Positions 1-64,000 of a stretch of 64,000 nt of DNA are shown piece by piece; position 1 is the first letter of the stretch; each line of letters starts with the position of its first letter. Under the pieces are notes generated by a model that saw only the letters and a program-made list of their open reading frames with translations, made no database searches and had not been told where the DNA came from. A program made the translations under genes and the position numbers. Origin of the DNA: an uncultured Acidobacteriota bacterium (GTDB lineage Bacteria > Actinomycetota > Acidimicrobiia > Spongiisociales > ZC4RG35); NCBI GenBank assembly GCA_963711895.1, contig CAVQFU010000005.1:26034-90033 (forward strand), read 5' to 3'.

Positions 1-1409
1 TACGGGGTGGCGGGATCCGCGGTGGCGCCCAAAACCACGGTGGGTGTGCCCGGGGCGACCAGGGGCTCGGGGCGCGTCGAATCCTCGTTGGCATCGGGCC
101 AGAAGGCACAGGGGAGATCCCCGAAGAACAGGATGCCCAGCCGGCCCGGGTTGAGAGCGGCGCCGGCCGTGAAAAAGGCCTGCGCCTTTTCCTCCGGCGT
201 CGACCCGGGGTAGTGGTAATCGAGGCATTCGACCGCGTAATAGATGGCATCCGAGTAGGTCGGGTCTTCGAGCACGGCCTCAGTCTCTGCGTCGATACCC
301 AGATTGAGATAGAGGAGCCGGAGCAGGGGTACCAGGTCACTCCGTCCGCTGTGGGCGGCCAGGGCGCGCAGGAACATCATTCGGTCGTCCTCGGAGTACA
401 TCTGCCCGCTGGCCACGACCTCCAGGTCTCCGAGGCCGAAGGAGCGCTCCTCGAATCCACCGCTGGGCAAGGGGTATTGCGCCGTGAGCGGCCCTTCGGC
501 CAGCAGTGCGAGAAGCTGGTCGTAGGCCTGGTCGGGGGTGACGCCGAGGTCCGTTGCGCAGAACTCGTCCCCGGCGCAATAGTCCAGCGTCGACTGGAGT
601 GTGTCCCCGAAGGCCGTTGCCTGCTCCTCAAAGAAGTCGAGTCCCTCCAGGGTGAGGTCGACCGTACCGTCGAGGATCAATCGTGCGACACGGTCTCCGT
701 GGGCGGCGGCATAGGTCTGGGATAGCTGGGTGCCGTAGCTCTCTCCGTACAGGACGATCTGCTCGTAGCCGAACGTGTCCCGAAACACCTCGAGGTCCTG
801 AGCAGCTTGATCTGTCCCCAGATAGGGGAGCATCTCCGGATCGCCCATCTCTCCAACACAGTCGTCTGCGAAGGCGGAGGCGGCCGATGTGAGTGCTTCC
901 TGATCGAAGCCGAGAGCCGTCGTGGCCTCGACCCGGTAGTAAGCCGCAGCTGCCTGCGGGCAGGAGAGTCCACCAGACATGGCCACTCCCCGCTGATCGA
1001 AGAAGACGATGTCATACGACTCGGGGATAGCCGTGTCGAGGGCGGCGGTGTAGGAATCGGCGACGGCGATCCCGGAGCTGCCCGGGCCGCCGGTGGCGGT
1101 TACGAACGCTCCGAGTCTCTCCCCAGTGGCGGGCATCACGGCAAAAGTCACGGGAATGGTGCGCTCGTCGGCGGCATCGAAGTGATTCATCGGCATGTCG
1201 AGCGTCACACAGGTGAACTCGGAGTCTGGACAGAGGCTGGCGTCGAGGTCCTCCAACAGTTGATCGGTGTCTGGCCGCTCTGTCGTGGTGGTCGAGGATG
1301 GAGCCGCGGTCGTCGAGGAGGCGCCGGTTGTCGTTGTGGTGTCCGGCCCCGCTTCGGAGATGCACGCTGCCAGCAGCAACAACACCCCGACGTGACACCA
1401 CCGCCGCAT
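1..1409 (-). CDS. secreted alpha/beta hydrolase lipoprotein (peptidase S33 / tripeptidyl-aminopeptidase-like); C-terminus runs off the window
   Basis: Absent from the ORF track because no stop lies in the window. My minus-strand translation from ATG at 1409 gives MRRWCHVGVLLLLAACISE (lipobox), then TGGPGSSG, FFDQRG and the nucleophile elbow LYGESYGTQL, open down to position 1. Confidence 0.7.
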   Translation of the reverse strand, partial: MRRWCHVGVLLLLAACISEAGPDTTTTTGASSTTAAPSSTTTTERPDTDQLLEDLDASLCPDSEFTCVTLDMPMNHFDAADERTIPVTFAVMPATGERLGAFVTATGGPGSSGIAVADSYTAALDTAIPESYDIVFFDQRGVAMSGGLSCPQAAAAYYRVEATTALGFDQEALTSAASAFADDCVGEMGDPEMLPYLGTDQAAQDLEVFRDTFGYEQIVLYGESYGTQLSQTYAAAHGDRVARLILDGTVDLTLEGLDFFEEQATAFGDTLQSTLDYCAGDEFCATDLGVTPDQAYDQLLALLAEGPLTAQYPLPSGGFEERSFGLGDLEVVASGQMYSEDDRMMFLRALAAHSGRSDLVPLLRLLYLNLGIDAETEAVLEDPTYSDAIYYAVECLDYHYPGSTPEEKAQAFFTAGAALNPGRLGILFFGDLPCAFWPDANEDSTRPEPLVAPGTPTVVLGATADPATP

Positions 1410-1459
1410 CGGCGGCATCGTACGCCGCCTTTCTGTTGGGGTAGGGCATACTCCGGCGG

Positions 1460-2905
1460 TTGCCACAGCTCCTCGCCCGGTCGCTCGTCTTCATCACATC
1501 TGCCGCGGTCCTCATTCTCGAGATCCTGGCCGGACGGCTGCTTGCGCCCTACCTGGGGGTCAGCCTCGAGGTGTTCACCGGCATCATCGGTGTGATCCTC
1601 GCCGGGATCTCGGTGGGAGCGTGGGCCGGTGGGCGGGCAGCCGATCGCGGCGACCCGCGTCGCCTCATCGGCCCTCTCCTTGTTGCCGGCGGGTTGACCG
1701 CGGTGGCGTCTCCTCTGCTCGTCGACCTCGTTGGCCCGGCCGCTTCGACCGGACCGCTCTCGATCGTCGGCCTCAGCCTCATCGGGTTCTTCGCCCCTGC
1801 CGCGATCCTGTCGGCGATCCCGCCGATCGTCGTCAAGATCAGGCTCGCCTCGTTACAGGAGACCGGTTCCGTGGTCGGCACGTACTCCGCCATCGGGACC
1901 GCGGGAGCCCTATTCGGCACCTTCGTCACCGGATTCGTCCTGATCGCCGCCTTCCCCACGCGGCCGATCGTGATCGTTGTGGGGGTGGTGCTGGTCGCGC
2001 TCGGGGTGGCCGTGTGGGTCGGTCGGGGCGCCTGGACCGTCAGCGCCCCAGTCGCTGCGCTGATCCTCCTGAGCGCCTTGACGGTGGTGTTCGACGGCCC
2101 GTGCCAGTACGAAACGTCTTATCACTGCGCCGAAGTGGTCGCGGACACCGAGCGCCCATCGGGGAGACTGCTGATCCTTGACCGTGGCCACAACAGCTAC
2201 GTCGATCTCGACGACCCGACCCATCTCGAGTTTCGCTACATCCGCGTGATGGCCGACCTGATCGATGTCGAGATGCCCTCGGGCCCTCTCGACGTCGTCT
2301 CCATCGGCGGTGGTGGGTTCACTTTGCCTGGATACCTGGCTGCCACACGACCGGGCACCGAACACCGAGTCCTCGAGATCGATGCCTCGCTGATCGATAT
2401 CGGCCGACGTCATCTCGGGTTCGAAGACGAGGCCGAGGTGATCGTCGACGACGCGCGCAGGTCGATCACGCAGGTGGCTCCGGGCTCGGTCGATGTCGTC
2501 GTCGGGGACGCGTTCACGGGGCTCACAGTGCCCTGGCATCTGACCACGCTGGAGTTCGTGGAGATGATCGGTGACACGCTGGCCCCGGGCGGCATCTACA
2601 CCGTGAACGTGATCGACCGACCCGAGGCGAAGTTCGCTCGGGCCGAGGCGGCGACGCTGATCGAGGTCTTCGACCATGTCGCTGTGTTCGCGCCGGAGGG
2701 CTACTTCACCGGTGCTCGAGGCGGCAACTACGTCATCGTCGGGTCTGATGCCCCCATCGACGTGGATGAAGTGCGTGCGGCTCTCTCCTCGAGAGGTGGA
2801 GTCGAGGTCGGGCTGACCGGTGACGAGCTGGCCCGGTTCATCGATGACGCCCGCCCGTTGACCGACGACTTCGCCCCGGTCGACCAGATGCTGAGCGGTC
2901 TTTGA
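1460..2905 (+). CDS. polytopic membrane protein fused to a spermidine-synthase-like (SpeE-fold) domain
   Basis: 481-aa ORF. The N-terminal ~200 aa are hydrophobic helices. The C-terminal half has VVSIGGGGFTLPGYL, RVLEIDASLIDIGRRHLG and VVVGDAF motifs. Confidence 0.7.
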   Translation: MPQLLARSLVFITSAAVLILEILAGRLLAPYLGVSLEVFTGIIGVILAGISVGAWAGGRAADRGDPRRLIGPLLVAGGLTAVASPLLVDLVGPAASTGPLSIVGLSLIGFFAPAAILSAIPPIVVKIRLASLQETGSVVGTYSAIGTAGALFGTFVTGFVLIAAFPTRPIVIVVGVVLVALGVAVWVGRGAWTVSAPVAALILLSALTVVFDGPCQYETSYHCAEVVADTERPSGRLLILDRGHNSYVDLDDPTHLEFRYIRVMADLIDVEMPSGPLDVVSIGGGGFTLPGYLAATRPGTEHRVLEIDASLIDIGRRHLGFEDEAEVIVDDARRSITQVAPGSVDVVVGDAFTGLTVPWHLTTLEFVEMIGDTLAPGGIYTVNVIDRPEAKFARAEAATLIEVFDHVAVFAPEGYFTGARGGNYVIVGSDAPIDVDEVRAALSSRGGVEVGLTGDELARFIDDARPLTDDFAPVDQMLSGL

Positions 2906-2928
2906 CGTTCGGTTTGTAGGGTGGTCGC

Positions 2929-3186
2929 ATGTTGCGGTTCAGACACGCTCGATCGGAGCAGACGGTCGATGGTGCCGATGGTGTCAGTCTCGTCTTTGCC
3001 GACAGTGGGTTTTACTGGACGACGTCGTTTGGCGGCGGAGGCTTCACATATCACCGGCCCGTCCTCCTCAGGCTCCCTGGCAGTGGTGCGGTGATCCCGA
3101 TCCGGGATCACGTGATGGAGGTCAGGCTGGCTGTGGCCCTAATGCTCGTGTTGGCTGGAATCTGGAGGTGGCTCGATGGCAAATGA
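2929..3186 (+). CDS. small hypothetical protein with C-terminal hydrophobic helix
   Basis: 85-aa ORF whose end overlaps the start of the downstream GerW-like gene (3176). No recognisable motif. Confidence 0.4.
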   Translation: MLRFRHARSEQTVDGADGVSLVFADSGFYWTTSFGGGGFTYHRPVLLRLPGSGAVIPIRDHVMEVRLAVALMLVLAGIWRWLDGK

Positions 3187-3553
3187 CGATCAGAGGACTT
3201 CGGAGACGATCGCCTCGCAAATCGGGGACGCCTTGACCGGTCTCTTCGGCGAGGCCTCCCCGAGCGCACTGTTCTCTGAGCCGATTCAGAACGGAGACGA
3301 CCTCGTTGTCACCGCCGTTGCCTGGGAGCGGGCCGGCGGCTTCGGGTTTGGCGCCGGCCAGGGCCAGAGCGGCGACGACGAGATTGGTAGTGGAGAGGGT
3401 GGCGGTGGCGGAGGCTTCTCGCAAGGGCGTCCGGTGGCGGTGATCAGGGTCACACCCACTGCGGTGGAGGTGACGCCGGTGATCGATTTCACCAAGATCG
3501 GCGTCACGCTGCTTCTGGCCTCGATCGGGGTCTGGCGCGCCCTCAGTCGCTGA
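3176..3553 (+). CDS. GerW/YtfJ-family (sporulation/germination-protein-like) protein
   Basis: 125 aa with a Gly-rich centre (GGFGFGAGQG, GGGGGGF) flanked by beta-strand segments (DLVVTAVAWER, RPVAVIRVTP), as in the YtfJ/GerW family. Confidence 0.6.
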   Translation: MANDDQRTSETIASQIGDALTGLFGEASPSALFSEPIQNGDDLVVTAVAWERAGGFGFGAGQGQSGDDEIGSGEGGGGGGFSQGRPVAVIRVTPTAVEVTPVIDFTKIGVTLLLASIGVWRALSR

Positions 3554-3564
3554 GGCCAAGAGAT

Positions 3565-3612
3565 GTTTCTCCCCCTGAAGGGGGGAGTACCGGCGGAGCC
3601 GGGGAGGGGGGA
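3565..3612 (+). repeat. copy A of a ~48-nt structured intergenic repeat (GTTTCTCCCCC-loop-GGGGGGAGTACCGGCGGAGCCGGGGAGGGGGGA)
   Basis: Starts 12 nt after the stop at 3551-3553. Near-identical copies lie at 43320-43367 and, inverted, at 49601-49649. Confidence 0.75.
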
Positions 3613-3676
3613 ATCTTTCTCACATTTCTTCTCTGATCGGCCGGTTTCTGACCCGAATTTGTCACTGCCATTTCGT

Positions 3677-4834
3677 ATGTTGGGAACATGGAACCGGAGA
3701 GGTTTTCCAACGATCAGGTGGATGAGGTTCTTGTCTCATCTGTTCTCTGGTCTGGCCGTTTTCAATGCCGAGATTTGTGAATGGTTGATCGATGCTGATC
3801 GGGGTCAGCGGTTCCTGGCCGATGGGGCACGGAATCTTCCGGAGTGGGTTTCAGCCCGTTTCGGGCTGCGACATTCGACGGCTGCTCAGTTGGTCCGAGT
3901 GGCGAGGAGACTCGAGGATCTACCGGTGTTGCGCTCCCGGTTCGCGGCCGGTGAGTTGAGTCTGGATCAGGTCGATTCGATTTCGAAGTTGGCCACTGCG
4001 GAGACGGAGGAGGCAGTGATCGACGAATGTCTCGGCCTGTCCAATGCAGCTCTGGACCGTGCCGCCAGGAGAGCGAACCCGCCGTCCACCGGTGATGAGT
4101 TGGAGGCGTGGAAGGTGAGATGGTTGTCGATCCAATACACCCTGGACGGGATCCGGGGTCACATGAATGCTGAGTTGCCCGGGATGGAAATGTCACTGGT
4201 GGAATCGGCGATCCGGGAGAGAGCGGATCGGATCCCACCCAACCCCGAATCAGGCATCTTCGACCCGTATCCACAACGGATGGCCGACGGGCTGGTCGAA
4301 CTGGCAACGACCACCGGTGATGAGAACGGTCCGGTACCAACCCAGATCACGGTCCACGCCGACCTGGAAGCCTTGACCGAGAATCCGGAGACGACGGGGG
4401 TGGCTGAAATCGAGGGTGGTCCCGTCATCGCCAATGAGACCGCCCGCCGCTTGTCCTGTGATCCGATCGTCGAATGCACGGTCTATGACCACAGGAAAGT
4501 GTTGGGGATCGGTCGTCGTTCCCGGTTGATCCCGGCCTGGTTACGTCACCAGCTCTGGTTCCGGGATGGAGGTTGTCAGTTTCCCGGATGTCCTTTCCAG
4601 GGTTGGCTCCATGCCCATCACATGACGCATTGGGCCGACGGAGGACCGACCGACCTGGACAATCTGATCCTGTTGTGTGGTTACCACCACCGGTTCCTAC
4701 ATGAACACGGATGGACGATCGAAAACGATTCCGACGGAAAACCCGTCTTCAAGAAACCCGACGGACGCATCTACCCGCCGGCCCGACCCGGTCTCGACCC
4801 CCGACTCCGAGAACTGGTCGGACAACGAACTTAG
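3677..4834 (+). CDS. DUF222 / HNH endonuclease family protein (13E12-repeat-like)
   Basis: C-terminal CQFPGCPFQGWLHAHHMTHWADGGPTDLDNLILLCGYHHRFLHEHGW HNH motif and a DUF222-like helical N-region. The track start 3563 lies inside the repeat element, so the true start is later (ATG 3677 or 3722). An ATG at 3688 in another frame would need a +1 shift. Confidence 0.8.
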   Translation: MLGTWNRRGFPTIRWMRFLSHLFSGLAVFNAEICEWLIDADRGQRFLADGARNLPEWVSARFGLRHSTAAQLVRVARRLEDLPVLRSRFAAGELSLDQVDSISKLATAETEEAVIDECLGLSNAALDRAARRANPPSTGDELEAWKVRWLSIQYTLDGIRGHMNAELPGMEMSLVESAIRERADRIPPNPESGIFDPYPQRMADGLVELATTTGDENGPVPTQITVHADLEALTENPETTGVAEIEGGPVIANETARRLSCDPIVECTVYDHRKVLGIGRRSRLIPAWLRHQLWFRDGGCQFPGCPFQGWLHAHHMTHWADGGPTDLDNLILLCGYHHRFLHEHGWTIENDSDGKPVFKKPDGRIYPPARPGLDPRLRELVGQRT

Positions 4835-4853
4835 GGGCCATCCGCCCCCGCTC

Positions 4854-5312
4854 CTAGGACTCCGCCCCCGGCTTCACCACAAGCACATCACACGTCGCGG
4901 TCTTGACCGCCACGTCCGCAGTCGAGCCGAGCAGCCATCGGCCCACCCTTCCCCGGCCCCTCGGACCGACCACTAGCACCGACCCGTCAGCCTCGTCGCA
5001 GTACGCGATGAGCGTCTTTCCCGGGTTGCCGTCCCGCTCGACGCGGACCACCTCCGCTTTGCTGCCTTCGAGGATGGGCTCGGCCAGCTCCCAGATCCGG
5101 GCCCTGTCGCTCTCTGCAAGCTCGCGTGTGTGGACCGTTCGATCTCCCTCGAGATGGAGGACCGCCGGGCTGACATCGAGCACGTGCACGACATGCAGCG
5201 GGACATTCCGCCATTCGGCTTCCCGGGCCGCATGTCGAAGGGCGGCGAAGCCCGGTTCGGACCCGTCGATTCCGACCACCACCGGTCCGGTTGCACCGGA
5301 CGCCGCTGTCAT
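4854..5312 (-). CDS. universal stress protein (UspA family)
   Basis: VVVGIDGSEPG...LHVVHV...LVVGPRGRGRVGRWLLGSTADVAVKTATCDVLVVK, the typical Usp ATP-binding pattern. Confidence 0.85.
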   Translation of the reverse strand: MTAASGATGPVVVGIDGSEPGFAALRHAAREAEWRNVPLHVVHVLDVSPAVLHLEGDRTVHTRELAESDRARIWELAEPILEGSKAEVVRVERDGNPGKTLIAYCDEADGSVLVVGPRGRGRVGRWLLGSTADVAVKTATCDVLVVKPGAES

Positions 5313-5335
5313 GGCCGCATCCTAGGATCCCGGAA

Positions 5336-6229
5336 ATGACGGCAATCGAGGTCAGGGGCCTGAAGAAATCCTATGGCGACGTGGTTGCCGTCGACGGAGT
5401 CGACATCTCGGTCGAGGCCGGCGAGGTGTTTGCGCTGCTCGGCCCCAATGGGGCGGGGAAGACCACCACCGTAGAGATCCTCGAGGGGCATCGCTCGGCC
5501 GATGTCGGACGCATCAGCGTCCTCGGCTTCGACCCCTCCACAGGGGGCCGCGCCTACAGGGAGCGAATCGGGATCGTGCTCCAGGAAGGCGCGGTCGAAC
5601 GGGATCTCTCCGTGCGGGAGGCGTTGTCCATATACGGCGGCATGTATCCCAGGCGGCTCGACGCCGATCATTTGATCGACTTGGTAGGTCTTACCGAGAA
5701 GGCCGACGCCAGGATCAAGACCCTTTCGGGTGGCCAGCAACGCAGACTCGAACTGGCGCTTGGGCTGGTCGGCGATCCTGACCTTCTGTTCCTGGACGAG
5801 CCCACCACCGGATTCGACCCCTCGGCCCGCAGACAGGCCTGGGGGATCCTCGAGAACCTGACTGCCCTGGGCAAGACCATCCTGCTCACAACCCACTACA
5901 TGGATGAGGCTCAGCATCTGGCCGACCGGATCGCCATCATCGACCGCGGCAAGATCGTGGCGGAGGGCACACCGGAGACGCTCGGAGGGCGTGCGGATGG
6001 GAAGAGCATGATCCGATTCGCGCTTCCTGAAGGGGTCGACCCCGAGGAACTGCCCGTCGCCGCGAGCACGGTGGACGGCGATGTGGTCGAGGTCAGCGCC
6101 GAGTCCGCCACCCGGGCTCTCCACGAGCTCACGTCCTGGGCGATCAGTAGAGGCTTGGAGTTGGAACATCTCCAGGTCACCCGGCCGTCGCTGGAGGACG
6201 TCTATCTGGAGTTGACCGATGAGCACTGA
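5336..6229 (+). CDS. ABC transporter ATP-binding protein (ABC-2/DrrA-like exporter type)
   Basis: Walker A GPNGAGKTT, signature LSGGQQRRL and Walker B LLFLDEPTTGFD. Start taken at MTAIEVRGLKKSYG. Confidence 0.9.
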   Translation: MTAIEVRGLKKSYGDVVAVDGVDISVEAGEVFALLGPNGAGKTTTVEILEGHRSADVGRISVLGFDPSTGGRAYRERIGIVLQEGAVERDLSVREALSIYGGMYPRRLDADHLIDLVGLTEKADARIKTLSGGQQRRLELALGLVGDPDLLFLDEPTTGFDPSARRQAWGILENLTALGKTILLTTHYMDEAQHLADRIAIIDRGKIVAEGTPETLGGRADGKSMIRFALPEGVDPEELPVAASTVDGDVVEVSAESATRALHELTSWAISRGLELEHLQVTRPSLEDVYLELTDEH

Positions 6230-7064
6230 AGTCTCACGAAGGCCCTCCGTCGCTTCTTTGGTCTGGCAGCAGTTTCGTTATCAGAACAAGGTGTTCTGGC
6301 GGACGCCAATTGCAGCCTTCTTCACCATCGTGTTCCCGTTGATGCTGCTCGTGCTGTTCACGGCGATCTTCGGCAACGATGAGATCGAGGGTCTCGGGAT
6401 CACCACCGCCCAGTACTTCACCCCGGGGCTCGCCGTATTCGCCGCTGTCTCGGCGACGTACACAAATCTCGCCATAGGTACTGCCATCGCCAGGGACAAC
6501 GGGATACTCAAGCGTGTCAGGGGCACGCCGATCCCGCCGTGGGCATACATCGCCGGGCGGGTGGCCTCGTCGGTCTACCTCGCCTTCCTCGCCATGGCAT
6601 TGATGATGGCCGCCGGGGTGGTCTTCTACGGAGTTCAGATCATCGCCCGCACCCTGCCGGCCGCCCTGCTCACGTTCGTCGTAGGTGTGAGCTGTTTCGC
6701 TGCCCTCGGGATGTTGGTGGCGGCGATATCGCCCAGTGGTGATGCCACCCCTGCCATCACCAATGCCACTCTCCTCCCCGTCGCCTTCATCTCGAACATC
6801 TTCTTCCCGATCGAGAACCCGCCGCGATGGATGGAGATCGCCGGCAACTTCTTCCCCCTCAAGGCTTTCGCCGAGGCCTTCCGTGATGCCTTCGACCCGA
6901 CCCTGACCGGGCTTCAGTTCCACTGGCCCCAAATCGGCTATCTCGCCCTTTGGGGCGTGGTAGCCGCCCTCCTCGCTGTCAGATTCTTCCGGTGGGAGCC
7001 ATCGTCGGGGTCGACGTCGCGACGGCGGCGTCGACGGGTCGAGGAGGTTTCGGAGGCCGTCTGA
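6219..7064 (+). CDS. ABC-2 type transporter permease
   Basis: 281 aa with six hydrophobic segments. Overlaps the ATPase gene end by 11 nt. Confidence 0.8.
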   Translation: MSTEVSRRPSVASLVWQQFRYQNKVFWRTPIAAFFTIVFPLMLLVLFTAIFGNDEIEGLGITTAQYFTPGLAVFAAVSATYTNLAIGTAIARDNGILKRVRGTPIPPWAYIAGRVASSVYLAFLAMALMMAAGVVFYGVQIIARTLPAALLTFVVGVSCFAALGMLVAAISPSGDATPAITNATLLPVAFISNIFFPIENPPRWMEIAGNFFPLKAFAEAFRDAFDPTLTGLQFHWPQIGYLALWGVVAALLAVRFFRWEPSSGSTSRRRRRRVEEVSEAV

Positions 7065-7081
7065 TCGGTAGTAGTCGCTCG

Positions 7082-7669
7082 GTGGTGACGTCGCTACGAT
7101 CCGCCGCCGTGCCCCTGCTCAGCGGTCCGTTCCTCGCCATCTCCGCATTGCTCGCCGTGGCCGGTGCAATGAAGGTCTACCGGCCGAAGTACACGGTGGG
7201 CGCCCTCACGGCCGCGGGTCTTCCCGCCAACACCACACTCGTGCGCCTGCTCGGTTTGGCCGAGATCGGAGTCGGCATAGGGGCGATCTGGACCGGAGCC
7301 TCACTTTGGGCGGTCGCCACCGGGCTCTTCTACCTCGGCTTCGCATTGTTTGTCATCTATGCGCTTCGCAGTGGCCTCCCGATCGCGAGCTGTGGGTGTT
7401 TTGGCAGTCCGGACACCCCGCCTAATGTCGGGCACGTGGTGCTCGACCTGACGGCGACCGCCGTGGCTTTAGCGGTCGCGATCGACCCCATCGGCAGTTG
7501 GGTGGGTCTGCCCGGGGTGGAACCATGGACCGGCGTGGCCTTTCTCCTATTCTCGGGGGCCACCGTCTACCTGCTCTACGCCATCGTCAACGTCCTCCCC
7601 CAGCGATCGAACCACGGTCGCGAGTCCACCGTCCGATTGTCGCCGACCAGGGACCCTGTGAGTGAGTAG
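7082..7669 (+). CDS. MauE/DoxX-family redox-associated membrane protein
   Basis: GTG at 7082, 18 nt after the permease stop. Four or five TM helices and the SCGCFGS motif characteristic of MauE-type proteins. Confidence 0.65.
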   Translation: MVTSLRSAAVPLLSGPFLAISALLAVAGAMKVYRPKYTVGALTAAGLPANTTLVRLLGLAEIGVGIGAIWTGASLWAVATGLFYLGFALFVIYALRSGLPIASCGCFGSPDTPPNVGHVVLDLTATAVALAVAIDPIGSWVGLPGVEPWTGVAFLLFSGATVYLLYAIVNVLPQRSNHGRESTVRLSPTRDPVSE

Positions 7670-7694
7670 GACTTTGGTCAGGCGGGCCACCGGG

Positions 7695-8927
7695 ATGGTG
7701 GACCGGCCAGTGAGTCGCCGCGGCTTTCTCCGTCGTCTCACCATGGGTGCAACGGCTCTGGCCGTCACGCCGCTCTTCTACATGAGTCGGCCGGTCACCG
7801 CCTACGCCGCCATCTGCTCATGCTCCGGCTCCAGCTGCGACTGCGGAAGCATGTGCTGCGACGGTTACACGGAGTTCTGCTGCAGCATCTACGGTGAGAA
7901 CACCTGCCCCTCAGGGACCATCGCGGCCGGTTGGTGGAAGGCAGACGGCTCCGGTATCTGCGACAACCAGCTCGGGCCACAGCCTCGCTACTACCTCGAC
8001 TGCAACGTTGCCACCTGCGGGTCTGGCGGCTTCACCTGTGGATGCGCCAACGGCGACTGCAACCTGCGCAAGGCGGCCTGCACCAACTTTCGTTACGGGC
8101 AGTGCCATCAGGAAATCGCCTGTGTGGGCCCGATCGTCTGCCGCGTGGTCACCTGCACCCCACCGTGGGTCTGGGACGGCTCATGCACCACGGCCTCTGC
8201 AACCGACAACAACACGCGATTTCACAATGCAGCCTGCCTCCAGCAGCCAGGTCTCGCGGCCCCTCTACCCCAGGGGGTCGCAGTCAGTGGCGACTGGACC
8301 GGGGCGGGTCGGGACATGCCGGGTGTGTTCGCCAATGGCCGGTGGCATCTGCGCCGGGCTGAGGGCGGTCCCGACATCGTGTTCGACTTTGGTGCCCCGG
8401 GGGACCGTCCGGTGGTGGGCGACTGGAACGGCGACGGAATCGACACACCCGGCCTGTTCCGGGCTGGGACGTTCTACCTGCGCAGTTCCAATACCACCGG
8501 TGTCGCCGACATCACCTTCTCCTACGGCAACCAGGGCGATTTCCCGCTTTCCGGTGACTGGACCGGGAAAGGATTCGACACGGTCGGCGTTCACCGAGGC
8601 GGCATGTGGTACCTGCGCAACTCCAACTCCACGGGGCCGGCCGACATCGCTTTCGAGTTCGGCGACCCGGGGGACAGGCCGATCATGGGAGATTGGAATG
8701 GCGACGGCATCGACACCCCGGGTCTCTACCGGCGGGACTCGTGGTACCTGCGCAACTCGAACAGCACCGGTGTGGCCAACGTCAGCTTCATATTCGGCGA
8801 CCCCGGTGACGATGCCGTGACCGGCGATTGGGACGGAACCGGGACCCAGACTCCCGGGATCGTTAGAAGCCGTCGCTTTTATCTGCGTAACTCGAATTCG
8901 TCGGGTGTTGCCGACCAGGTGGTGTGA
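7695..8927 (+). CDS. Tat-signal, Cys-rich (methylamine dehydrogenase light-chain-like) protein fused to five FG-GAP/VCBS-like repeats
   Basis: MVDRPVSRRGFLRRLTMGATALAV twin-arginine signal. By my count 22 Cys in ~150 aa, including CCSIYGENTCPSGTIAAGWWKADGSGIC...RYYLDC. Then 5 x ~45-aa GDWxGxGxDTPG...WYLRNSNSTGxAD..F.FGDPGD repeats. Confidence 0.6.
   Translation: MVDRPVSRRGFLRRLTMGATALAVTPLFYMSRPVTAYAAICSCSGSSCDCGSMCCDGYTEFCCSIYGENTCPSGTIAAGWWKADGSGICDNQLGPQPRYYLDCNVATCGSGGFTCGCANGDCNLRKAACTNFRYGQCHQEIACVGPIVCRVVTCTPPWVWDGSCTTASATDNNTRFHNAACLQQPGLAAPLPQGVAVSGDWTGAGRDMPGVFANGRWHLRRAEGGPDIVFDFGAPGDRPVVGDWNGDGIDTPGLFRAGTFYLRSSNTTGVADITFSYGNQGDFPLSGDWTGKGFDTVGVHRGGMWYLRNSNSTGPADIAFEFGDPGDRPIMGDWNGDGIDTPGLYRRDSWYLRNSNSTGVANVSFIFGDPGDDAVTGDWDGTGTQTPGIVRSRRFYLRNSNSSGVADQVV
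8283..8924 (+). repeat. in-frame tandem coding repeats, period 135 nt (first unit 129 nt), five units
   Basis: The GG(C/T/A)GA(C/T)TGG (G-D-W) anchor recurs at 8289, 8418, 8553, 8688 and 8823. Confidence 0.85.
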
Positions 8928-9628
8928 TCGTGAACGCCGTACTCGTCATCGAAGGGGTCGCCATCATCCTCCTCGCCATCCTCGTGGTGGGCCTGCTTCG
9001 CAGCAACGCCGATGTGTTGCGGGCCCTGCACGAGCTGGGCGCCACCGAGCCCGGGTCAGCCGCCCCGAGACGCAGACACCAGCAGGCCGCGCCCGAGCGT
9101 GAGGGGACCGCCCCCGACGTCGCCGGCTCGACGTTGACCGGATCTGCGGTCCATGTCGGCGTCACCGGGGCGCAACACCCGACTCTTTTGGCGTTTCTCT
9201 CGACCGGCTGCTCGGCCTGTGTCGGGTTGTGGGATGGCCTGAAGACAGGCGTCGGCAGGATCGGTTCGGACGACACAAGGATCGTGGTCGTGACCAAAGG
9301 CCCCGAGGCCGAGAGTGAGTCGAAATTGCGTGAGCTCGCCCCCGATGGTGTTTCCCTGGTCCAGTCCACCGAGGCATGGTTCGACTACGAGGTGCCCGTA
9401 TCCCCATACTTCGTGCTCGTCGACGGGCCGTCGGGCTCGGTCATAGGGGAAGGATCGGCGGGCTCCTGGGCCCAGGTGTCGTCGCTGATGACCCAGGCTC
9501 TGGCCGACGCCGGCACCGTCAAGCGGGACAGGCTCGACAACGGCGAGTTCAGAGCAGATGCGGAACTGCGCCGGGCCGGGATCCTGCCCGGTGACCCGAG
9601 CCTCCATCAGGAGGAACGGCCACAGTGA
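8924..9628 (+). CDS. membrane-anchored thioredoxin-fold protein (TlpA/MauD-like)
   Basis: N-terminal TM helix (AVLVIEGVAIILLAILVVGLL) and LLAFLSTGCSACVGLW with a CxxC motif. The start overlaps the upstream stop (GTGTGA). Confidence 0.7.
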   Translation: MIVNAVLVIEGVAIILLAILVVGLLRSNADVLRALHELGATEPGSAAPRRRHQQAAPEREGTAPDVAGSTLTGSAVHVGVTGAQHPTLLAFLSTGCSACVGLWDGLKTGVGRIGSDDTRIVVVTKGPEAESESKLRELAPDGVSLVQSTEAWFDYEVPVSPYFVLVDGPSGSVIGEGSAGSWAQVSSLMTQALADAGTVKRDRLDNGEFRADAELRRAGILPGDPSLHQEERPQ

Positions 9629-10083
9629 AGTCGGCCGGCATCGACGTGGCCGTTCCCCAAGGCTGGGACGGCGAGATCTACCGACGTGAGGACGAGCTCT
9701 CCGCTCAGTCGGCTGGAGCCGGATCCCATCCGGTGGTCCATCTCGGCACTTTCCCTCTCCCGCAGGGTCGTGGCGATTTCGGTTCGGGTGCGGTCGAGAT
9801 CATGAGCTCCGACGACCTGCTCGTGGTTCTTTTCGAGTACGGGCGTGAGTCGGCAGGAAGCGCGTTGTTCGCTCGGATGGGGATTCCCCGGGTAGCGGCC
9901 TCCGACTTCGGTCCCAACAATATGCAAAGACCCATCGCCGGCCAGTCAGGTGCCCAATACTTCTTCAACCAGTCGGGGCGCGCCTTCTGCTTGTATGTCG
10001 TGCTCGGCGCCCACGCCCGCCGCAATGAGTTGGTCCCCGAGGTGAACCAGGTCCTGGCGGGCCTGACGATCGACCCAGAATGA
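9625..10083 (+). CDS. hypothetical protein (no recognisable domain)
   Basis: 152-aa ORF coupled at both ends: GTGA overlap at 9625-9628 and ATGA overlap at 10080-10083. Confidence 0.5.
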   Translation: MKSAGIDVAVPQGWDGEIYRREDELSAQSAGAGSHPVVHLGTFPLPQGRGDFGSGAVEIMSSDDLLVVLFEYGRESAGSALFARMGIPRVAASDFGPNNMQRPIAGQSGAQYFFNQSGRAFCLYVVLGAHARRNELVPEVNQVLAGLTIDPE

Positions 10084-11112
10084 AGATGTACACAGCAGAT
10101 CCGGGCCGGTATGGCCGCATGCCCTATGCCCGATCGGGGAGGAGTGGTCTGGACCTGCCCCGGATCTCTCTGGGGCTATGGCACAACTTCGGGGGCGATT
10201 CGCTGACCGAGGAGGGTCGGCGCTTGATCCTGAACTCGTTCGACCAGGGGATCACGCACTTCGACCTGGCCAACAACTACGGGCCTCCGCCCGGATCGGC
10301 GGAGCGGAACTTCGGAGCGCTACTTGCGTCGGACCTGTTGCCCTATCGGGACGAGCTGATCATCTCCACCAAAGCGGGATACGACATGTGGGAGGGACCA
10401 TATGGCGAATGGGGCTCGCGCAAGTACATGTTGGCCAGCCTGGACCAGAGCCTGGCGCGAATGGGACTCGAATACGTCGACATCTTCTACTCCCATCGGT
10501 ACGACCCGGATACACCACTCGAGGAGACCCTGGGCTCTCTCGACAGCGCGGTCCGCGCCGGGAAGGCCCTCTATGCCGGGATCTCCTCGTATGGCCCGGA
10601 GATGACGCGGGAGGCGCACGCCATCCTCACCCGGCTCGGGACACCGTTCATCATCCACCAGCCCTCCTATTCGATGCTCAACCGATGGGTCGAGGATGGG
10701 CTCCTCGATGTGCTCGGCGAGCTCGGCATCGGCTGCATCGCGTTCTCCCCGTTGGCCCAGGGGCTCCTCACCGACAGATACCTCGAAGGTGTCCCCGCCG
10801 ACTCCCGGGTGGGCAAAGGGAGGTGCGCTGGATCCCTCGATGCTGTCCGAGGACAACCTGGCCCGGGTGCGGGCACTGAGCGGCGTCGCTCGAGATCGGG
10901 GCCAGACCCTGGCCCAGATGGCCGTGGCCTGGGTGTTGCGCGACGATCGCGTCACTTCGGCTCTGATCGGGGCCAGTCGCTGGTCTCAGGTAGAGGACCT
11001 GCTGCGGGCCGTTGAGAACACACAGTTCAGTGACGAGGAGCTGGCCGCCATCGACCGGTACGCGGTGGAGGGCGACATCAACTTGTGGGCCAGGTCCAGC
11101 GACGCCGGCTGA
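10080..11112 (+). pseudogene. aldo/keto reductase (YghZ/Gpr-like), interrupted by an apparent +1 frameshift near 10821
   Basis: ORF 10080-11015 carries the AKR N-terminal two-thirds (up to ...LTDRYLEGVPADSRVGKG). ORF 10696-11112 in the next frame carries the conserved C-terminus (GALDPSMLSEDNL...DRVTSALIGASR...INLWARSSD). Skipping one base in AAAGGGAGG joins them. Confidence 0.8.
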
Positions 11113-11122
11113 CGGCGGCGAG

Positions 11123-11548
11123 ATGAGAGACTCGGGTGTCAAGCGGTGGTCCGCGTTTCACCGCGCGCTATACGAGGCGACGAACGGCGTGCTCGGTCGG
11201 CGGTTGGTCGGGAACGACATGCTCCTCCTCACCACACGCGGGAGGGTGACCGGTGAGCCGCACACGGTCCCGCTGCTCTACCTCCGCGACGGGGACCGGC
11301 TTCTGGTGATCGCTTCGTATGGCGGGCGTGATCACCATCCCGCGTGGTATCTCAACTTGCTTGCCGATCCCTCGGTCACCGCCCGTGTCGGCGACCGGAA
11401 GATGGTGCTGACCGCCCGGACCGCCTCTTCCGCAGAACGTGATGTCTGGTGGCCGAAGGTGGTGGCGTCCTACAGCGACTACGCCGTCTATCAGACGAGG
11501 ACCGACCGGGAGATCCCGGTCGTCGCCCTCGAGCCCCGCGGCCTTTAG
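11123..11548 (+). CDS. nitroreductase-family deazaflavin (F420)-dependent oxidoreductase (Ddn-like)
   Basis: LLLTTRGRVTGEPHTVPLLYLRDGDRLLVIASYGGRDHHPAWYLNL...REIPVVALEP is the typical Ddn/PNPOx-like family pattern. Start at ATG 11123. Confidence 0.8.
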   Translation: MRDSGVKRWSAFHRALYEATNGVLGRRLVGNDMLLLTTRGRVTGEPHTVPLLYLRDGDRLLVIASYGGRDHHPAWYLNLLADPSVTARVGDRKMVLTARTASSAERDVWWPKVVASYSDYAVYQTRTDREIPVVALEPRGL

Positions 11549-11608
11549 GCCGCACACTGTCATGCGCGGAGGCCGCACAGTGTCGGAGGGCTGAAGCCGC
11601 ATAGTCTC
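11548..11608. promoter_or_regulatory. three direct repeats GCCGCA(C/T)A(C/G)T(G/C)TC spaced 23-24 nt, upstream of the aminotransferase gene
   Basis: GGCCGCACACTGTC (11548), GGCCGCACAGTGTC (11571) and AGCCGCATAGTCTC (11595). Units 1 and 2 contain an ACAnTGT palindrome. Confidence 0.3.
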
Positions 11609-11614
11609 ACGGGC

Positions 11615-12769
11615 ATGTCGATCGCCGACCGTCTTGCCTCGTTCGGGGTCACCATCTTCAGCGAGATGACCGCCCTCGCTCTGGAGCACGACGCCATCAA
11701 TCTGGGGCAGGGCTTCCCCAACTGGGATGGGGCGGGGTTCGTCAAGGAGGCCGCCGCTCGATCATTGGCCGAGGGCGGAAGCGACCAGTATCCGCCGAGC
11801 CAGGGATTGCCGGCCCTGCGGGAGGCCATCGCAAATCGATATGCGCCGCTGCTGGGCAGGCAACTCGATCCTGCTGCAGAGGTGACCATCACCTGCGGGT
11901 GCACCGAGGCCCTCGCCGCATCCTTCCTCGGCCTCATCGACCCCGGTGACGAAGTGATCCTCATCGAGCCCTTTTACGACGCCTATCCGGTGTTCGTCTC
12001 GATGACGGGTGCGGTGCCGAGGTACGTGACGCTGAGGCCACCGGCGTTCGAGATCGACCTCGAGCAGCTCCGATCTGTCTTCTCCCCGGAGACGAAGGCG
12101 ATCGTGATCAACAACCCTCACAACCCGACTGGTCGGGTCCTCACCGACGAGGAGTTGTCCGCCATCGCCGCCCTCTGTGTCGAGTACGACGCCATCGCCA
12201 TCACCGACGAGGTCTACGAGGAGATGGTCTACGACGGCGAGCATCGGAGGCTGGCGAGCTACGAAGGCATGTGGGAGCGAACGCTCACCCTCTCTTCGAT
12301 CGGCAAGACGTTCTCGCTGACCGGATGGAAGGTGGGCTGGGGTATCGGCCCGCCGGCCCTGACCGCCGGGCTACGCGCTGCCCATCAGTTCCTCACCTTC
12401 ACCACCCCGACCCCGGTGCAAAACGGGGCGGTGGCGGCGATGGCTGCCCCGACCGGCTTCTACGAGGATCTCCGCTCGAGTTACCTGAAGAAAAGGGACC
12501 TGCTCGCCGACGGGCTGGATTCTGCCGGATTCCAGGTACACCGCCCCCAAGGGACGTACTTCATGATGGCCGGGTTCGACGGCTTCGGCTTCGCCGACGA
12601 CCGGGCTTTCTGCCGCCACATGGTCGAGACCGCCCGAGTGGTGGCGATCCCACCGAGTGTCTTCTATCACCGGCCCGAGGATGGGGCTTCCCTCGTCCGC
12701 TTCGCCTTCTGCAAGGACGAGGAGATACTCACCGAGGCCCTGGATCGACTCAGCGGTCTCGCCGGATGA
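11615..12769 (+). CDS. PLP-dependent aminotransferase, class I/II (YbdL/kynurenine-aminotransferase-like)
   Basis: INLGQGFPNWDG, NNPHNPTG and LSSIGKTFSLTGWKVGW (PLP lysine context). Confidence 0.85.
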   Translation: MSIADRLASFGVTIFSEMTALALEHDAINLGQGFPNWDGAGFVKEAAARSLAEGGSDQYPPSQGLPALREAIANRYAPLLGRQLDPAAEVTITCGCTEALAASFLGLIDPGDEVILIEPFYDAYPVFVSMTGAVPRYVTLRPPAFEIDLEQLRSVFSPETKAIVINNPHNPTGRVLTDEELSAIAALCVEYDAIAITDEVYEEMVYDGEHRRLASYEGMWERTLTLSSIGKTFSLTGWKVGWGIGPPALTAGLRAAHQFLTFTTPTPVQNGAVAAMAAPTGFYEDLRSSYLKKRDLLADGLDSAGFQVHRPQGTYFMMAGFDGFGFADDRAFCRHMVETARVVAIPPSVFYHRPEDGASLVRFAFCKDEEILTEALDRLSGLAG

Positions 12770-12776
12770 GGTTTGC

Positions 12777-13760
12777 TCACCCGGCGAAGGCGGGCATCAC
12801 CTCACGGGCGAACAGCTCCAGACTCGACAGGTCGTAGGCGGGGTCGGGGAAGTAGACGATGGCATAGGCCAGACCCAGAGCTTCCCATTCCTTGAGATAG
12901 GTGATGACCTGCTCCGGCGTGCCAGAGGCGTATTTGAACTGCTTGGCAAATTCGGCGGCGCGCTCCTCGGCCACGTACCGGCCGACCCGGCTCTTCAGCT
13001 CCCCCATCTTCTCGGCCACCTCGGCCTCGGTCTCGGCACACACGATGTTGAAGTTGGCCGACCTTGTGATCGTGTCGAAATCGCGGCCGATATCGCGGCA
13101 ATGCCCTGCAAGCACGTCTGACTTGTGGGTGAACCACTCGGGTTTGATCCCGAAGTTGGTGTACTGGGCGTGTCTGGCAGCCACCCGCAGTGTCAGTTGC
13201 TCACCGCCACCCGCCACCCAGAGCGGGATATGCGGGGTCTGGAGGGGCTTGGGCTGACAGATCGCCCCCTTGAGCCGGTAGTGCCTGCCCTCGTAGTCGA
13301 CCACCTCCTCGGTCCACATCGCCTTCATGATCTCGACGCCTTCCTCCAGCATCTTGATGCGGGCAGCGGGCTCGAGGAATGGGTAGCCATAGCCGTCGTG
13401 CTCGTGCTCGTACCAGCCGGCGCCGATGCCCATCTCGAGCCGGCCGCCGGAGATCACGTCGATCGAAGCCGCCACCTTGGCCAGATACGACGGCGGGCGA
13501 TAGGTGTTGCAGGTGCACATCTGGCCGAGACGGACGGTGCTGGTCACCGCGGCCAGGGATGCCATCAGCGTCCACGCCTCGTAGGTCGCTTGTTGCGTGG
13601 GCTCCGGGGTGGTGTGGAAGTGGTCGTAGACCCACAACGACTCGAATCCGGTCTCCTCGATGCGGCGGGCGACCCTGCTCATCGTCTCCCAGTGCTCGGC
13701 GGGGTCGATCCCGACCAGATCGAGACGCCATCCTTGCGGCACGAATGCTCCGAATCTCAT
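12777..13760 (-). CDS. LLM-class (luciferase-like) F420-dependent oxidoreductase
   Basis: MRFGAFVPQGW...FESLWVYDHF...RLEMGIGAGW pattern of the luciferase-like monooxygenase family. Confidence 0.8.
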   Translation of the reverse strand: MRFGAFVPQGWRLDLVGIDPAEHWETMSRVARRIEETGFESLWVYDHFHTTPEPTQQATYEAWTLMASLAAVTSTVRLGQMCTCNTYRPPSYLAKVAASIDVISGGRLEMGIGAGWYEHEHDGYGYPFLEPAARIKMLEEGVEIMKAMWTEEVVDYEGRHYRLKGAICQPKPLQTPHIPLWVAGGGEQLTLRVAARHAQYTNFGIKPEWFTHKSDVLAGHCRDIGRDFDTITRSANFNIVCAETEAEVAEKMGELKSRVGRYVAEERAAEFAKQFKYASGTPEQVITYLKEWEALGLAYAIVYFPDPAYDLSSLELFAREVMPAFAG

Positions 13761-13841
13761 TGTGACGAGGCTAACGAAACCTGGTTGGACCTGGCTCTAC
13801 CGGGTTTACACTTCATCGCTCCCCGAGACACCCAGGGAGTG

Positions 13842-16800
13842 ATGACGGCACCCTTCTTCGAGCCTGGCCCTGATCGAGACGCCTGCGGCGTCGGGTTCAT
13901 CGCCGCCCGGGACCTCGCCCCCAGCTTCCGGATGACACGTCTCGCTGTCGAATGCCTGGTCAACCTGGACCACCGTGGGGCTCGGGCGGCGGACGGCACC
14001 GGCGACGGCGCCGGTCTGCTGACCCAGGTGCCCCATCGTTTGATCAACCGCGAGTTGGCCACCCACGGGCTGGAAGTGTCACCAGCGCGATTGGGAGTTG
14101 TGATGTGCTTTCTGTCGCCGACCGATGCCGCCGCCTCCCGATCGGTGGTCACCGAAGCCATCGAGGCGGAGGGGATGCATCTCCTGTTCTGGCGCTCGGT
14201 CCCCACCGACCCCTCGGTCCTGGGAGATCACGCCCGGCTCGTCTTGCCACTCATCGAGCAGGCCATCGTCACCAGCGAGGACGAAGGCGCCGACTTCGAG
14301 CGCGCCCTCTATCTGTCCCGGAAGCGGATCGAGAGGGCGGATGTCCCGGGCTTGTCCATCCCCTCAGCCTCGAGCCGCACCGTCGTCTACAAGGGGCTGT
14401 TCACCGCCTCCAAGATCTCAGACTTCTTCTGGGACCTGCGTGATCCCGACTTCGAGACGGCGTTTGCGATCTTCCACCAGCGCTACTCGACGAACACCTT
14501 CCCGTCGTGGGACAACGCCCAGCCGTTCCGCACCCTGGCCCACAACGGAGAGATCAACACCGTCCAGTCGAATCGATCGTGGATGCTGGCCAGGGAGAAG
14601 GCAGCGACACCGGGGGTCTGGGGGGATCGTCTTCCCGATGTCTTCCCGTTCCTCCAGCCCGGAATCTCCGACTCCGGGAGCCTGGACAACGTGTTCGAGT
14701 TGCTCATGCAGAGCGGCCGGTCCCTGGCCCATGTCAAAGAGATGCTGATGCCTGCTGCCTGGGAGAACGTACCCGACCTGGAGCCGAATCTGGCCGCCTT
14801 CTACGCCTATCACGCCTTCCTGACCGAGCCCTGGGACGGTCCGGCCGCGATCGCAGCCACCGACGGATCGTCGCTGCTGGCCGGCATGGACCGCAATGGT
14901 CTTCGCCCCGCCCGGTGGGCGGTGACGCCGGACGTGCTACTGGTCGCGTCCGAGGCGGGTGTCTGCCCCGAGGAGGAATCCAAGGCCACCGCAACGGGAC
15001 AACTCGGGCCTGGTGAGCTGATCCTCTTCGATGGCGAGACGGGCCAGGTGCTGCACTCAGACGAGGTCAAGGAGGCGCTGGCCACGGCCCGGCCGTACGG
15101 GGATTGGGTGAACACCGAAACCCTCCGCATCCAGGCCTCGTTCGACAGCTTGGCCGACGACCGCTTCGATGCCGCTGCCCTCAGCCGGGTGTTCGGGTAT
15201 ACCGCTGAGGAGCGCCGGCTCGTCATCGCGGACATGGCCCAGGGCGACAACCCGCTCGGCTCCATGGGTGATGACACCGGGCTCGCAGTTCTCGCCACCA
15301 AGCCGCGTCGTCTGACCCAGTTCTTCCACGAGCAATTCGCTCAGGTGACCAACCCGCCGATGGATCCGATCCGGGAGAAGCTGGTCATGTCGCTCCGCAT
15401 CCAGCTCGGGCGACGCGGGCCTCTCCTCGAGGACCGCCCACAGCAGGCCCATCTCATCGAGCTGTCCAGCCCGATCCTGTCCGATGCCGAGCTGGAGTCG
15501 ATCGTCCGCTCCGGGGACGCCCGCTTCTTCTCGCACTGGATCGCCACGACCTGGGCGGTGTCGGACGGGCCCGAGGGCATGGAGCGCCGGCTCGACGAGA
15601 TCTGTGAAGAGGCGACCCAGGCGGTCAAGCTCGGGGCGACGATCATCGTGCTCTCCGATCGGGAGACCGAGGCCACCAGGGCGCCGTTACCGATGCTCCT
15701 GGCCCTGGGAGCAGTCCATCACCGGCTGATCGACGAGGGGGTGCGCGGCTCGGTGTCGCTCGTAGTCGTGTCGGGGGAGCCACGTGATCCCCACGACCTG
15801 GCCTGCATGGTCGGCTTCGGGGCGTCGGCGGTGAACCCCTACCTGGCCATCGAGCACGCTCGCGACCTCGCCGCGTCGGGCGCAATCGACGTCGACCCCG
15901 TGGCGGCACAGGAGAATTTCCGGGCGGCCATGGAGGGTGGTCTGCTCAAGATCATGTCCAAGATGGGGATCTGCACATTGTCTGCCTACCGCGGCTCTGA
16001 GCTCTTCGAGGTGATCGGCCTCTCCGAGCAGGTATGCCGCAAGGCGTTCCGCAACGCCCCACGCCGTCTTCGGGGAGTTGGGATCAAGGAACTGGCCCGG
16101 CAGGCGCTGCTGCGCCATGAGGCGTACACGGCCGGCGTCCCGGACCCAGGCGGGTTCTACAAGCACCGCCGTGGCTCGGACACCCACGTCACGAGCCCGA
16201 TGGTCGTCCTCGGAGTCCAGAAGGCGGTTCGATCGGGTGACCCGGAGGACTGGGACAAGTACATCGAGATGATCTCGGATCGCGATCCGGCGTTGGTGCG
16301 CGATCTCCTCACCTTCGTGCAGCGGGACCCGGTCCCGCTGGAGGAGGTGGAGCCGGTCGAGGCGATCATGCGCCGGTTCACGACGGCTGCGATGTCGCAC
16401 GGCGCTCTTTCGGCCGAGGCCCACGTCGCCCTGGCCGAGGCGATGAACCTGATCGGCGGGCACTCCAACTCCGGTGAGGGAGGGGAGGACCCGGCCCGGT
16501 TCGGCACGCCTATGAACTCGGCGATCAAACAAGTCGCATCGGGCCGATTCGGGGTCACTCCCGCCTACCTGCATTCCGCGGACGAGCTGCAGATCAAGAT
16601 GGCCCAGGGCTCCAAGCCCGGCGAAGGAGGCCAGCTGCCCGGCCACAAGGTGTCTCCCGAGATCGCCCGTCTCCGATACACCGAGCCGGGCGTCACCCTG
16701 ATCTCGCCGCCCCCGCATCACGACATCTACTCGATCGAAGACCTCGCCGAGCTCATTTACGACCTGAAGGCGTTCAAGCCCACAGCCCTCGTCTCGGTGA

Positions 16801-18212
16801 AGCTGGTGAGCGAGCCCGGGGTTGGCACCATCGCCGTCGGAGTCGCCAAGGCGGACGCAGATGTCATCACCATCTCCGGATCGGAGGGAGGCACCGGTGC
16901 CTCCCCACTCGTCTCGATCAAGCATGCCGGCTCGCCATGGGAGCTCGGCCTCGCCGAGGCGCACCAGGTGCTCACCGCCAACGGGCTCCGTTCACGGGTG
17001 CTGCTGGAGACCGACGGCGGCCTGCGCACCGGGCGCGACATCATCGTCGCCGCCCTGCTCGGGGCGGAGCGCTTCGGCTTCGGGACGCTTCCGCTCCTGG
17101 CCATGGGCTGCAAGATGGTCCGTCAGTGCCACCTCAACACCTGCCCGGTCGGGATCGCCACCCAACAGGAGGACCTGAGGGCGAAATTCACCGGCTCGGC
17201 CGATCAGGTCGTCCTTCTCTTCCGCCGCCTGGCCGAAGAGGCACGCCGTCACATGGCTTCACTCGGGGCCCGCTCGATCGCCGACCTGGTGGGTCGGGCC
17301 GACCTGCTGCGCCCGATCGATCCTCAGCACCCGCTCTCCGCCGATCTATCCGCCATGCTGATCGCATCAAAGGGGGGAAAGGTCCACGAGGGCTACCGGA
17401 AGCTACCGCTTTCAAGCCTCTCTGTTCGCCTGGTGGCAGACAGCCAGGAGGCAATTGCTACTCAGCAACCTGTCGAGCTCTCCTACCCGATCCGCAATGT
17501 CGACCGGGCTATCGGGGCCCGGCTCTCGGGTGATATAACCGCCCGGCACGGGAGTGATGCCCTCCCTGAGAGCACGATCGTGGTCAAGTTCGCCGGGACC
17601 GCCGGGCAGAGCTTCGGTGCCTGGCTGTGCAACGGGGTGGAATTCCATCTCGAGGGAACCTCCAACGACTACCTGGGCAAGGGGATGGGCGGTGGTCTGA
17701 TCTCGGTCTCGCCCCGGCGCCCGAGCGGGTCCGCCCCACACGCTGCCGGGAATGCCGTGCTCTATGGCGCTACCGGGGGACGAGCGTTCCTGTCCGGACG
17801 GGTCGGACAGCGCTTTGCCGTTCGCAACTCCGGCGCCACTGCGGTGATCGAGGGTTGCTCGGATCACGGTTGTGAGTACATGACCGGAGGCAAGGTGCTG
17901 GTGATCGGTGATGTCGGGCGCAACTTCGCCGCCGGGATGACCGGTGGGATCGCCTATGTCTGGGACCCGGATCTCAGCCTCAAGGCTCTGCTGGCCGACA
18001 CTGCTCCCTCCGCCCGCCGGCCGTCGGATGCGGATCTCGGTGACATCCGGATGCTCATCGAAAGCCACCTGCGCTACACGGCCAGCCCGGTCGCCGAGCA
18101 GATCCTCGACGACTGGAATCGACAGCAAGGCGCCTTCTGGGTGATTTCGGCATCGGCCCCGCCCCGAAAGCCGGTCGGGATCGAAGTGACCGAGGTCCCT
18201 GCCGCCGGTTGA
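13842..18212 (+). CDS. gltB: glutamate synthase large subunit
   Basis: Start MTAPFFEPGPDRDACGVGFIA (Ntn amidotransferase Cys). FMN/Fe-S domain motifs (HSNSGEGGED, KMAQGSKPGEGGQLPG, ISGSEGGTGASP) and a C-terminal GXGXG beta-helix domain. The track ORF start at 13125 is a spurious upstream extension. Confidence 0.95.
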   Translation: MTAPFFEPGPDRDACGVGFIAARDLAPSFRMTRLAVECLVNLDHRGARAADGTGDGAGLLTQVPHRLINRELATHGLEVSPARLGVVMCFLSPTDAAASRSVVTEAIEAEGMHLLFWRSVPTDPSVLGDHARLVLPLIEQAIVTSEDEGADFERALYLSRKRIERADVPGLSIPSASSRTVVYKGLFTASKISDFFWDLRDPDFETAFAIFHQRYSTNTFPSWDNAQPFRTLAHNGEINTVQSNRSWMLAREKAATPGVWGDRLPDVFPFLQPGISDSGSLDNVFELLMQSGRSLAHVKEMLMPAAWENVPDLEPNLAAFYAYHAFLTEPWDGPAAIAATDGSSLLAGMDRNGLRPARWAVTPDVLLVASEAGVCPEEESKATATGQLGPGELILFDGETGQVLHSDEVKEALATARPYGDWVNTETLRIQASFDSLADDRFDAAALSRVFGYTAEERRLVIADMAQGDNPLGSMGDDTGLAVLATKPRRLTQFFHEQFAQVTNPPMDPIREKLVMSLRIQLGRRGPLLEDRPQQAHLIELSSPILSDAELESIVRSGDARFFSHWIATTWAVSDGPEGMERRLDEICEEATQAVKLGATIIVLSDRETEATRAPLPMLLALGAVHHRLIDEGVRGSVSLVVVSGEPRDPHDLACMVGFGASAVNPYLAIEHARDLAASGAIDVDPVAAQENFRAAMEGGLLKIMSKMGICTLSAYRGSELFEVIGLSEQVCRKAFRNAPRRLRGVGIKELARQALLRHEAYTAGVPDPGGFYKHRRGSDTHVTSPMVVLGVQKAVRSGDPEDWDKYIEMISDRDPALVRDLLTFVQRDPVPLEEVEPVEAIMRRFTTAAMSHGALSAEAHVALAEAMNLIGGHSNSGEGGEDPARFGTPMNSAIKQVASGRFGVTPAYLHSADELQIKMAQGSKPGEGGQLPGHKVSPEIARLRYTEPGVTLISPPPHHDIYSIEDLAELIYDLKAFKPTALVSVKLVSEPGVGTIAVGVAKADADVITISGSEGGTGASPLVSIKHAGSPWELGLAEAHQVLTANGLRSRVLLETDGGLRTGRDIIVAALLGAERFGFGTLPLLAMGCKMVRQCHLNTCPVGIATQQEDLRAKFTGSADQVVLLFRRLAEEARRHMASLGARSIADLVGRADLLRPIDPQHPLSADLSAMLIASKGGKVHEGYRKLPLSSLSVRLVADSQEAIATQQPVELSYPIRNVDRAIGARLSGDITARHGSDALPESTIVVKFAGTAGQSFGAWLCNGVEFHLEGTSNDYLGKGMGGGLISVSPRRPSGSAPHAAGNAVLYGATGGRAFLSGRVGQRFAVRNSGATAVIEGCSDHGCEYMTGGKVLVIGDVGRNFAAGMTGGIAYVWDPDLSLKALLADTAPSARRPSDADLGDIRMLIESHLRYTASPVAEQILDDWNRQQGAFWVISASAPPRKPVGIEVTEVPAAG

Positions 18213-18520
18213 GCACGCACGACGATCTCCTCGACCGGATTGAGGCGCACCTCCGCGGGCGTGGGGAATTGACCGAGGGCCGGGTGCTCGAAGGAGACGG
18301 CTACTTCGTCGATGGGCTTCTCGTGGTGGCGGTGATGGACGACGATCTATGTGTCAATGTGGGCAGGGATGAGTGGGAGGAGACACTGGCCGGGGACGGG
18401 GTCCGCCCGCTGCTCTTCGCCGATATGCCCGTGCCCGGCTGGGTGATGGTCGACGGCGCCTCTGTCACCGGCGAGGAATCCCTTGCCGGGTGGATCGAGA
18501 GCGCACTTGCCCGAGGCTGA
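18209..18520 (+). CDS. TfoX N-terminal-domain-like protein
   Basis: 103 aa. The TTG start overlaps the gltB stop (TTGA). The pattern LLDRIEAHL...DGYFVDGLLVVAVMDDDLCVNV resembles TfoX_N. Confidence 0.45.
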   Translation: MSTHDDLLDRIEAHLRGRGELTEGRVLEGDGYFVDGLLVVAVMDDDLCVNVGRDEWEETLAGDGVRPLLFADMPVPGWVMVDGASVTGEESLAGWIESALARG

Positions 18521-19010
18521 GCACATCGTGGTCATTGGGGCCATGGGCTCGGGCAAGACCACGGTAGGCGAGAGGCTGGCCCTGGCTCTTGGCCGCGTGT
18601 TCCTCGACTCCGACCGATCTATCGAAACCCGGACCGGGCGGTCGGGGCGTGAGATCGCAGAGACCGACGGTGTCGATGCACTGCACGAGCTGGAGAAGGA
18701 AGTCCTTCTCGAATCGCTCTCCGGTGAGCAGTCGGCAGTGATTGCCGCGGCGGCTTCTGTGATCGAAGACCCAGAGGTGCGTGGGGTCCTGGCCGGAGCC
18801 TTTTGTGTCTGGGTGACCGCAGACCCCGGGATCCTGGCGGAGCGCTCGGCACGAGGATCGCATCGTCGACCGATTGCGCCGTCGGAGCACCTCGAGCAGC
18901 GGGACCGGCTGTTCAGGGAGACGGCGGACGTGGTCGTCGACACTGGTGATCGATCGGTGGAAGAGTCGGTGGCGTCGGTCCTCGAGTCGCTGCGGGACGC
19001 AGAGAATTGA
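18507..19010 (+). CDS. shikimate kinase-like P-loop kinase
   Basis: IVVIGAMGSGKTTVGERLALALGRVFLDSDRSIE matches the AroK N-terminus. The start is uncertain (TTG 18483, TTG 18507 or GTG 18528). Confidence 0.6.
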   Translation: MPEAEHIVVIGAMGSGKTTVGERLALALGRVFLDSDRSIETRTGRSGREIAETDGVDALHELEKEVLLESLSGEQSAVIAAAASVIEDPEVRGVLAGAFCVWVTADPGILAERSARGSHRRPIAPSEHLEQRDRLFRETADVVVDTGDRSVEESVASVLESLRDAEN

Positions 19011-20237
19011 CCGGTGCGGTGGGTGACCGTTTCCCACTCGGGGTCAACTACTGGCCCCGACGCAAGGCGATGTACTGGTGGTCTGACTTCGATCGGGGCG
19101 AGGTGGCCGAAGAGTTCGATGTGATCGAGTCGCTGGGCATGTCCGTGGTCCGTATCTTCTTGCTCTGGGACGATTGGCAGCCATCAGCCGATGCAGTCTC
19201 GCCCGAGCGTCTGGGCGACCTCGGCGTCGTCCTCGACCTCGCCGCCGAGCGCGGGCTGGGTCTCGACGTGACCTTCTTCACCGGTCACATGAGCGGGCCC
19301 AACTGGTCGCCGGGATGGCTCCTCGATCCAGGTGCGAACGGGCACCCCTCCCCATACGTGCGTCAGGTGGTCAGCGGGGGAGTGGTTGTCGACTCTCCGT
19401 ACCGGAACATGTTCCACGACCCGGAGGCCCTGAACGCGAGTCGCCTGCTCCTCGAGACCGTCGTCGGCGAGTACCGGGACCACCCCGGGGTCTGGATGTG
19501 GAACCTGGGGAATGAGCCCGATCTCTTCGCCCACCCCCACGACGCGGCCGCGGGACGGTCCTGGGTCAGGGAGATGACCGAGCTGGTGAAAGAGATCGAT
19601 CCCGATCCACCCGGTCACCACCGGTCTGCACACGGCCAGTCTCTTCGCCGACAACGGGCTCCGTGTCGACCAGGTGTTCAGCGAGAGCGATGTCGCGGTG
19701 ATGCACGGCTACCCCATGTATGTCGACTGGGCCCGTGACCCACTCGACCCCGACTTCGTCCCCTATCTCTGTGCGCTGGTCACAGCGCTCACCGGGAAGC
19801 CGTGCCTGGCCGAGGAGTGGGGTGGCTGCACCTCACCCGACACCGCCGGATCCACCACCTGGGCCTGGACTGCCTACGGAGCGCCACGGACCCAGTTCAT
19901 GGCCGGGGAGGCGGAGCTCGCCGACTACGTCGAATCGGTTCTGCCCCGTTTGGTCGATGTCGGCGCCACCGGCGCGTTCATGTGGTGCTTCGCCGACTAT
20001 CACCCCGACCTTTGGGATCGGCCTCCCTGCGACGAGGGCGGAGCCAAGCACGAGCGCCACTTCGGTCTGGTCCGACCCGATGGCGGTCTCAAGCCCCATG
20101 CCGAGGTGATCAAGAAGTTCGCCGCCACCGCGCCGACGATCCGGGCTCCGGTGAAGACCGTGACTCTCGACATCACCCCCGACCAGTACTACCAGGATCC
20201 GGAGGCCTGGGCCCGGCGCCTCTACCAGGCCTGGTAG
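19007..20237 (+). pseudogene. glycoside hydrolase family 5-like (clan GH-A) enzyme, interrupted by an apparent +1 frameshift near 19607
   Basis: ORF 19007-19738 has the NLGNEPD acid/base motif. ORF 19674-20237 has LAEEWGG (nucleophile context). Reading EIDPD, then skipping C19607, gives HPVTTGLHTASLFADNGLRVDQVFSESD, continuous with the second ORF. Confidence 0.75.
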
Positions 20238-20268
20238 CACCCGTTACCAGACCTGGTAGCACTCGTTC

Positions 20269-20282
20269 TGAAAGCGCTTTCC
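20269..20282. promoter_or_regulatory. LacI-family operator-like palindrome TGAAAGCGCTTTCC
   Basis: 12-bp perfect core GAAAGC|GCTTTC. Resembles CebR-type boxes (TGGGAGCGCTCCCA). Confidence 0.55.
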
Positions 20283-20344
20283 AAAACTTCTGGAAAAATG
20301 ATCCCCGGTTTTGATTGACAGCGCCTGTTGATGGCCGGTATGTT

Positions 20345-20358
20345 TGAGAGCGCTCTCA
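20345..20358. promoter_or_regulatory. LacI-family operator-like perfect palindrome TGAGAGCGCTCTCA
   Basis: 14-bp perfect inverted repeat 19 nt upstream of the LacI-family gene ATG (20377). Confidence 0.6.
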
Positions 20359-20376
20359 GAGGGAGGAGCCCGACGG

Positions 20377-21384
20377 ATGGCGCGGACGCTCGACGACTTG
20401 GCCGAACTCAGCGGTGTTTCGCGTGCCACCGTCTCCCGGGTGATCAACGGGGGACCGGTCTCAGAAGAGACCAGGCGACGGGTCCTCGAGGTGATCGAGG
20501 GCACCAACTATCGACCAAACCTCGCCGCACGGTCGTTGGCGTCGGGGCGCACCGGTGTGGTGGGGGTGGTCATGCACGTCGACCCCCCCTTCCTCTTCGA
20601 AGACTCCTATTTCGTGGCCCTGCTCCACGGGGTGAGTGACGTGCTTGCCGATCGGGCGAGCGGGATGATGTTGTGGCTGGGCAACCGGAGCAAAGAAGAG
20701 ACGCTGGACCGGATCCTTGGCACCGGCCTCATGGATGGCGTGATCGTGTCTGCGGACAACCTCGATGACCCGCTGGTCGATGGCCTGCTCGCTTCGGACC
20801 TGCCCACGGTTCTCATCGGCCATCGGCGCTCTGATCTGACCGCCAGCTATGTCGATATCGACAACATAGGTGCCGCGGACACCGTCACTACTCACCTCAT
20901 CGACATCGGGCGGACCCGCATCGGCCACATAACCGGACGTCTGGGCAGCGTGGCCGGCGAGGACCGGCTGGTCGGATACCGGCGGGCGATGAAGCGTGCC
21001 GGACTCGACGCCGATCGTTTCGTGGTTGAGGGCGACTTCACTCGCCCCTCCGGAATCGAGGTCGCTGCGAAGCTGCTCGAAATGGATGTCGACGCCATAT
21101 TTTGCGCGAATGACGCCACGGCAAGTGGGGCACTGGAGACGATCCACGCCACTGGTCTGGCGGTGCCCAAGGACGTGGCGCTGGCCGGGTTCGACGATCT
21201 CCCGGTCGCATCCGAGCTCCACCCTCCCCTGACCACGATCCGTCAGGGCGTGCACGCCCAGGGCATCGAGTCGGCCTCTGCCCTCCTCAGCCTTCTGGAG
21301 AATCCTGAAGGTGGGCCGCGGCGAGTGCTTCTTCCAACCGAATTGGTCATCAGGCAATCGACGGTTGGAGGTCTATCGGGATAG
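20377..21384 (+). CDS. LacI-family transcriptional regulator (CebR-like by context)
   Basis: MARTLDDLAELSGVSRATVSRVINGGPVSEETRRRVLEVIEGTNYRPNLAARSLA HTH, plus a periplasmic-binding-fold C-domain. Confidence 0.9.
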   Translation: MARTLDDLAELSGVSRATVSRVINGGPVSEETRRRVLEVIEGTNYRPNLAARSLASGRTGVVGVVMHVDPPFLFEDSYFVALLHGVSDVLADRASGMMLWLGNRSKEETLDRILGTGLMDGVIVSADNLDDPLVDGLLASDLPTVLIGHRRSDLTASYVDIDNIGAADTVTTHLIDIGRTRIGHITGRLGSVAGEDRLVGYRRAMKRAGLDADRFVVEGDFTRPSGIEVAAKLLEMDVDAIFCANDATASGALETIHATGLAVPKDVALAGFDDLPVASELHPPLTTIRQGVHAQGIESASALLSLLENPEGGPRRVLLPTELVIRQSTVGGLSG

Positions 21385-21478
21385 CCCGAAGAAGGAGGTC
21401 CTGCCTGTCCCCGGTGCAGGACCGCAACGGCCACACGGTCGTTGAAATAGCCGGGGCCGAAGGAGGAGAAGGAAAGCA

Positions 21479-22945
21479 ATGAAGAAATCCAAGAGTACCG
21501 CCCTCGTGGTGGTCCTCCTCTTGATCCTTGCCGCGTGTGGTGGTACCGGTGACTCCGGTGGCTCCAGTACCACGGCGGCCACTAGCGAGGAGGCCACTAC
21601 GACGGCCGCTGCGGCGGCGACTACCGCGGCACCGTCCGGCGAGGCAGTTGAGGTTAGGTGGTTCGTCGGGCTCGGCGCCGGTGACGCGCCGGAGCAGAAG
21701 GCGGCCCAAGAGGCGGTGGTTGCCACTTTCAACGAGTCGCAGGATGAGATCGAGCTCGTGCTCGAGATCGTCGACTACGACGTCGCATACACGACCCTGG
21801 CAAACCAGATCGCTACCGGCGACGCCCCGGACATCATCGGCCCGGTAGGCCGCGACGGCTCGAATGGGTTCGCCGGGCTCTACCTGGACATCGAGCCCTT
21901 GATCGCGTCGACCGGGGTGGAGACCTCACAATGGGCGACGGCCGCCGTGGACAACCAGCGGGAAGCCGACGGGACCTTGGTCGGTCTCCCGTTCGGGTCC
22001 TTCCCTTCGGCCATGTATTTCAACCGGGACCTCTTCGCGGAGGCCGGTCTGCCCGAACCGCCACAGGAGTATGGGCCGGATGGCGTGACTGTGTACGGTG
22101 AGGGCACGGAATACGAGGGAACCTGGGACTGGGCCAAGGTCCAGGAGATCGCCGAGATCCTCACCGTTGACGGCAACGGGGTGGACGCCACGGATCCCGC
22201 CTTCGACCGCACGACTGCGACCCAGTTTGGCTTCCATTGGCAGTTCACCACCGGTCTCTTCCAGAACGGGTCGTTCTGGGGCGCCGGTTACCCGCTGGCG
22301 GATGACGGCACAGCCGATATTCCCGCCATCTGGGAAGAGGAGTGGAAGTGGTTCCACGCCAACGTGTGGGAGCGAGGCATCTCGCCAGACCAGACCATAT
22401 TGGAGGCGGGCGACAACCTGTTCCAGGGCGGGAACATTGCAATGGCGGCGACTCACCTGTGGTACACGTGCTGCATCCAGAACACTGAGAACAACATTGC
22501 CGGCGATTTCTGGGACTACGGGGTCATGCCTTCCAACAACGGGGTGGTCACGGCCAACATGCATGCGGACACCTTCCGCATCCTGGAGTCCACCGAGCAC
22601 CCGGAGCAGGCCTTCACGGCCATGTACTACCTCCTCACCGAAGCGGCTCTGGACCTGCTGACGGCCTACGGTGCAGCGCCGGCGGACCCGGCGCTGATGG
22701 ACGCTTACCTGGCAGCCCAAGATGAGAGGTACCCGCAAGGGGTCAACTGGCAGACCATCCTCGATGGCGCCAATTACGCGGACAACCCGAGCCACGAGAC
22801 CTTCCTCCCCGGATGGTCGGAGTACAAGGCCCGGCTCGTGGAGCTCGAAACTGGGATCCTGTCCAATCCGGATCTCGATCTGGATGCTGAGATCGCCCAG
22901 GTGGAAAGCGACCTGAGTGTGATCTTCGCCGAGAACGCTGAATAG
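21479..22945 (+). CDS. ABC sugar transporter substrate-binding lipoprotein (CebE-like by context)
   Basis: Signal and lipobox LLLILAACGG, a Thr/Ala-rich linker, and a family-1 solute-binding protein length and pattern. Confidence 0.85.
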   Translation: MKKSKSTALVVVLLLILAACGGTGDSGGSSTTAATSEEATTTAAAAATTAAPSGEAVEVRWFVGLGAGDAPEQKAAQEAVVATFNESQDEIELVLEIVDYDVAYTTLANQIATGDAPDIIGPVGRDGSNGFAGLYLDIEPLIASTGVETSQWATAAVDNQREADGTLVGLPFGSFPSAMYFNRDLFAEAGLPEPPQEYGPDGVTVYGEGTEYEGTWDWAKVQEIAEILTVDGNGVDATDPAFDRTTATQFGFHWQFTTGLFQNGSFWGAGYPLADDGTADIPAIWEEEWKWFHANVWERGISPDQTILEAGDNLFQGGNIAMAATHLWYTCCIQNTENNIAGDFWDYGVMPSNNGVVTANMHADTFRILESTEHPEQAFTAMYYLLTEAALDLLTAYGAAPADPALMDAYLAAQDERYPQGVNWQTILDGANYADNPSHETFLPGWSEYKARLVELETGILSNPDLDLDAEIAQVESDLSVIFAENAE

Positions 22946-23074
22946 GCTGACGGTTAGGGTCGATCGTATGACTGTGATCGTCGATGAGGGAGTGGCCGGT
23001 TCGGCCACCCCCTCTCACCACGCAAGCGCTCATCCCTGGCAAAGAGACGAGGCCGCGCCGGGCTTTGGTTCGTC

Positions 23075-23926
23075 ATGCCCTGGATACTCGGGTTCTTCCT
23101 CTGGTACGCGATCCCGATGGCGGCCTCCCTTTGGTTCTCGTTCACCGATTACGACCTGGTTAGTGACGAGCCCCTGCAATTCGTCGGGCTGGAGAACTGG
23201 GTCAGGTTGTTCAACGACGCCGATGTTCACCAGTCGGTCTTGGTCACCCTCAAGTTCGGGGCGATCGCCCTCCCCTTCGCGATTCTGTTCCCGCTGGCAA
23301 TCGCATATCTGTTGGTCGCGAAGTCCCTCAAGGGGCGGGAGGGTTTTCGCGCCCTGTTCTTCATGCCCTCGATCATCCCCTTCGTGGCCGCGGTCCTCAT
23401 CTTCACCGGGGTCTTCAACGGGAAAATCGGCTGGGTGAACAAGATCCTCGCCATTTTCGGTATCGACGGGCCCGAATGGTTCTTCGATGAGTTCTGGATC
23501 TACCCCTCCCTGGTGTTCATCGGTCTCTGGGCGGCGGGCAACGCCATCCTCATCTTCATCGCCGCCATGAAGGGGGTGCCGACTGATCTGTATGCGGCAG
23601 CGCGCATCGACGGCGCCGGGGAGTGGGGTTCCTTCCGGCACATCACCATCCCGTTCACCACCCCGATCATCTTCTACAACCTGGTCATCACCCTGATCGG
23701 GATCTTCGGCTACTTCCTCGTCCCCTTCGTCCTCAACAACGGCAGCGGCGCCCCCAACGGGGCTACCCAGTTCTATGCCCTCTACTTCTTCCGGACCGGG
23801 TTCCAGTTCTTCGACATGGGATACGCGGCGACATTGGCTTGGGCACTGTTCATCGTCGCGGTGCGGACAACGGGGGCCCTTTTCTGGTCGGCCAAGTACT
23901 GGGTCCACTACGAGTTCGAGGGATGA
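23075..23926 (+). CDS. carbohydrate ABC transporter permease (CebF/MalF-like)
   Basis: PWILGFFLWYAIPMAASLWFSFTDYD N-terminus and the EAA-loop region AARIDGAGEWGSFRHITIP. The conserved basic N-tail (KRRGRAGLWFV) precedes the ATG in frame with no canonical start, so the start is uncertain. Confidence 0.8.
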   Translation: MPWILGFFLWYAIPMAASLWFSFTDYDLVSDEPLQFVGLENWVRLFNDADVHQSVLVTLKFGAIALPFAILFPLAIAYLLVAKSLKGREGFRALFFMPSIIPFVAAVLIFTGVFNGKIGWVNKILAIFGIDGPEWFFDEFWIYPSLVFIGLWAAGNAILIFIAAMKGVPTDLYAAARIDGAGEWGSFRHITIPFTTPIIFYNLVITLIGIFGYFLVPFVLNNGSGAPNGATQFYALYFFRTGFQFFDMGYAATLAWALFIVAVRTTGALFWSAKYWVHYEFEG

Positions 23927-23930
23927 GACG

Positions 23931-26418
<2,488 letters not shown>

Positions 26419-26422
<4 letters not shown>

Positions 26423-27444
26423 CGGTGGAGCACCTGACGTCTCGGCTTGGGGTCGTGTGCCGAACCGGTCCTCGGGCCACGGCCCCGTGAGGCGACCTGG
26501 ATCAGATCGCCGAGCATTGCGCTAGCCGTTGGCTGACCCCCGGCGCCGGGCCCTGTGAAGAGGAGGCGGCCCACCGACGGCCCTTCGATGAAGATGGCGT
26601 TGGTCACCCCGTTGACCCCGGCCAACGGGTGGTCGGCGGGAAGGCTCACCGGTTGCACCGTAGCCTCGACCCGGCCATCGATTCCTCGCTGGGCGGCGCC
26701 GATCAGCTTGATCACCTCGCCCTTTTCGGTGGCGGCGGCCACTTGTTCGGCGGTCACCCCTTCTATCCCCTCACATTCGACCTCCCACGGCGCGACCCGC
26801 TCGCCGAAGGCGAGACTGGCGAGGATCGAGGTCTTGAACGCGGCGTCGCGCCCGGAGACGTCATCGGCGGGGTCGGTCTCGGCGTAGCCGAGACGTTGGG
26901 CCTCGGCCAGGGCATCGTCATAGCTGCGGCCCTCTTTGGCCATGGCGGTGAGGATGTAGTTGGTGGTCCCGTTCACGATGCCGCTCACCACATCGATGTC
27001 CTCGCCGGCGAGACTCTCGGCCAGCGGGCGGATCACCGGAATGCCACCGCCGACCGCTGCCTCGTACATGACGGAAACCCCGGCCCGTTTCGCCGCCTCC
27101 ATGATCTCCTGACCCTTGGTGGCGATGAGCTCCTTGTTGGCGGTGACCACGGGCTTCCCCGACCGCAGGGCAGCCAGAATCAGGGTGCCCGCCGGCTCGA
27201 GGCCACCGATGACCTCCACGATCACGTCGATCGATGGGTCGGTGACGACCGATAACGCGTCGTCGGTCATCCGATCGGCCTTGATGTCGAAGGGACGGTC
27301 TTTGGCCAGGTCCCGCACGGCGACCCGCCGGACCTCCATATCGACGCCCGACTTGAGCCTGATGGCGTCGCGGTCGCTCAGCAACCGGTTTACCAGGGCG
27401 CCACCGACGGTCCCGGCACCGAGCACGCCGACGCGAACGGTCAT
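26419..27444 (-). CDS. hom: homoserine dehydrogenase, short form (no obvious C-terminal ACT domain)
   Basis: VGVLGAGTVGGALV NAD motif, VVTANKELIA and EAAVGGGIPVIRPL. The 341-aa product ends soon after GPGAGGQPTASAMLGDL. Confidence 0.85.
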
Positions 27445-27513
27445 GGCGTCCGTCTCGATTCTCTCTGCTCTCTCATGTGACCTTCGCTTCTGGGATGGCC
27501 CCGCGGGTGGGGA

Positions 27514-27548
27514 ATCAAAAAGATCCGCTCCCTGCCGGTGCGGATCTC
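27514..27548 (-). terminator. intrinsic-terminator-like hairpin plus U-run inside the hom 5' leader (candidate attenuator)
   Basis: The minus strand reads AGATCCGC-ACCGGCAGGGA-GCGGATCT followed by TTTTGATT. It lies between the Thr-rich mini-ORF stop (27574) and the hom ATG (27444). Confidence 0.55.
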
Positions 27549-27573
27549 GTGGTTCGTGTGGTGGTGGCGCTGG

Positions 27574-27639
27574 TTACACGGACGAGTCGCACGGCCTTTC
27601 GGTCGTGGTCGTCATACCGGTCGTGAGCCAAGCGCTCAT
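27574..27639 (-). CDS. candidate Thr-rich leader peptide MSAWLTTGMTTTTERPCDSSV (or 13-aa MTTTTERPCDSSV from 27615)
   Basis: In-frame ATGs at 27639 and 27615, with 6 Thr in 21 codons including a run of four. No clear Shine-Dalgarno sequence. Confidence 0.4.
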   Translation of the reverse strand: MSAWLTTGMTTTTERPCDSSV

Positions 27640-27735
27640 GTGAATGGAAAGGTATCCGGGATCGGGGGTCAAGTCAATGCACAGGAAGGGCTGGACTCGA
27701 CAGGCAAGTAACCACTTGCCTATGATGTCAGGGCC

Positions 27736-28020
27736 ATGAGCGACATGTTCAAGGCTCTTGCCGACCCTACGCGGCGGGCGATCCTCGACGAGTTGACCGA
27801 CAAGGACGGTCAGACCCTGTTCGAGATATGCGCCCGGCTGGCGATGAAACACGGGTTGAGCCCGTCCCGGCAGGCCATCTCCCAGCACCTGGACGTTCTG
27901 GAAGAGGCCGGTCTGCTCAGCTCCCGCCGTGAAGGCCGGTACAAGTTCCATCACGTCAACACCTCGCCGTTGCAGAGCATCGTCGATCGTTGGCCCACGA
28001 ACGAGAGGGAAGAAGGATGA
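27736..28020 (+). CDS. ArsR/SmtB-family transcriptional regulator
   Basis: FKALADPTRRAILDELTDKDGQTLFEICARL...ISQHLDVLEEAGLL winged-HTH signature. Confidence 0.85.
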   Translation: MSDMFKALADPTRRAILDELTDKDGQTLFEICARLAMKHGLSPSRQAISQHLDVLEEAGLLSSRREGRYKFHHVNTSPLQSIVDRWPTNEREEG

Positions 28021-28406
28021 TTCGAATAAACGTCACATCGGTACTGGTCGACGACCAGGACAAGGCACTCGACTTCTATACGCAGAAACTCGGATTCGAG
28101 AAGAAGACTGAGATTCCCGTTGGGGAGTACAGGTGGCTGACCGTCTGCTCACCTGCCGACCCCGAAGGACCGGAACTCGTCCTCGAGCCGGACAACCATC
28201 CTGCAGCCGAGGTTTTCAAGAAGGCGCTGGTAGCGGACGGCATTCCCTTCATGTCTTTCGCCGTGGATGACGCCCGTGCCGAGTACCAGCGGCTCAGCGC
28301 GGCTGGCGTCGTTTTCACCCAGGAACCACTGGAGATGGGGGACATCACGACGATCGTGCTCGATGACACCTGCGGCAATCTGATTCAGCTCGCATCCTCC
28401 GGATAG
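28017..28406 (+). CDS. VOC-family (glyoxalase/bleomycin-resistance fold) protein
   Basis: MIRINVTSVLVDDQDKALDFYTQKLGFEKK...GNLIQL. ATGA overlap with the arsR-like stop. Confidence 0.8.
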   Translation: MIRINVTSVLVDDQDKALDFYTQKLGFEKKTEIPVGEYRWLTVCSPADPEGPELVLEPDNHPAAEVFKKALVADGIPFMSFAVDDARAEYQRLSAAGVVFTQEPLEMGDITTIVLDDTCGNLIQLASSG

Positions 28407-28459
28407 ACCCTCGGATGTTGCACAAATCCGCTGAAATCCAATAGTCTCAGTACTGACGA

Positions 28460-28585
28460 AGCGCTCATCTTGAGCGGTTGAGGGATCAGGCCCGATGAAA
28501 CCGCGGCAACCGGCGCAAGCACGGTGCCAATGCCTGGATCGATGAGTTGCCGGAGCCCTTGGCTCCCGGCGCTCTTCAAGCGTTT
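28460..28585 (+). promoter_or_regulatory. SAM riboswitch (S-box, SAM-I clan) with downstream expression-platform hairpin
   Basis: CUCAUCUUGAGCGGUUGAGGGAUCAGGCCCGAUGAAACCGCGGCAACC...GGUGCCAAUGCCUGGAUCGAUGAG matches the conserved P1, GAGGGA, GGCCC, AUGAAACC, GCAACC and GUGCNAA elements. A GCCGGAGCC/GGCUCCCGGC stem follows. Confidence 0.8.
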
Positions 28586-28609
28586 CGAGAAGAAACAGAG
28601 GAGTGACCG

Positions 28610-31600
28610 TTGAGCGAGGCTCGGCCGAGCGACTACATACATTTCGTCCAATCTGGACTCGTCATCTTCGACGGAGCTACCGGCACCAACCTGCAGATGG
28701 TCGGTCTCACCGCCGACGACTTCGGGGGCCCGTCCCTGGAGGGATGTAACGAGTTGTTGAACCTGCGTCGTCCCGACGTGATCAGGGACCTTCACCGCTC
28801 TTTTCTCGATGTCGGGGTCGACGTGGTGGAGACCAATACGTTCGGAGCCTTTTCGGTCCCCCTCGGGGAGTACGGGCTCGAGGATCAGTCGTATGAGATC
28901 GCGGCGACCGGGGCAACGCTGGCGAGCGAGATCGTGGACGAGTTCGTCAAAGCAGACGGACGGCCACGATTCGTCGCGGGGTCGATCGGGCCCGGGACCA
29001 AGTTCGCCACCCTCGGCCAGATCTCCTATCGAGATCTCGCGGCCGCGTATGAGGTGGAATCTTCCGGGCTGATCGACGGGGGCGCCGACCTCCTCATCAT
29101 CGAGACCCAGTTCGACCTGCTCGGTGCCAAAGCCGCCATCGAGGGCGCCCGGCTGGCGATGAAGAGCGCCGGAGTAGAGATCCCGATCCAGGTCCAGGTC
29201 ACCATCGAGCTCACCGGGCGGATGTTGCCAGGGACCGAGATTGGCGCCGCCCTGACCACTCTCGAGGCGCTGGGGCCGGATGTCATCGGCCTCAACTGCG
29301 CCACGGGCCCGGCGGAGATGTATGAGCCGCTGCGTCACCTCGCCCGCCACTCGAAAGTGCCGGTGTCGGCAATACCAAACGCCGGTCTTCCCCATGTCGA
29401 GGACGGGCAGATGGCATACGACCTGTCACCGGACGACCTGGCCCATCATCTCGGTCAATTCGTCACCGAGATGGGGATCGGGGTCATCGGGGGCTGTTGC
29501 GGCACTAGCCCCGAGCACCTGGCTGCGGTGGTGGAGCGGACCCGTCCCCTGTCCCTGCCCGAGCGCAGGCCGGAGACGATCCCATCGGCGGCTTCGATCT
29601 ACAGCCAGGTTCCGTTCGACCAGGACACCTCGTTCCTGATCATCGGGGAGCGTGCCAACGCCAACGGGTCACGCGCCTTCAAGGAAGCCCTGCTCGCCGA
29701 CGACCTCGACGGATGCGTCTCCATTGGCCAGGACCAGGTAAAGGAAGGCGCGCACCTCGTCGACCTCTGTGTGGACTACGTCGGGCGGGATGGCGTGGCC
29801 GACATGAAGCGGCTGGCCGCTGCTTTCGCCACCGATGTCGCAGCACCCGTGGTGCTCGACTCCACCGAGCCCGAGGTGATGGAGGCCGGTCTGGAACGGC
29901 TCGGCGGCCGCAGCCTGCTCAACAGCGCCAACCTCGAAGATGGTGAAGAGCCGGGCTCGCGTCTCGACCGGGTCTTCGGCCTGGCTCGCAAGCACGGCGC
30001 GGGCGCCATTTGCCTGCTCATCGACGAGGAGGGACAGGCCCGCACCCTGGAGTGGAAGCTACGGATCGCCCATCGCATCCACGACCTCGCCGTCGAGCGA
30101 TACGGACTCCGTTCCGAGGACCTGATATTCGACGCGCTCACCTTCCCGCTCACCACCGGTGGCGACGACCTACGCAAGGACGCAATGATCACCCTCGACG
30201 CGATCCGGCAGATCAAGACCGAGCTGCCCGGGGTAAGGACCGTGCTCGGTGTGTCCAACGTCTCCTTTGGGCTGAACCCCGCGGCACGTCGCATCCTCAA
30301 CTCTGTGTTCCTCCACGAGGCAGTCGAAGCCGGTCTCGATGCAGCCATCGTCCATGCCGGGAAGATCGAGCCGCTGAACCGGATCGACGCCGAACAACGC
30401 CAGGTCTGCCTCGACCTCATCTATGACCGGCGTGCCGAGGGATACGACCCGTTGGAGAAGCTCCTCGAGTTGTTCGCCGGGGTGGAGACAGTGGAGCGGT
30501 CGGAGAGCGACTACGAGGGGATGGAGGTGGGGGAGCGCCTCGCCAAGCGCATCATCGACGGCGACCAGAAAAACATCATTGCCGACCTCGACGTCGCTCT
30601 CGGCGAGGGGAACGCGCCACTCGAGATCATCAACGACTACCTCCTCGATGGGATGCGGACGGTCGGCGAGCTCTTTGCCAGCGGTGAGATGCAACTCCCC
30701 TTCGTCTTGAAGTCGGCAGAGACCATGAAGAAGGCCGTCGCCTACCTGGAGCCCATGATGGAGAAGGCCGAAGGGTCGACGCGGGGCCGAATCGTGCTCG
30801 CGACGGTGTCAGGCGACGTCCACGACATCGGCAAGAACCTGGTCGACATCATCCTCACCAACAACGGGTACGAGGTGCACAACCTCGGCATCAAGATCGG
30901 CATCTCGGAGATGATCGCCAAGTTCGAGGAGACGTCGGCCGACGCCATCGGGATGAGCGGGCTCCTGGTGAAGAGCACCCTCATCATGCGAGACAATCTC
31001 GAGGAACTGGAGCGACGTGGCCTGGGCAAGGTGCCTGTCCTTCTCGGCGGGGCGGCGTTGACGAGGAACTATGTCGAAGCCGATCTCCGATCCCGGTATC
31101 AGGGCCCCCTCTATTACGGAAAGAACGCCTTCGCCGGGCTCGAGGCCATGGGGAGAATCGTCGCCGGCGAGCCCGCCCCGGAGCCGATCGCCCCTCGGCA
31201 GTATCACGATCGTGAGGCCGAGGGAGGTGTGATCCCGGCCCGATCTCCGGATGTCAAGCGGGACAACCAGATCTTCGCTCCGCCCTTCACCGGATCGCGG
31301 GTGATCCGCGGAGTCTCGATCGATGAGATCGTCCCCTATCTCAACCTGACCGCCCTGTTCCGCAATCAATGGCAGTACCGGCCGGAGAAGGGTGAGCGGG
31401 ACCTCGATTTCAAGGAACGGCTGACGCCACTGCTCCGCGAGCAGATCGCCCTTGCGCGACATGACGATCTGCTCAACCCCAAGGTGGTCTACGGGTACTT
31501 CCCGGCGAACGGCGACGGTGACGACCTCGTCATCTGGGACGATGTGAGCGCCCAGAGGGAGTTGACCAGGTTCAGCTTCCCGCGGCAGCGAGAGGACCCG

Positions 31601-32095
31601 TATCTCTGCATCGCCGACTTCTTCCGACCGGTCGGTGAGGAGGTCGACTACGCCGCCTTCCACATCGTGACCGTGGGTGACAAGGTCTCCGACCGGACCA
31701 AGGAGTTGTTCGACCAGGATCGTTACACCGACTATCTACTTCTCCATGGGCTGGGTGTGGAGATGGCGGAGGCCCTGGCCGAACATTGGCATCATCGAAT
31801 CCGAGAGGAGTGGGGGTTCGTCGACGAGGACGGTCCATCGCTGCTCGGGTTGTTCCGCCAGCAATATCGGGGCGGGCGCTTCTCGTGGGGATATCCGGCC
31901 TGTCCCGACCTCGAGGACAACGAGAAGGTGGCGTATTTGCTCGGTGCCGACCGGATCGGGATCACCGTGGGCGAGGAGACCTTCTACCAGTACCAGCCGG
32001 AGCAGACCACCTCGGCGATCATCTGTCACCACCCTCAGGCGAAGTATTTCGTCGCCCGCAAACCCAGGGAGGACCGAGATGCTGACAAAGGTTGA
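28610..32095 (+). CDS. metH: cobalamin-dependent methionine synthase
   Basis: 1161 aa containing Hcy-binding (GLNCATGP, GGCCGT), pterin-binding, B12-binding (SGDVHDIGKNLV) and AdoMet-activation domains. Confidence 0.95.
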   Translation: MSEARPSDYIHFVQSGLVIFDGATGTNLQMVGLTADDFGGPSLEGCNELLNLRRPDVIRDLHRSFLDVGVDVVETNTFGAFSVPLGEYGLEDQSYEIAATGATLASEIVDEFVKADGRPRFVAGSIGPGTKFATLGQISYRDLAAAYEVESSGLIDGGADLLIIETQFDLLGAKAAIEGARLAMKSAGVEIPIQVQVTIELTGRMLPGTEIGAALTTLEALGPDVIGLNCATGPAEMYEPLRHLARHSKVPVSAIPNAGLPHVEDGQMAYDLSPDDLAHHLGQFVTEMGIGVIGGCCGTSPEHLAAVVERTRPLSLPERRPETIPSAASIYSQVPFDQDTSFLIIGERANANGSRAFKEALLADDLDGCVSIGQDQVKEGAHLVDLCVDYVGRDGVADMKRLAAAFATDVAAPVVLDSTEPEVMEAGLERLGGRSLLNSANLEDGEEPGSRLDRVFGLARKHGAGAICLLIDEEGQARTLEWKLRIAHRIHDLAVERYGLRSEDLIFDALTFPLTTGGDDLRKDAMITLDAIRQIKTELPGVRTVLGVSNVSFGLNPAARRILNSVFLHEAVEAGLDAAIVHAGKIEPLNRIDAEQRQVCLDLIYDRRAEGYDPLEKLLELFAGVETVERSESDYEGMEVGERLAKRIIDGDQKNIIADLDVALGEGNAPLEIINDYLLDGMRTVGELFASGEMQLPFVLKSAETMKKAVAYLEPMMEKAEGSTRGRIVLATVSGDVHDIGKNLVDIILTNNGYEVHNLGIKIGISEMIAKFEETSADAIGMSGLLVKSTLIMRDNLEELERRGLGKVPVLLGGAALTRNYVEADLRSRYQGPLYYGKNAFAGLEAMGRIVAGEPAPEPIAPRQYHDREAEGGVIPARSPDVKRDNQIFAPPFTGSRVIRGVSIDEIVPYLNLTALFRNQWQYRPEKGERDLDFKERLTPLLREQIALARHDDLLNPKVVYGYFPANGDGDDLVIWDDVSAQRELTRFSFPRQREDPYLCIADFFRPVGEEVDYAAFHIVTVGDKVSDRTKELFDQDRYTDYLLLHGLGVEMAEALAEHWHHRIREEWGFVDEDGPSLLGLFRQQYRGGRFSWGYPACPDLEDNEKVAYLLGADRIGITVGEETFYQYQPEQTTSAIICHHPQAKYFVARKPREDRDADKG

Positions 32096-32873
32096 CGGCT
32101 GGGTCAGGATCGCCGAGATCAACCCACCCGAGCTCCCCAACCTCCAGCATCGGAGTTTGTCCCCGGCGTGGAGCCATGTGCTGGTGACCGACAACGTCTT
32201 CGGTCGGATCCGGGTCTCGCCGTATGCGTTCTCGGCCCGGATCACCCACGACACGCCTGACGTGCACCCTACGGTCGTGGTGTCGACGAGGGATCGCAAC
32301 ATCCTGGCCATCGAATCCGAGGTCAGAGGTGCCCTGGGCAACGGGGTGGACTCCTTCCTGGTGGTTATCGGCGACACCGTGCCCCATGTCGACCATCTGG
32401 CCCATCACTACGAGATCGTCGAGCACCTGCGTGAGCTCCAGGAGAACCTGCCCGATTTCGAAGTCGGCATGCCCTCCCGCTTCCGGGAATGGCAATTCCG
32501 GAGGAGGATCGAGCTGGGCGCCCAGTTCTTTGTCACCGGGCCGATCCTCGATCCTGAAGTGATGGAGCGGCACATAGGCCTGCTCAACCTGAAGCCGGAG
32601 GACCCTCCCGTCTTCGTGATGATCATCCCGCCATTCAGCCTGTCCTGGGTGGAGCAGATGGAGGCCATCGGGTCGGTCCCGTCGACCGATGACCTGAAGG
32701 AGCGACTGACCGACCTGACCCCCGAGGTGGGTCGCAAGCTGGGATGGGAGCTGACTTCCGAGTTGGAGAAGCGGGCCCAGGACGCGGGGGCGGCCGGGGT
32801 GATCCTCATGGGGCTCAAGTACGACTCGGTGGTTGGTGAGGCGGCGGACAACTGGCTGAATCGGGAGAAGTGA
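32079..32873 (+). CDS. methylenetetrahydrofolate reductase-family (MetF-like, non-canonical short) protein
   Basis: Start MLTKVDGW at ATG 32079, overlapping the metH end by 17 nt. VVVSTRDRNILAIESEVRGALGNGVDSFLVVIGD, GAQFFVTGPILD and PVFVMIIPPFS align with MTHFR TIM-barrel landmarks as I remember them. Confidence 0.6.
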   Translation: MLTKVDGWVRIAEINPPELPNLQHRSLSPAWSHVLVTDNVFGRIRVSPYAFSARITHDTPDVHPTVVVSTRDRNILAIESEVRGALGNGVDSFLVVIGDTVPHVDHLAHHYEIVEHLRELQENLPDFEVGMPSRFREWQFRRRIELGAQFFVTGPILDPEVMERHIGLLNLKPEDPPVFVMIIPPFSLSWVEQMEAIGSVPSTDDLKERLTDLTPEVGRKLGWELTSELEKRAQDAGAAGVILMGLKYDSVVGEAADNWLNREK

Positions 32874-32879
32874 CCACCG

Positions 32880-34187
32880 TCAGGGCGGGTCGGGCCCGGT
32901 GGTGTAGGTGTGTCCGAGTGGGCTGGTCCACTGGTAGATACCGGGTCTGATCTGTTCGAGTTTCCAGCCGCGTTGGTGATGGTTGTTGTGGTGGTGGCGG
33001 CAGAGTGGTCCTAGCTCTCGGATGGTGGTCCGGTGGGCTTGGGCCCAGGGAATCTCATGGTTGAGATCGGATTGGGCGGAGTCGATCCGGCATCCAGGGT
33101 AGACACAGGTGGGATTGCGGGCCTCGACTGCTCGTCTCTGCGATGTCGTTGGTCTTCTCTTGGTGATGGTGACTCCGACCGGCTGTCCGTTCTCGTCGAC
33201 TGGGATGATTCGCAATTCAGCATCGGATGCTTCGTCGACGATCTGACGGGCGACGTCGGCGATGACCGGCCCGAAACCGGGGATTTCGGCGGGCTTGTCG
33301 TCGATGCCGGCCAGGGTGGTCATAGCCACTCGGATATCGACCACCCCTCGGTCGCCGCCTGATCCTTTCTCACCAGCCTGGTTCCTGCCGGTGAGTAGGT
33401 CGAGGAGGATGTCGGCTCGGATCTGGTCGATGGATCGGGGATCACCAGTCTTCTTGGCGGCTAGGGCGAGACGGTTGATTCTTCTCATTGCGGAACTGGC
33501 ATCTCCCGGGGGCAGGTCGAGGCCGGAGAGGTTGGCGGTGCCGGCATCGGTCATCTCCGAGATGACCCGACGGTCTTTCAGTCGCTTCTCATAACGGTCT
33601 TTGGCCGAAGCCGGGTCGATCGAAATGATGAGTCGTTGGATCCGGGCCCGAAGTTGTCCGGTGGTCTGATCGGAAGCCCGTTCCATGGCGGCGTCACACA
33701 CCTGTTGAGCCAGTTCCCGGGGGAGATGACAGGTCTGATCGCAGAGGACCCGAGCCTTTGGCAGGTCGATGAGACCGTCGTGGAGTGCCCGCCAAACATG
33801 AGGGAGACGCTCGGTTAGCTGGAAAGCAAGATCAGTCTGTATTTCCCCGGCTCGACGGGTCAGGTTCAGCGCAGCCTGGACTTCGGAAGCCGTCGTGTAG
33901 AAGACATCCTGAGGATCGGGACATTCCAGATTGGCCAGTTCGCCGACCGCTTCAGAGACGGCACCGATATCGGCATACATTTCGGCTTGGAGATGAGCGA
34001 TCTGCCGAGCGCGAGCCTTCAACAATTCCACCCGGTCAAATCCCGATAGACGATCCCGATCGACCGAAGACAAGATCACCGCCAGTAGGAGACCCGGTGG
34101 GATCGAATCCAAATCAGCCGGTAACCCCTGGTCGTCGTCGGATTCCGGATCGAGAAGATCGAGATCAGAAGCCAACATCTCGGGCAT
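32880..34187 (-). CDS. DUF222 / HNH endonuclease family protein (13E12-repeat-like), second copy
   Basis: C-terminal CVYPGCRIDSAQSDLNHEIPWAQAHRTTIRELGPLCRHHHNNHHQRGW, with a DUF222-like N-region. Confidence 0.85.
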   Translation of the reverse strand: MPEMLASDLDLLDPESDDDQGLPADLDSIPPGLLLAVILSSVDRDRLSGFDRVELLKARARQIAHLQAEMYADIGAVSEAVGELANLECPDPQDVFYTTASEVQAALNLTRRAGEIQTDLAFQLTERLPHVWRALHDGLIDLPKARVLCDQTCHLPRELAQQVCDAAMERASDQTTGQLRARIQRLIISIDPASAKDRYEKRLKDRRVISEMTDAGTANLSGLDLPPGDASSAMRRINRLALAAKKTGDPRSIDQIRADILLDLLTGRNQAGEKGSGGDRGVVDIRVAMTTLAGIDDKPAEIPGFGPVIADVARQIVDEASDAELRIIPVDENGQPVGVTITKRRPTTSQRRAVEARNPTCVYPGCRIDSAQSDLNHEIPWAQAHRTTIRELGPLCRHHHNNHHQRGWKLEQIRPGIYQWTSPLGHTYTTGPDPP

Positions 34188-34201
34188 CGAACATATGTTC
34201 G
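34188..34201. promoter_or_regulatory. LexA (SOS/Cheo) box CGAACATATGTTCG
   Basis: Perfect 14-bp palindrome matching CGAACRNRYGTTCG (also TCGAAC-N4-GTTCG), directly abutting the HNH gene start codon (34187). Confidence 0.65.
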
Positions 34202-34360
34202 CTACGCTACAACCCGGCCAGGACAGATTCCATACCCCTGTGGGGGAAATCTCGGAAACTTCTTCCGCAACAGCGATGAGTTAGCAAGCGCATCCAAGCC
34301 CGCACAAGGGTCCACCGGCCCCTAAAGAAAAATGCGCGAAATCTCCGATAAGAACTCATC

Positions 34361-35758
34361 ATGGGGACGGACCGCCTGTCCAGTCCAACAGCGCGGAGAC
34401 GCGCAGTTGGGATCGCCATCGGGGCGACACTGCTCCTCGTTGTCCTCGTTGTCGGTCTCACCTTCGCCAATTCGGTAGGCGCGGCCCGAGTGGCGGGGAA
34501 TGCCTCCGACCTGCACTGGACCAATGCCACCCTCGGCACAGGCGCCCTCACCAGGGCTGCAATGGTCCAGGCCACCACCTTTTCGGAGCTGGCCGTCAGC
34601 GGGCTCGTCACCAAGGACGACCTGGCGGTGGCAATGGGCGAGGCCCGCGATGCGCGGGACCGGCTGGCCGAACTTCTCGATGCGTCGGGTACGAGCGCAT
34701 CGACTGCCGCTCTGACCCATTTCCTGGCCCGTATCGACGAGGCGCTGGCTGACCTCGACGAGGGTGACTTCGCCGCTTCCAAGACAGTGCTGATGACCGA
34801 TGCGGAGCGCGCCTACATCGACCTGGTCGACTCGCTCCAGACTGAGCAGACACAGATCCAGGCCCAGATCGACGCCAACACTGCCGGCTCTCGCCGCACG
34901 ACCGAGTTCATCCAGTTCTTCCTGATGTTGGCCATCCCCGCCTCGGCGGTCCTCATCTATCGGTTCGTGGCTCGCCGCCAGATGCGAGAGCTTCGTCTCA
35001 AGGTCGATCTGGAACTGGAGAAGGAGAGGGAGATCGGCCGGGCCAAGGACGAGTTCATCGCCGGGCTCTCCCATGAACTGCGGACCCCGCTCACCTCCAT
35101 CTACGGATTCGCAGAGATACTCACCGATGGTGGCGCCGAAGACCAGGCGACGGCCGTCGAGGTGTCGCAGATCATCGCCAACGAGGCAGCGGAGATGACT
35201 CGAATGGTCGACGATCTCCTCGCCGTGGCCAGGCTCGAGAGCACGGGAGTTCAGATCGAGATGAGCCCGACCCATGTCACCGACGTAGTCGACTCGGCGA
35301 TTCTTCCCTTCGAGCGGGCCGGTCTAAAGATCATGAAGGGCGGCGTGGACGCCGTCGTGTCCACGGACGCCGCCCGGCTCCGTCATGTCTTGATCAATCT
35401 CATCTCGAACGCGGCCCGCCACGGCGGCCCCAATGTGGGTGTCGAGGTGTCAACGGGCGATGGCGTGGTCGACATCGAAGTGTGGGATGACGGTGCCGGC
35501 GTTCCCGACGACCAGCTCGAAAGACTCTTCGACACTTTCATCCACAACGGCGCGGCAACACTCATGACCGGGACACTCGGTCTGGGTCTGGGAGTGGCCG
35601 CACGCCTCATGGACCTGCTAGGCGGCAAGCTCGTCTATCAGCGCTTCGCTCAGAAGAGCTACTTCATCGTTTCCCTGCCCCTTCTCGCCGAGGCGGTCGA
35701 GGCCCCGAAGACTGACGACACGACGGTGGCACATCTGATCCGTGCCATGTCGGCGTGA
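34361..35758 (+). CDS. sensor histidine kinase (two TM helices flanking an extracytoplasmic helical domain, then HisKA and HATPase_c)
   Basis: H-box FIAGLSHELRTPLTSIYG, N-box LINLISNAARHG, and G-boxes WDDGAGVP and GTLGLGLGVA. No response regulator is adjacent. Confidence 0.85.
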   Translation: MGTDRLSSPTARRRAVGIAIGATLLLVVLVVGLTFANSVGAARVAGNASDLHWTNATLGTGALTRAAMVQATTFSELAVSGLVTKDDLAVAMGEARDARDRLAELLDASGTSASTAALTHFLARIDEALADLDEGDFAASKTVLMTDAERAYIDLVDSLQTEQTQIQAQIDANTAGSRRTTEFIQFFLMLAIPASAVLIYRFVARRQMRELRLKVDLELEKEREIGRAKDEFIAGLSHELRTPLTSIYGFAEILTDGGAEDQATAVEVSQIIANEAAEMTRMVDDLLAVARLESTGVQIEMSPTHVTDVVDSAILPFERAGLKIMKGGVDAVVSTDAARLRHVLINLISNAARHGGPNVGVEVSTGDGVVDIEVWDDGAGVPDDQLERLFDTFIHNGAATLMTGTLGLGLGVAARLMDLLGGKLVYQRFAQKSYFIVSLPLLAEAVEAPKTDDTTVAHLIRAMSA

Positions 35759-36915
35759 GGCGTCTCACCGCAGTCCTGGCAGCCATCGCAATGATGGGTC
35801 TGGCCGTTACCGCGTCCGCCCATGAGACCGAGCACTACAAGGACAAGTTCACTTCGATCAGCTGGCACGGATCTGACGGTTCGCTGCCCTGGCCCGGGCC
35901 TTGGACCGAGATAGGGGATGACGGAGACGAGAAGAAGGGCAACGTGCGAGTGGTGTCGTCGGGGAACTGCTCGGGCACCTGCATGCGGATGAGCGCCCTC
36001 ACCACTCTGCTTGGCGCGATCGGCGCAGAGCGATCGGCCGATACCAGCGATCTCCAGGACGTAACCCTCAGCTTTGACGTCAGGAGCACGTCGTCGCTCC
36101 TCGCCTCCACCTTGAATGTCCAGGTCAACGGGGGTGGTGGCTGGGTCAACGTCGCCGAGTACCAGCTGGCTCCTGGGATCAACGAGCACCCCACCATCGA
36201 CGTGAGCGATTTCAGTTCTGAGAACTTCCGGGTTCGCTTCCTCTTCTCGGGACTCCTCCTCAGCAGCGAGGTGTACATCGACACCGTCGAGATCCGGGGC
36301 GCGCTCGCCGAGTCGACGACCACCACAACAACCACAGTCCCTCAGACCACAACGACGACGGCTCCGACGACAACGACGACTCAGCCCACCACCACTACTA
36401 CGAGACCCGGTGCCACGACGTCCACGTCGACGCCGGGATCTGGATCACCTGTCACCACTATCAAGGCGCAGCCGGGGAGCCAGCCGCCGACCACGACCAC
36501 AGTGCCGGGAAATGCGGATGGGAGCACGACATCGACGACGCCGGAATCCACGGCCAGCTCAATCGTCGCCGTCGGGCCCGGCGGGCCGGGTGGTGGGCCC
36601 AATCAGGGCGGCCCCGATGACGAGGGCACTAGCGGCGATGGTTCGATCGATGCGTTCGGCCCCGGCGGGAGCGGGATCCGAGCTGCCGCCCGCGGGCTCC
36701 AGGCCAACTTCCAGGGCGATCTCTACGGGGAGGTGCGGACGGTTTCCGCACTCAACGGAGTCGATTTTCGGGCGGACTTCAGCATGGCAGTGGAAGTGAT
36801 CGAGGCATCGTGGGCGTGGATCGTGTTGCTTGGCCTGGTGATTGCCTATTCCATCATCTCCGGTCTCGACCGACGCCGGGTGGACCCGGAAGGGATCTCC
36901 CAGGCGGCCCGCTAG
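35755..36915 (+). CDS. secreted Thr/Pro-rich protein with C-terminal membrane anchor
   Basis: Signal peptide MRRLTAVLAAIAMMGLAVTASA, a ~180-aa globular region, a long poly-Thr/Pro linker, and a terminal helix WAWIVLLGLVIAYSIISGL followed by DRRR. GTGA overlap with the kinase stop. Confidence 0.6.
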   Translation: MRRLTAVLAAIAMMGLAVTASAHETEHYKDKFTSISWHGSDGSLPWPGPWTEIGDDGDEKKGNVRVVSSGNCSGTCMRMSALTTLLGAIGAERSADTSDLQDVTLSFDVRSTSSLLASTLNVQVNGGGGWVNVAEYQLAPGINEHPTIDVSDFSSENFRVRFLFSGLLLSSEVYIDTVEIRGALAESTTTTTTTVPQTTTTTAPTTTTTQPTTTTTRPGATTSTSTPGSGSPVTTIKAQPGSQPPTTTTVPGNADGSTTSTTPESTASSIVAVGPGGPGGGPNQGGPDDEGTSGDGSIDAFGPGGSGIRAAARGLQANFQGDLYGEVRTVSALNGVDFRADFSMAVEVIEASWAWIVLLGLVIAYSIISGLDRRRVDPEGISQAAR

Positions 36916-36927
36916 GCCCGTTCTACC

Positions 36928-37461
36928 GTGGCGGGTATGCAGCTCGCCCTCGATCTGTTCCTGATATTCACGCTGCGTCTTCTCGACGTGGGCATGGCCA
37001 CGGTTCGCATCGTCCTGATCAGCCGGGGGCGGCGTGGGCCGGCGGCACTGCTCGGATTCTTCGAGGCATTGGTATGGGTCATTGCCATCTCGAGGGTGTT
37101 GGCCGGGCTCGACGATCCGGCACGGATGATCGCGTTCGCCCTCGGCTTCGCCGCCGGGACCTATGCCGGCTCGATGGTCGAGGAGTGGCTCGCATTGGGC
37201 CAATCCCTCATCCGGGTTGTGGCGCCCGTCCACACCGATCCCGTTGCCCCGTTGCTTCGGGAACAGGGTTACGGTGCGACGGTGCTCAATGGTGACGGTC
37301 GGAACGGCGAGGTGCGGGTCACTTTCTGCGTCATCCCGAGGAAGGAGGTGTGGTCGGTGACCCATCTGATCCACGAGGCGAACCCCGAGGCCTTCGTCAC
37401 TGTCGAGCAGACCTCTACCGTCGATCTGGCTGCAAAACATGGGGGCGACGTCCAGCGATAA
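36928..37461 (+). CDS. UPF0316/DUF2179-family membrane protein
   Basis: Three N-terminal TM helices and a C-terminal GYGATVLNGDGRNGEVRVTFCVIPRKE DUF2179-like domain. Confidence 0.6.
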   Translation: MAGMQLALDLFLIFTLRLLDVGMATVRIVLISRGRRGPAALLGFFEALVWVIAISRVLAGLDDPARMIAFALGFAAGTYAGSMVEEWLALGQSLIRVVAPVHTDPVAPLLREQGYGATVLNGDGRNGEVRVTFCVIPRKEVWSVTHLIHEANPEAFVTVEQTSTVDLAAKHGGDVQR

Positions 37462-38386
37462 CCACGACCGGGGGCCGATCGAGGGCTTCTTCGAGGACCT
37501 GCGCCTTCGCGTCGTGGCCTCGGCGACTGCGCCGTTCCGCCATGCCCCCTACCCGCTGGCCCGCAGTCTCGACTATCGAGGCGACCCGGGGCTCTTCGGT
37601 CCCGAATCGGTGTCCTGGCGTGTCATCGGCGATGCCGCTTCGTTCGTAGGTGGCGTCCGTGCCCTGCTCATCCAGGCGGCCCACCCCGAAGTCGTGGCCG
37701 GTGTCGGCGACCACTCCCGCTACCGCGAAGATCCTCTGGGGCGTCTGTCGCGTACCTCCGCCTATGTGACCGCCACTACCTATGGCGCCATGCCCGAGGT
37801 CGACCAGGCTGTGGCCCAGGTGCGTCGCATCCATCGGGTCGTGTCAGGGACCTCGAGTCGTGGCGCCGCATACGACGCCGACGACCCCGGATTCTCGGCC
37901 TGGGTCCACAACGCCCTCACCGATTCCTTCCTCGTCGCCAACCAGACCTTCGGGACGGATCGTCTCAGCCCGGCTGAGGCAGATCAGTTCGTGCTCGAGC
38001 AAACCCGTGTAGGTGCCCTTCTCGGTGCCAACCCGATGCCCACCACTTCCGCTGACCTGTCCAAATGGATAGAGCGGCACCCGGAGCTGGCGCCCTCTCC
38101 TGAGATGGATGATGCCGTGGACTTTCTCACCGACCCACCCCTGGAGCCGGGTCTCAAGATCGGCTACAAGCTGATGATGGAGGCAGCGGTAGCCACCCTT
38201 CCGGGACGGCTGCGCGAGATCCTCGGATTGACCAAGACACCCGGGGCGGTAACCGTGGGGAAGGGGGTGGTGTCCGGTCTCACCTGGGCCCTCGGTGCGT
38301 CTCCGTCGTGGCAGCTGGCGCTGGTCCGGGTAGGCGCCCCATTGCCGGAAGGACGGTTCAAGCAACCGTTGCCAGTTCGAGCCTGA
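37439..38386 (+). CDS. oxygenase MpaB-family (DUF2236) protein
   Basis: GLFGPESVSWRVIGDAASFVGGVRALLIQAAHPEVVAGV is the typical DUF2236 N-terminal signature. Confidence 0.7.
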   Translation: MGATSSDNHDRGPIEGFFEDLRLRVVASATAPFRHAPYPLARSLDYRGDPGLFGPESVSWRVIGDAASFVGGVRALLIQAAHPEVVAGVGDHSRYREDPLGRLSRTSAYVTATTYGAMPEVDQAVAQVRRIHRVVSGTSSRGAAYDADDPGFSAWVHNALTDSFLVANQTFGTDRLSPAEADQFVLEQTRVGALLGANPMPTTSADLSKWIERHPELAPSPEMDDAVDFLTDPPLEPGLKIGYKLMMEAAVATLPGRLREILGLTKTPGAVTVGKGVVSGLTWALGASPSWQLALVRVGAPLPEGRFKQPLPVRA

Positions 38387-38387
38387 C

Positions 38388-38717
38388 TCAGCCGCCCTCC
38401 AGATAGCCGCGAAGTATCTCCACTTCCTGCTGGAAGCCTTCCGCCTTCTCAGCCTGGCCGATGCGTCGGTACTCGGCCACGTATCCCTCGAATTCCTCGA
38501 TCTCGCGGGAGATGATCCCGGAGACATCCTCGTCGCTCAACGAACGGCGCGCGACGTCGCCGTAGCCGGCGATGCCCTCCACGGATGCGACGCCCTCGAC
38601 TGCCTCGGCGTTTTGGATGGCCGAGAGGGTGGTGCGGAGGACCTTCACCCGCGTCAGGTCCCGATCTTTCATGGCCTGGTTCAGGTCGTCCCGGACCCGG
38701 GTGTGGAGGGAGGTCAC
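38388..38717 (-). CDS. GatB/YqeY-domain protein (short)
   Basis: The GTG start at 38717 overlaps the upstream stop (GTGA). LNQAMKDRDLTRVKVLRTTLSAIQNAE resembles the YqeY N-domain. Confidence 0.65.
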   Translation of the reverse strand: MTSLHTRVRDDLNQAMKDRDLTRVKVLRTTLSAIQNAEAVEGVASVEGIAGYGDVARRSLSDEDVSGIISREIEEFEGYVAEYRRIGQAEKAEGFQQEVEILRGYLEGG

Positions 38718-39135
38718 GCTTCGACCACCAGCGAGCCGGTCATGGACGGGTGGATGGTGCAGAAGTAGGTCCAGGTGCCGGGCTCCAAGGAGAGCTCGCC
38801 CTCCTGGTCGTTGCCCAGCCGCACCGGCTCGACGTCGGCCGGGGCACCGTCGACGGTCTCCATCTGGACCTCGTGGGGGGCGCTCGAGTCGTTGACCCAT
38901 GTCACCGACTTGCCCGATGGCACCGTCACCTCGGCAGGGAAGGAGAGCCCGGTCACCATGATGACGACTGAGGTCTCGGTCTCGGTCACTGCATCGTCGG
39001 CGGGACGTCGTGTCCGTGAGCATCTCTTCGGTGACGGCGGTCGTGGCGGTCGACCCGCTGTCACCTCCGCAAGCCTCCGATCAGTCCGAGCACCATGAAG
39101 GCACCAGCGGCTCGGATCGACAGCCGGCGTCTCAT
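38714..39135 (-). pseudogene. cupredoxin (amicyanin-type C-x2-H-x2-M copper loop) lipoprotein; reconstruction needs two +1 shifts (~39075 and ~39002)
   Basis: Frame A from ATG 39135 gives the signal peptide MRRRLSIRAAGAFMVLGLIG. Frame B gives ACGGDSGSTATTAVTEEMLTDTTS (lipobox Cys). Frame C gives ADDAVTETETSVVIMVTGLSFPAEVTVPSGKSVTWVNDSSAPHEV...YFCTIHPSMTGSLVVEA. Confidence 0.5.
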
Positions 39136-39168
39136 CGCCCATCACCCTAGGCAGGGTGGCGAGCGAAG

Positions 39169-40344
39169 TCAGCGAGCCGAGAGCTCGCGGTCCAAAGGAG
39201 AAGCAAAACGGGCGATGACTCTCTTGTCGCTGAGCCAGGTCTCGACATCTTCCGCCTGACGCTCGACCTCGGCGAGGTTCTCGTGGCTGATGTCCTCCAG
39301 CAACTCCCACACCACCTCACCGGACGCCCGTTGCCCCCAGGCACCGACGATCCTCCCATCCACCCAAATCGTCTGCCCGGCGTTCCCGTTGCTGTCGAAC
39401 AGCCTCGGGGCGTGAGGTCCCAGGTACCACTCCCGCTCCTTCCATCCCATCGTGGTGGGATCGAGCGAGGGGAGCAGGGCAACCCACGGGTCGACTTGTG
39501 GCACCGGGTCCACGTCGTCAGGAAGCACATAGCCGGTGCCGGACTCCAATTCGACCTCGACCGCCCTGATGGTGACCAACGCCGCCCTCACCTGGGTGAC
39601 CGGCCAACCGGTCCACCATTTCATGTCGAACTCGGTCCCCGGGCCAAATGCAGCCAGCCATCTGCGGAGGACTGCGGCCTGGGCGTCAGGCTTCGACATC
39701 TCCGGCATCGGCTTTCCCACCCAATCGTCCATGGGAGCCCAGCGGTACATGCTGCTCACCCATGTCCCTTTGGGTCGTCCCCGTATCACTTTCCCCTCGG
39801 TGGCGAGCAGGAAGAGGATCCGGGTCGACATCCCCACCGTGGTGAGGACCGAACCGTCCTTCTTGTAGAAGGTGATCTTCTCGCCCAGCTCGGGTACGTC
39901 CTTGGTCAGTTCGCCGGCCACCGCCTCGCCCCTCTTCCGTAGTGCAGCGAGCGTCTTGTCGGCGACGGCATCGATCCACATTCGGCCATCCTCGGCGATG
40001 CCGTAGCTCTCCACCCATCCCGCCAGCCGTCTCCGCTCGGGGGCCACGAGCGCCACGGTCGAGGAGTGATGCAGCATCGGGGCCATCTCGACCGGGACCA
40101 CGAACATCGTGCGCCGCATGGCAAGGATCCGAACAAGAGACTTCTTCTCGTACAGGGCGGCCTCGAGGTCGCCTTGTTTGAACCCGGACACACGGGCCCG
40201 GGCAGACAGGTAGACCGTGGCGGGATCAGATGAGTGGAGACCGATCATCGCATCGGCAGCTTCGACGACATTCCCGGCCGGGGATGCGAGCCGATGCCTG
40301 GTCGCCAGGCGTGCTCGTCGTTCGTCATTGGAAACGGTGCGCAC
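39169..40344 (-). CDS. winged-helix DNA-binding domain protein (YcaQ/DUF1006-like)
   Basis: RRARLATRHRL...AADAMIGLHSSDPATVYLSARARV...SLVRILAMRRTMFVV is the typical YcaQ-family N-terminus. Start taken at GTG 40344, just after the upstream stop at 40350. Confidence 0.7.
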   Translation of the reverse strand: MRTVSNDERRARLATRHRLASPAGNVVEAADAMIGLHSSDPATVYLSARARVSGFKQGDLEAALYEKKSLVRILAMRRTMFVVPVEMAPMLHHSSTVALVAPERRRLAGWVESYGIAEDGRMWIDAVADKTLAALRKRGEAVAGELTKDVPELGEKITFYKKDGSVLTTVGMSTRILFLLATEGKVIRGRPKGTWVSSMYRWAPMDDWVGKPMPEMSKPDAQAAVLRRWLAAFGPGTEFDMKWWTGWPVTQVRAALVTIRAVEVELESGTGYVLPDDVDPVPQVDPWVALLPSLDPTTMGWKEREWYLGPHAPRLFDSNGNAGQTIWVDGRIVGAWGQRASGEVVWELLEDISHENLAEVERQAEDVETWLSDKRVIARFASPLDRELSAR

Positions 40345-40349
40345 CCCGG

Positions 40350-40913
40350 TCAACGTCTGGCGACGACCAATCCGAGACCGGCTTGAGCCGCGATCACGAC
40401 TCCGGCGATCATCGTGCCGGGGAAGACGCTCGAGCCGATCGCGATGATCGACCCGACGATCAAAGCGACCGATTCGCCGGAGATGAATGCCATCCTCGCC
40501 GGTCTCTCCCACTGGTCGAGGGTGTGGCTCAGCCAGAGCAACGTGAACACACCTTGCATCAGGAGCGCGACCGCGGTGAGCGGAAACAGGAGCGGAACGT
40601 CGCCGTACTCATCGATGGAGATCCATCCGAGGATCATCCCGAGACCGATTGGGCCAAAGGAGGCGATGCCAAGGGCGATGCGGGGGGTGTGGTCACGCAA
40701 CCGGGAACCGGTCTGTCTGACCGTAGTGATCAGGTCGGGGATCGCCCGCAGCCACAGTCGAAGAGCGCTTTCCCCACTGCCGAGGAGATCGCCAAACAGG
40801 ACGACCTGCGCTTCCCCATGTCGCGAGCGATGCGCCCTGGGGGTGACGGCGACCAGCCGCCTGTACATGGCCTGATGGCGGCGGATTGATTCCGGGCTCA
40901 TGTGGGGCTCCAT
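40350..40913 (-). CDS. hypothetical membrane protein downstream of PadR
   Basis: 187 aa with four predicted TM helices in the C-terminal half. Overlaps the padR end by 16 nt. Confidence 0.5.
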   Translation of the reverse strand: MEPHMSPESIRRHQAMYRRLVAVTPRAHRSRHGEAQVVLFGDLLGSGESALRLWLRAIPDLITTVRQTGSRLRDHTPRIALGIASFGPIGLGMILGWISIDEYGDVPLLFPLTAVALLMQGVFTLLWLSHTLDQWERPARMAFISGESVALIVGSIIAIGSSVFPGTMIAGVVIAAQAGLGLVVARR

Positions 40914-41227
40914 CCGAGGTCTGCCCGTCTGGCGCGCTCCATGACCCGATGCAGACGCTGCAACTCGCCGCCCAACGCTGCCCTGCCATCATCGGTGATC
41001 CGGTAATACCTGCGTCGAGCGTCATCGAGGTCAGGGGCGGGTCGTTCCTCGGTCTCCTCGATGAGACCCTGGTCGGCGAGTTTCCCGAGAGCGACGTAGA
41101 GGGCTCCCGGTCCTAGACGGACGTCTCCCTGGGTCAGCTCCTCGGTTTCCTTCATGATCGAATAGCCGTGGCGGTCCTCTTCGGCAAGTGCGAACAGGAT
41201 GTGGAAATGAGACGTAGGAAGCGCCAT
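40898..41227 (-). CDS. PadR-family transcriptional regulator
   Basis: HFHILFALAEEDRHGYSIMKETEELTQGDVRLGPGALYVALGKLADQGLIEE...RRRYYRITDDGR. Confidence 0.9.
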   Translation of the reverse strand: MALPTSHFHILFALAEEDRHGYSIMKETEELTQGDVRLGPGALYVALGKLADQGLIEETEERPAPDLDDARRRYYRITDDGRAALGGELQRLHRVMERARRADLGWSPT

Positions 41228-41234
41228 CTCTTTC

Positions 41235-41259
41235 GAACTATATCTAGTTCAACTATATC
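41235..41259. promoter_or_regulatory. candidate PadR operator: inverted repeat GAACTA-TATC-TAGTTC overlapping direct repeats AACTATATC x2
   Basis: Located in the 57-bp AT-rich divergent region between padR (start 41227) and the lipoprotein gene (41285). Confidence 0.4.
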
Positions 41260-41284
41260 GTGTTTTGATATATACTCGGAAGGT

Positions 41285-42010
41285 ATGACATGGTTGATGA
41301 CATTCCTCGTTGCCCTGTCGCTGCTCGCCGGGTGTGCTGGAGACACGGCCGATCCGATCAACCCTGGTGATGATGGTGACTATTCGGTCACGATCGATCC
41401 CGAGGATTTCGTGCCCGTGATCGACAACGATCGACTCCCCTTTTCTCCGGGCAACAAATGGGTCTACGAATCGACTAGCGGGGGAGAGGTCGAGCGGATC
41501 GAAGTGGTCGTGACCGAAGAGCAACGAACCGTCATGGGGGTCTCCACCACGGTCGTCCGGGACACCGTGACGGTCGATGGGGAGCTGGTGGAAGACACGT
41601 ACGACTGGTACGCCCAGGATAATGAAGGCAACGTCTGGTATTTCGGCGAGGCTACGGCCGAATACGAGGACGGCGAGATCGTGTCGACGGCCGGCGCCTG
41701 GGAGGCGGGCGTCGACGGGGCGCTGCCCGGGATCGCCATGAAGGCGGACCCGACTGTGGGCGACAGCTATCGGCAGGAGTACTACCCGGGCGAGGCCGAG
41801 GACATGGCTGAGGTGGTCCGGAGCGACGTGAGCGAGGAGGTGGTATTCGGGGCCTTCGATGATCTCATCGTCATCGAGGAGTGGACACCACTGGAACCGG
41901 ACGTGGTGGAGGAGAAGTCCTACGCATCGGGAGTGGGCGTGGTGCTCGAGACCACGGTCCAGGGTGGCAGTGGCCGAATCGAGCTGATCTTGTTCACGCC
42001 CGGCAGCTAG
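41285..42010 (+). CDS. hypothetical secreted lipoprotein
   Basis: MTWLMTFLVALSLLAGCAGD lipobox. The remainder is acidic with no recognised motif. Confidence 0.6.
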   Translation: MTWLMTFLVALSLLAGCAGDTADPINPGDDGDYSVTIDPEDFVPVIDNDRLPFSPGNKWVYESTSGGEVERIEVVVTEEQRTVMGVSTTVVRDTVTVDGELVEDTYDWYAQDNEGNVWYFGEATAEYEDGEIVSTAGAWEAGVDGALPGIAMKADPTVGDSYRQEYYPGEAEDMAEVVRSDVSEEVVFGAFDDLIVIEEWTPLEPDVVEEKSYASGVGVVLETTVQGGSGRIELILFTPGS

Positions 42011-42070
42011 AGGCTTCCCCACCAGAAATGCTGGAAAGGGCGCCCAAGGCCCCGGGTACCGTCACGCGCC

Positions 42071-43318
42071 ATGTGGGCAGACCGTTCTGTCAGACGGGTG
42101 GTACTGGCCCGCTTCATCTCCCGCACAGGGGGAGAAGCCGCCTTCTTCGTCGGTATCTGGGGCAAGGCCGCCTTCGAGATGGAGGCCTCGGCCGCCGGTG
42201 TCGCAGCGGTCATGGCTGCTCTGGGCGTCGCCTCCCTGATCGGCTCGGCGGTGGCCGGTGTCCTGGTCGATCGGTTCGACCCGCGCCGGGTTCTCATTGC
42301 CGGCGAGATCATCTTCATTCCTGTGGCGCTGGGGATGACCTTCGCCGACACGCTCCCCGCATTGGTGGTGGCGACATTCCTCCTCGGTCTGGTTGGGATG
42401 CCGGTGTTCACCGCCATATCCGCCTTCGGGCCCTTCCTCACCGACGACCCCGATCGACTGGCCCGCATCAACGGTTACATCGAAGGGGCGGCATGGGCTG
42501 CCTTCGTCGTGGGCCCCGCCCTCGGTGCGATCATCGCCAGCACCGTCGGGCTCGATGGCATCTTCGTCCTCGACGCGGCCACCTCGGCGATTGCGGCTCT
42601 GATCGTGATCCCCGTCTCGGTGCGGAAAATGGCTCGGGAGGAAAAGGAGAAGGAGGGTCTGCGCGAGCTGCGCGAGGGATTCTCCTATGCCTACAGCCAC
42701 CATCGGCTGCGCTTCTACATCTTGATCGGTTCCTCGGTCTGGGTCCTATTCGGGACGTTCAGCACGTTGGAGCCCCTTTTCTACCGGGACATCCTTAAGG
42801 TAGAGCCGGCGACGTTGGGCTGGGTCAACTCCATCTTCGGGCTCGGTCTGGTGGCCGGAACCTGGATCGCATCCCGTCTCCCGGCGAAGTACCGCACTGC
42901 AAGGTCGCTCGTGTTGATCGTCGCCCTCAACTCGGTTGGAGTGCTCGCCTACGTCGGCACCGATCAGCTTCGGGTGGTGGTGGTGGCCGGTGTGTTCTGG
43001 GGCCTGATCATCGGGGTCATGGCGCCACTGCTGCGCACCCTCATCCAGCTCAACTCGCCCGAAGACCTGGTGGGGAGGATCACCGGGGTCACCCAGGTCC
43101 ATTCCGAGGTTGGCCACCTGTTGCCCCTTGCCATCGCCCCCGTCCTGGCCGGGATCTTCGGCGTCCAACGAACGCTCATCTACTCCGGTCTCGCCCTGGC
43201 CGTCTTCGCCCTTCTGTTCTACCCGACGGCAAAGCGGCTAGATCGCACCCGTGCCATCGAGGTCCCGCGTACCGGGCTTCCCGACCCCAATGATGAGCCG
43301 CGCTCGGTAGGGCACTGA
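42071..43318 (+). CDS. MFS transporter
   Basis: 415 aa, ~12 TM segments, with a DRFDPRRV loop motif between TM2 and TM3. Confidence 0.85.
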   Translation: MWADRSVRRVVLARFISRTGGEAAFFVGIWGKAAFEMEASAAGVAAVMAALGVASLIGSAVAGVLVDRFDPRRVLIAGEIIFIPVALGMTFADTLPALVVATFLLGLVGMPVFTAISAFGPFLTDDPDRLARINGYIEGAAWAAFVVGPALGAIIASTVGLDGIFVLDAATSAIAALIVIPVSVRKMAREEKEKEGLRELREGFSYAYSHHRLRFYILIGSSVWVLFGTFSTLEPLFYRDILKVEPATLGWVNSIFGLGLVAGTWIASRLPAKYRTARSLVLIVALNSVGVLAYVGTDQLRVVVVAGVFWGLIIGVMAPLLRTLIQLNSPEDLVGRITGVTQVHSEVGHLLPLAIAPVLAGIFGVQRTLIYSGLALAVFALLFYPTAKRLDRTRAIEVPRTGLPDPNDEPRSVGH

Positions 43319-43319
43319 C

Positions 43320-43367
43320 GTTTCTCCCCTCGAAGGGGGGAGTACCGGCGCAGCCGGGGAGGGGGGA
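43320..43367 (+). repeat. copy B of the ~48-nt structured repeat
   Basis: GTTTCTCCCCTCGAAGGGGGGAGTACCGGCGCAGCCGGGGAGGGGGGA, starting 2 nt after the MFS stop codon. Confidence 0.75.
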
Positions 43368-43410
43368 CTCTTGGGGCCGGACGGCCGCCCCTCGTTAGAG
43401 TCTCGCCGCC

Positions 43411-44256
43411 ATGGGAGGAGCAAATCGACGGGTTGCCCGGGCCGGTATTTCGATCCTGGCTGTCGTCGTCGTCTTCATCTTGCTCTGGGAGGGCTACAAG
43501 CTGATCTGGACCGCGATGGGATGGGAGAACCCGGTCCGGCCCGACAATCGCACGATGCCCCACACCTGGGACATCTTCCTGGCGCTTTTCCAGCCGGCAC
43601 AGCGAAATGGCCCGCCGTTCATCTTCGTCGAGCTCCGGGCCGCCCTGATGACCCTTCGTGAGGCGTTTGTCGGATTTCTGATTGGCGGAGCCGTCGGTTT
43701 CGGGCTCGGTGTCCTGTTCGTTCGGTCGACCATGGCCGAGCGAGCCTTCATGCCTTATGTCGTGGCCTCCCAGACCGTTCCCATCATCGCGATCGCCCCG
43801 ATGGTCGTGGTGTGGGGCGGACGCGCAAACCTGCCCCAATGGCTGAGCGTCTCGCTCATTGCCGCCTACCTCACTTTCTTCCCGGTGGCGATCAACACTC
43901 TGCGAGGGTTGCGGTCGCCGCATCCAACCTCCATGGAGCTGATGAGGTCATATGCCAGCACTCCCCGCGAAGTCCTATGGAAGCTGCAGGTACCGGCGGC
44001 GATGCCATACATATTCACTGCCCTAAAGGTCTCCGCTGCCGCCAGTGTTATCGGGGCGATAGTCGGAGAGCTCCCCGCCGGACTGCGTGGCGGATTGGGG
44101 CGCGACCTTCTCCAGTTCTCTCAACAATTCACCGCAGCTCCGGAGAAGCTGTTTGCCGCGGTGTTGATCGCCGGGCTGGCCGGAATCGCCTTCGTCGGGC
44201 TCATCACCATGCTGGAGCACCGTTGGATCGGTTCCAATCGGAGGCTGGCCGGGTGA
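43411..44256 (+). CDS. ABC transporter permease (NitT/TauT-like)
   Basis: 281 aa with six TM segments. Binding-protein-dependent transport component pattern. Confidence 0.8.
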   Translation: MGGANRRVARAGISILAVVVVFILLWEGYKLIWTAMGWENPVRPDNRTMPHTWDIFLALFQPAQRNGPPFIFVELRAALMTLREAFVGFLIGGAVGFGLGVLFVRSTMAERAFMPYVVASQTVPIIAIAPMVVVWGGRANLPQWLSVSLIAAYLTFFPVAINTLRGLRSPHPTSMELMRSYASTPREVLWKLQVPAAMPYIFTALKVSAAASVIGAIVGELPAGLRGGLGRDLLQFSQQFTAAPEKLFAAVLIAGLAGIAFVGLITMLEHRWIGSNRRLAG

Positions 44257-45041
44257 GCGCGCCGGTGGTGGAGGCACGGGGCGTGGGCAAGGTCTTCGGC
44301 AGTGGTGCTGGTGAAACTGAAGCACTGCGGGGCATCGACCTCGATATCGCCGGTGGAGACTTCGTCTCTCTGATCGGGCCGTCGGGTTGTGGCAAGTCAA
44401 CCCTCCTCCGGCTGATCGGCGACCTGGTCAGCCCGACCACGGGGACCCTCGTGGTCAACGGGAAAGAGCCCGGCCAGGCCCGGCTCGACCGTGACTACGG
44501 CATCGTGTTCCAGTCTGCGACGTTGCTCGACTGGCGCAATGTCCAAAAGAATGTCGAGCTGCCACTCGAGATCATGGATTTCCCCGACGCCCAGCGACCG
44601 ACCCGGGCTCGGGAGATGCTCGACCTGGTCCAGCTTGGAGGCTTTGCCGACCACTACCCCTGGCAACTCTCCGGCGGCATGCAACAAAGGGTGGCGATCG
44701 CTAGGGCGCTGGCCTTCCGACCCGCCCTGCTCCTGATGGACGAGCCGTTCGGCGCCCTCGACGAGATGACCCGAGAAGCGATGCAGCAGGAGGTGCTCCG
44801 GGTGTGGGGGGAGACCGGGACGAGTGTCGTCTTCGTCACACACTCCATCCCCGAGGCGGTGTTTCTGTCGACGAGGGTCGTGGTGATGTCACCCCGGCCG
44901 GGCAGGATCAGCGACGAGATCATGGTCGACCTCCCTCCGAAGCGTGACCTGGACACCCGCGAGGACCCGAGATACTTCGAGCTCGTGATCGAGGTGAGGG
45001 AAGCTCTGCGCCGTGGCGAAGCGGGGAGTGGAGGATCGTGA
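44253..45041 (+). CDS. ABC transporter ATP-binding protein (NitT/TauT-like)
   Basis: The GTG start overlaps the upstream stop. Walker A GPSGCGKST, signature LSGGMQQRVAIARAL and Walker B LLLMDEPFGALD. Confidence 0.9.
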   Translation: MSAPVVEARGVGKVFGSGAGETEALRGIDLDIAGGDFVSLIGPSGCGKSTLLRLIGDLVSPTTGTLVVNGKEPGQARLDRDYGIVFQSATLLDWRNVQKNVELPLEIMDFPDAQRPTRAREMLDLVQLGGFADHYPWQLSGGMQQRVAIARALAFRPALLLMDEPFGALDEMTREAMQQEVLRVWGETGTSVVFVTHSIPEAVFLSTRVVVMSPRPGRISDEIMVDLPPKRDLDTREDPRYFELVIEVREALRRGEAGSGGS

Positions 45042-45922
45042 CCGAGCGCGACGACCTGAACCGTGACAACTCGATTTGGGAGACGGCGGACACAGATGTC
45101 TTCGCCTCATTCGAAGGCGACGTCCCGGCAAGCGGGCGACGCACATCTCCGGCACGGCTGGTTCGGCGATATCTGCCGGCCGTATTCGCCTTTCTTGGCG
45201 TGATCCTCGTCTGGGAAGGGCTCACGAGGCTCTTTGGGGTGGAGTCATTCGTCCTCTCCAAGCCGAGCGAGATCCTGAACAGCTTCTCGGAGACCTTCGG
45301 CGTCATCTGGGGTGCCGGGATGAGGACGCTGTTCGAGGCGGCGGGAGGGTTCGTCATCGGCACCAGCCTGGCCGTCGCCACATCATTGGCTGCGGCCCAC
45401 TGGGTCGGGTTCCGGCAAGGTGTGCTCCCTCTCGCCATCGTCCTCAACGCCACCCCGATCGCGGCTCTGGCTCCGATCTTCAACAACTGGTTCGGATTGA
45501 CCAATCCCTTCTCCAAGATGGCCGTCGTGGCTGTGGTGGTCTATTTCCCGGTGATGATCAACACCACCCGCGGGCTCCTCGAGGTCGATCCCGCCGAGCT
45601 GGAGCTGATGCGATCGCTGGCGGCGAGCCCGTCGGAGGTGACACGGAGGATCCGCATCCCCCGCGCCCTGCCCTATTTCTTCTCCTCGCTGAAGGTGGCC
45701 AGCGTCCTGTCGCTTATCGCCGCCATCATCGCCGAGTACTTCGGTGGCCCACAGGACGTCCTTGGCCAATACATCGTCAACAGGGCGCAGCTGTTTCAGT
45801 TCCCGGACGCGTGGGCGGCGATCCTCGTGGCCTCGATCCTGGGCGTCACCTTCTATCTGCTGATCCTGGCGGCCGAAAGGTGGCTGATGCCCTGGCACGT
45901 CTCCTTCCGCACCAGCGAGTAG
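45038..45922 (+). CDS. ABC transporter permease (NitT/TauT-like), second
   Basis: 294 aa, paralogous in pattern to 43411-44256. Overlaps the ATPase stop. Confidence 0.8.
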   Translation: MTERDDLNRDNSIWETADTDVFASFEGDVPASGRRTSPARLVRRYLPAVFAFLGVILVWEGLTRLFGVESFVLSKPSEILNSFSETFGVIWGAGMRTLFEAAGGFVIGTSLAVATSLAAAHWVGFRQGVLPLAIVLNATPIAALAPIFNNWFGLTNPFSKMAVVAVVVYFPVMINTTRGLLEVDPAELELMRSLAASPSEVTRRIRIPRALPYFFSSLKVASVLSLIAAIIAEYFGGPQDVLGQYIVNRAQLFQFPDAWAAILVASILGVTFYLLILAAERWLMPWHVSFRTSE

Positions 45923-45994
45923 CAACCGATTGCCCGGCGCGGGCTGTGGCCCCGCCGGATAACGTGCACAGGCATCAGAGATGGAGGAATTTCG

Positions 45995-47137
45995 ATGAAT
46001 ACGAATAGATGGCGTCGCCATGTCATGTGGCTGTCCGTGCTGGCGATCGTGCTGACCGCATGTGGTGACGGCGGCGAGACAGGTGGCGAGGGAGGTGGGA
46101 CTACTGCACCGGCCGAGGAATGCACCGAGCCAGATCCTGTGCGGCTCCAGCTGCAATGGTTCGCCCAGTCGCAATTCGCCGGCTATTACGTCGCCCTCGA
46201 CAACGGTTTCTACGAGGCGCAGTGCCTGGAGGTCGAGATCCTCGAAGGGGCGGTGGAGATCGTCCCGCAGCAGGTCCTGGCCACCGGTGGCGCCGAGTTC
46301 GGCATCGCCTGGGTCCCCAAGGCCCTCGTCTCTCGTGAGGGCGGCGCAGACATCATCAACATCGCCCAGGTGTTCGAGCGGTCGGGAACCCTCCAGGTCT
46401 CCTGGGCCGACTCAGGCATCGAGACCCCGGCGGACTGGGAGGGGAAGCGAGTGGGCAACTGGGGATTCGGCAACGAATACGAGGTGCTTGCGGCCATCGA
46501 GAAGTTCGACGTGACAGTCGGCGAGCTGGTGGCGCAGGACTTCACCATGAACGCCCTGCTCAACGACGAGATCGACGCCGCCGAGGCAATGATCTACAAC
46601 GAGTACGCACAGGTCCTGGAGGCGGTCAACCCCGACACCGGCGAGCTCTACCAACCCGAGGACCTCAACGTCATCGACTACAACGACGAGTCCGTTGCCA
46701 CGGCAATGCTCCAGGACGGGCTGTGGGTCAACGCCGACTGGATCGCCGAGGAGGGCAACGAGGACATCACCACCCGGTTCCTCACCGCCACTTTCCAGGG
46801 ATGGATCCACTGCCTGGAAGCCTTCGACGAATGTGTCGAGGTGGTGCTGAACAACGGCTCCACGCTGGGCCAGAGTCATCAGGAGTGGCAGCTCAACGAG
46901 ATCCTGGGTCTCATCTTCCCCGCCACGAATGGCATCGGGGTCATGAACGAGGAGCTCTGGGATCAGACCATCTCCATCGCCAACGAGCAGGTCGTCGAGC
47001 TCCAAGGCGTGGAGATCCCCGACGACGTCTACCGGACCGATCTGGCCCAGGCAGCGGTTGATGCGCTAGGTGACTCAGATGTCTCCGGCTCCGGTTTCGA
47101 GAGCCGCGATATCGAGCTGCAGGAAGGGGGAAGCTGA
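45995..47137 (+). CDS. ABC substrate-binding lipoprotein (NMT1/THI5-like)
   Basis: Lipobox VLTACGDGG, then VRLQLQWFAQSQFAGYYVALDNGFY, typical of the NMT1/SsuA-like binding-protein family. Confidence 0.75.
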   Translation: MNTNRWRRHVMWLSVLAIVLTACGDGGETGGEGGGTTAPAEECTEPDPVRLQLQWFAQSQFAGYYVALDNGFYEAQCLEVEILEGAVEIVPQQVLATGGAEFGIAWVPKALVSREGGADIINIAQVFERSGTLQVSWADSGIETPADWEGKRVGNWGFGNEYEVLAAIEKFDVTVGELVAQDFTMNALLNDEIDAAEAMIYNEYAQVLEAVNPDTGELYQPEDLNVIDYNDESVATAMLQDGLWVNADWIAEEGNEDITTRFLTATFQGWIHCLEAFDECVEVVLNNGSTLGQSHQEWQLNEILGLIFPATNGIGVMNEELWDQTISIANEQVVELQGVEIPDDVYRTDLAQAAVDALGDSDVSGSGFESRDIELQEGGS

Positions 47138-47146
47138 GCTTCCCCC

Positions 47147-47209
47147 TGGTGGTAGGTCGTAAGTTTTAGGTGGTAGGTGCACATGACCTACCACCTATGA
47201 CCTACCACT
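47147..47209. promoter_or_regulatory. array of four GGTGGTAGGT decamers (two forward, two reverse) including a 12-bp perfect inverted repeat
   Basis: Forward copies at 47148-57 and 47169-78. Reverse copies (ACCTACCAC[C]) at 47186-95 and 47200-08. TAGGTGGTAGGT-N7-ACCTACCACCTA spans 47167-47197, ~40 nt upstream of the ATG at 47250. Confidence 0.45.
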
Positions 47210-47249
47210 TGCGACCTAACTAGGTTTGTCTGCCAAGGAGGTTTCGTTC

Positions 47250-48092
47250 ATGCCCAACATCGTCAGGGCCGCCATCGTCCAGACCGAGTGGACCGGCGAC
47301 AAGGAAACGATGATCAAGAAGAACGCCGACTACGCCCGTGATGCGGCGAAACAGGGTGCCCAGGTCATGTGCTTCCAGGAGTTGTTCTACGGCCCCTACT
47401 TCTGCCAGGTGCAGGAGAACGAGCACTTCGACTACGCCGAGCCGATCCCCGACGGCCCCACCACCGAGCTGATGCAGGACCTGGCCAAGGAGACGGGGAT
47501 GGTCCTGGTGGTGCCGATCTTCGAGATGGAGCAGGAGGGCTTCTACTACAACACGGCATCGGTCATCGACGCCGACGGGACCTATCTGGGGAAATACCGC
47601 AAGACCCACATTCCCCACGTCAAGGGTTTCTTCGAGAAGTTCTACTTCCGCCCCGGCAACACCGGCTATCCGGTCTTCGACACCGCAGTGGGCCGCATCG
47701 GCGTCTACATCTGTTACGACCGCCACTTCCCGGAGGGGTGGCGCGCCCTCGGCCTGAATGGGGCGAGGATCGTGTTCAACCCGTCGGCCACCAGCCGGGG
47801 CCTCTCGATGTATCTGTGGAATCTGGAGCAGCCGGCCTCGGCCGTGGCCAACGAGTACTTCATCGGCGCCATCAACAGAGTTGGTCAGGAGCCCTTCGGC
47901 GACAACGACTTCTACGGGTCCTCGTACTTCGTCGACCCGAGGGGTCAGATCGTCGGTGAGGCGGCTTCGGACACCGAGGAGGAGCTGGTTATCCGCGACC
48001 TCGACCTCGACTTGATCGAGGAGGTTCGACAGCAATGGGCCTTCTACCGCGACCGGCGCCCGGATGCGTATGGAGACCTGGTAGCACCGTAG
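47250..48092 (+). CDS. nitrilase-superfamily carbon-nitrogen hydrolase, beta-ureidopropionase-like
   Basis: AAGGAGG Shine-Dalgarno sequence at 47234-40. Catalytic E-K-C contexts CFQELF, YRKTHIP and VYICYDRHFPE. Confidence 0.8.
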   Translation: MPNIVRAAIVQTEWTGDKETMIKKNADYARDAAKQGAQVMCFQELFYGPYFCQVQENEHFDYAEPIPDGPTTELMQDLAKETGMVLVVPIFEMEQEGFYYNTASVIDADGTYLGKYRKTHIPHVKGFFEKFYFRPGNTGYPVFDTAVGRIGVYICYDRHFPEGWRALGLNGARIVFNPSATSRGLSMYLWNLEQPASAVANEYFIGAINRVGQEPFGDNDFYGSSYFVDPRGQIVGEAASDTEEELVIRDLDLDLIEEVRQQWAFYRDRRPDAYGDLVAP

Positions 48093-48102
48093 AGGAGGGG
48101 TG

Positions 48103-49524
48103 ATGGCACGGACCGTTATCAAGGGAGGGACGGTCGTCACCGCGACCGAGACGATGGGCGCCGATGTGCTGGTCGACGGGGAGAAGGTGGTCGCCCTAGC
48201 CGCACCGGGCTCACACGACTGGGAGTCAGGCGCCGAAAAGGTGATCGACGCCACCGGCAAATACGTGATGCCGGGAGGGATCGATGTCCACACCCACATG
48301 GAGCTCCCTTTCGGCGGCACCTTCGCCTCGGACAACTTCGAGACCGGGACCCGGGCCGCGGCCTGGGGCGGGACCACCACGATCATCGACTTCGCCGTCC
48401 AGACCAAGGGCGGCTCGGCGATGGAGGGTTATGAGTCCTGGCGGGAGAAAGCCGACGGCAACGTGGCCATCGACTACGGCCTTCACATGATCACCGGCGA
48501 CATCAATGAGCAGACCCTCAAAGAGATGGATGTGCTGGTGGACGAGGGTGTGACCTCGTTCAAGCTGTTTATGGCCTACCCCGGGGTCTTCTACTCCGAC
48601 GACGGCGAGATCCTCCTCGCCATGCAGAAGGCGGCGGAAAACGGGTCAACCATCTGCATGCATGCAGAGAATGGGATCGCCATCGACGTCTACGTCGAGC
48701 AGGCGTTGAAACGAGGCCAGACCGACCCCCTTCACCACGGGCTCGTCCGCAAGGCCCTGCTCGAGGGAGAGGCGGCTCATCGCGCCATCGTTCTCGCCGA
48801 GCTCACCGGGGCTCCGCTCTACATCGTCCACACGTCGGCCAAGGAAGCGGTGCACGAGGTGATACAGGCTCGGGACCGCGGCCTCAACGTGTTTGCCGAG
48901 ACCTGCCCCCAATACCTCTTCTTCGATCTCGACAATCTGGGCGATGGATTCGAGGGAGCCAAGTACATCTGCTCACCTCCGATGCGAGACCGGGCTGCGG
49001 GTCATCAGGACGCCCTATGGCAAGGGCTGCGGACCAACGATCTCCAGGTGGTCTCCACCGACCATTGCCCGTTCTGCTTCAACGACCACCCAGAACTGGG
49101 TCGGCAGAAGCGACTCGGCGAAGAAGACTTCTCCAAGATCCCCAACGGCATGCCGGGCGTTGAGCCCCGGATGGAGGTGCTATTCGACGGTGGTGTCAGC
49201 CAGGGTCGGATCGGCGTCAACCGGTTCGTGGAGATCACCGCGACGACCCCGGCCAAGATGTTCGGCCTGTACCCGCAGAAGGGGACGATCGCGGTGGGGT
49301 CCGACGCCGACATCGTGATCTTCGATCCCAGCGAGAAGCACGTCATCTCGGTGGACAACCAGCACATGCGGGTCGACTACTCGGCCTACGAGGGCCACGA
49401 GGTCACCGGAAAGGTCAAGTGCGTGCTCACCCGGGGTCGGATCATCATCGAGAACGGTGAATACCTGGGTAAGCCAGGCGACGGCCGGTACCTCAAGCGA
49501 GGCACCAATCAGTATCTGATCTGA
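48103..49524 (+). CDS. dihydropyrimidinase / D-hydantoinase
   Basis: GGIDVHTHMELPF metal site, SFKLFMAY (carboxylated Lys context), ICMHAENG, STDHCPF and GSDADIVIFDP. Confidence 0.9.
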   Translation: MARTVIKGGTVVTATETMGADVLVDGEKVVALAAPGSHDWESGAEKVIDATGKYVMPGGIDVHTHMELPFGGTFASDNFETGTRAAAWGGTTTIIDFAVQTKGGSAMEGYESWREKADGNVAIDYGLHMITGDINEQTLKEMDVLVDEGVTSFKLFMAYPGVFYSDDGEILLAMQKAAENGSTICMHAENGIAIDVYVEQALKRGQTDPLHHGLVRKALLEGEAAHRAIVLAELTGAPLYIVHTSAKEAVHEVIQARDRGLNVFAETCPQYLFFDLDNLGDGFEGAKYICSPPMRDRAAGHQDALWQGLRTNDLQVVSTDHCPFCFNDHPELGRQKRLGEEDFSKIPNGMPGVEPRMEVLFDGGVSQGRIGVNRFVEITATTPAKMFGLYPQKGTIAVGSDADIVIFDPSEKHVISVDNQHMRVDYSAYEGHEVTGKVKCVLTRGRIIIENGEYLGKPGDGRYLKRGTNQYLI

Positions 49525-49525
49525 G

Positions 49526-49598
49526 ATTTCTCCCCCGCGGGAGCGGAGCGACTATTTCCTCCCCCAGTAGCGGACCGACGTTGGGGGAGGTGGCCAAG
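49526..49598 (+). repeat. degenerate forward-orientation variant of the structured repeat
   Basis: Begins ATTTCTCCCCCGCGGGAG 2 nt after the stop at 49524. Contains a second TTTCCTCCCCC...GGGGGAGG hairpin. Confidence 0.45.
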
Positions 49599-49600
49599 AA

Positions 49601-49649
49601 ATCCCCCCTCCCCGCCTGCGGCGGTACTCCCCCCTGCGGGGGGAGAAAC
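49601..49649 (-). repeat. copy C of the ~48-nt structured repeat (inverted orientation)
   Basis: The reverse complement reads GTTTCTCCCCCCGCAGGGGGGAGTACCGCCGCAGGCGGGGAGGGGGGAT. It starts 15 nt after the stop (49664) of the minus-strand CPBP gene. Confidence 0.75.
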
Positions 49650-49663
49650 AGGGCCGAGGGGGG

Positions 49664-50386
49664 TTAGGCCGCCATCTCCAGCGCGGGTACCGGTGCGACC
49701 TTGGTCCTGGTGGCGAGTCGGGCGAATGCGGCGAGGGTCATGTTGACTCCGGCGTGCACCGCCACCGGGACCCAGATCGATCCCGTCTCGATGCGAAGCC
49801 AGACCAGGAAGGCTCCAGCGGCGGTGGTGGCGACCACGGTGATAGCGACGTGGAGGAAACGGGCCATGCTGCGTCTGTCGTTGGCGTGAGCTTGGTCGAG
49901 TCCGGGCCCGATGTGCCAGAGCCCGAACAACACGGCTCCTCCCCAGAGAGCCATCGGCTCGGGATAGACGGCGATGAGGGCCGCATGAAGGACCCCACGA
50001 AACACAGCCTCTTCGATGACGACGGTGATCAGCGGGATCCTGACCAGGATGTGGGCGGCTGCGGTCCGACTGGACATCGCCCCCATCCGGGGGTCGGCGA
50101 GATGGCCTCTCAGCTGGGGTCGGCTCATCATCACCACACCGACCGTGCACATCGCCACAAGGGTTGCCGACCCCCAAGACGCGAGGAGCCCCCCGTCGGG
50201 GCCGGCGAGACCGATCGCTGTCGGGCCGAACCACACCGCCGCGACCACCACTACCGCCGCCCCCACCGAACTGGTGGCGAGCGGCGCCCATGTGGGACGG
50301 AAGCGGATTGGCAGAAGCAAGTAGACGATTGTCTGAAACGCGACCGCGTAGATGATCAGGGGGATGGCGGTGGCGAGTAGTGACAT
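49664..50386 (-). CDS. CPBP-family intramembrane glutamic endopeptidase (CAAX protease-like)
   Basis: EEAVFRG, FGLWH and HAGVN motifs in a polytopic membrane protein. Confidence 0.8.
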   Translation of the reverse strand: MSLLATAIPLIIYAVAFQTIVYLLLPIRFRPTWAPLATSSVGAAVVVVAAVWFGPTAIGLAGPDGGLLASWGSATLVAMCTVGVVMMSRPQLRGHLADPRMGAMSSRTAAAHILVRIPLITVVIEEAVFRGVLHAALIAVYPEPMALWGGAVLFGLWHIGPGLDQAHANDRRSMARFLHVAITVVATTAAGAFLVWLRIETGSIWVPVAVHAGVNMTLAAFARLATRTKVAPVPALEMAA

Positions 50387-50495
50387 GATTTTGGGCGACC
50401 CGGTCGAGAGCGACCTGGTCAGCCGCTCACGATGCCAAGGTATCGGTTTAGAGGGTGTAAAGGAACAGACCCAAATACCTGAATTCGCTTTGGCA

Positions 50496-51365
50496 CTAGG
50501 ACGTGGCCGTGGGATCGCAGCTGCCGGGTTGTCCGGTGGTGAATCCCTGGTTCAGCCACTGGTAACGCTGCTCCGAGCTTCCGTGGGTCCACGACTCCGG
50601 GTTCACCTGGCCGGTGGTCTGCTGTTGGATGGCGTCGTCACCGACCGCGGCGGCTGCATCTAATGCTTCCTGGAGGTCGCCTGATTCGAGGAGTGCTGCG
50701 GAAGTCCCGGTCCGAAGCGTCGACATCCACACCCCTGCGAAGCAGTCGGCCTGAAGCTCTAGTGCGATGCTCGCCTCATTGGTCCCTTCACTCTGGACCT
50801 GTTCAGTGATACCGAGCTGATGCTGGACGTGATGACCAACCTCGTGGGCCAGGATGTAGGCCTGGGCGGTGTCACCGGCCGCGCCGAACCTTCTCTGTAG
50901 CTCGCCGAGGAAGTCGAGATCCATGTATGCCAGTTCGTCGGCGGGGCAGTAATGGGGCCCCGACTGGGCCTGGGCTCCGCCGCATCCCGAGCCAGTGACC
51001 GTGTTGAATACGACCAGGTTGGTGGGCCGATACTCGAGGCCGGATTCCTGAAAGACACCCACCCACATCGCCTGATTGTCCTGCAACACCTCCTCGAGGT
51101 AGCGAGCCAGGTCTGCCTCGGGATCGACCGACGGATCGAGCGTGTTCCCTGTTTCCGGCTGGACCTCGCCGGCCGGCTGCAGAGCTTCGGTGAGACCACT
51201 CAGGTCGCCACCTCCGCCCAGAAGGGTGATGAGGAGGAGGACGACGATTCCGATTGCGCCGCCGCCAATCCCAACAGTGCGAACGCCGGGGCCCATTCCC
51301 CCGCCCGCGCCCCGACGATCGATGACCCGTCCAGGACCGGTCGCATCTCGCTTCCATTTGACCAC
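50496..51365 (-). CDS. neutral zinc metallopeptidase (YpfJ-like)
   Basis: MVKWKRD...IDRRG N-terminus, one TM helix, and the HEVGHHVQHQLG zinc motif. Confidence 0.8.
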   Translation of the reverse strand: MVKWKRDATGPGRVIDRRGAGGGMGPGVRTVGIGGGAIGIVVLLLITLLGGGGDLSGLTEALQPAGEVQPETGNTLDPSVDPEADLARYLEEVLQDNQAMWVGVFQESGLEYRPTNLVVFNTVTGSGCGGAQAQSGPHYCPADELAYMDLDFLGELQRRFGAAGDTAQAYILAHEVGHHVQHQLGITEQVQSEGTNEASIALELQADCFAGVWMSTLRTGTSAALLESGDLQEALDAAAAVGDDAIQQQTTGQVNPESWTHGSSEQRYQWLNQGFTTGQPGSCDPTATS

Positions 51366-51452
51366 GTCGCATACCTACCCATTGAGCGTGGCTAGCTAAC
51401 ACTCGGGGGCGACCCCACGGTCGTATAGCCCGTCCCCGTGTAGATTCGCCCC

Positions 51453-52946
51453 ATGAGGCAGATCCAGCACTGGATTGACGGACAGCTCACCGGAGGGACC
51501 GGAGGACGGGTCGGAGAGGTGTTCAATCCGGCCACGGGCGAGCAGACCAACGAGGTGGTGCTGGGCTCGGCGGAAGACGTGGATCGCGCAGTGCAGACGG
51601 CTCGCAGCGCCTTCGAGACCTGGCGGTTCTCCTCCCTGACCCAGCGTCAGAACATCATGTTCGCGTTCCGCGAGCTCGTCGCCGCACGAAAGATGGACTT
51701 CGCCAGGCTCCTCACTGCAGAGCACGGGAAGACGATCGACGATGCCCTCGGGGAGGTGCAACGTGGCCTGGAAGTGGTCGAGTTCGCCTGCAACATCGCC
51801 CACCTCCTCAAGGGAGATTTCTCGGAGCAGGTCTCGAAGGGCGTCGACACCTACACCATTCGCCAGCCACTCGGTGTCGTCGCCGGGATCACCCCGTTCA
51901 ATTTCCCCGCCATGGTCCCGATGTGGATGTATCCGCTTGCCATTGCTTGTGGCAACACCTTCGTGCTGAAGCCCTCTGAGAAGGACCCTTCGTGCTCTCT
52001 TCTGGCGGCAGAGTTGCTCGCCGAGGCGGGACTCCCCGAAGGGGTTTTCAACGTCATTCACGGTGACAAGGAGGCGGTGGACGCGCTGCTCACCCATCCG
52101 ATGGTGGCCGCCATCTCCTTCGTTGGGTCTACCCCGATTGCCCGCTACATCTATGAGACCGGGACCAGCCATGGCAAGCGGGTCCAGGCATTGGGTGGCG
52201 CCAAGAACCACATGATCGTCCTGCCGGATGCCGACATGGACCTGGCAGCCGACGCCGCGGTATCGGCGGGCTATGGCTCAGCCGGTGAGCGCTGCATGGC
52301 CATCTCGGCAGTGGTGGCGGTGGGCGACGCCGGCGACGCTCTCATAGAAGGGGTGAGGACCCGGATCGAGAAGTTGAAGGTGGGCCCGGGTCACGAGACC
52401 GGAGTCGAGATGGGGCCCCTCGTGACGAGACAACACCTGGAGAAGGTCCGGGGGTATGTCGACGCCGGTGAGGAGGCTGGCGCCCTGCTCGTCGCCGACG
52501 GCCGGGACCTGGTTGTCGATGGGCACGAAAACGGCTTCTTCCTTGGCCCGACACTGTTCGACAAGGTGACCACGGACATGTCGATCTATACGGACGAGAT
52601 ATTCGGCCCCGTTCTCTCCACGGTGCGGATGGAACATTTCGAAGAGGCGATCGGGCTCATCAACCAAAACCCGTACGGGAACGGAACCGCAGTGTTCACC
52701 AACGATGGCGGCGCGGCCCGCAAGTTCCAGTCCGAGATCGAGGTGGGCATGGTCGGGGTCAATGTCCCGATCCCGGTGCCGTTGTCCTTCTACAGCTTCG
52801 GTGGCTGGAAGGACTCCATCTTCGGCAGCCATGCCATCTACGGCCCGGAAGGCGTGCACTTCTACAGCAGACAGAAGGTGGTGATCTCCCGCTGGGCCGA
52901 CCCGATCCACCGAGGCGTGGATCTCGGGTTCCCCACCCACGGGTGA
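51453..52946 (+). CDS. mmsA: CoA-acylating methylmalonate-semialdehyde dehydrogenase
   Basis: IQHWIDGQ start, FNFPAMVPMWM, the VLKPSE context, GERCMA catalytic Cys context, and the C-terminal FYSRQKVVISRW tail. Confidence 0.9.
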   Translation: MRQIQHWIDGQLTGGTGGRVGEVFNPATGEQTNEVVLGSAEDVDRAVQTARSAFETWRFSSLTQRQNIMFAFRELVAARKMDFARLLTAEHGKTIDDALGEVQRGLEVVEFACNIAHLLKGDFSEQVSKGVDTYTIRQPLGVVAGITPFNFPAMVPMWMYPLAIACGNTFVLKPSEKDPSCSLLAAELLAEAGLPEGVFNVIHGDKEAVDALLTHPMVAAISFVGSTPIARYIYETGTSHGKRVQALGGAKNHMIVLPDADMDLAADAAVSAGYGSAGERCMAISAVVAVGDAGDALIEGVRTRIEKLKVGPGHETGVEMGPLVTRQHLEKVRGYVDAGEEAGALLVADGRDLVVDGHENGFFLGPTLFDKVTTDMSIYTDEIFGPVLSTVRMEHFEEAIGLINQNPYGNGTAVFTNDGGAARKFQSEIEVGMVGVNVPIPVPLSFYSFGGWKDSIFGSHAIYGPEGVHFYSRQKVVISRWADPIHRGVDLGFPTHG

Positions 52947-53743
52947 GACGCCGCCCGCTTCGGGCCTGGTCCTCGCTCGCCGGTGTCGCCCTGATCCTGG
53001 TTTCGTGCGGGAACTCACCGGCCGACGAGACGACGACGTCTTCTTCCACCGTCACCACGGTCCCCACCACATCGCCGGCGACCACCGAGCCGGCCGGGCG
53101 GCCCGTCGTGCTCTCCGACCTGGTCGGTCGCTGGGAGAGCGAGGCCAATGCCCTGGTGTTCGACGAGGGTGGCTCGTACGAGCTATTCGAGCTCGATACC
53201 GACGGCGTCCAATCGCCGACAGGCGTGATCGGGTTCGTGGCCCTTCAGGACGGCCATCTCATCTTTGCCACCAGCGCCAATCCCAATCCTTGCCCCGGCG
53301 AGACCGGTGTCTATGACGGGGAGCTGGTCGGCGAGGAGCTGCATCTGTCGGTCGTCGACGAGCCATGCGACTTCCGTGAGGAGGCGTTTGCCTTCCCGTT
53401 CACCCGAATCTCGCCGACGACGACGAGCGGGACCGAGGCGGTCATCTCAGACCTGACCGGGAGCTGGGAGAACGAGAGATCGGTCCTCAGGGTCAACGAT
53501 GCCGGGGACTATGTGGTGCTCGGTCCTGAAGCCGACCCCGATCAGCCGCTCACAGGTGGCTTCGTGGCGAGGGAGAAGGGCAACTTCATCTTTGTCTCGG
53601 GCGTAGCCGGCGAGTGCCCCGGGCAGACCGGCGTATACGGGGCCGTCATCGTTGACGGCCAACTGACGCTCACCGCCGTCGACGATCCCTGCACGGCGCG
53701 GGTGACCTGGTTCGAGCCGGTCTACACCCTGGCGGACGGTTAG
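52943..53743 (+). CDS. hypothetical lipoprotein with an internal two-fold domain duplication
   Basis: Lipobox LILVSCGN and a Thr-rich linker. Two ~95-aa units share SDLxGxWExE...G.Y...D...P.TG...F......IF......CPGxTGVY...L.L..VDxPC. Confidence 0.55.
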   Translation: MRRRPLRAWSSLAGVALILVSCGNSPADETTTSSSTVTTVPTTSPATTEPAGRPVVLSDLVGRWESEANALVFDEGGSYELFELDTDGVQSPTGVIGFVALQDGHLIFATSANPNPCPGETGVYDGELVGEELHLSVVDEPCDFREEAFAFPFTRISPTTTSGTEAVISDLTGSWENERSVLRVNDAGDYVVLGPEADPDQPLTGGFVAREKGNFIFVSGVAGECPGQTGVYGAVIVDGQLTLTAVDDPCTARVTWFEPVYTLADG

Positions 53744-55029
53744 CTGGGAGACCCGGCGACAAGATCGCGGGCCAGCAGGTCGTCGTCGGTCTCCCTCCGG
53801 ACGACGAGGCGGGCGTCGCCGTCACTGACGAAGACCACCGCCGGGCGTCGTGCCATGTTGTAATTGGACCCCATCGAGTGCCCGTAGGCCCCGGTCACCG
53901 GGGTAGCGAGCAGGTCGCCGACCTTCACGTCTTCGGGGATATAGGCGTTCCACGCCAGCACATCTCCCGACTCACAATGTTTACCCACGAGCCGGATGGG
54001 TCGGATGCGGTCTGAACTCGTTGCCGCCGGGGCAAATACCTCGTAACCGCTGCCATAGAGCACCGGCCGCGGGTTGTCACTCATCCCGCCGTCAACTGAG
54101 ACATAGGTCCTGACTTGGGGGATCTCCTTGATGGTCCCCACGGTGTAGAGGGTCAGCGCCGCCTGGGCGACGATGGCCCTCCCCGGCTCGGCCATGATCC
54201 GTGCCTGCACCCCGGAGGCGGCTGCCGCATCGGTCACGGCCTTCCCCCATTCCGGGATCGTCGGCGCCGTCTCGCCCTCCACATACGCCACACCCAGGCC
54301 ACCGCCGATGGAGAGCTCTTCGATGTCGAGCGGTGCGGCGAAAGCGGCGATGACCTCGATTGCCCTCTCGAATGACGCCACGTCGAAGACCTGGCTGCCG
54401 ACATGGGCATGGATGCCGATCAGCTTTATCGCCGAAGAGGCACGGGCCCGCTCCACCGCTTGTTCGGCCTCACCCCCCTCTGTGGTGATTCCGAACTTGG
54501 AGTCGGCGGCGCCGGTGCGGAGGTACTCGTGGGTGTGGGCCTCGATTCCTGGATTCACCCTGATCAGGACGGCGGGAGCGGGGGCTCCGCCGGCAACGAG
54601 AGCCTCGATTCTGTCCATCTCGACGAGGGAATCGATGACGATGCGTCCTACGCCCGCTTCAAGTGCCTTCTTCAGCTCGTTTGGCGACTTGTTGTTCCCG
54701 TGGAAGACGAGCCGGTCGGCCGGTATGCCGGCAGCCAGCGAGATGTGGATCTCGCCGCCGGTTGCCACATCGAGCAGAAGGCCCTCCTCATGAGCGAGCC
54801 GGGCCATCGCCCCACACAGGAAGGCCTTGGTGGCATAGGCGACCCCATCGGGGAAGGCGGCCACTGCCTCACGGCAGCGGGAGCGAAGATGTGTCTCGTC
54901 GTAGACGAACAGAGGAGTGCCATGCTCGGCGGCCAGCTCGGCGACATCGCATCCACCGACGCTCAGCCTGCCCGAGGGATCGACCTCAGCTGTCTCTGGC
55001 AGGAGCCGCAGAGGCAGGACACTCACCAC
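53740..55029 (-). CDS. lysA: diaminopimelate decarboxylase
   Basis: GTPLFVYDE, YATKAF (PLP Lys), HGNNKS, HAHVGSQ, GGGLGV, CESGD and TGAYGHSMGSNYN. Confidence 0.9.
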   Translation of the reverse strand: MVSVLPLRLLPETAEVDPSGRLSVGGCDVAELAAEHGTPLFVYDETHLRSRCREAVAAFPDGVAYATKAFLCGAMARLAHEEGLLLDVATGGEIHISLAAGIPADRLVFHGNNKSPNELKKALEAGVGRIVIDSLVEMDRIEALVAGGAPAPAVLIRVNPGIEAHTHEYLRTGAADSKFGITTEGGEAEQAVERARASSAIKLIGIHAHVGSQVFDVASFERAIEVIAAFAAPLDIEELSIGGGLGVAYVEGETAPTIPEWGKAVTDAAAASGVQARIMAEPGRAIVAQAALTLYTVGTIKEIPQVRTYVSVDGGMSDNPRPVLYGSGYEVFAPAATSSDRIRPIRLVGKHCESGDVLAWNAYIPEDVKVGDLLATPVTGAYGHSMGSNYNMARRPAVVFVSDGDARLVVRRETDDDLLARDLVAGSPS

Positions 55030-55050
55030 TCACCACCCACCACTCACCAC

Positions 55051-56175
55051 TCAAAAAGCCCAAGACGAGCCTCGCCCCGCGCCCGTGGCGAAATCATCAG
55101 CGGGGGTTATCCCCCGGGCCAGGTCGTGCTTGAAGCGGCTCACTATCCCATCGAGGTTGGCCATGTCGATGAGGAACGAATCGTGACCCTGTGGGGCATG
55201 AAGCATCTGATAGCGAGCATTGGGGAGCCCGGTGGCGAGCTCTTCGACCTCGGTGGCCGGATAGAGGATGTCACTCGAGATGCCCACGGTGAGGAAGGGT
55301 GTCTTCAACCCGGTCAGGACCTGGTCCATGTCACCGCGGCCCCGCGCCAGGTCGTGGCTGTCCATCGCATCGACCAGCCGGAGGTACGTGTTGGCGTCGA
55401 AGCGGCCGACCAGCTTCTGACCCTGGTACCGGAGGTAGGACTGGATCTCGAACTCGTCTTCCAGCGTCTTCCGCCCGAATCGGGATTCGAAGTTGGCCTT
55501 TCCCCGGTACGAGATCATGGCGATCATCCGGGCCACGGCGAGACCGTTGTCCGGACCCAGCCCCGGCTGATAGTCGCCGTCGAGGAACTTCGGGTCGGCC
55601 CAGATGGCAGCCCGCTGCGCCTCGGAGAAGGCGACACTCCACGCCGAATGATGGGATCCGACTCCTATGGCTACCCCACCCCCCACTTTGTCCGGGTACA
55701 TCGCCGCCCATTCCAGGGCCTGCATGCCGCCCATCGAACCGCCGATGACCAGCTCCAGCGTCTCGACCTCGAGGTGGTCGAGCAAGCCGGCCTGGAGATC
55801 GACCATGTCCCGAATCGTGACCCTGGGGAAGTCATGTCCGTACCAGCGGTCCGTGCCGGGTCGTAGCGAGGTCGGCCCGGTGGTCCCGTAGCAACCGCCG
55901 ATGACGTTGCTGGCGATTACGAAGTCCTGTTCGGGGTCGAACGACCGGTTCGGGCCAAACAGACCTTCCCACCATTCGTCGGCGTCGGCGCTCCCGGTCA
56001 GCGCATGACAGACGAGGATGGCTTTAGACCGGGGGTCACCCCAGGTCCGGTAACCCACCTGGACCTCCTCGAGTGTCTCCCCGCTTTCCAGATGGAAGAC
56101 ACCGGGATGGTGGTAGAACCTCGTTTCCTCGGAGAGTGGATACTGCAACAGTCCTGCCCGTGATTGGGATCCCAC
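55051..56175 (-). CDS. metX: homoserine O-acetyltransferase
   Basis: FHLESGETLEEVQVGYRTWG, LVCHALTGSADADEWW, VIGGSMGGMQALEW (nucleophile elbow) and APQGHDSFL. Start taken at GTG 56175; ATG 56250 is the alternative. Confidence 0.85.
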   Translation of the reverse strand: MGSQSRAGLLQYPLSEETRFYHHPGVFHLESGETLEEVQVGYRTWGDPRSKAILVCHALTGSADADEWWEGLFGPNRSFDPEQDFVIASNVIGGCYGTTGPTSLRPGTDRWYGHDFPRVTIRDMVDLQAGLLDHLEVETLELVIGGSMGGMQALEWAAMYPDKVGGGVAIGVGSHHSAWSVAFSEAQRAAIWADPKFLDGDYQPGLGPDNGLAVARMIAMISYRGKANFESRFGRKTLEDEFEIQSYLRYQGQKLVGRFDANTYLRLVDAMDSHDLARGRGDMDQVLTGLKTPFLTVGISSDILYPATEVEELATGLPNARYQMLHAPQGHDSFLIDMANLDGIVSRFKHDLARGITPADDFATGAGRGSSWAF

Positions 56176-56272
56176 AGTCTCACATACGGGCCTGGATGTC
56201 TCAATTACGGGGTGGTATCGAGAGAGGATGGGGTCCCACCCGTACCCCATCCCCGCTCGTGCCAGCCAGGGG

Positions 56273-56674
56273 TCAGGCTTCCGCCGGCTGTGTCCCCCGT
56301 CTGGCTGAGGTGGCCACAACTCCGATGCCGAGAGCGCCGACTGCCAGATGGAGGACGTTGTCGGCCTGGTTGATGGCCAGGATGTTGGCGTTGGTGTCGA
56401 TCAGGATCAGCCCGAGCACACCGACCAGCAGGTAGGCCGAGGAGAGGACCAAGACCACGGCCCGGGCGCCTGTCTCGCTTGCCCTGGCCCCGATCAGATA
56501 GGTGACGCCGAGGATCAGATGGATCAGGTTGTGAGCGGGGTTGATCCCGAAGAGGATCAGCGTCTCACCGTCCATGCCGAAGAACTCGCCGAAGCCGGTT
56601 AGGAAGAATCCCACCACTCCGACGGCAACGAATGTCCAGCCCAGGATCCTGGCGTATGTCTTGACGTAGCTCAT
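56273..56674 (-). CDS. DUF4383-family small membrane protein
   Basis: 133 aa from ATG 56674 (AGGAGG 5 nt upstream). Four TM helices with INPAHNLIHLILG. The rest of track ORF 56273-57670 is an antisense extension. Confidence 0.65.
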   Translation of the reverse strand: MSYVKTYARILGWTFVAVGVVGFFLTGFGEFFGMDGETLILFGINPAHNLIHLILGVTYLIGARASETGARAVVLVLSSAYLLVGVLGLILIDTNANILAINQADNVLHLAVGALGIGVVATSARRGTQPAEA

Positions 56675-56773
56675 CGAGCCTCCTTTCGAACACCATTCGT
56701 TGTCACGGGCCTCGCGGATTGGTCCAAAGTGAGCCGAGCTGTCCGGTAGTTTTCGTGCCATGAGTGGGATGCT

Positions 56774-57775
56774 TTGAACTTCGGGGTGGTGCTGCAGACC
56801 GATCCGCCCGCGACCAGGGTGATCGAGCTGGCGAAACGGGCAGAGCACCTCGGGTTCAGTCATGCCTGGACGTTTGACTCGCATGTGCTGTGGCAGGAGC
56901 CATTCGTCATCTATTCGCGAATCCTCGCCGAGACGCGAGAGCTGATCGTGGGGCCGATGGTCACCAACCCGGGCACCCGTGACTGGACCGTGCTCGCCTC
57001 GCTCTTCGCCACCCTGAACGACATGTATGGGCCGCGCACGATCTGCGGCATGGGCCGCGGGGACTCGGCCCTGCGCTACATCGGCAGGCAGCCGAAGACG
57101 ATCGAAACCATGGTCGAGTCGATGGAGGTCATAAAGGCCCTCGTCGCTGGGGAGGAAGTGGATTACAACGGGAAACAGCTGCGAATCCCGTGGATCGAGA
57201 AAGGCTGGGATCTCCCGATATGGGTTGCTGGCTATGGCCCCAAGGCGCTCGCCACGGCCGGGGAGCACGCCGATGGCTACATCCTCCAGCTCGCCGACCC
57301 CCAGATCCTCGAGTGGACGGTCGCCGCGGTGCGATCCGCCGCCGAATCCACCGGACGGAACCCTGACGAGGTGGAGATCTGCGTGGTGGCGCCGGCCTAT
57401 GTCGGCGAGGACGTGGCCCATCAGAGGGACCAGTTGCGGTGGTTCGGGGGCATGGTCGGCAACCACGTGGTCGACATGGTGAACCGTTACGGAGAGGATC
57501 GCGACAAAGTCCCGCAGGTCCTCTCGGACTACATAAAGGCTCGGGAGTCGTACGACTACGACCACCACGGCAAGTCGGGCAACCCCTCGACCGAGTTCGT
57601 GCCCGACGACATCGTCGACCGCTTTTGTGTCACGGGCCCGGTGGAAGCGCACATCGAGAAGTTGAACCACCTGAAGTCACTCGGTGTCGGTCATTTCGGG
57701 ATCTACCTGATGCACGACGACATGGACGGCACGCTGGAGGCCTACGGGGAGAAAGTCATCCCCGCTGTGGGGTAG
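56774..57775 (+). CDS. LLM-class F420-dependent oxidoreductase
   Basis: MNFGVVLQTDPP...LGFSHAWTFDSHVLWQEP...GMGRGDSA pattern. Confidence 0.8.
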   Translation: MNFGVVLQTDPPATRVIELAKRAEHLGFSHAWTFDSHVLWQEPFVIYSRILAETRELIVGPMVTNPGTRDWTVLASLFATLNDMYGPRTICGMGRGDSALRYIGRQPKTIETMVESMEVIKALVAGEEVDYNGKQLRIPWIEKGWDLPIWVAGYGPKALATAGEHADGYILQLADPQILEWTVAAVRSAAESTGRNPDEVEICVVAPAYVGEDVAHQRDQLRWFGGMVGNHVVDMVNRYGEDRDKVPQVLSDYIKARESYDYDHHGKSGNPSTEFVPDDIVDRFCVTGPVEAHIEKLNHLKSLGVGHFGIYLMHDDMDGTLEAYGEKVIPAVG

Positions 57776-57806
57776 GGCCGGGGATCAGGCCGAACTATCG
57801 TCTCAG

Positions 57807-60455
57807 GTGGTGTCTCCCTCCACTCGTCCAACTCTGCCGACGGGGACCGTCACCTTCCTCTTCACCGATATCGAAGGCTCGACACGGCTGGTGCAAGCCC
57901 TCGGTGAGGGCTGGGTCGCTCTCCTCGAAGCGCACAACAACCTCATCGACAAGGCCATCACGGAGAACGGGGGCGTCGTGGTCAAGTCCGAGGGGGATTC
58001 CTTCTTCGCCGTCTTCGCCGCCGCGCTCGACGCACTGAAGGCATCGGTGCAGGCTCAGCACGCTCTGATGGACCACCCCTGGCCGTCCGACGGTGTGGTC
58101 CGAGCCCGCATGGGGCTGCACACCGGGGTCGGCGCACTGGGCGCCTCTGATTACGTGGGTCTGGATGTGCATCGTGCGGCACGCATTGCCGATTCGGCAC
58201 ATGGTGGCCAGGTCGTCCTCTCCGAGCCAACGGCCGTGCTGGTGGAGCGTGAACTTCCCGAAGGTGTTTCCCTACGCGACTTGGGCAAGCACCGGCTCAA
58301 GGACCTGGCCGAGCCGGAGGCGATCTTGCAGGTGGTGGACGCGGGCCTTCAGACGGAGTTCCCGCTTCTCCGGACTCTCGACGCCATCCCGAACAATCTC
58401 CCCAAGCTGCTCACCAGCTTCGTCGGGCGGGACCGCGAGTTGGCCGAAGCGGTGCGCTTGCTCGGGTTGAACAGGATCCTGACCTTCACCGGGCCCGGGG
58501 GAACGGGCAAGACCCGGCTCTCTCTCCAGGTGGCGGCGGAGGTGGCCGACGACTACCCGGACGGGGTGTTCTTCGTGGATCTGGCGCCTGTGGTCGATGC
58601 CGACTTGATCCCGTCACGCATCCTGGAGACGCTGGGCATCCAGGTATCGACCCGCGATGAGCCGCCGGCAGTGCGGCTCGCCAGCCAGCTTTCGGACAAG
58701 GGTCTTCTCATCGTCCTCGACAATTTCGAGCAGCTGCTCGATGGCGCCCCTCTGGTCGCCGACATGCTGCGGGCATCCCCTCGGACCAAAGTGTTGGTGA
58801 CCTCTCGAGCGCCACTCCGGATCAGTGGTGAGCAGGAGATGCCAATCCCGCCCCTGGGGGTCTCGCTTGTCGATGGCGTAGCCGACCCGGACAGGTTGAT
58901 GGAATCCGAGGCGATCCGCCTCTTCACAGACCGGGCGATGTCGGTGCGCCCCGATTTCAGGCTGACCGCCGACAACGCGCAGGTAATCGCCGAGTTGGTC
59001 GGGCGTCTCGACGGTCTGCCCCTCGCCATCGAGCTGGTGGCCTCCCGACTTCGCCTGCTACCGGTCGACCAGATCCTGTCCCGTCTCGGCGCCCGCATGT
59101 TGAGCTCGGGGTCGGTGGATCTTCCCGAGAGGCAACGAACCATCGAGAGTGCCATCAGCTGGAGCCACGAGCTGCTCGGCCAGCCGGAGCGCAAGCTCTT
59201 TGCCCGATTCGCTGTCTTCGCTGCAGGGGCAAGGCTCGAAGAGGTGGAAGCAGTTTGCGGGCCCCCGGAAGAGTTGGGAGAGGACCCCATCGATTCACTG
59301 TCGACGCTGGTCGATCAGAGCCTCACCCAGAGAGTCGACGTCGAAGGCAGGCTTCGATTCCGGATGCTGCATGTCATCCGTGAGTTTGCCCAGGAGCGAC
59401 TCGACGAGTCGGGCGAGAGTGCGGCCATGGCCCGGCGTCACCTCGAGGCCTACACCGTGTACGTCGAATCTGTGGCCCCCGAATTGTTGCGAAGAGACCG
59501 GAGGGTGTGGCTCGATCTCCTCGAGCAGGACCAGGACAATCTCCGATCGGCACTCGACTGGGCGGTCGAGGCGGGTGAGGCAGATCTCGCTTTTCGACTC
59601 TCGGCCGGAGCCTGGAGGTTGTGGCAGGCCCGGGGCCATCTCCATGAGGCGCGCCGGAGGCTCGATGATGTGCTTGCCCTGGAAGGCGGCGAACCGAGAA
59701 ATCGGGCCAAGGCGATGGAAGCGCTCGGCGGCATTCTGTGGTGGCAGTCCGATCTCGTGAGCGCACGGGAGATCTACGGGAAGACAGTGCAAATGCAGCG
59801 ATTTCTCGGTGATCCGAAAGGGCTCGCCAACGCCCTCTACAACCTATCGCTCGCCACGGTTTTCACCCAGGAAGGCAGGGACGCTGCGGCTGCCGCTCTG
59901 GACGAGGCGGGAGCGCTGTATGGCGACCTCGGAGACATTGGCGGGCTCGGCGATGTCGAATGGGCATGGGGGAATGTCGCGGCCTACGAAGACCAGGACA
60001 TCCCGGGGGCAATTGCCCACATGAAAAAGAGCATCGAGTACTACGAGCAAGCCGGAAACGAGTTCGGAATGGGCTGGGGGTTGTTCGAGGTAGGGCACCT
60101 CTCGCGCGGGCTGGGGGAGTACGACCAGGCCTGGCAATACCTATCCCGGGGGCTGAGTCTGTTCGCCGAGCACCGGGATGTGAGCGGCGTGGTGCTGCTC
60201 CTCGCCGGCTGCGCCGGGCTGGCTCTCCTCTTGGGCGATCGAAAGCGCGCCCACCGGCTGGCCGGTGCCTTTCACGGCCTCCGCATCTCGTCGGGGACCG
60301 AGATCGTCCTCAACGAGATGAACCGGATCGAATCGCTCGATTTCGAGACTTTGGAGGCGCTGACTGGCGAGGCAGCGATCCCATACCGTGAGGGCCGGGC
60401 GATGAGCCTGGAGAGTGCAGTCGCATATGCACTCACCGGTCCGTCCGACGTGTGA
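57807..60455 (+). CDS. class III adenylate/guanylate cyclase domain fused to a STAND (AAA/NB-ARC-like) ATPase and TPR repeats
   Basis: VTFLFTDIEGSTRL...KSEGDSFFAVF...GLHTG...VGLDVHRAARI cyclase core, then FVGRDRELAEA...FTGPGGTGKTRL P-loop, then ~350 aa of TPR-like helices. No C-terminal HTH. Confidence 0.85.
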   Translation: MVSPSTRPTLPTGTVTFLFTDIEGSTRLVQALGEGWVALLEAHNNLIDKAITENGGVVVKSEGDSFFAVFAAALDALKASVQAQHALMDHPWPSDGVVRARMGLHTGVGALGASDYVGLDVHRAARIADSAHGGQVVLSEPTAVLVERELPEGVSLRDLGKHRLKDLAEPEAILQVVDAGLQTEFPLLRTLDAIPNNLPKLLTSFVGRDRELAEAVRLLGLNRILTFTGPGGTGKTRLSLQVAAEVADDYPDGVFFVDLAPVVDADLIPSRILETLGIQVSTRDEPPAVRLASQLSDKGLLIVLDNFEQLLDGAPLVADMLRASPRTKVLVTSRAPLRISGEQEMPIPPLGVSLVDGVADPDRLMESEAIRLFTDRAMSVRPDFRLTADNAQVIAELVGRLDGLPLAIELVASRLRLLPVDQILSRLGARMLSSGSVDLPERQRTIESAISWSHELLGQPERKLFARFAVFAAGARLEEVEAVCGPPEELGEDPIDSLSTLVDQSLTQRVDVEGRLRFRMLHVIREFAQERLDESGESAAMARRHLEAYTVYVESVAPELLRRDRRVWLDLLEQDQDNLRSALDWAVEAGEADLAFRLSAGAWRLWQARGHLHEARRRLDDVLALEGGEPRNRAKAMEALGGILWWQSDLVSAREIYGKTVQMQRFLGDPKGLANALYNLSLATVFTQEGRDAAAAALDEAGALYGDLGDIGGLGDVEWAWGNVAAYEDQDIPGAIAHMKKSIEYYEQAGNEFGMGWGLFEVGHLSRGLGEYDQAWQYLSRGLSLFAEHRDVSGVVLLLAGCAGLALLLGDRKRAHRLAGAFHGLRISSGTEIVLNEMNRIESLDFETLEALTGEAAIPYREGRAMSLESAVAYALTGPSDV

Positions 60456-60459
60456 CGTC

Positions 60460-60771
60460 CTACTCGAAATTGAGGATCGCCCAGATGAATAGACCGAGGA
60501 ACCCGGCGGAGAGGACCAGCAAGAGCCAGCTGACCACGACGATCCCGCTGAGGAACCGCCGGGATTCCCGATGATTCTGAATCAGGACGTAGGACCCGGC
60601 GGCGGCGCCGAGAATGGCGCAGACCAGCACCACGACGTTGTTCTCCACCAACCGGTTCAGGAAGAGACCGGCCACGGTTCCCACGCCGAAACCTGAGAGC
60701 AGGCCGACCGTGATGTCGTGGAGCCACCACCAGATCGGGCGGCTTGCTCGCGGCGTGATGGCGGTGGCCAT
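60460..60771 (-). CDS. hypothetical small membrane protein
   Basis: 103 aa with three hydrophobic helices, 48 nt downstream of the CGNR gene on the same strand. Confidence 0.5.
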   Translation of the reverse strand: MATAITPRASRPIWWWLHDITVGLLSGFGVGTVAGLFLNRLVENNVVVLVCAILGAAAGSYVLIQNHRESRRFLSGIVVVSWLLLVLSAGFLGLFIWAILNFE

Positions 60772-60819
60772 CCGCGCAATCTAGGGCTGAGCCCGGCGTT
60801 GTTGGAAGGGGGGTGGGCG

Positions 60820-61368
60820 TCAGAGCGTCGCTTGACGCTTCCGGTAGGCGGCCACTGCCTCTCGGGTGGAACAGTTGTGACAGCAGTGGACCCGTGACCG
60901 ATTACGGGTGGTGTCGACAAAAACGTCACGGCAGTTGCTGGCGGTGCAGGTCCCGAAGCGGCTGATCCCGTGCTCGACGACCACGCCGGCCAGACCCATG
61001 GCCGCGATCGCCCCAATGCGGGATGCCATAGGGGCGTCCACCGGCTCGTAGTGGAGATGGGGCTCACCGTCGTGCATCGAGACACGGGGCGTGGCGCTGT
61101 TCTTCTCCAGGACCACGTTGAGATGGGAGACGGCTGCCTCCAGATCCGGGGCAGTGAAAATCGCCCGCAAATCGTCGCGAAGTCTGTGAAGCTTCCTCAG
61201 GTCCTTCTCGGTGACCGCTTGAGCGTCGAGAGGGAGAAGTGACTCGTAGCGGGTCAGGAACGTCTCCAATTCGGCCACGGTGCTGATCTCGTCACCGGTG
61301 AGCTCATCGGTGTTGACCAGGTCAACCGCCAACTCCACCGTCTGATCTGAGTAATGAGAGAAATTCAT
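60820..61368 (-). CDS. CGNR zinc-finger (ABATE-domain) protein
   Basis: C-terminal CTASNCRDVFVDTTRNRSRVHCCHNCSTREAVAAYRKR zf-CGNR motif, with an ABATE-like N-domain. Confidence 0.8.
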   Translation of the reverse strand: MNFSHYSDQTVELAVDLVNTDELTGDEISTVAELETFLTRYESLLPLDAQAVTEKDLRKLHRLRDDLRAIFTAPDLEAAVSHLNVVLEKNSATPRVSMHDGEPHLHYEPVDAPMASRIGAIAAMGLAGVVVEHGISRFGTCTASNCRDVFVDTTRNRSRVHCCHNCSTREAVAAYRKRQATL

Positions 61369-61397
61369 TTGACTTATTACACCCCGTCCAATATGGT
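61369..61397 (+). promoter_or_regulatory. sigma-A-like promoter TTGACT-17 nt-TATGGT
   Basis: The -35 element is at 61369-74 and the -10 element at 61392-97, with exactly 17-nt spacing. It lies in an AT-rich region ~50 nt upstream of the small ORF at 61446. Confidence 0.4.
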
Positions 61398-61445
61398 AAC
61401 AAGTGTACGGATGAACGGTTATTACGTCAAGAGGAGGTTCGCATC

Positions 61446-61622
61446 ATGATTGGGCATCCTGCCATCGCATACATAGTGGCGCAGCGAATCCTCGACGAGC
61501 GACGCGAGGAAGCGCAAGCATTCCGACAGGCGAAAGCCGTAATGAAGCCTCGCACATTGAAGCTGGGCTCATACCGGCTCACCTTGAGCAAGGAGGTTCG
61601 TGGTGTTCCTCGCGCAGTGTGA
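61446..61622 (+). CDS. small hypothetical protein (58 aa, below the track cutoff)
   Basis: GAGGAGG 8 nt upstream of the ATG. MIGHPAIAYIVAQRILDERREEAQAFRQAKAVMKPRTLKLGSYRLTLSKEVRGVPRAV. Confidence 0.4.
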   Translation: MIGHPAIAYIVAQRILDERREEAQAFRQAKAVMKPRTLKLGSYRLTLSKEVRGVPRAV

Positions 61623-61791
61623 CAACCTCGGTCGGGAGGCGCTCATCTGGGCCTCGGACCTGGAAGGCATCATCAACACCGAAGCCGGCATCGTCCTTCG
61701 CTACCGCTGTGCGTGTGGCGAAACTGCCGAGATGCTGACCGGTTCGGGGTCAGACGTCCGTGTCAGCGTCCACCTTGGGCTGGCGGCCTGA
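61600..61791 (+). CDS. small hypothetical Cys-containing protein (63 aa)
   Basis: AAGGAGG at 61589-95 precedes the GTG at 61600/61603. Overlaps the previous small ORF by 23 nt. Contains C-x28-CAC. Confidence 0.4.
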   Translation: MVFLAQCDNLGREALIWASDLEGIINTEAGIVLRYRCACGETAEMLTGSGSDVRVSVHLGLAA

Positions 61792-61797
61792 GCAAAA

Positions 61798-63624
61798 TCA
61801 AGACTTCTTCCCGTACCGGCGACGATCGGCCTCGATCAGATACCGCTTGCGGACTCTGATCGCAGTAGGAGTCACCTCGACCAGCTCATCGTCGGCGATC
61901 CACTCGATCGCCGTCTCGAGGGTCAGCTCCCGGGGAGGTCTGAGATTGATCGCCTCATCGGAGGCATGGGTCCGGATGTTGGTGAGTTGCTTGGGCCGCG
62001 CCGCGTTGACGACCATCTCATCCGGGCGTGATGCCTCGCCGATGATCATCCCCTCGTAGACGACCTCGCCTGCACCGATGAAGAGATCTCCTCTCTTCTG
62101 CAGGTTGTCGAGGGCAAAGGCGGTGCTGGTGCCTGAACGGTCCGAGATCATGGCCCCACCGATGCGATGCGGCAGCTCGCCGACCCACGGCATCCACCCG
62201 TCGTGGTGTTGGTGGACGAGCGCGGTGCCCCTTGTGGTGGTCATCAGGAGCGAGCGGAACCCGAGGAGGCCACGGGCCGGTGCCACGATCGTGACGATCG
62301 ATCGGCCCGGGTCGCCCGGGGAGAGCTCGACGATCGTCCCCTTTCTCGGCGCGGCAGCTTGGGTGACCGCCCCGACGTACTCGTCGGGCACGTCTACCAC
62401 CGCCCTTTCCACCGGCTCGTGGGGCTTCTCCTCGATCATGCGGATCACCACCTCGGGCCTGCTCACCTGAAGCTCGAAGCCCTCGCGCCGCATCGACTCG
62501 ATGAGCACAGCGAGTTGGAGTTCGCCTCGCCCGGCGACCTCGACCACCTCGGGTGACGAGGTGGCGCCGAGGCGAATCGAGACGTTTCCTAGGATCTCCC
62601 TCCTGAGTCGGTCCTGGATCTGCCTCGAGGTCAGGAACTTCCCATCCTGGCCCGACAGCGGCGAGGTGTTGACGCCGAACGTCATCTTGAGCACCGGCTC
62701 GTCGACGATGAGTCGAGGGAGCGGCTCGGGGTTGGCAGGATCGGCGAAGGTGTCCCCGATCTCGACTTCGGGGAAACCGGCGACCACGAAGAGATCGCCT
62801 GCCTCCACCTCCTCGATCTCGGCCCGTCCCAGACCGGAGAACCCCATCAAATGGGTCAGCCTGCGCTTGATCGGGGGCTCCTCTTCGTTCCCGTGGCATA
62901 GAGCGATGGTGCTGCCTTGCCGCAGGGTCCCTTCGAATACCCGGCCGATGGCGAGACGACCCAGGTAATCCGATGCGTCGAGATTCGTGACTAGGGCCTG
63001 GATGGGCGCCTCCGGATTGCCCGCCGGCGCCGGGATGGTTTCCACGATCGCATCGAGCAGGGCAGTCAGATCCGACCCTTCGTCCGGTATGCCGATTCCG
63101 GTGACGGCGCGGCCCATTCGGGCGACCGTGGACACGATGGGGAAGTCAATGTGGTGGTCTTTGGCGTCGAGGTCGAAGAAGAGCTCATAGACCTCGTCTG
63201 CCACCTCGTCCGGTCGGGCGTCGGCCCGGTCCACTTTGTTGATCACCACGACCGCAGGTAGGTGTCGCTCCAGGGCTTTGCTCAGCACATACCTGGTCTG
63301 CGGCATCGGCCCGTCGGCGGCATCGACCAGCAGCAGAATCCCGTCGACCATGGCGAGGGCCCGCTCTACCTCTCCGCCAAAGTCGGCATGACCCGGGGTG
63401 TCGACCAGGTTGATCTTGGTCTCGCGCCATTGGATCGAGGCGGCCTTGGCCAGGATCGTGATCCCACGTTCCCGTTCCTGATCGGTGGAATCCATCACCC
63501 GCTCCACCCTCTCCTGATGGGCGGCGAACACCCCGGCTGCAGACAGCATGGAGTCGACCAGCGTGGTCTTGCCATGGTCGACATGGGCGACGAGCGCGAC
63601 ATTACGAACCGATTGGGTGGGCAT
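61798..63624 (-). CDS. typA: translational GTPase TypA/BipA
   Basis: Start [24 protein letters not shown] (G1), [12 protein letters not shown] and NKVDR. The track ORF start at 63876 is an upstream extension. Confidence 0.95.
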
Positions 63625-63705
63625 CGCCTCCGATGGTATCGGCAACGCCGGTGATCGATACCGGATGGAGCGGTAGGCTCCGGCGCCCGACCGAAAGGAC
63701 AGCAC

Positions 63706-64000
63706 ATGGCCCTGGACAGCACCGGTCGCGCCCATTGGGAGGGCGATCTCACCACCGGATCCGGAACTGCGACCCTCGACACCGGCGCCGTTGGCCCGAT
63801 GCAGGTCACGTGGAAGGCTCGAAGCGAGGAGCACGCCGGCGTGACCAGTCCTGAGGAGCTGATCGCCGCCGCTCATGCCGCCTGCTTTTCGATGGCCTTC
63901 TCGGCGCGTCTGGGCAAGGCCGGAGGAACATCGATCGTCCTCGATACCGAGGCCACGGCCACATTCGTTCCCGGGGAGGGCATCACCGGGATCGTCCTGT
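63706..64000 (+). CDS. osmC: OsmC-family peroxiredoxin; 3' end runs off the window
   Basis: MALDSTGRAHWEGDLTTGSGT...SPEELIAAAHAACFSMAFS closely parallels E. coli OsmC (GQAHWEGD...NPEELIGAAHAACFSMALS) as I remember it. Confidence 0.85.
   Translation, partial: MALDSTGRAHWEGDLTTGSGTATLDTGAVGPMQVTWKARSEEHAGVTSPEELIAAAHAACFSMAFSARLGKAGGTSIVLDTEATATFVPGEGITGIVL

Follow-up and report, generated by a model that had tools for sequence, protein, structure and literature searches.

The products of mauE and mauD serve, in canonical mau clusters, as maturation factors for the light chain of methylamine dehydrogenase (MADH). In the 64,000-nucleotide stretch of DNA analysed here (the window), homologues of both flank a gene for a cysteine-rich, predicted exported protein, which the preliminary description of the locus had likened to the light chain, MauA, suggesting that it might carry a quinone cofactor or else a dense set of disulfides. 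What does this machinery mature? On balance, we think that the four genes of the locus probably form an oxidative-folding operon dedicated to one client, the gene 2 product, the cysteine-rich head of which is apparently a new disulfide-knotted surface domain of a family not described before.

The operon and its MauE- and MauD-like proteins

All four plus-strand ORFs are present (Table 1), and the junction letters, read directly, agree with the translational coupling claimed for them: the first junction (7662–7669) reads GTGAGTAG, and the remaining overlaps are GTGA at 8924–8927, GTGA at 9625–9628 and ATGA at 10080–10083.

Table 1. Features of the four-gene locus, in window coordinates
Feature	Positions	Strand	Basis or remark
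Gene 1, MauE-family membrane protein	7082..7669	+	PF07291 match; 195 aa from GTG 7082
Gene 1 C-G-C motif, residues 104–106	7391..7399	+	Direct reading; MauE active-site signature
Gene 2, predicted Tat protein (leader, Cys-rich head, repeat tail), 421 aa	7662..8927	+	ORF
Gene 2 twin-arginine leader (predicted), residues 1–49	7662..7808	+	TIGR01409
Gene 2 Cys-rich head, residues 50–195	7809..8246	+	Conserved columns, AF2 model
Gene 2 invariant G-W-W, residues 90–92	7929..7937	+	Homologue alignments
Gene 2 C-terminal tail, about residues 205–421	8274..8924	+	Five repeats
Gene 3, MauD-like thioredoxin-fold protein, 234 aa	8924..9628	+	TIGR02661, hhalign
Gene 3 C-S-A-C redox motif, residues 96–99	9209..9220	+	Direct reading
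Gene 4, conserved soluble protein, 152 aa	9625..10083	+	ORF; homologue set

The gene 1 product, described earlier as a MauE-type membrane protein with an SCGCFG motif, was matched by the Pfam MauE model PF07291 well above its gathering cut-off (E=1.9e-13; 51.3 bits against 27). It has about four hydrophobic segments, and S-C-G-C-F-G occupies residues 103–108, so that F-G comes directly after a CXC in the loop preceding the last helix, as is typical of MauE. When the profile of its family was compared with seven canonical MauE proteins, hhalign returned a probability of 97.7% (E=1.4e-12), and the CGC motifs coincided in the alignment. In a recent preprint, MauE was proposed to be a generalist DsbB-like oxidase, second only to DsbB in prevalence; it substitutes experimentally for DsbB by complementing a dsbB deletion, a thioredoxin-family partner is expected for it, and mutagenesis in two MauE proteins identified the CXC-F-G motif as the active site (Gonzalez et al., bioRxiv 10.64898/2026.03.05.709764). 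Because MauE is a generalist and MauA is also present in only about 10% of MauE-bearing species (10.64898/2026.03.05.709764), the ‘orphan’ status of mauE at this locus is unremarkable. By analogy, we propose that the gene 1 product is a DsbB-like, disulfide-generating oxidase.

The candidate partner is encoded by gene 3. A single N-terminal hydrophobic segment (residues 1–33), the CSAC motif and homology to MauD were all seen, in agreement with its description as a membrane-anchored thioredoxin-fold protein. Its sole family match was the MauD model TIGR02661 (E=3.4e-10), at 39.7 bits against an equivalog cut-off of 188.6, and on sequence grounds it is a MauD homologue below the equivalog level. 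Profile–profile comparison with seven MauD proteins extended over 177 columns, including the transmembrane segment and the CxxC (hhalign 98.3%, E=2e-14), and placed CSAC on the CPVC of MauD. We propose, again by analogy, that this protein is the DsbA-like partner of the gene 1 product, with its thioredoxin domain presumably facing outward.

The gene 2 product and the MADH light chain

The gene 2 product had been credited with an RRGFLRRL twin-arginine signal followed by 22 cysteines in about 150 residues, and both statements held. The leader scored 22.7 bits against the Tat model TIGR01409 (cut-off 16.7), with a long n-region, S-R-R-G-F-L at residues 18–23 and A-Y-A at residues 47–49, after which cleavage is predicted, before A50. 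The protein thus has the features expected of a Tat substrate, namely S/T-R-R-x-F-L, a hydrophobic region and an A-x-A site, and members of the family keep this leader. There are exactly 22 cysteines, every one within residues 52–192 (141 aa). The repeat domain attributed to the protein was also located, as five GDW…YLRNSN repeats of about 45 aa starting at residues 210, 253, 298, 343 and 388; their match to FG-GAP_3 is weak (E=0.76), and the same model is significant in 5 homologues. Among 92 long homologues, the C-terminal domains comprise LGFP (27), CW_binding_2 (6), FG-GAP_3 (5) and SLH (4), as well as ricin and tectonin domains. Since these domains vary across the family, the cysteine-rich head is probably displayed at the cell surface, and we propose that the tail in the window acts as an FG-GAP-like surface or glycan anchor.

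Relatives of gene 2 are numerous (341 close homologues; 619 clusters at 50% identity) and share the invariant head motifs CCDGYTEFCC, CPxGT, GWW, RYYxDCN, FRYGQC and CRVVTC. The GWW is kept in 120 of 120 listed homologues and is invariant among 143 cluster representatives; together with FRYG and several acidic residues, it is invariant in hundreds of sequences. The invariant aromatic and charged residues D67, E71, W91, W92, R109, Y110/111, D113, R144, Y145 and H188 hint at a site of ligand binding or catalysis. The AF2 model of the head (pLDDT 89.8) found no match in the PDB by Foldseek (best E of 2), sequence and profile searches of the PDB gave no match at E<=10, and neither these searches nor Pfam assigned the head to a known family or fold.

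The number of cysteines is informative about their state. It is even in 251 of 261 homologous head domains, which favours the dense-disulfide part of the earlier suggestion over the quinocofactor part and points to an all-disulfide domain, with 11 bonds here. Could the 22 cysteines instead serve as cytoplasmic ligands of Fe-S, Zn or Cu, with Tat exporting a folded holoprotein and the products of genes 1 and 3 playing a reductive or protective part? A Tat signal is typical of cofactor-containing cargo, and the preprint cites earlier work in which MauE was proposed to act as a reductase (10.64898/2026.03.05.709764). However, no ferredoxin or other metal-binding family was detected, the tails consist of modules that bind cell wall or glycans outside the cell, and homologues differ in cysteine number two at a time, between 16 and 30, a pattern that fits disulfides gained or lost better than fixed metal sites. 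Complementation of the dsbB deletion also indicates an oxidative role for MauE (10.64898/2026.03.05.709764), and we regard metal binding as very improbable.

The comparison with MauA began from the CPxGT...W...C...Y-x-DC core of the MADH light chain, in which the tryptophan, the quinone-bearing β-Trp57 in its CPPG-x7-W setting, becomes half of the TTQ cofactor. A co-linear core, GxNxCPPGT…GWW…RYYxDC, is indeed common to the gene 2 family and MauA. Its score was reached by 5 of 300 column-shuffled controls in the comparison with canonical MauA and by none of 300 in that with two divergent Thermomicrobium MauA-like proteins, although hhalign gave the mature domain a probability of only 2.6–4% against the former and 11.7% against the latter; at this level (2.6–11.7%), the invariant W92 aligns on MADH β-Trp57. 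The leader profile reached an hhalign probability of 94% against MauA leaders, much of this similarity being generic Tat signal: control Tat leaders scored 11–23.5 and MauA leaders 13–35, so that a long RR leader is only partly specific.

Membership of the MADH/AADH light-chain family was rejected. The light-chain model PF02975, carried by all 120 genuine MauA relatives retrieved, matched neither gene 2 (E<=1) nor any of 92 homologues (E<=1e-3), and no PDB structure of a MADH or AADH light chain was matched by the gene 2 model in the Foldseek search. The second TTQ tryptophan, β-Trp108, is invariant in eight MauA sequences (‘N-D-I-x-W-C’) and is absent from gene 2, where the residue aligned with it, just ahead of C154 in ‘QEIAC’, varies among homologues (‘q.....’ in the family consensus). 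Of the preliminary likening to a MauA with a TTQ-type tryptophan, the short core and the long Tat leader therefore survive, and the family, the fold and the second tryptophan do not. The ‘MauA-like’ reading is weakly supported; the head and the light chain of methylamine/aromatic-amine dehydrogenase may descend from a distant common ancestor, and the head most probably lacks TTQ.

A quinoprotein reading would make gene 2 a diverged MADH light-chain relative in which W91/W92, perhaps with Y145 or a cysteine, is converted to a quinone or cross-link independently of MauG. The placing of W92 on β-Trp57 by the co-linear CPPGT…GWW…RYxDC core, the core scores relative to the shuffled controls, the invariance of GWW, FRYG and the acidic residues, the long MauA-like leader and the presence in the cassette of three homologues of MADH light-chain maturation proteins all speak for it. 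Against it stand the PF02975, structural and mature-domain results and the variable β-Trp108 position; in addition, the even cysteine parity leaves no unpaired cysteine for a CTQ-type link, and neither the window nor any of 84 related loci encodes a partner of the MauG, MauB, flavoprotein or radical-SAM kind. We consider this reading improbable. If it were correct, and the GWW/FRYG site gave rise to a new protein-derived redox cofactor such as a Trp-derived quinone, the protein would be a free-standing quinoprotein enzyme of the cell surface, related to the form from which the MADH light chain arose, and could expose the first oxygenation step of TTQ biogenesis.

Conservation of the gene set and a proposed folding pathway

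More than 566 loci with the cysteine-rich gene were found, nearly all in Acidimicrobiia. The order of genes 1 to 4 is kept in about 70 of the 84 related loci examined, and in nearly all of those whose flanking sequence is long enough to judge; co-conservation of the genes is strong, and no other neighbouring gene is conserved among the related loci. Dozens of independent genomes repeat this arrangement, which is more than chance would give. With the window included, gene 4 lies downstream of gene 3 in 71 of 85 loci, and in 52 of these 71 (73%) a MauF homologue is found between the two, which makes gene 4 the fifth gene of the cassette in most relatives. The MauF-like family aligned with MauF at an hhalign probability of 99.0% (E=4e-18), and Paracoccus MauF used as a tblastn query gave matches in 39 loci, down to E=1e-14. 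In the window, the same query gave no match at E<=1, and the MauF-like proteins of the relatives gave matches at chance level only (E 1e-4 and 4e-3). A MauF homologue in most relatives makes the analogy with mau stronger than it appears from the window alone, and adds to the homologies of genes 1 and 3 in bearing out the description of the locus as a mau-like module. As that description noted, the locus has no gene for a heavy chain or MauG and no amicyanin gene beside it; tblastn with Paracoccus denitrificans MauB, MauG, MauJ, MauM and MauN found none of the five in the 64-kb window (E<=0.5) or in the 84 related loci (E<=1e-3).

A housekeeping explanation has to be considered, in which the products of genes 1 and 3 (elsewhere with the MauF-like protein) form disulfides for exported proteins generally in these Acidimicrobiia, as DsbB/DsbA or VKOR do in other organisms. 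The proposed generalist nature of MauE, with MauA in about 10% of MauE species (10.64898/2026.03.05.709764), would suit this, as would the gene 2 paralogues (L034, L054 and L070) that stand alone, with no accessory genes of their own, and from which it follows that the machinery is either shared or not strictly required. On the other hand, gene 2 sits between genes 1 and 3, and this order and the overlaps are maintained across lineages whose gene 2 heads share only 43–60% identity, as is typical of a dedicated client–factor unit; the canonical mau cluster has the same dedicated E-D-A adjacency. From the window and the related loci, we find a general system unlikely here, and equally doubt its corollary, that gene 2 is merely the most demanding or abundant client, encoded alongside by chance in an operon that is not self-contained. 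Some observations do run against a dedicated operon: the window lacks the MauF-like gene kept by 73% of relatives, gene 3 falls far below the MauD equivalog cut-off, and solo gene 2 paralogues exist.

Gene 4 had been called unknown, and family searches were empty: neither Pfam nor NCBIfam gave a match, and none of its 763 homologues carries a Pfam domain. The protein has neither a signal peptide nor a transmembrane segment, and its profile against MauJ gave an hhalign probability of 0.1%, leaving it with no mau counterpart. Its AF2 model (pLDDT 90.9) drew only weak Foldseek matches, to MucB, EagT6, MTC28, CyanoP/PsbP, LpqN and PA94 (TM <=0.38, high rmsd), the best being MucB (E=8.5e-3, TM 0.36–0.38); judged from the model, the fold may be PsbP/Mog1/DUF1795 (Eag chaperone)-like. 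A role as a chaperone is a guess.

We hypothesize that the dedicated operon would work as follows. The gene 2 product is predicted to be exported by way of its 49-residue twin-arginine leader. Outside the membrane, the MauE-type protein would generate disulfides at its CGC loop, the electrons presumably passing to a membrane quinone, and would re-oxidize the CSAC of the membrane-anchored, MauD-like protein, which in turn would oxidize the 146-residue head to give about 11 disulfides. In most related genomes the MauF homologue may take part too; the lineage of the window would manage with none at the locus. Once folded, the head would be compact and disulfide-knotted, and its fold matches no known one in the searches made. 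A C-terminal module that differs between family members and binds wall or glycans, here the five FG-GAP-like repeats, would keep the head at the cell surface. The gene 4 product, soluble and lacking an export signal, would be a partner that may act before export as a chaperone, either of the leader or of the client while still unfolded. Tat cargo is normally folded or loaded with its cofactor, and folding after export therefore sits oddly with a Tat leader; MauA offers a precedent, however, in that its leaders carry RR motifs.

Comparison with known systems

The proposed pathway resembles the DsbB–DsbA and VKOR–thioredoxin systems, in which a quinone-linked membrane oxidase re-oxidizes a thioredoxin-fold carrier that oxidizes exported substrates. 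Those systems belong to unrelated protein families, however, and are housekeeping ones, not in an operon with one client. With the generalist MauE of Gonzalez et al., gene 1 shares the four-helix architecture and CXC-F-G loop; the conserved Lys (TM1, AGAMK) and Glu (TM2, LGLAE) highlighted in the preprint are visible in it, and a thioredoxin-family partner is encoded in the same operon. Whereas the preprint treats MauE as a housekeeping factor that stands alone, in Calditrichota and Thermodesulfobacteriota, gene 1 belongs to a member of the Acidimicrobiia (Actinomycetota) and is translationally coupled to one specific client, together with the MauD-like gene, gene 4 and, in most relatives, a MauF-like gene.

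In Streptomyces, orphan mauE/mauD genes beside cysteine-rich precursor peptides have been reported in decRiPPter candidate clusters (PMC7794033). These too combine an actinobacterial MauE, with or without MauD and with no remaining mau genes, with a many-cysteine product (PMC7794033). Their products, however, are short precursor peptides with at least 8 cysteines, considered RiPP candidates (PMC7794033), whereas the client here has 421 aa, a putative Tat export route and several domains, one of them a conserved fold of 146 residues, and is accompanied by gene 4 and, in relatives, a MauF homologue.

Among the closest known systems is the mau cluster itself (mauFBEDACJGMN on plasmid 1 of P. denitrificans PD1222; B-E-D-A for aromatic amine dehydrogenase). 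The window differs from it in having no MauB, MauG, MauJ, MauM, MauN or adjacent amicyanin; in its order, E-client-D-(F)-gene 4 rather than F-B-E-D-A; in gene 4, which has no counterpart there; and in its client, which fails PF02975, lacks the second TTQ tryptophan, contains 22 cysteines against 12 in MauA and bears a C-terminal wall- or glycan-binding tail. In both, however, a cysteine-rich protein with a long RR leader adjoins MauE and MauD homologues in a dedicated arrangement like that of E-D-A, and in most relatives MauF as well; all three homologies are significant by profile–profile comparison, and the client has the short CPPGT…W…Y-x-D-C core in common with MauA.

A conserved four-gene cassette

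The four overlapping genes g1–g4 had been described from the sequence alone as plus-strand ORFs with start/stop overlaps, encoding a MauE-type membrane protein with an SCGCFG motif, a Tat-exported protein with 22 cysteines and terminal repeats, a membrane-anchored thioredoxin-type protein with CSAC and a product of no known family, and each part of this description was borne out (see table). The junctions, read from g1 through to the end of g4 as GTGAGTAG, GTGA, GTGA and ATGA, were found where they had been placed, the sole family match of g3 is MauD (TIGR02661, E=3.4e-10, scoring 39.7 bits where the cut-off is 188.6), and Pfam and NCBIfam scans with g4 were empty. The G+C content of the window is 61–67%; a promoter scan returned 0 promoter-like sites, and terminator-like sites only at chance level.

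Features of the cassette, of its surroundings in the window and of related loci
Feature	Position	Strand	Remarks
DUF222/HNH endonuclease gene	3563–4834	+	upstream of g1
ABC-2 type transporter	5291–7064	+	ATPase 5291–6229, permease 6219–7064; ends 17 nt before g1
g1 (MauE protein)	7082–7669	+	ORF; Pfam MauE E=1.9e-13, above gathering score
g1 motif S-C-G-C-F-G	residues 103–108		read in sequence
g2 (Cys-rich protein)	7662–8927	+	ORF; leader (residues 1–49) passes Tat-signal model TIGR01409
g2 cysteines	residues 52–192		exactly 22, all in this interval; then five ~45-residue GDW…YLRNSN repeats
g3 (MauD-like thioredoxin)	8924–9628	+	ORF; single N-terminal hydrophobic segment; CSAC
g4 (152-aa protein)	9625–10083	+	ORF; no family match
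Aldo/keto reductase	10080–11112	+	overlaps g4 stop codon (ATGA); two frames, ORF 10080–11015 (Pfam positions 1–208) and ORF 10696–11112 (218–288)
F420H2-dependent quinone reductase	11012–11548	+	downstream; Pfam E=9e-42
Small blue-copper protein	38714–39310	-	Cupredoxin_1 E=5.5e-8, Copper-bind E=1e-6
MauF homologues (examples)	L010:7834–8418; L012:8998–9573; L045:8961–9455

The Cys-rich head of g2 (residues 50–195) has 341 close homologues, and those that bear names are Acidimicrobiia or Acidimicrobiales MAG proteins. An exhaustive profile search with the head returned, at E<=1e-3, 619 clusters (50% identity), 290 of them with E<=1e-30, and when each species was represented by a single genome, more than 566 loci with the Cys-rich gene were found, almost all in Acidimicrobiia. 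The cassette is present in OZ243951.1, in the 5.0-Mb CAVUGJ01 contig and in Rhabdothermincola, among others. In 84 related loci, including L005 with its 95% identity to the window, g1, g3 and g4 were sought by tblastn, and wherever the flank suffices all three lie beside g2 in the order g1-g2-g3-g4, so that the genes are indeed co-conserved elsewhere. Only three solo g2 paralogues depart from this (L034, L054 and L070, the match lying at about 6866–8227 in each), having no adjacent MauE, MauD-like or g4 genes; therefore some genomes probably carry extra Cys-rich clients that are served in trans. The MAG records of L005 (CAWENM010000014.1), L015, L053 and L069 say Acidobacteriota, Gemmatimonadaceae or Verrucomicrobiales, labels that are probably binning or labelling errors rather than a wider distribution. 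Among the 92 long family members are three that match Pfam MauE as well, and the Cys-rich head of some of the cluster representatives listed begins near residue 181–198 (P0142, P0178 and P0251 belong to the sequences concerned), a pattern that points to fusions of MauE with the client or to merged gene calls.

When the ORFs of all 85 loci (the window included) were clustered, one further conserved neighbour emerged, a membrane protein of ~195 residues in the g3/g4 interval; no other neighbour (sigma factor, ABC transporter, cytochrome, radical SAM) was conserved in more than 17 of the 85. The ABC-2 transporter, which may be co-transcribed with g1, and the aldo/keto reductase, in spite of its ATGA overlap at 10080, were therefore both rejected as parts of the module. 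Since no more than 13/85 loci have a similar ATPase upstream, the transporter is a lineage-specific neighbour; the reductase is not conserved beside the cassette in other loci, and its frameshift near 10700 is due to pseudogene formation or to faulty assembly. The DUF222/HNH endonuclease is of a type that is often mobile in actinobacteria. The blue-copper protein, matched by Paracoccus amicyanin in tblastn (E=1.7e-9), is encoded 29 kb from the cassette, with no sign of any link to it.

The Cys-rich head and the MADH light chain

The head contains an even number of cysteines in 251 of 261 family members (range 16–30, mostly 22, 24 or 26), and insertions in it bring cysteines in pairs. Such even parity reads as the signature of an all-disulfide domain, with 11 disulfides predicted in the 146-residue head of g2; it would leave no odd cysteine for a Cys-Trp link, and is a poor fit with fixed metal sites. 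Across hundreds of sequences a set of non-Cys residues is also invariant or nearly so (D67, G68, Y69, T70, E71, F72, G78, N80, P83, G90, W91, W92, R109, Y110/111, D113, N115, R136, F143, R144, Y145, G146, Q147, R161, P168, D182, T185 and H188), as would be expected if the head had a specific surface for binding or catalysis; the tryptophans of the GWW motif, to which the preliminary description had drawn attention, are among them. The C-terminal part is interchangeable, its tails being predicted wall-anchoring or glycan-binding modules: among 92 long homologues we found LGFP (27), CW_binding_2 (6), FG-GAP_3 (5), SLH (4) and DUF4214 (3) domains, as well as ricin and tectonin domains. Tails of this kind would most likely display the head on the cell envelope.

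The preliminary description had also matched part of g2 to the core (CPxGT…W…Y-x-DC) of MauA, the light chain of methylamine dehydrogenase (MADH), a claim that survives weakly for the core but not at the level of the family or the fold. The PF02975 model, present in 120/120 true MauA relatives, matched neither g2 nor any of the 92 long homologues, and PDB sequences gave no match to g2 by single-sequence phmmer or by profile. Foldseek, which is insensitive for small disulfide-rich folds, found no neighbour for the confident AF2 head model (pLDDT 89.8, pTM 0.83) in the PDB, where there are many MADH and AADH light chains: its best hit had E=2. Pursued through Pfam and NCBIfam scans, PDB searches and hhalign against one MauA, a link to MauA by direct sequence similarity came down to an 11-column NxCPPGT match and was rejected. 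Nor did a deeper profile rescue it: hhalign of the mature domains gave a probability of 4% against 8 MauA sequences and of 2.6% against 128, the match still being of 16 columns. Full-length profiles of g2 and MauA scored 93–97%, which we likewise rejected as a sign of kinship because the leader alone gives 94%. That this score is leader-driven, and mostly reflects the length of the n-region and a Tat signal of generic type, follows from the leader/mature split, from the segment preceding the twin arginines taken alone (score 9.1) and from control Tat leaders, entered by hand, that score 11–23.5 (MauA leaders 13–35).

At the core, the alignments, weak as their mature-domain scores are, consistently pair GxNxCPPGT…G-WW…RYYxDC of g2 with GSxTSCPPGT…W…YxxxYxDCC of MauA, and at the same weak hhalign probability the invariant W92 falls on beta-Trp57, which with beta-Trp108 forms the TTQ cofactor. 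The core score against MauA is 21.2, reached by 5/300 column shuffles (null 13.0±2.8); against two divergent MauA-like proteins of a Thermomicrobium roseum plasmid, which read CPSGTQEGGAWWAC…VRYLDCC at the core, it is 23.7, reached by 0/300. The genes for these two proteins (plasmid NC_011961.1 of strain DSM 5159, at 717–1169 and about 5860–6310; one unannotated) keep both TTQ tryptophans. Encoded beside them are a MauE fusion protein of 596 aa, a sigma factor and several hypothetical proteins; neither MauB nor MauG is annotated there. Theirs is a further non-canonical mau-like locus and, through CPSGTQEGGAWWAC…RYLDCC, the best sequence bridge to the g2 core. The second TTQ tryptophan is invariant in MauA, whereas the aligned position in g2 is variable. 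We conclude that g2 is not a member of the MADH light-chain family and that TTQ in g2 is very unlikely; when the MauE/MauD/MauF context is counted, it is plausible, at about an even chance, that g2 and the light chain have a common ancestor. The weak, localized resemblance hints at the origin of the MADH light chain.

Maturation genes and a proposed pathway

The biogenesis of the MADH light chain requires MauE, MauD and MauF. With the Paracoccus denitrificans PD1222 cluster (mauR, mauF-B-E-D-A, amicyanin, mauJ-G-M-N) as canonical reference, and eight other amine-dehydrogenase loci also taken for comparison, hhalign matched the g1 family to MauE (97.7%, E=1e-12, CGC on CGC), the g3 family to MauD (98.3%, E=2e-14, 177 columns, membrane anchor and CxxC aligned) and the additional protein family of the g3/g4 interval to MauF (probability 99.0%, E=4e-18, 171 columns). 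Paracoccus MauF alone matches 39 loci by tblastn, down to E=1e-14. The MauF homologue lies between g3 and g4 in 53/85 loci (window counted) and in 52/71 of those with g4; there is none at the window's own cassette, which holds two of the three maturation homologues (MauE and MauD). This protein (~195 aa, polytopic) has a conserved MLSSIxPLGER…HRQVNEDWLxxYRGWVYGxGFGxQLG signature; at many loci the similarity that tblastn finds to MauF begins upstream of the first ATG and takes in a 'STWSPCG' motif. Against the DsbD_2 transmembrane family the protein scores below threshold (E=7e-5), and loci with and without it do not differ clearly in the number of cysteines in the client. As the preliminary description had stated for MauB and MauG, tblastn with the Paracoccus proteins found no MauB, MauG, MauJ, MauM or MauN, either in the window or among the 84 related loci. 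Of the mau system, the family cassette therefore has homologues of the three membrane-associated genes for light-chain maturation, all of them, and no catalytic, TTQ-forming or electron-transfer gene.

In a recent preprint (10.64898/2026.03.05.709764), MauE from two phyla substituted for DsbB in E. coli, a CXC loop followed by a conserved F-G was required and quinone binding was predicted; about 8% of MauE proteins have thioredoxin-family domain fusions, and MauA occurs in only about 10% of MauE-bearing species. The g1 protein appears to share these MauE features. Our working hypothesis, by analogy, is that g1 would oxidize g3, which would in turn oxidize the exported g2 head, with the MauF-like protein taking part in most lineages. 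From its sequence, g4 is soluble, with neither signal peptide nor hydrophobic segment, and none of its 763 homologues is annotated. Its confident model (pLDDT 90.9) has a weak likeness (TM <=0.38) to MucB/RseB, Eag chaperones, MTC28, PsbP and LpqN, and hhalign against MauJ and MauF gave nothing; we would guess that g4 attends the long, conserved leader as a chaperone before export.

Comparison with known mau systems

To our knowledge, the roles of MauD and MauF are still unsettled, and the cassette is a clean system for testing those of all three proteins, offering a natural non-MADH client that is demanding (11 predicted disulfides) and is found in a different phylum, without amine-dehydrogenase genes. 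The association of MauE, MauD and MauF with such a client supports the view that they are a disulfide-maturation set and not TTQ-specific factors, disulfide formation by MauE having been demonstrated only recently (10.64898/2026.03.05.709764). The client, being fused to cell-wall or lectin modules, is itself a candidate for a major constituent of the cell surface in a soil and water lineage that is common but poorly cultured.

Among known systems the mau cluster comes closest: it shares the E/D(/F) maturation set with the Acidimicrobiia locus, and in both the client is Cys-rich and Tat-exported. The Acidimicrobiia locus differs in lacking B, G, J, M, N and amicyanin, in its different and larger client with a surface-anchoring tail, and in the addition of g4. 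Genome mining in Streptomyces has revealed orphan mauE/mauD genes adjoining Cys-rich peptides (PMC7794033), and since MauE is also documented as a generalist oxidase, an orphan MauE/MauD pair is by itself not new. What appears to be undescribed is the Acidimicrobiia-wide cassette, together with its client domain of no Pfam family or detectable structural neighbour, a MauF homologue tied to a non-MADH client, and g4.
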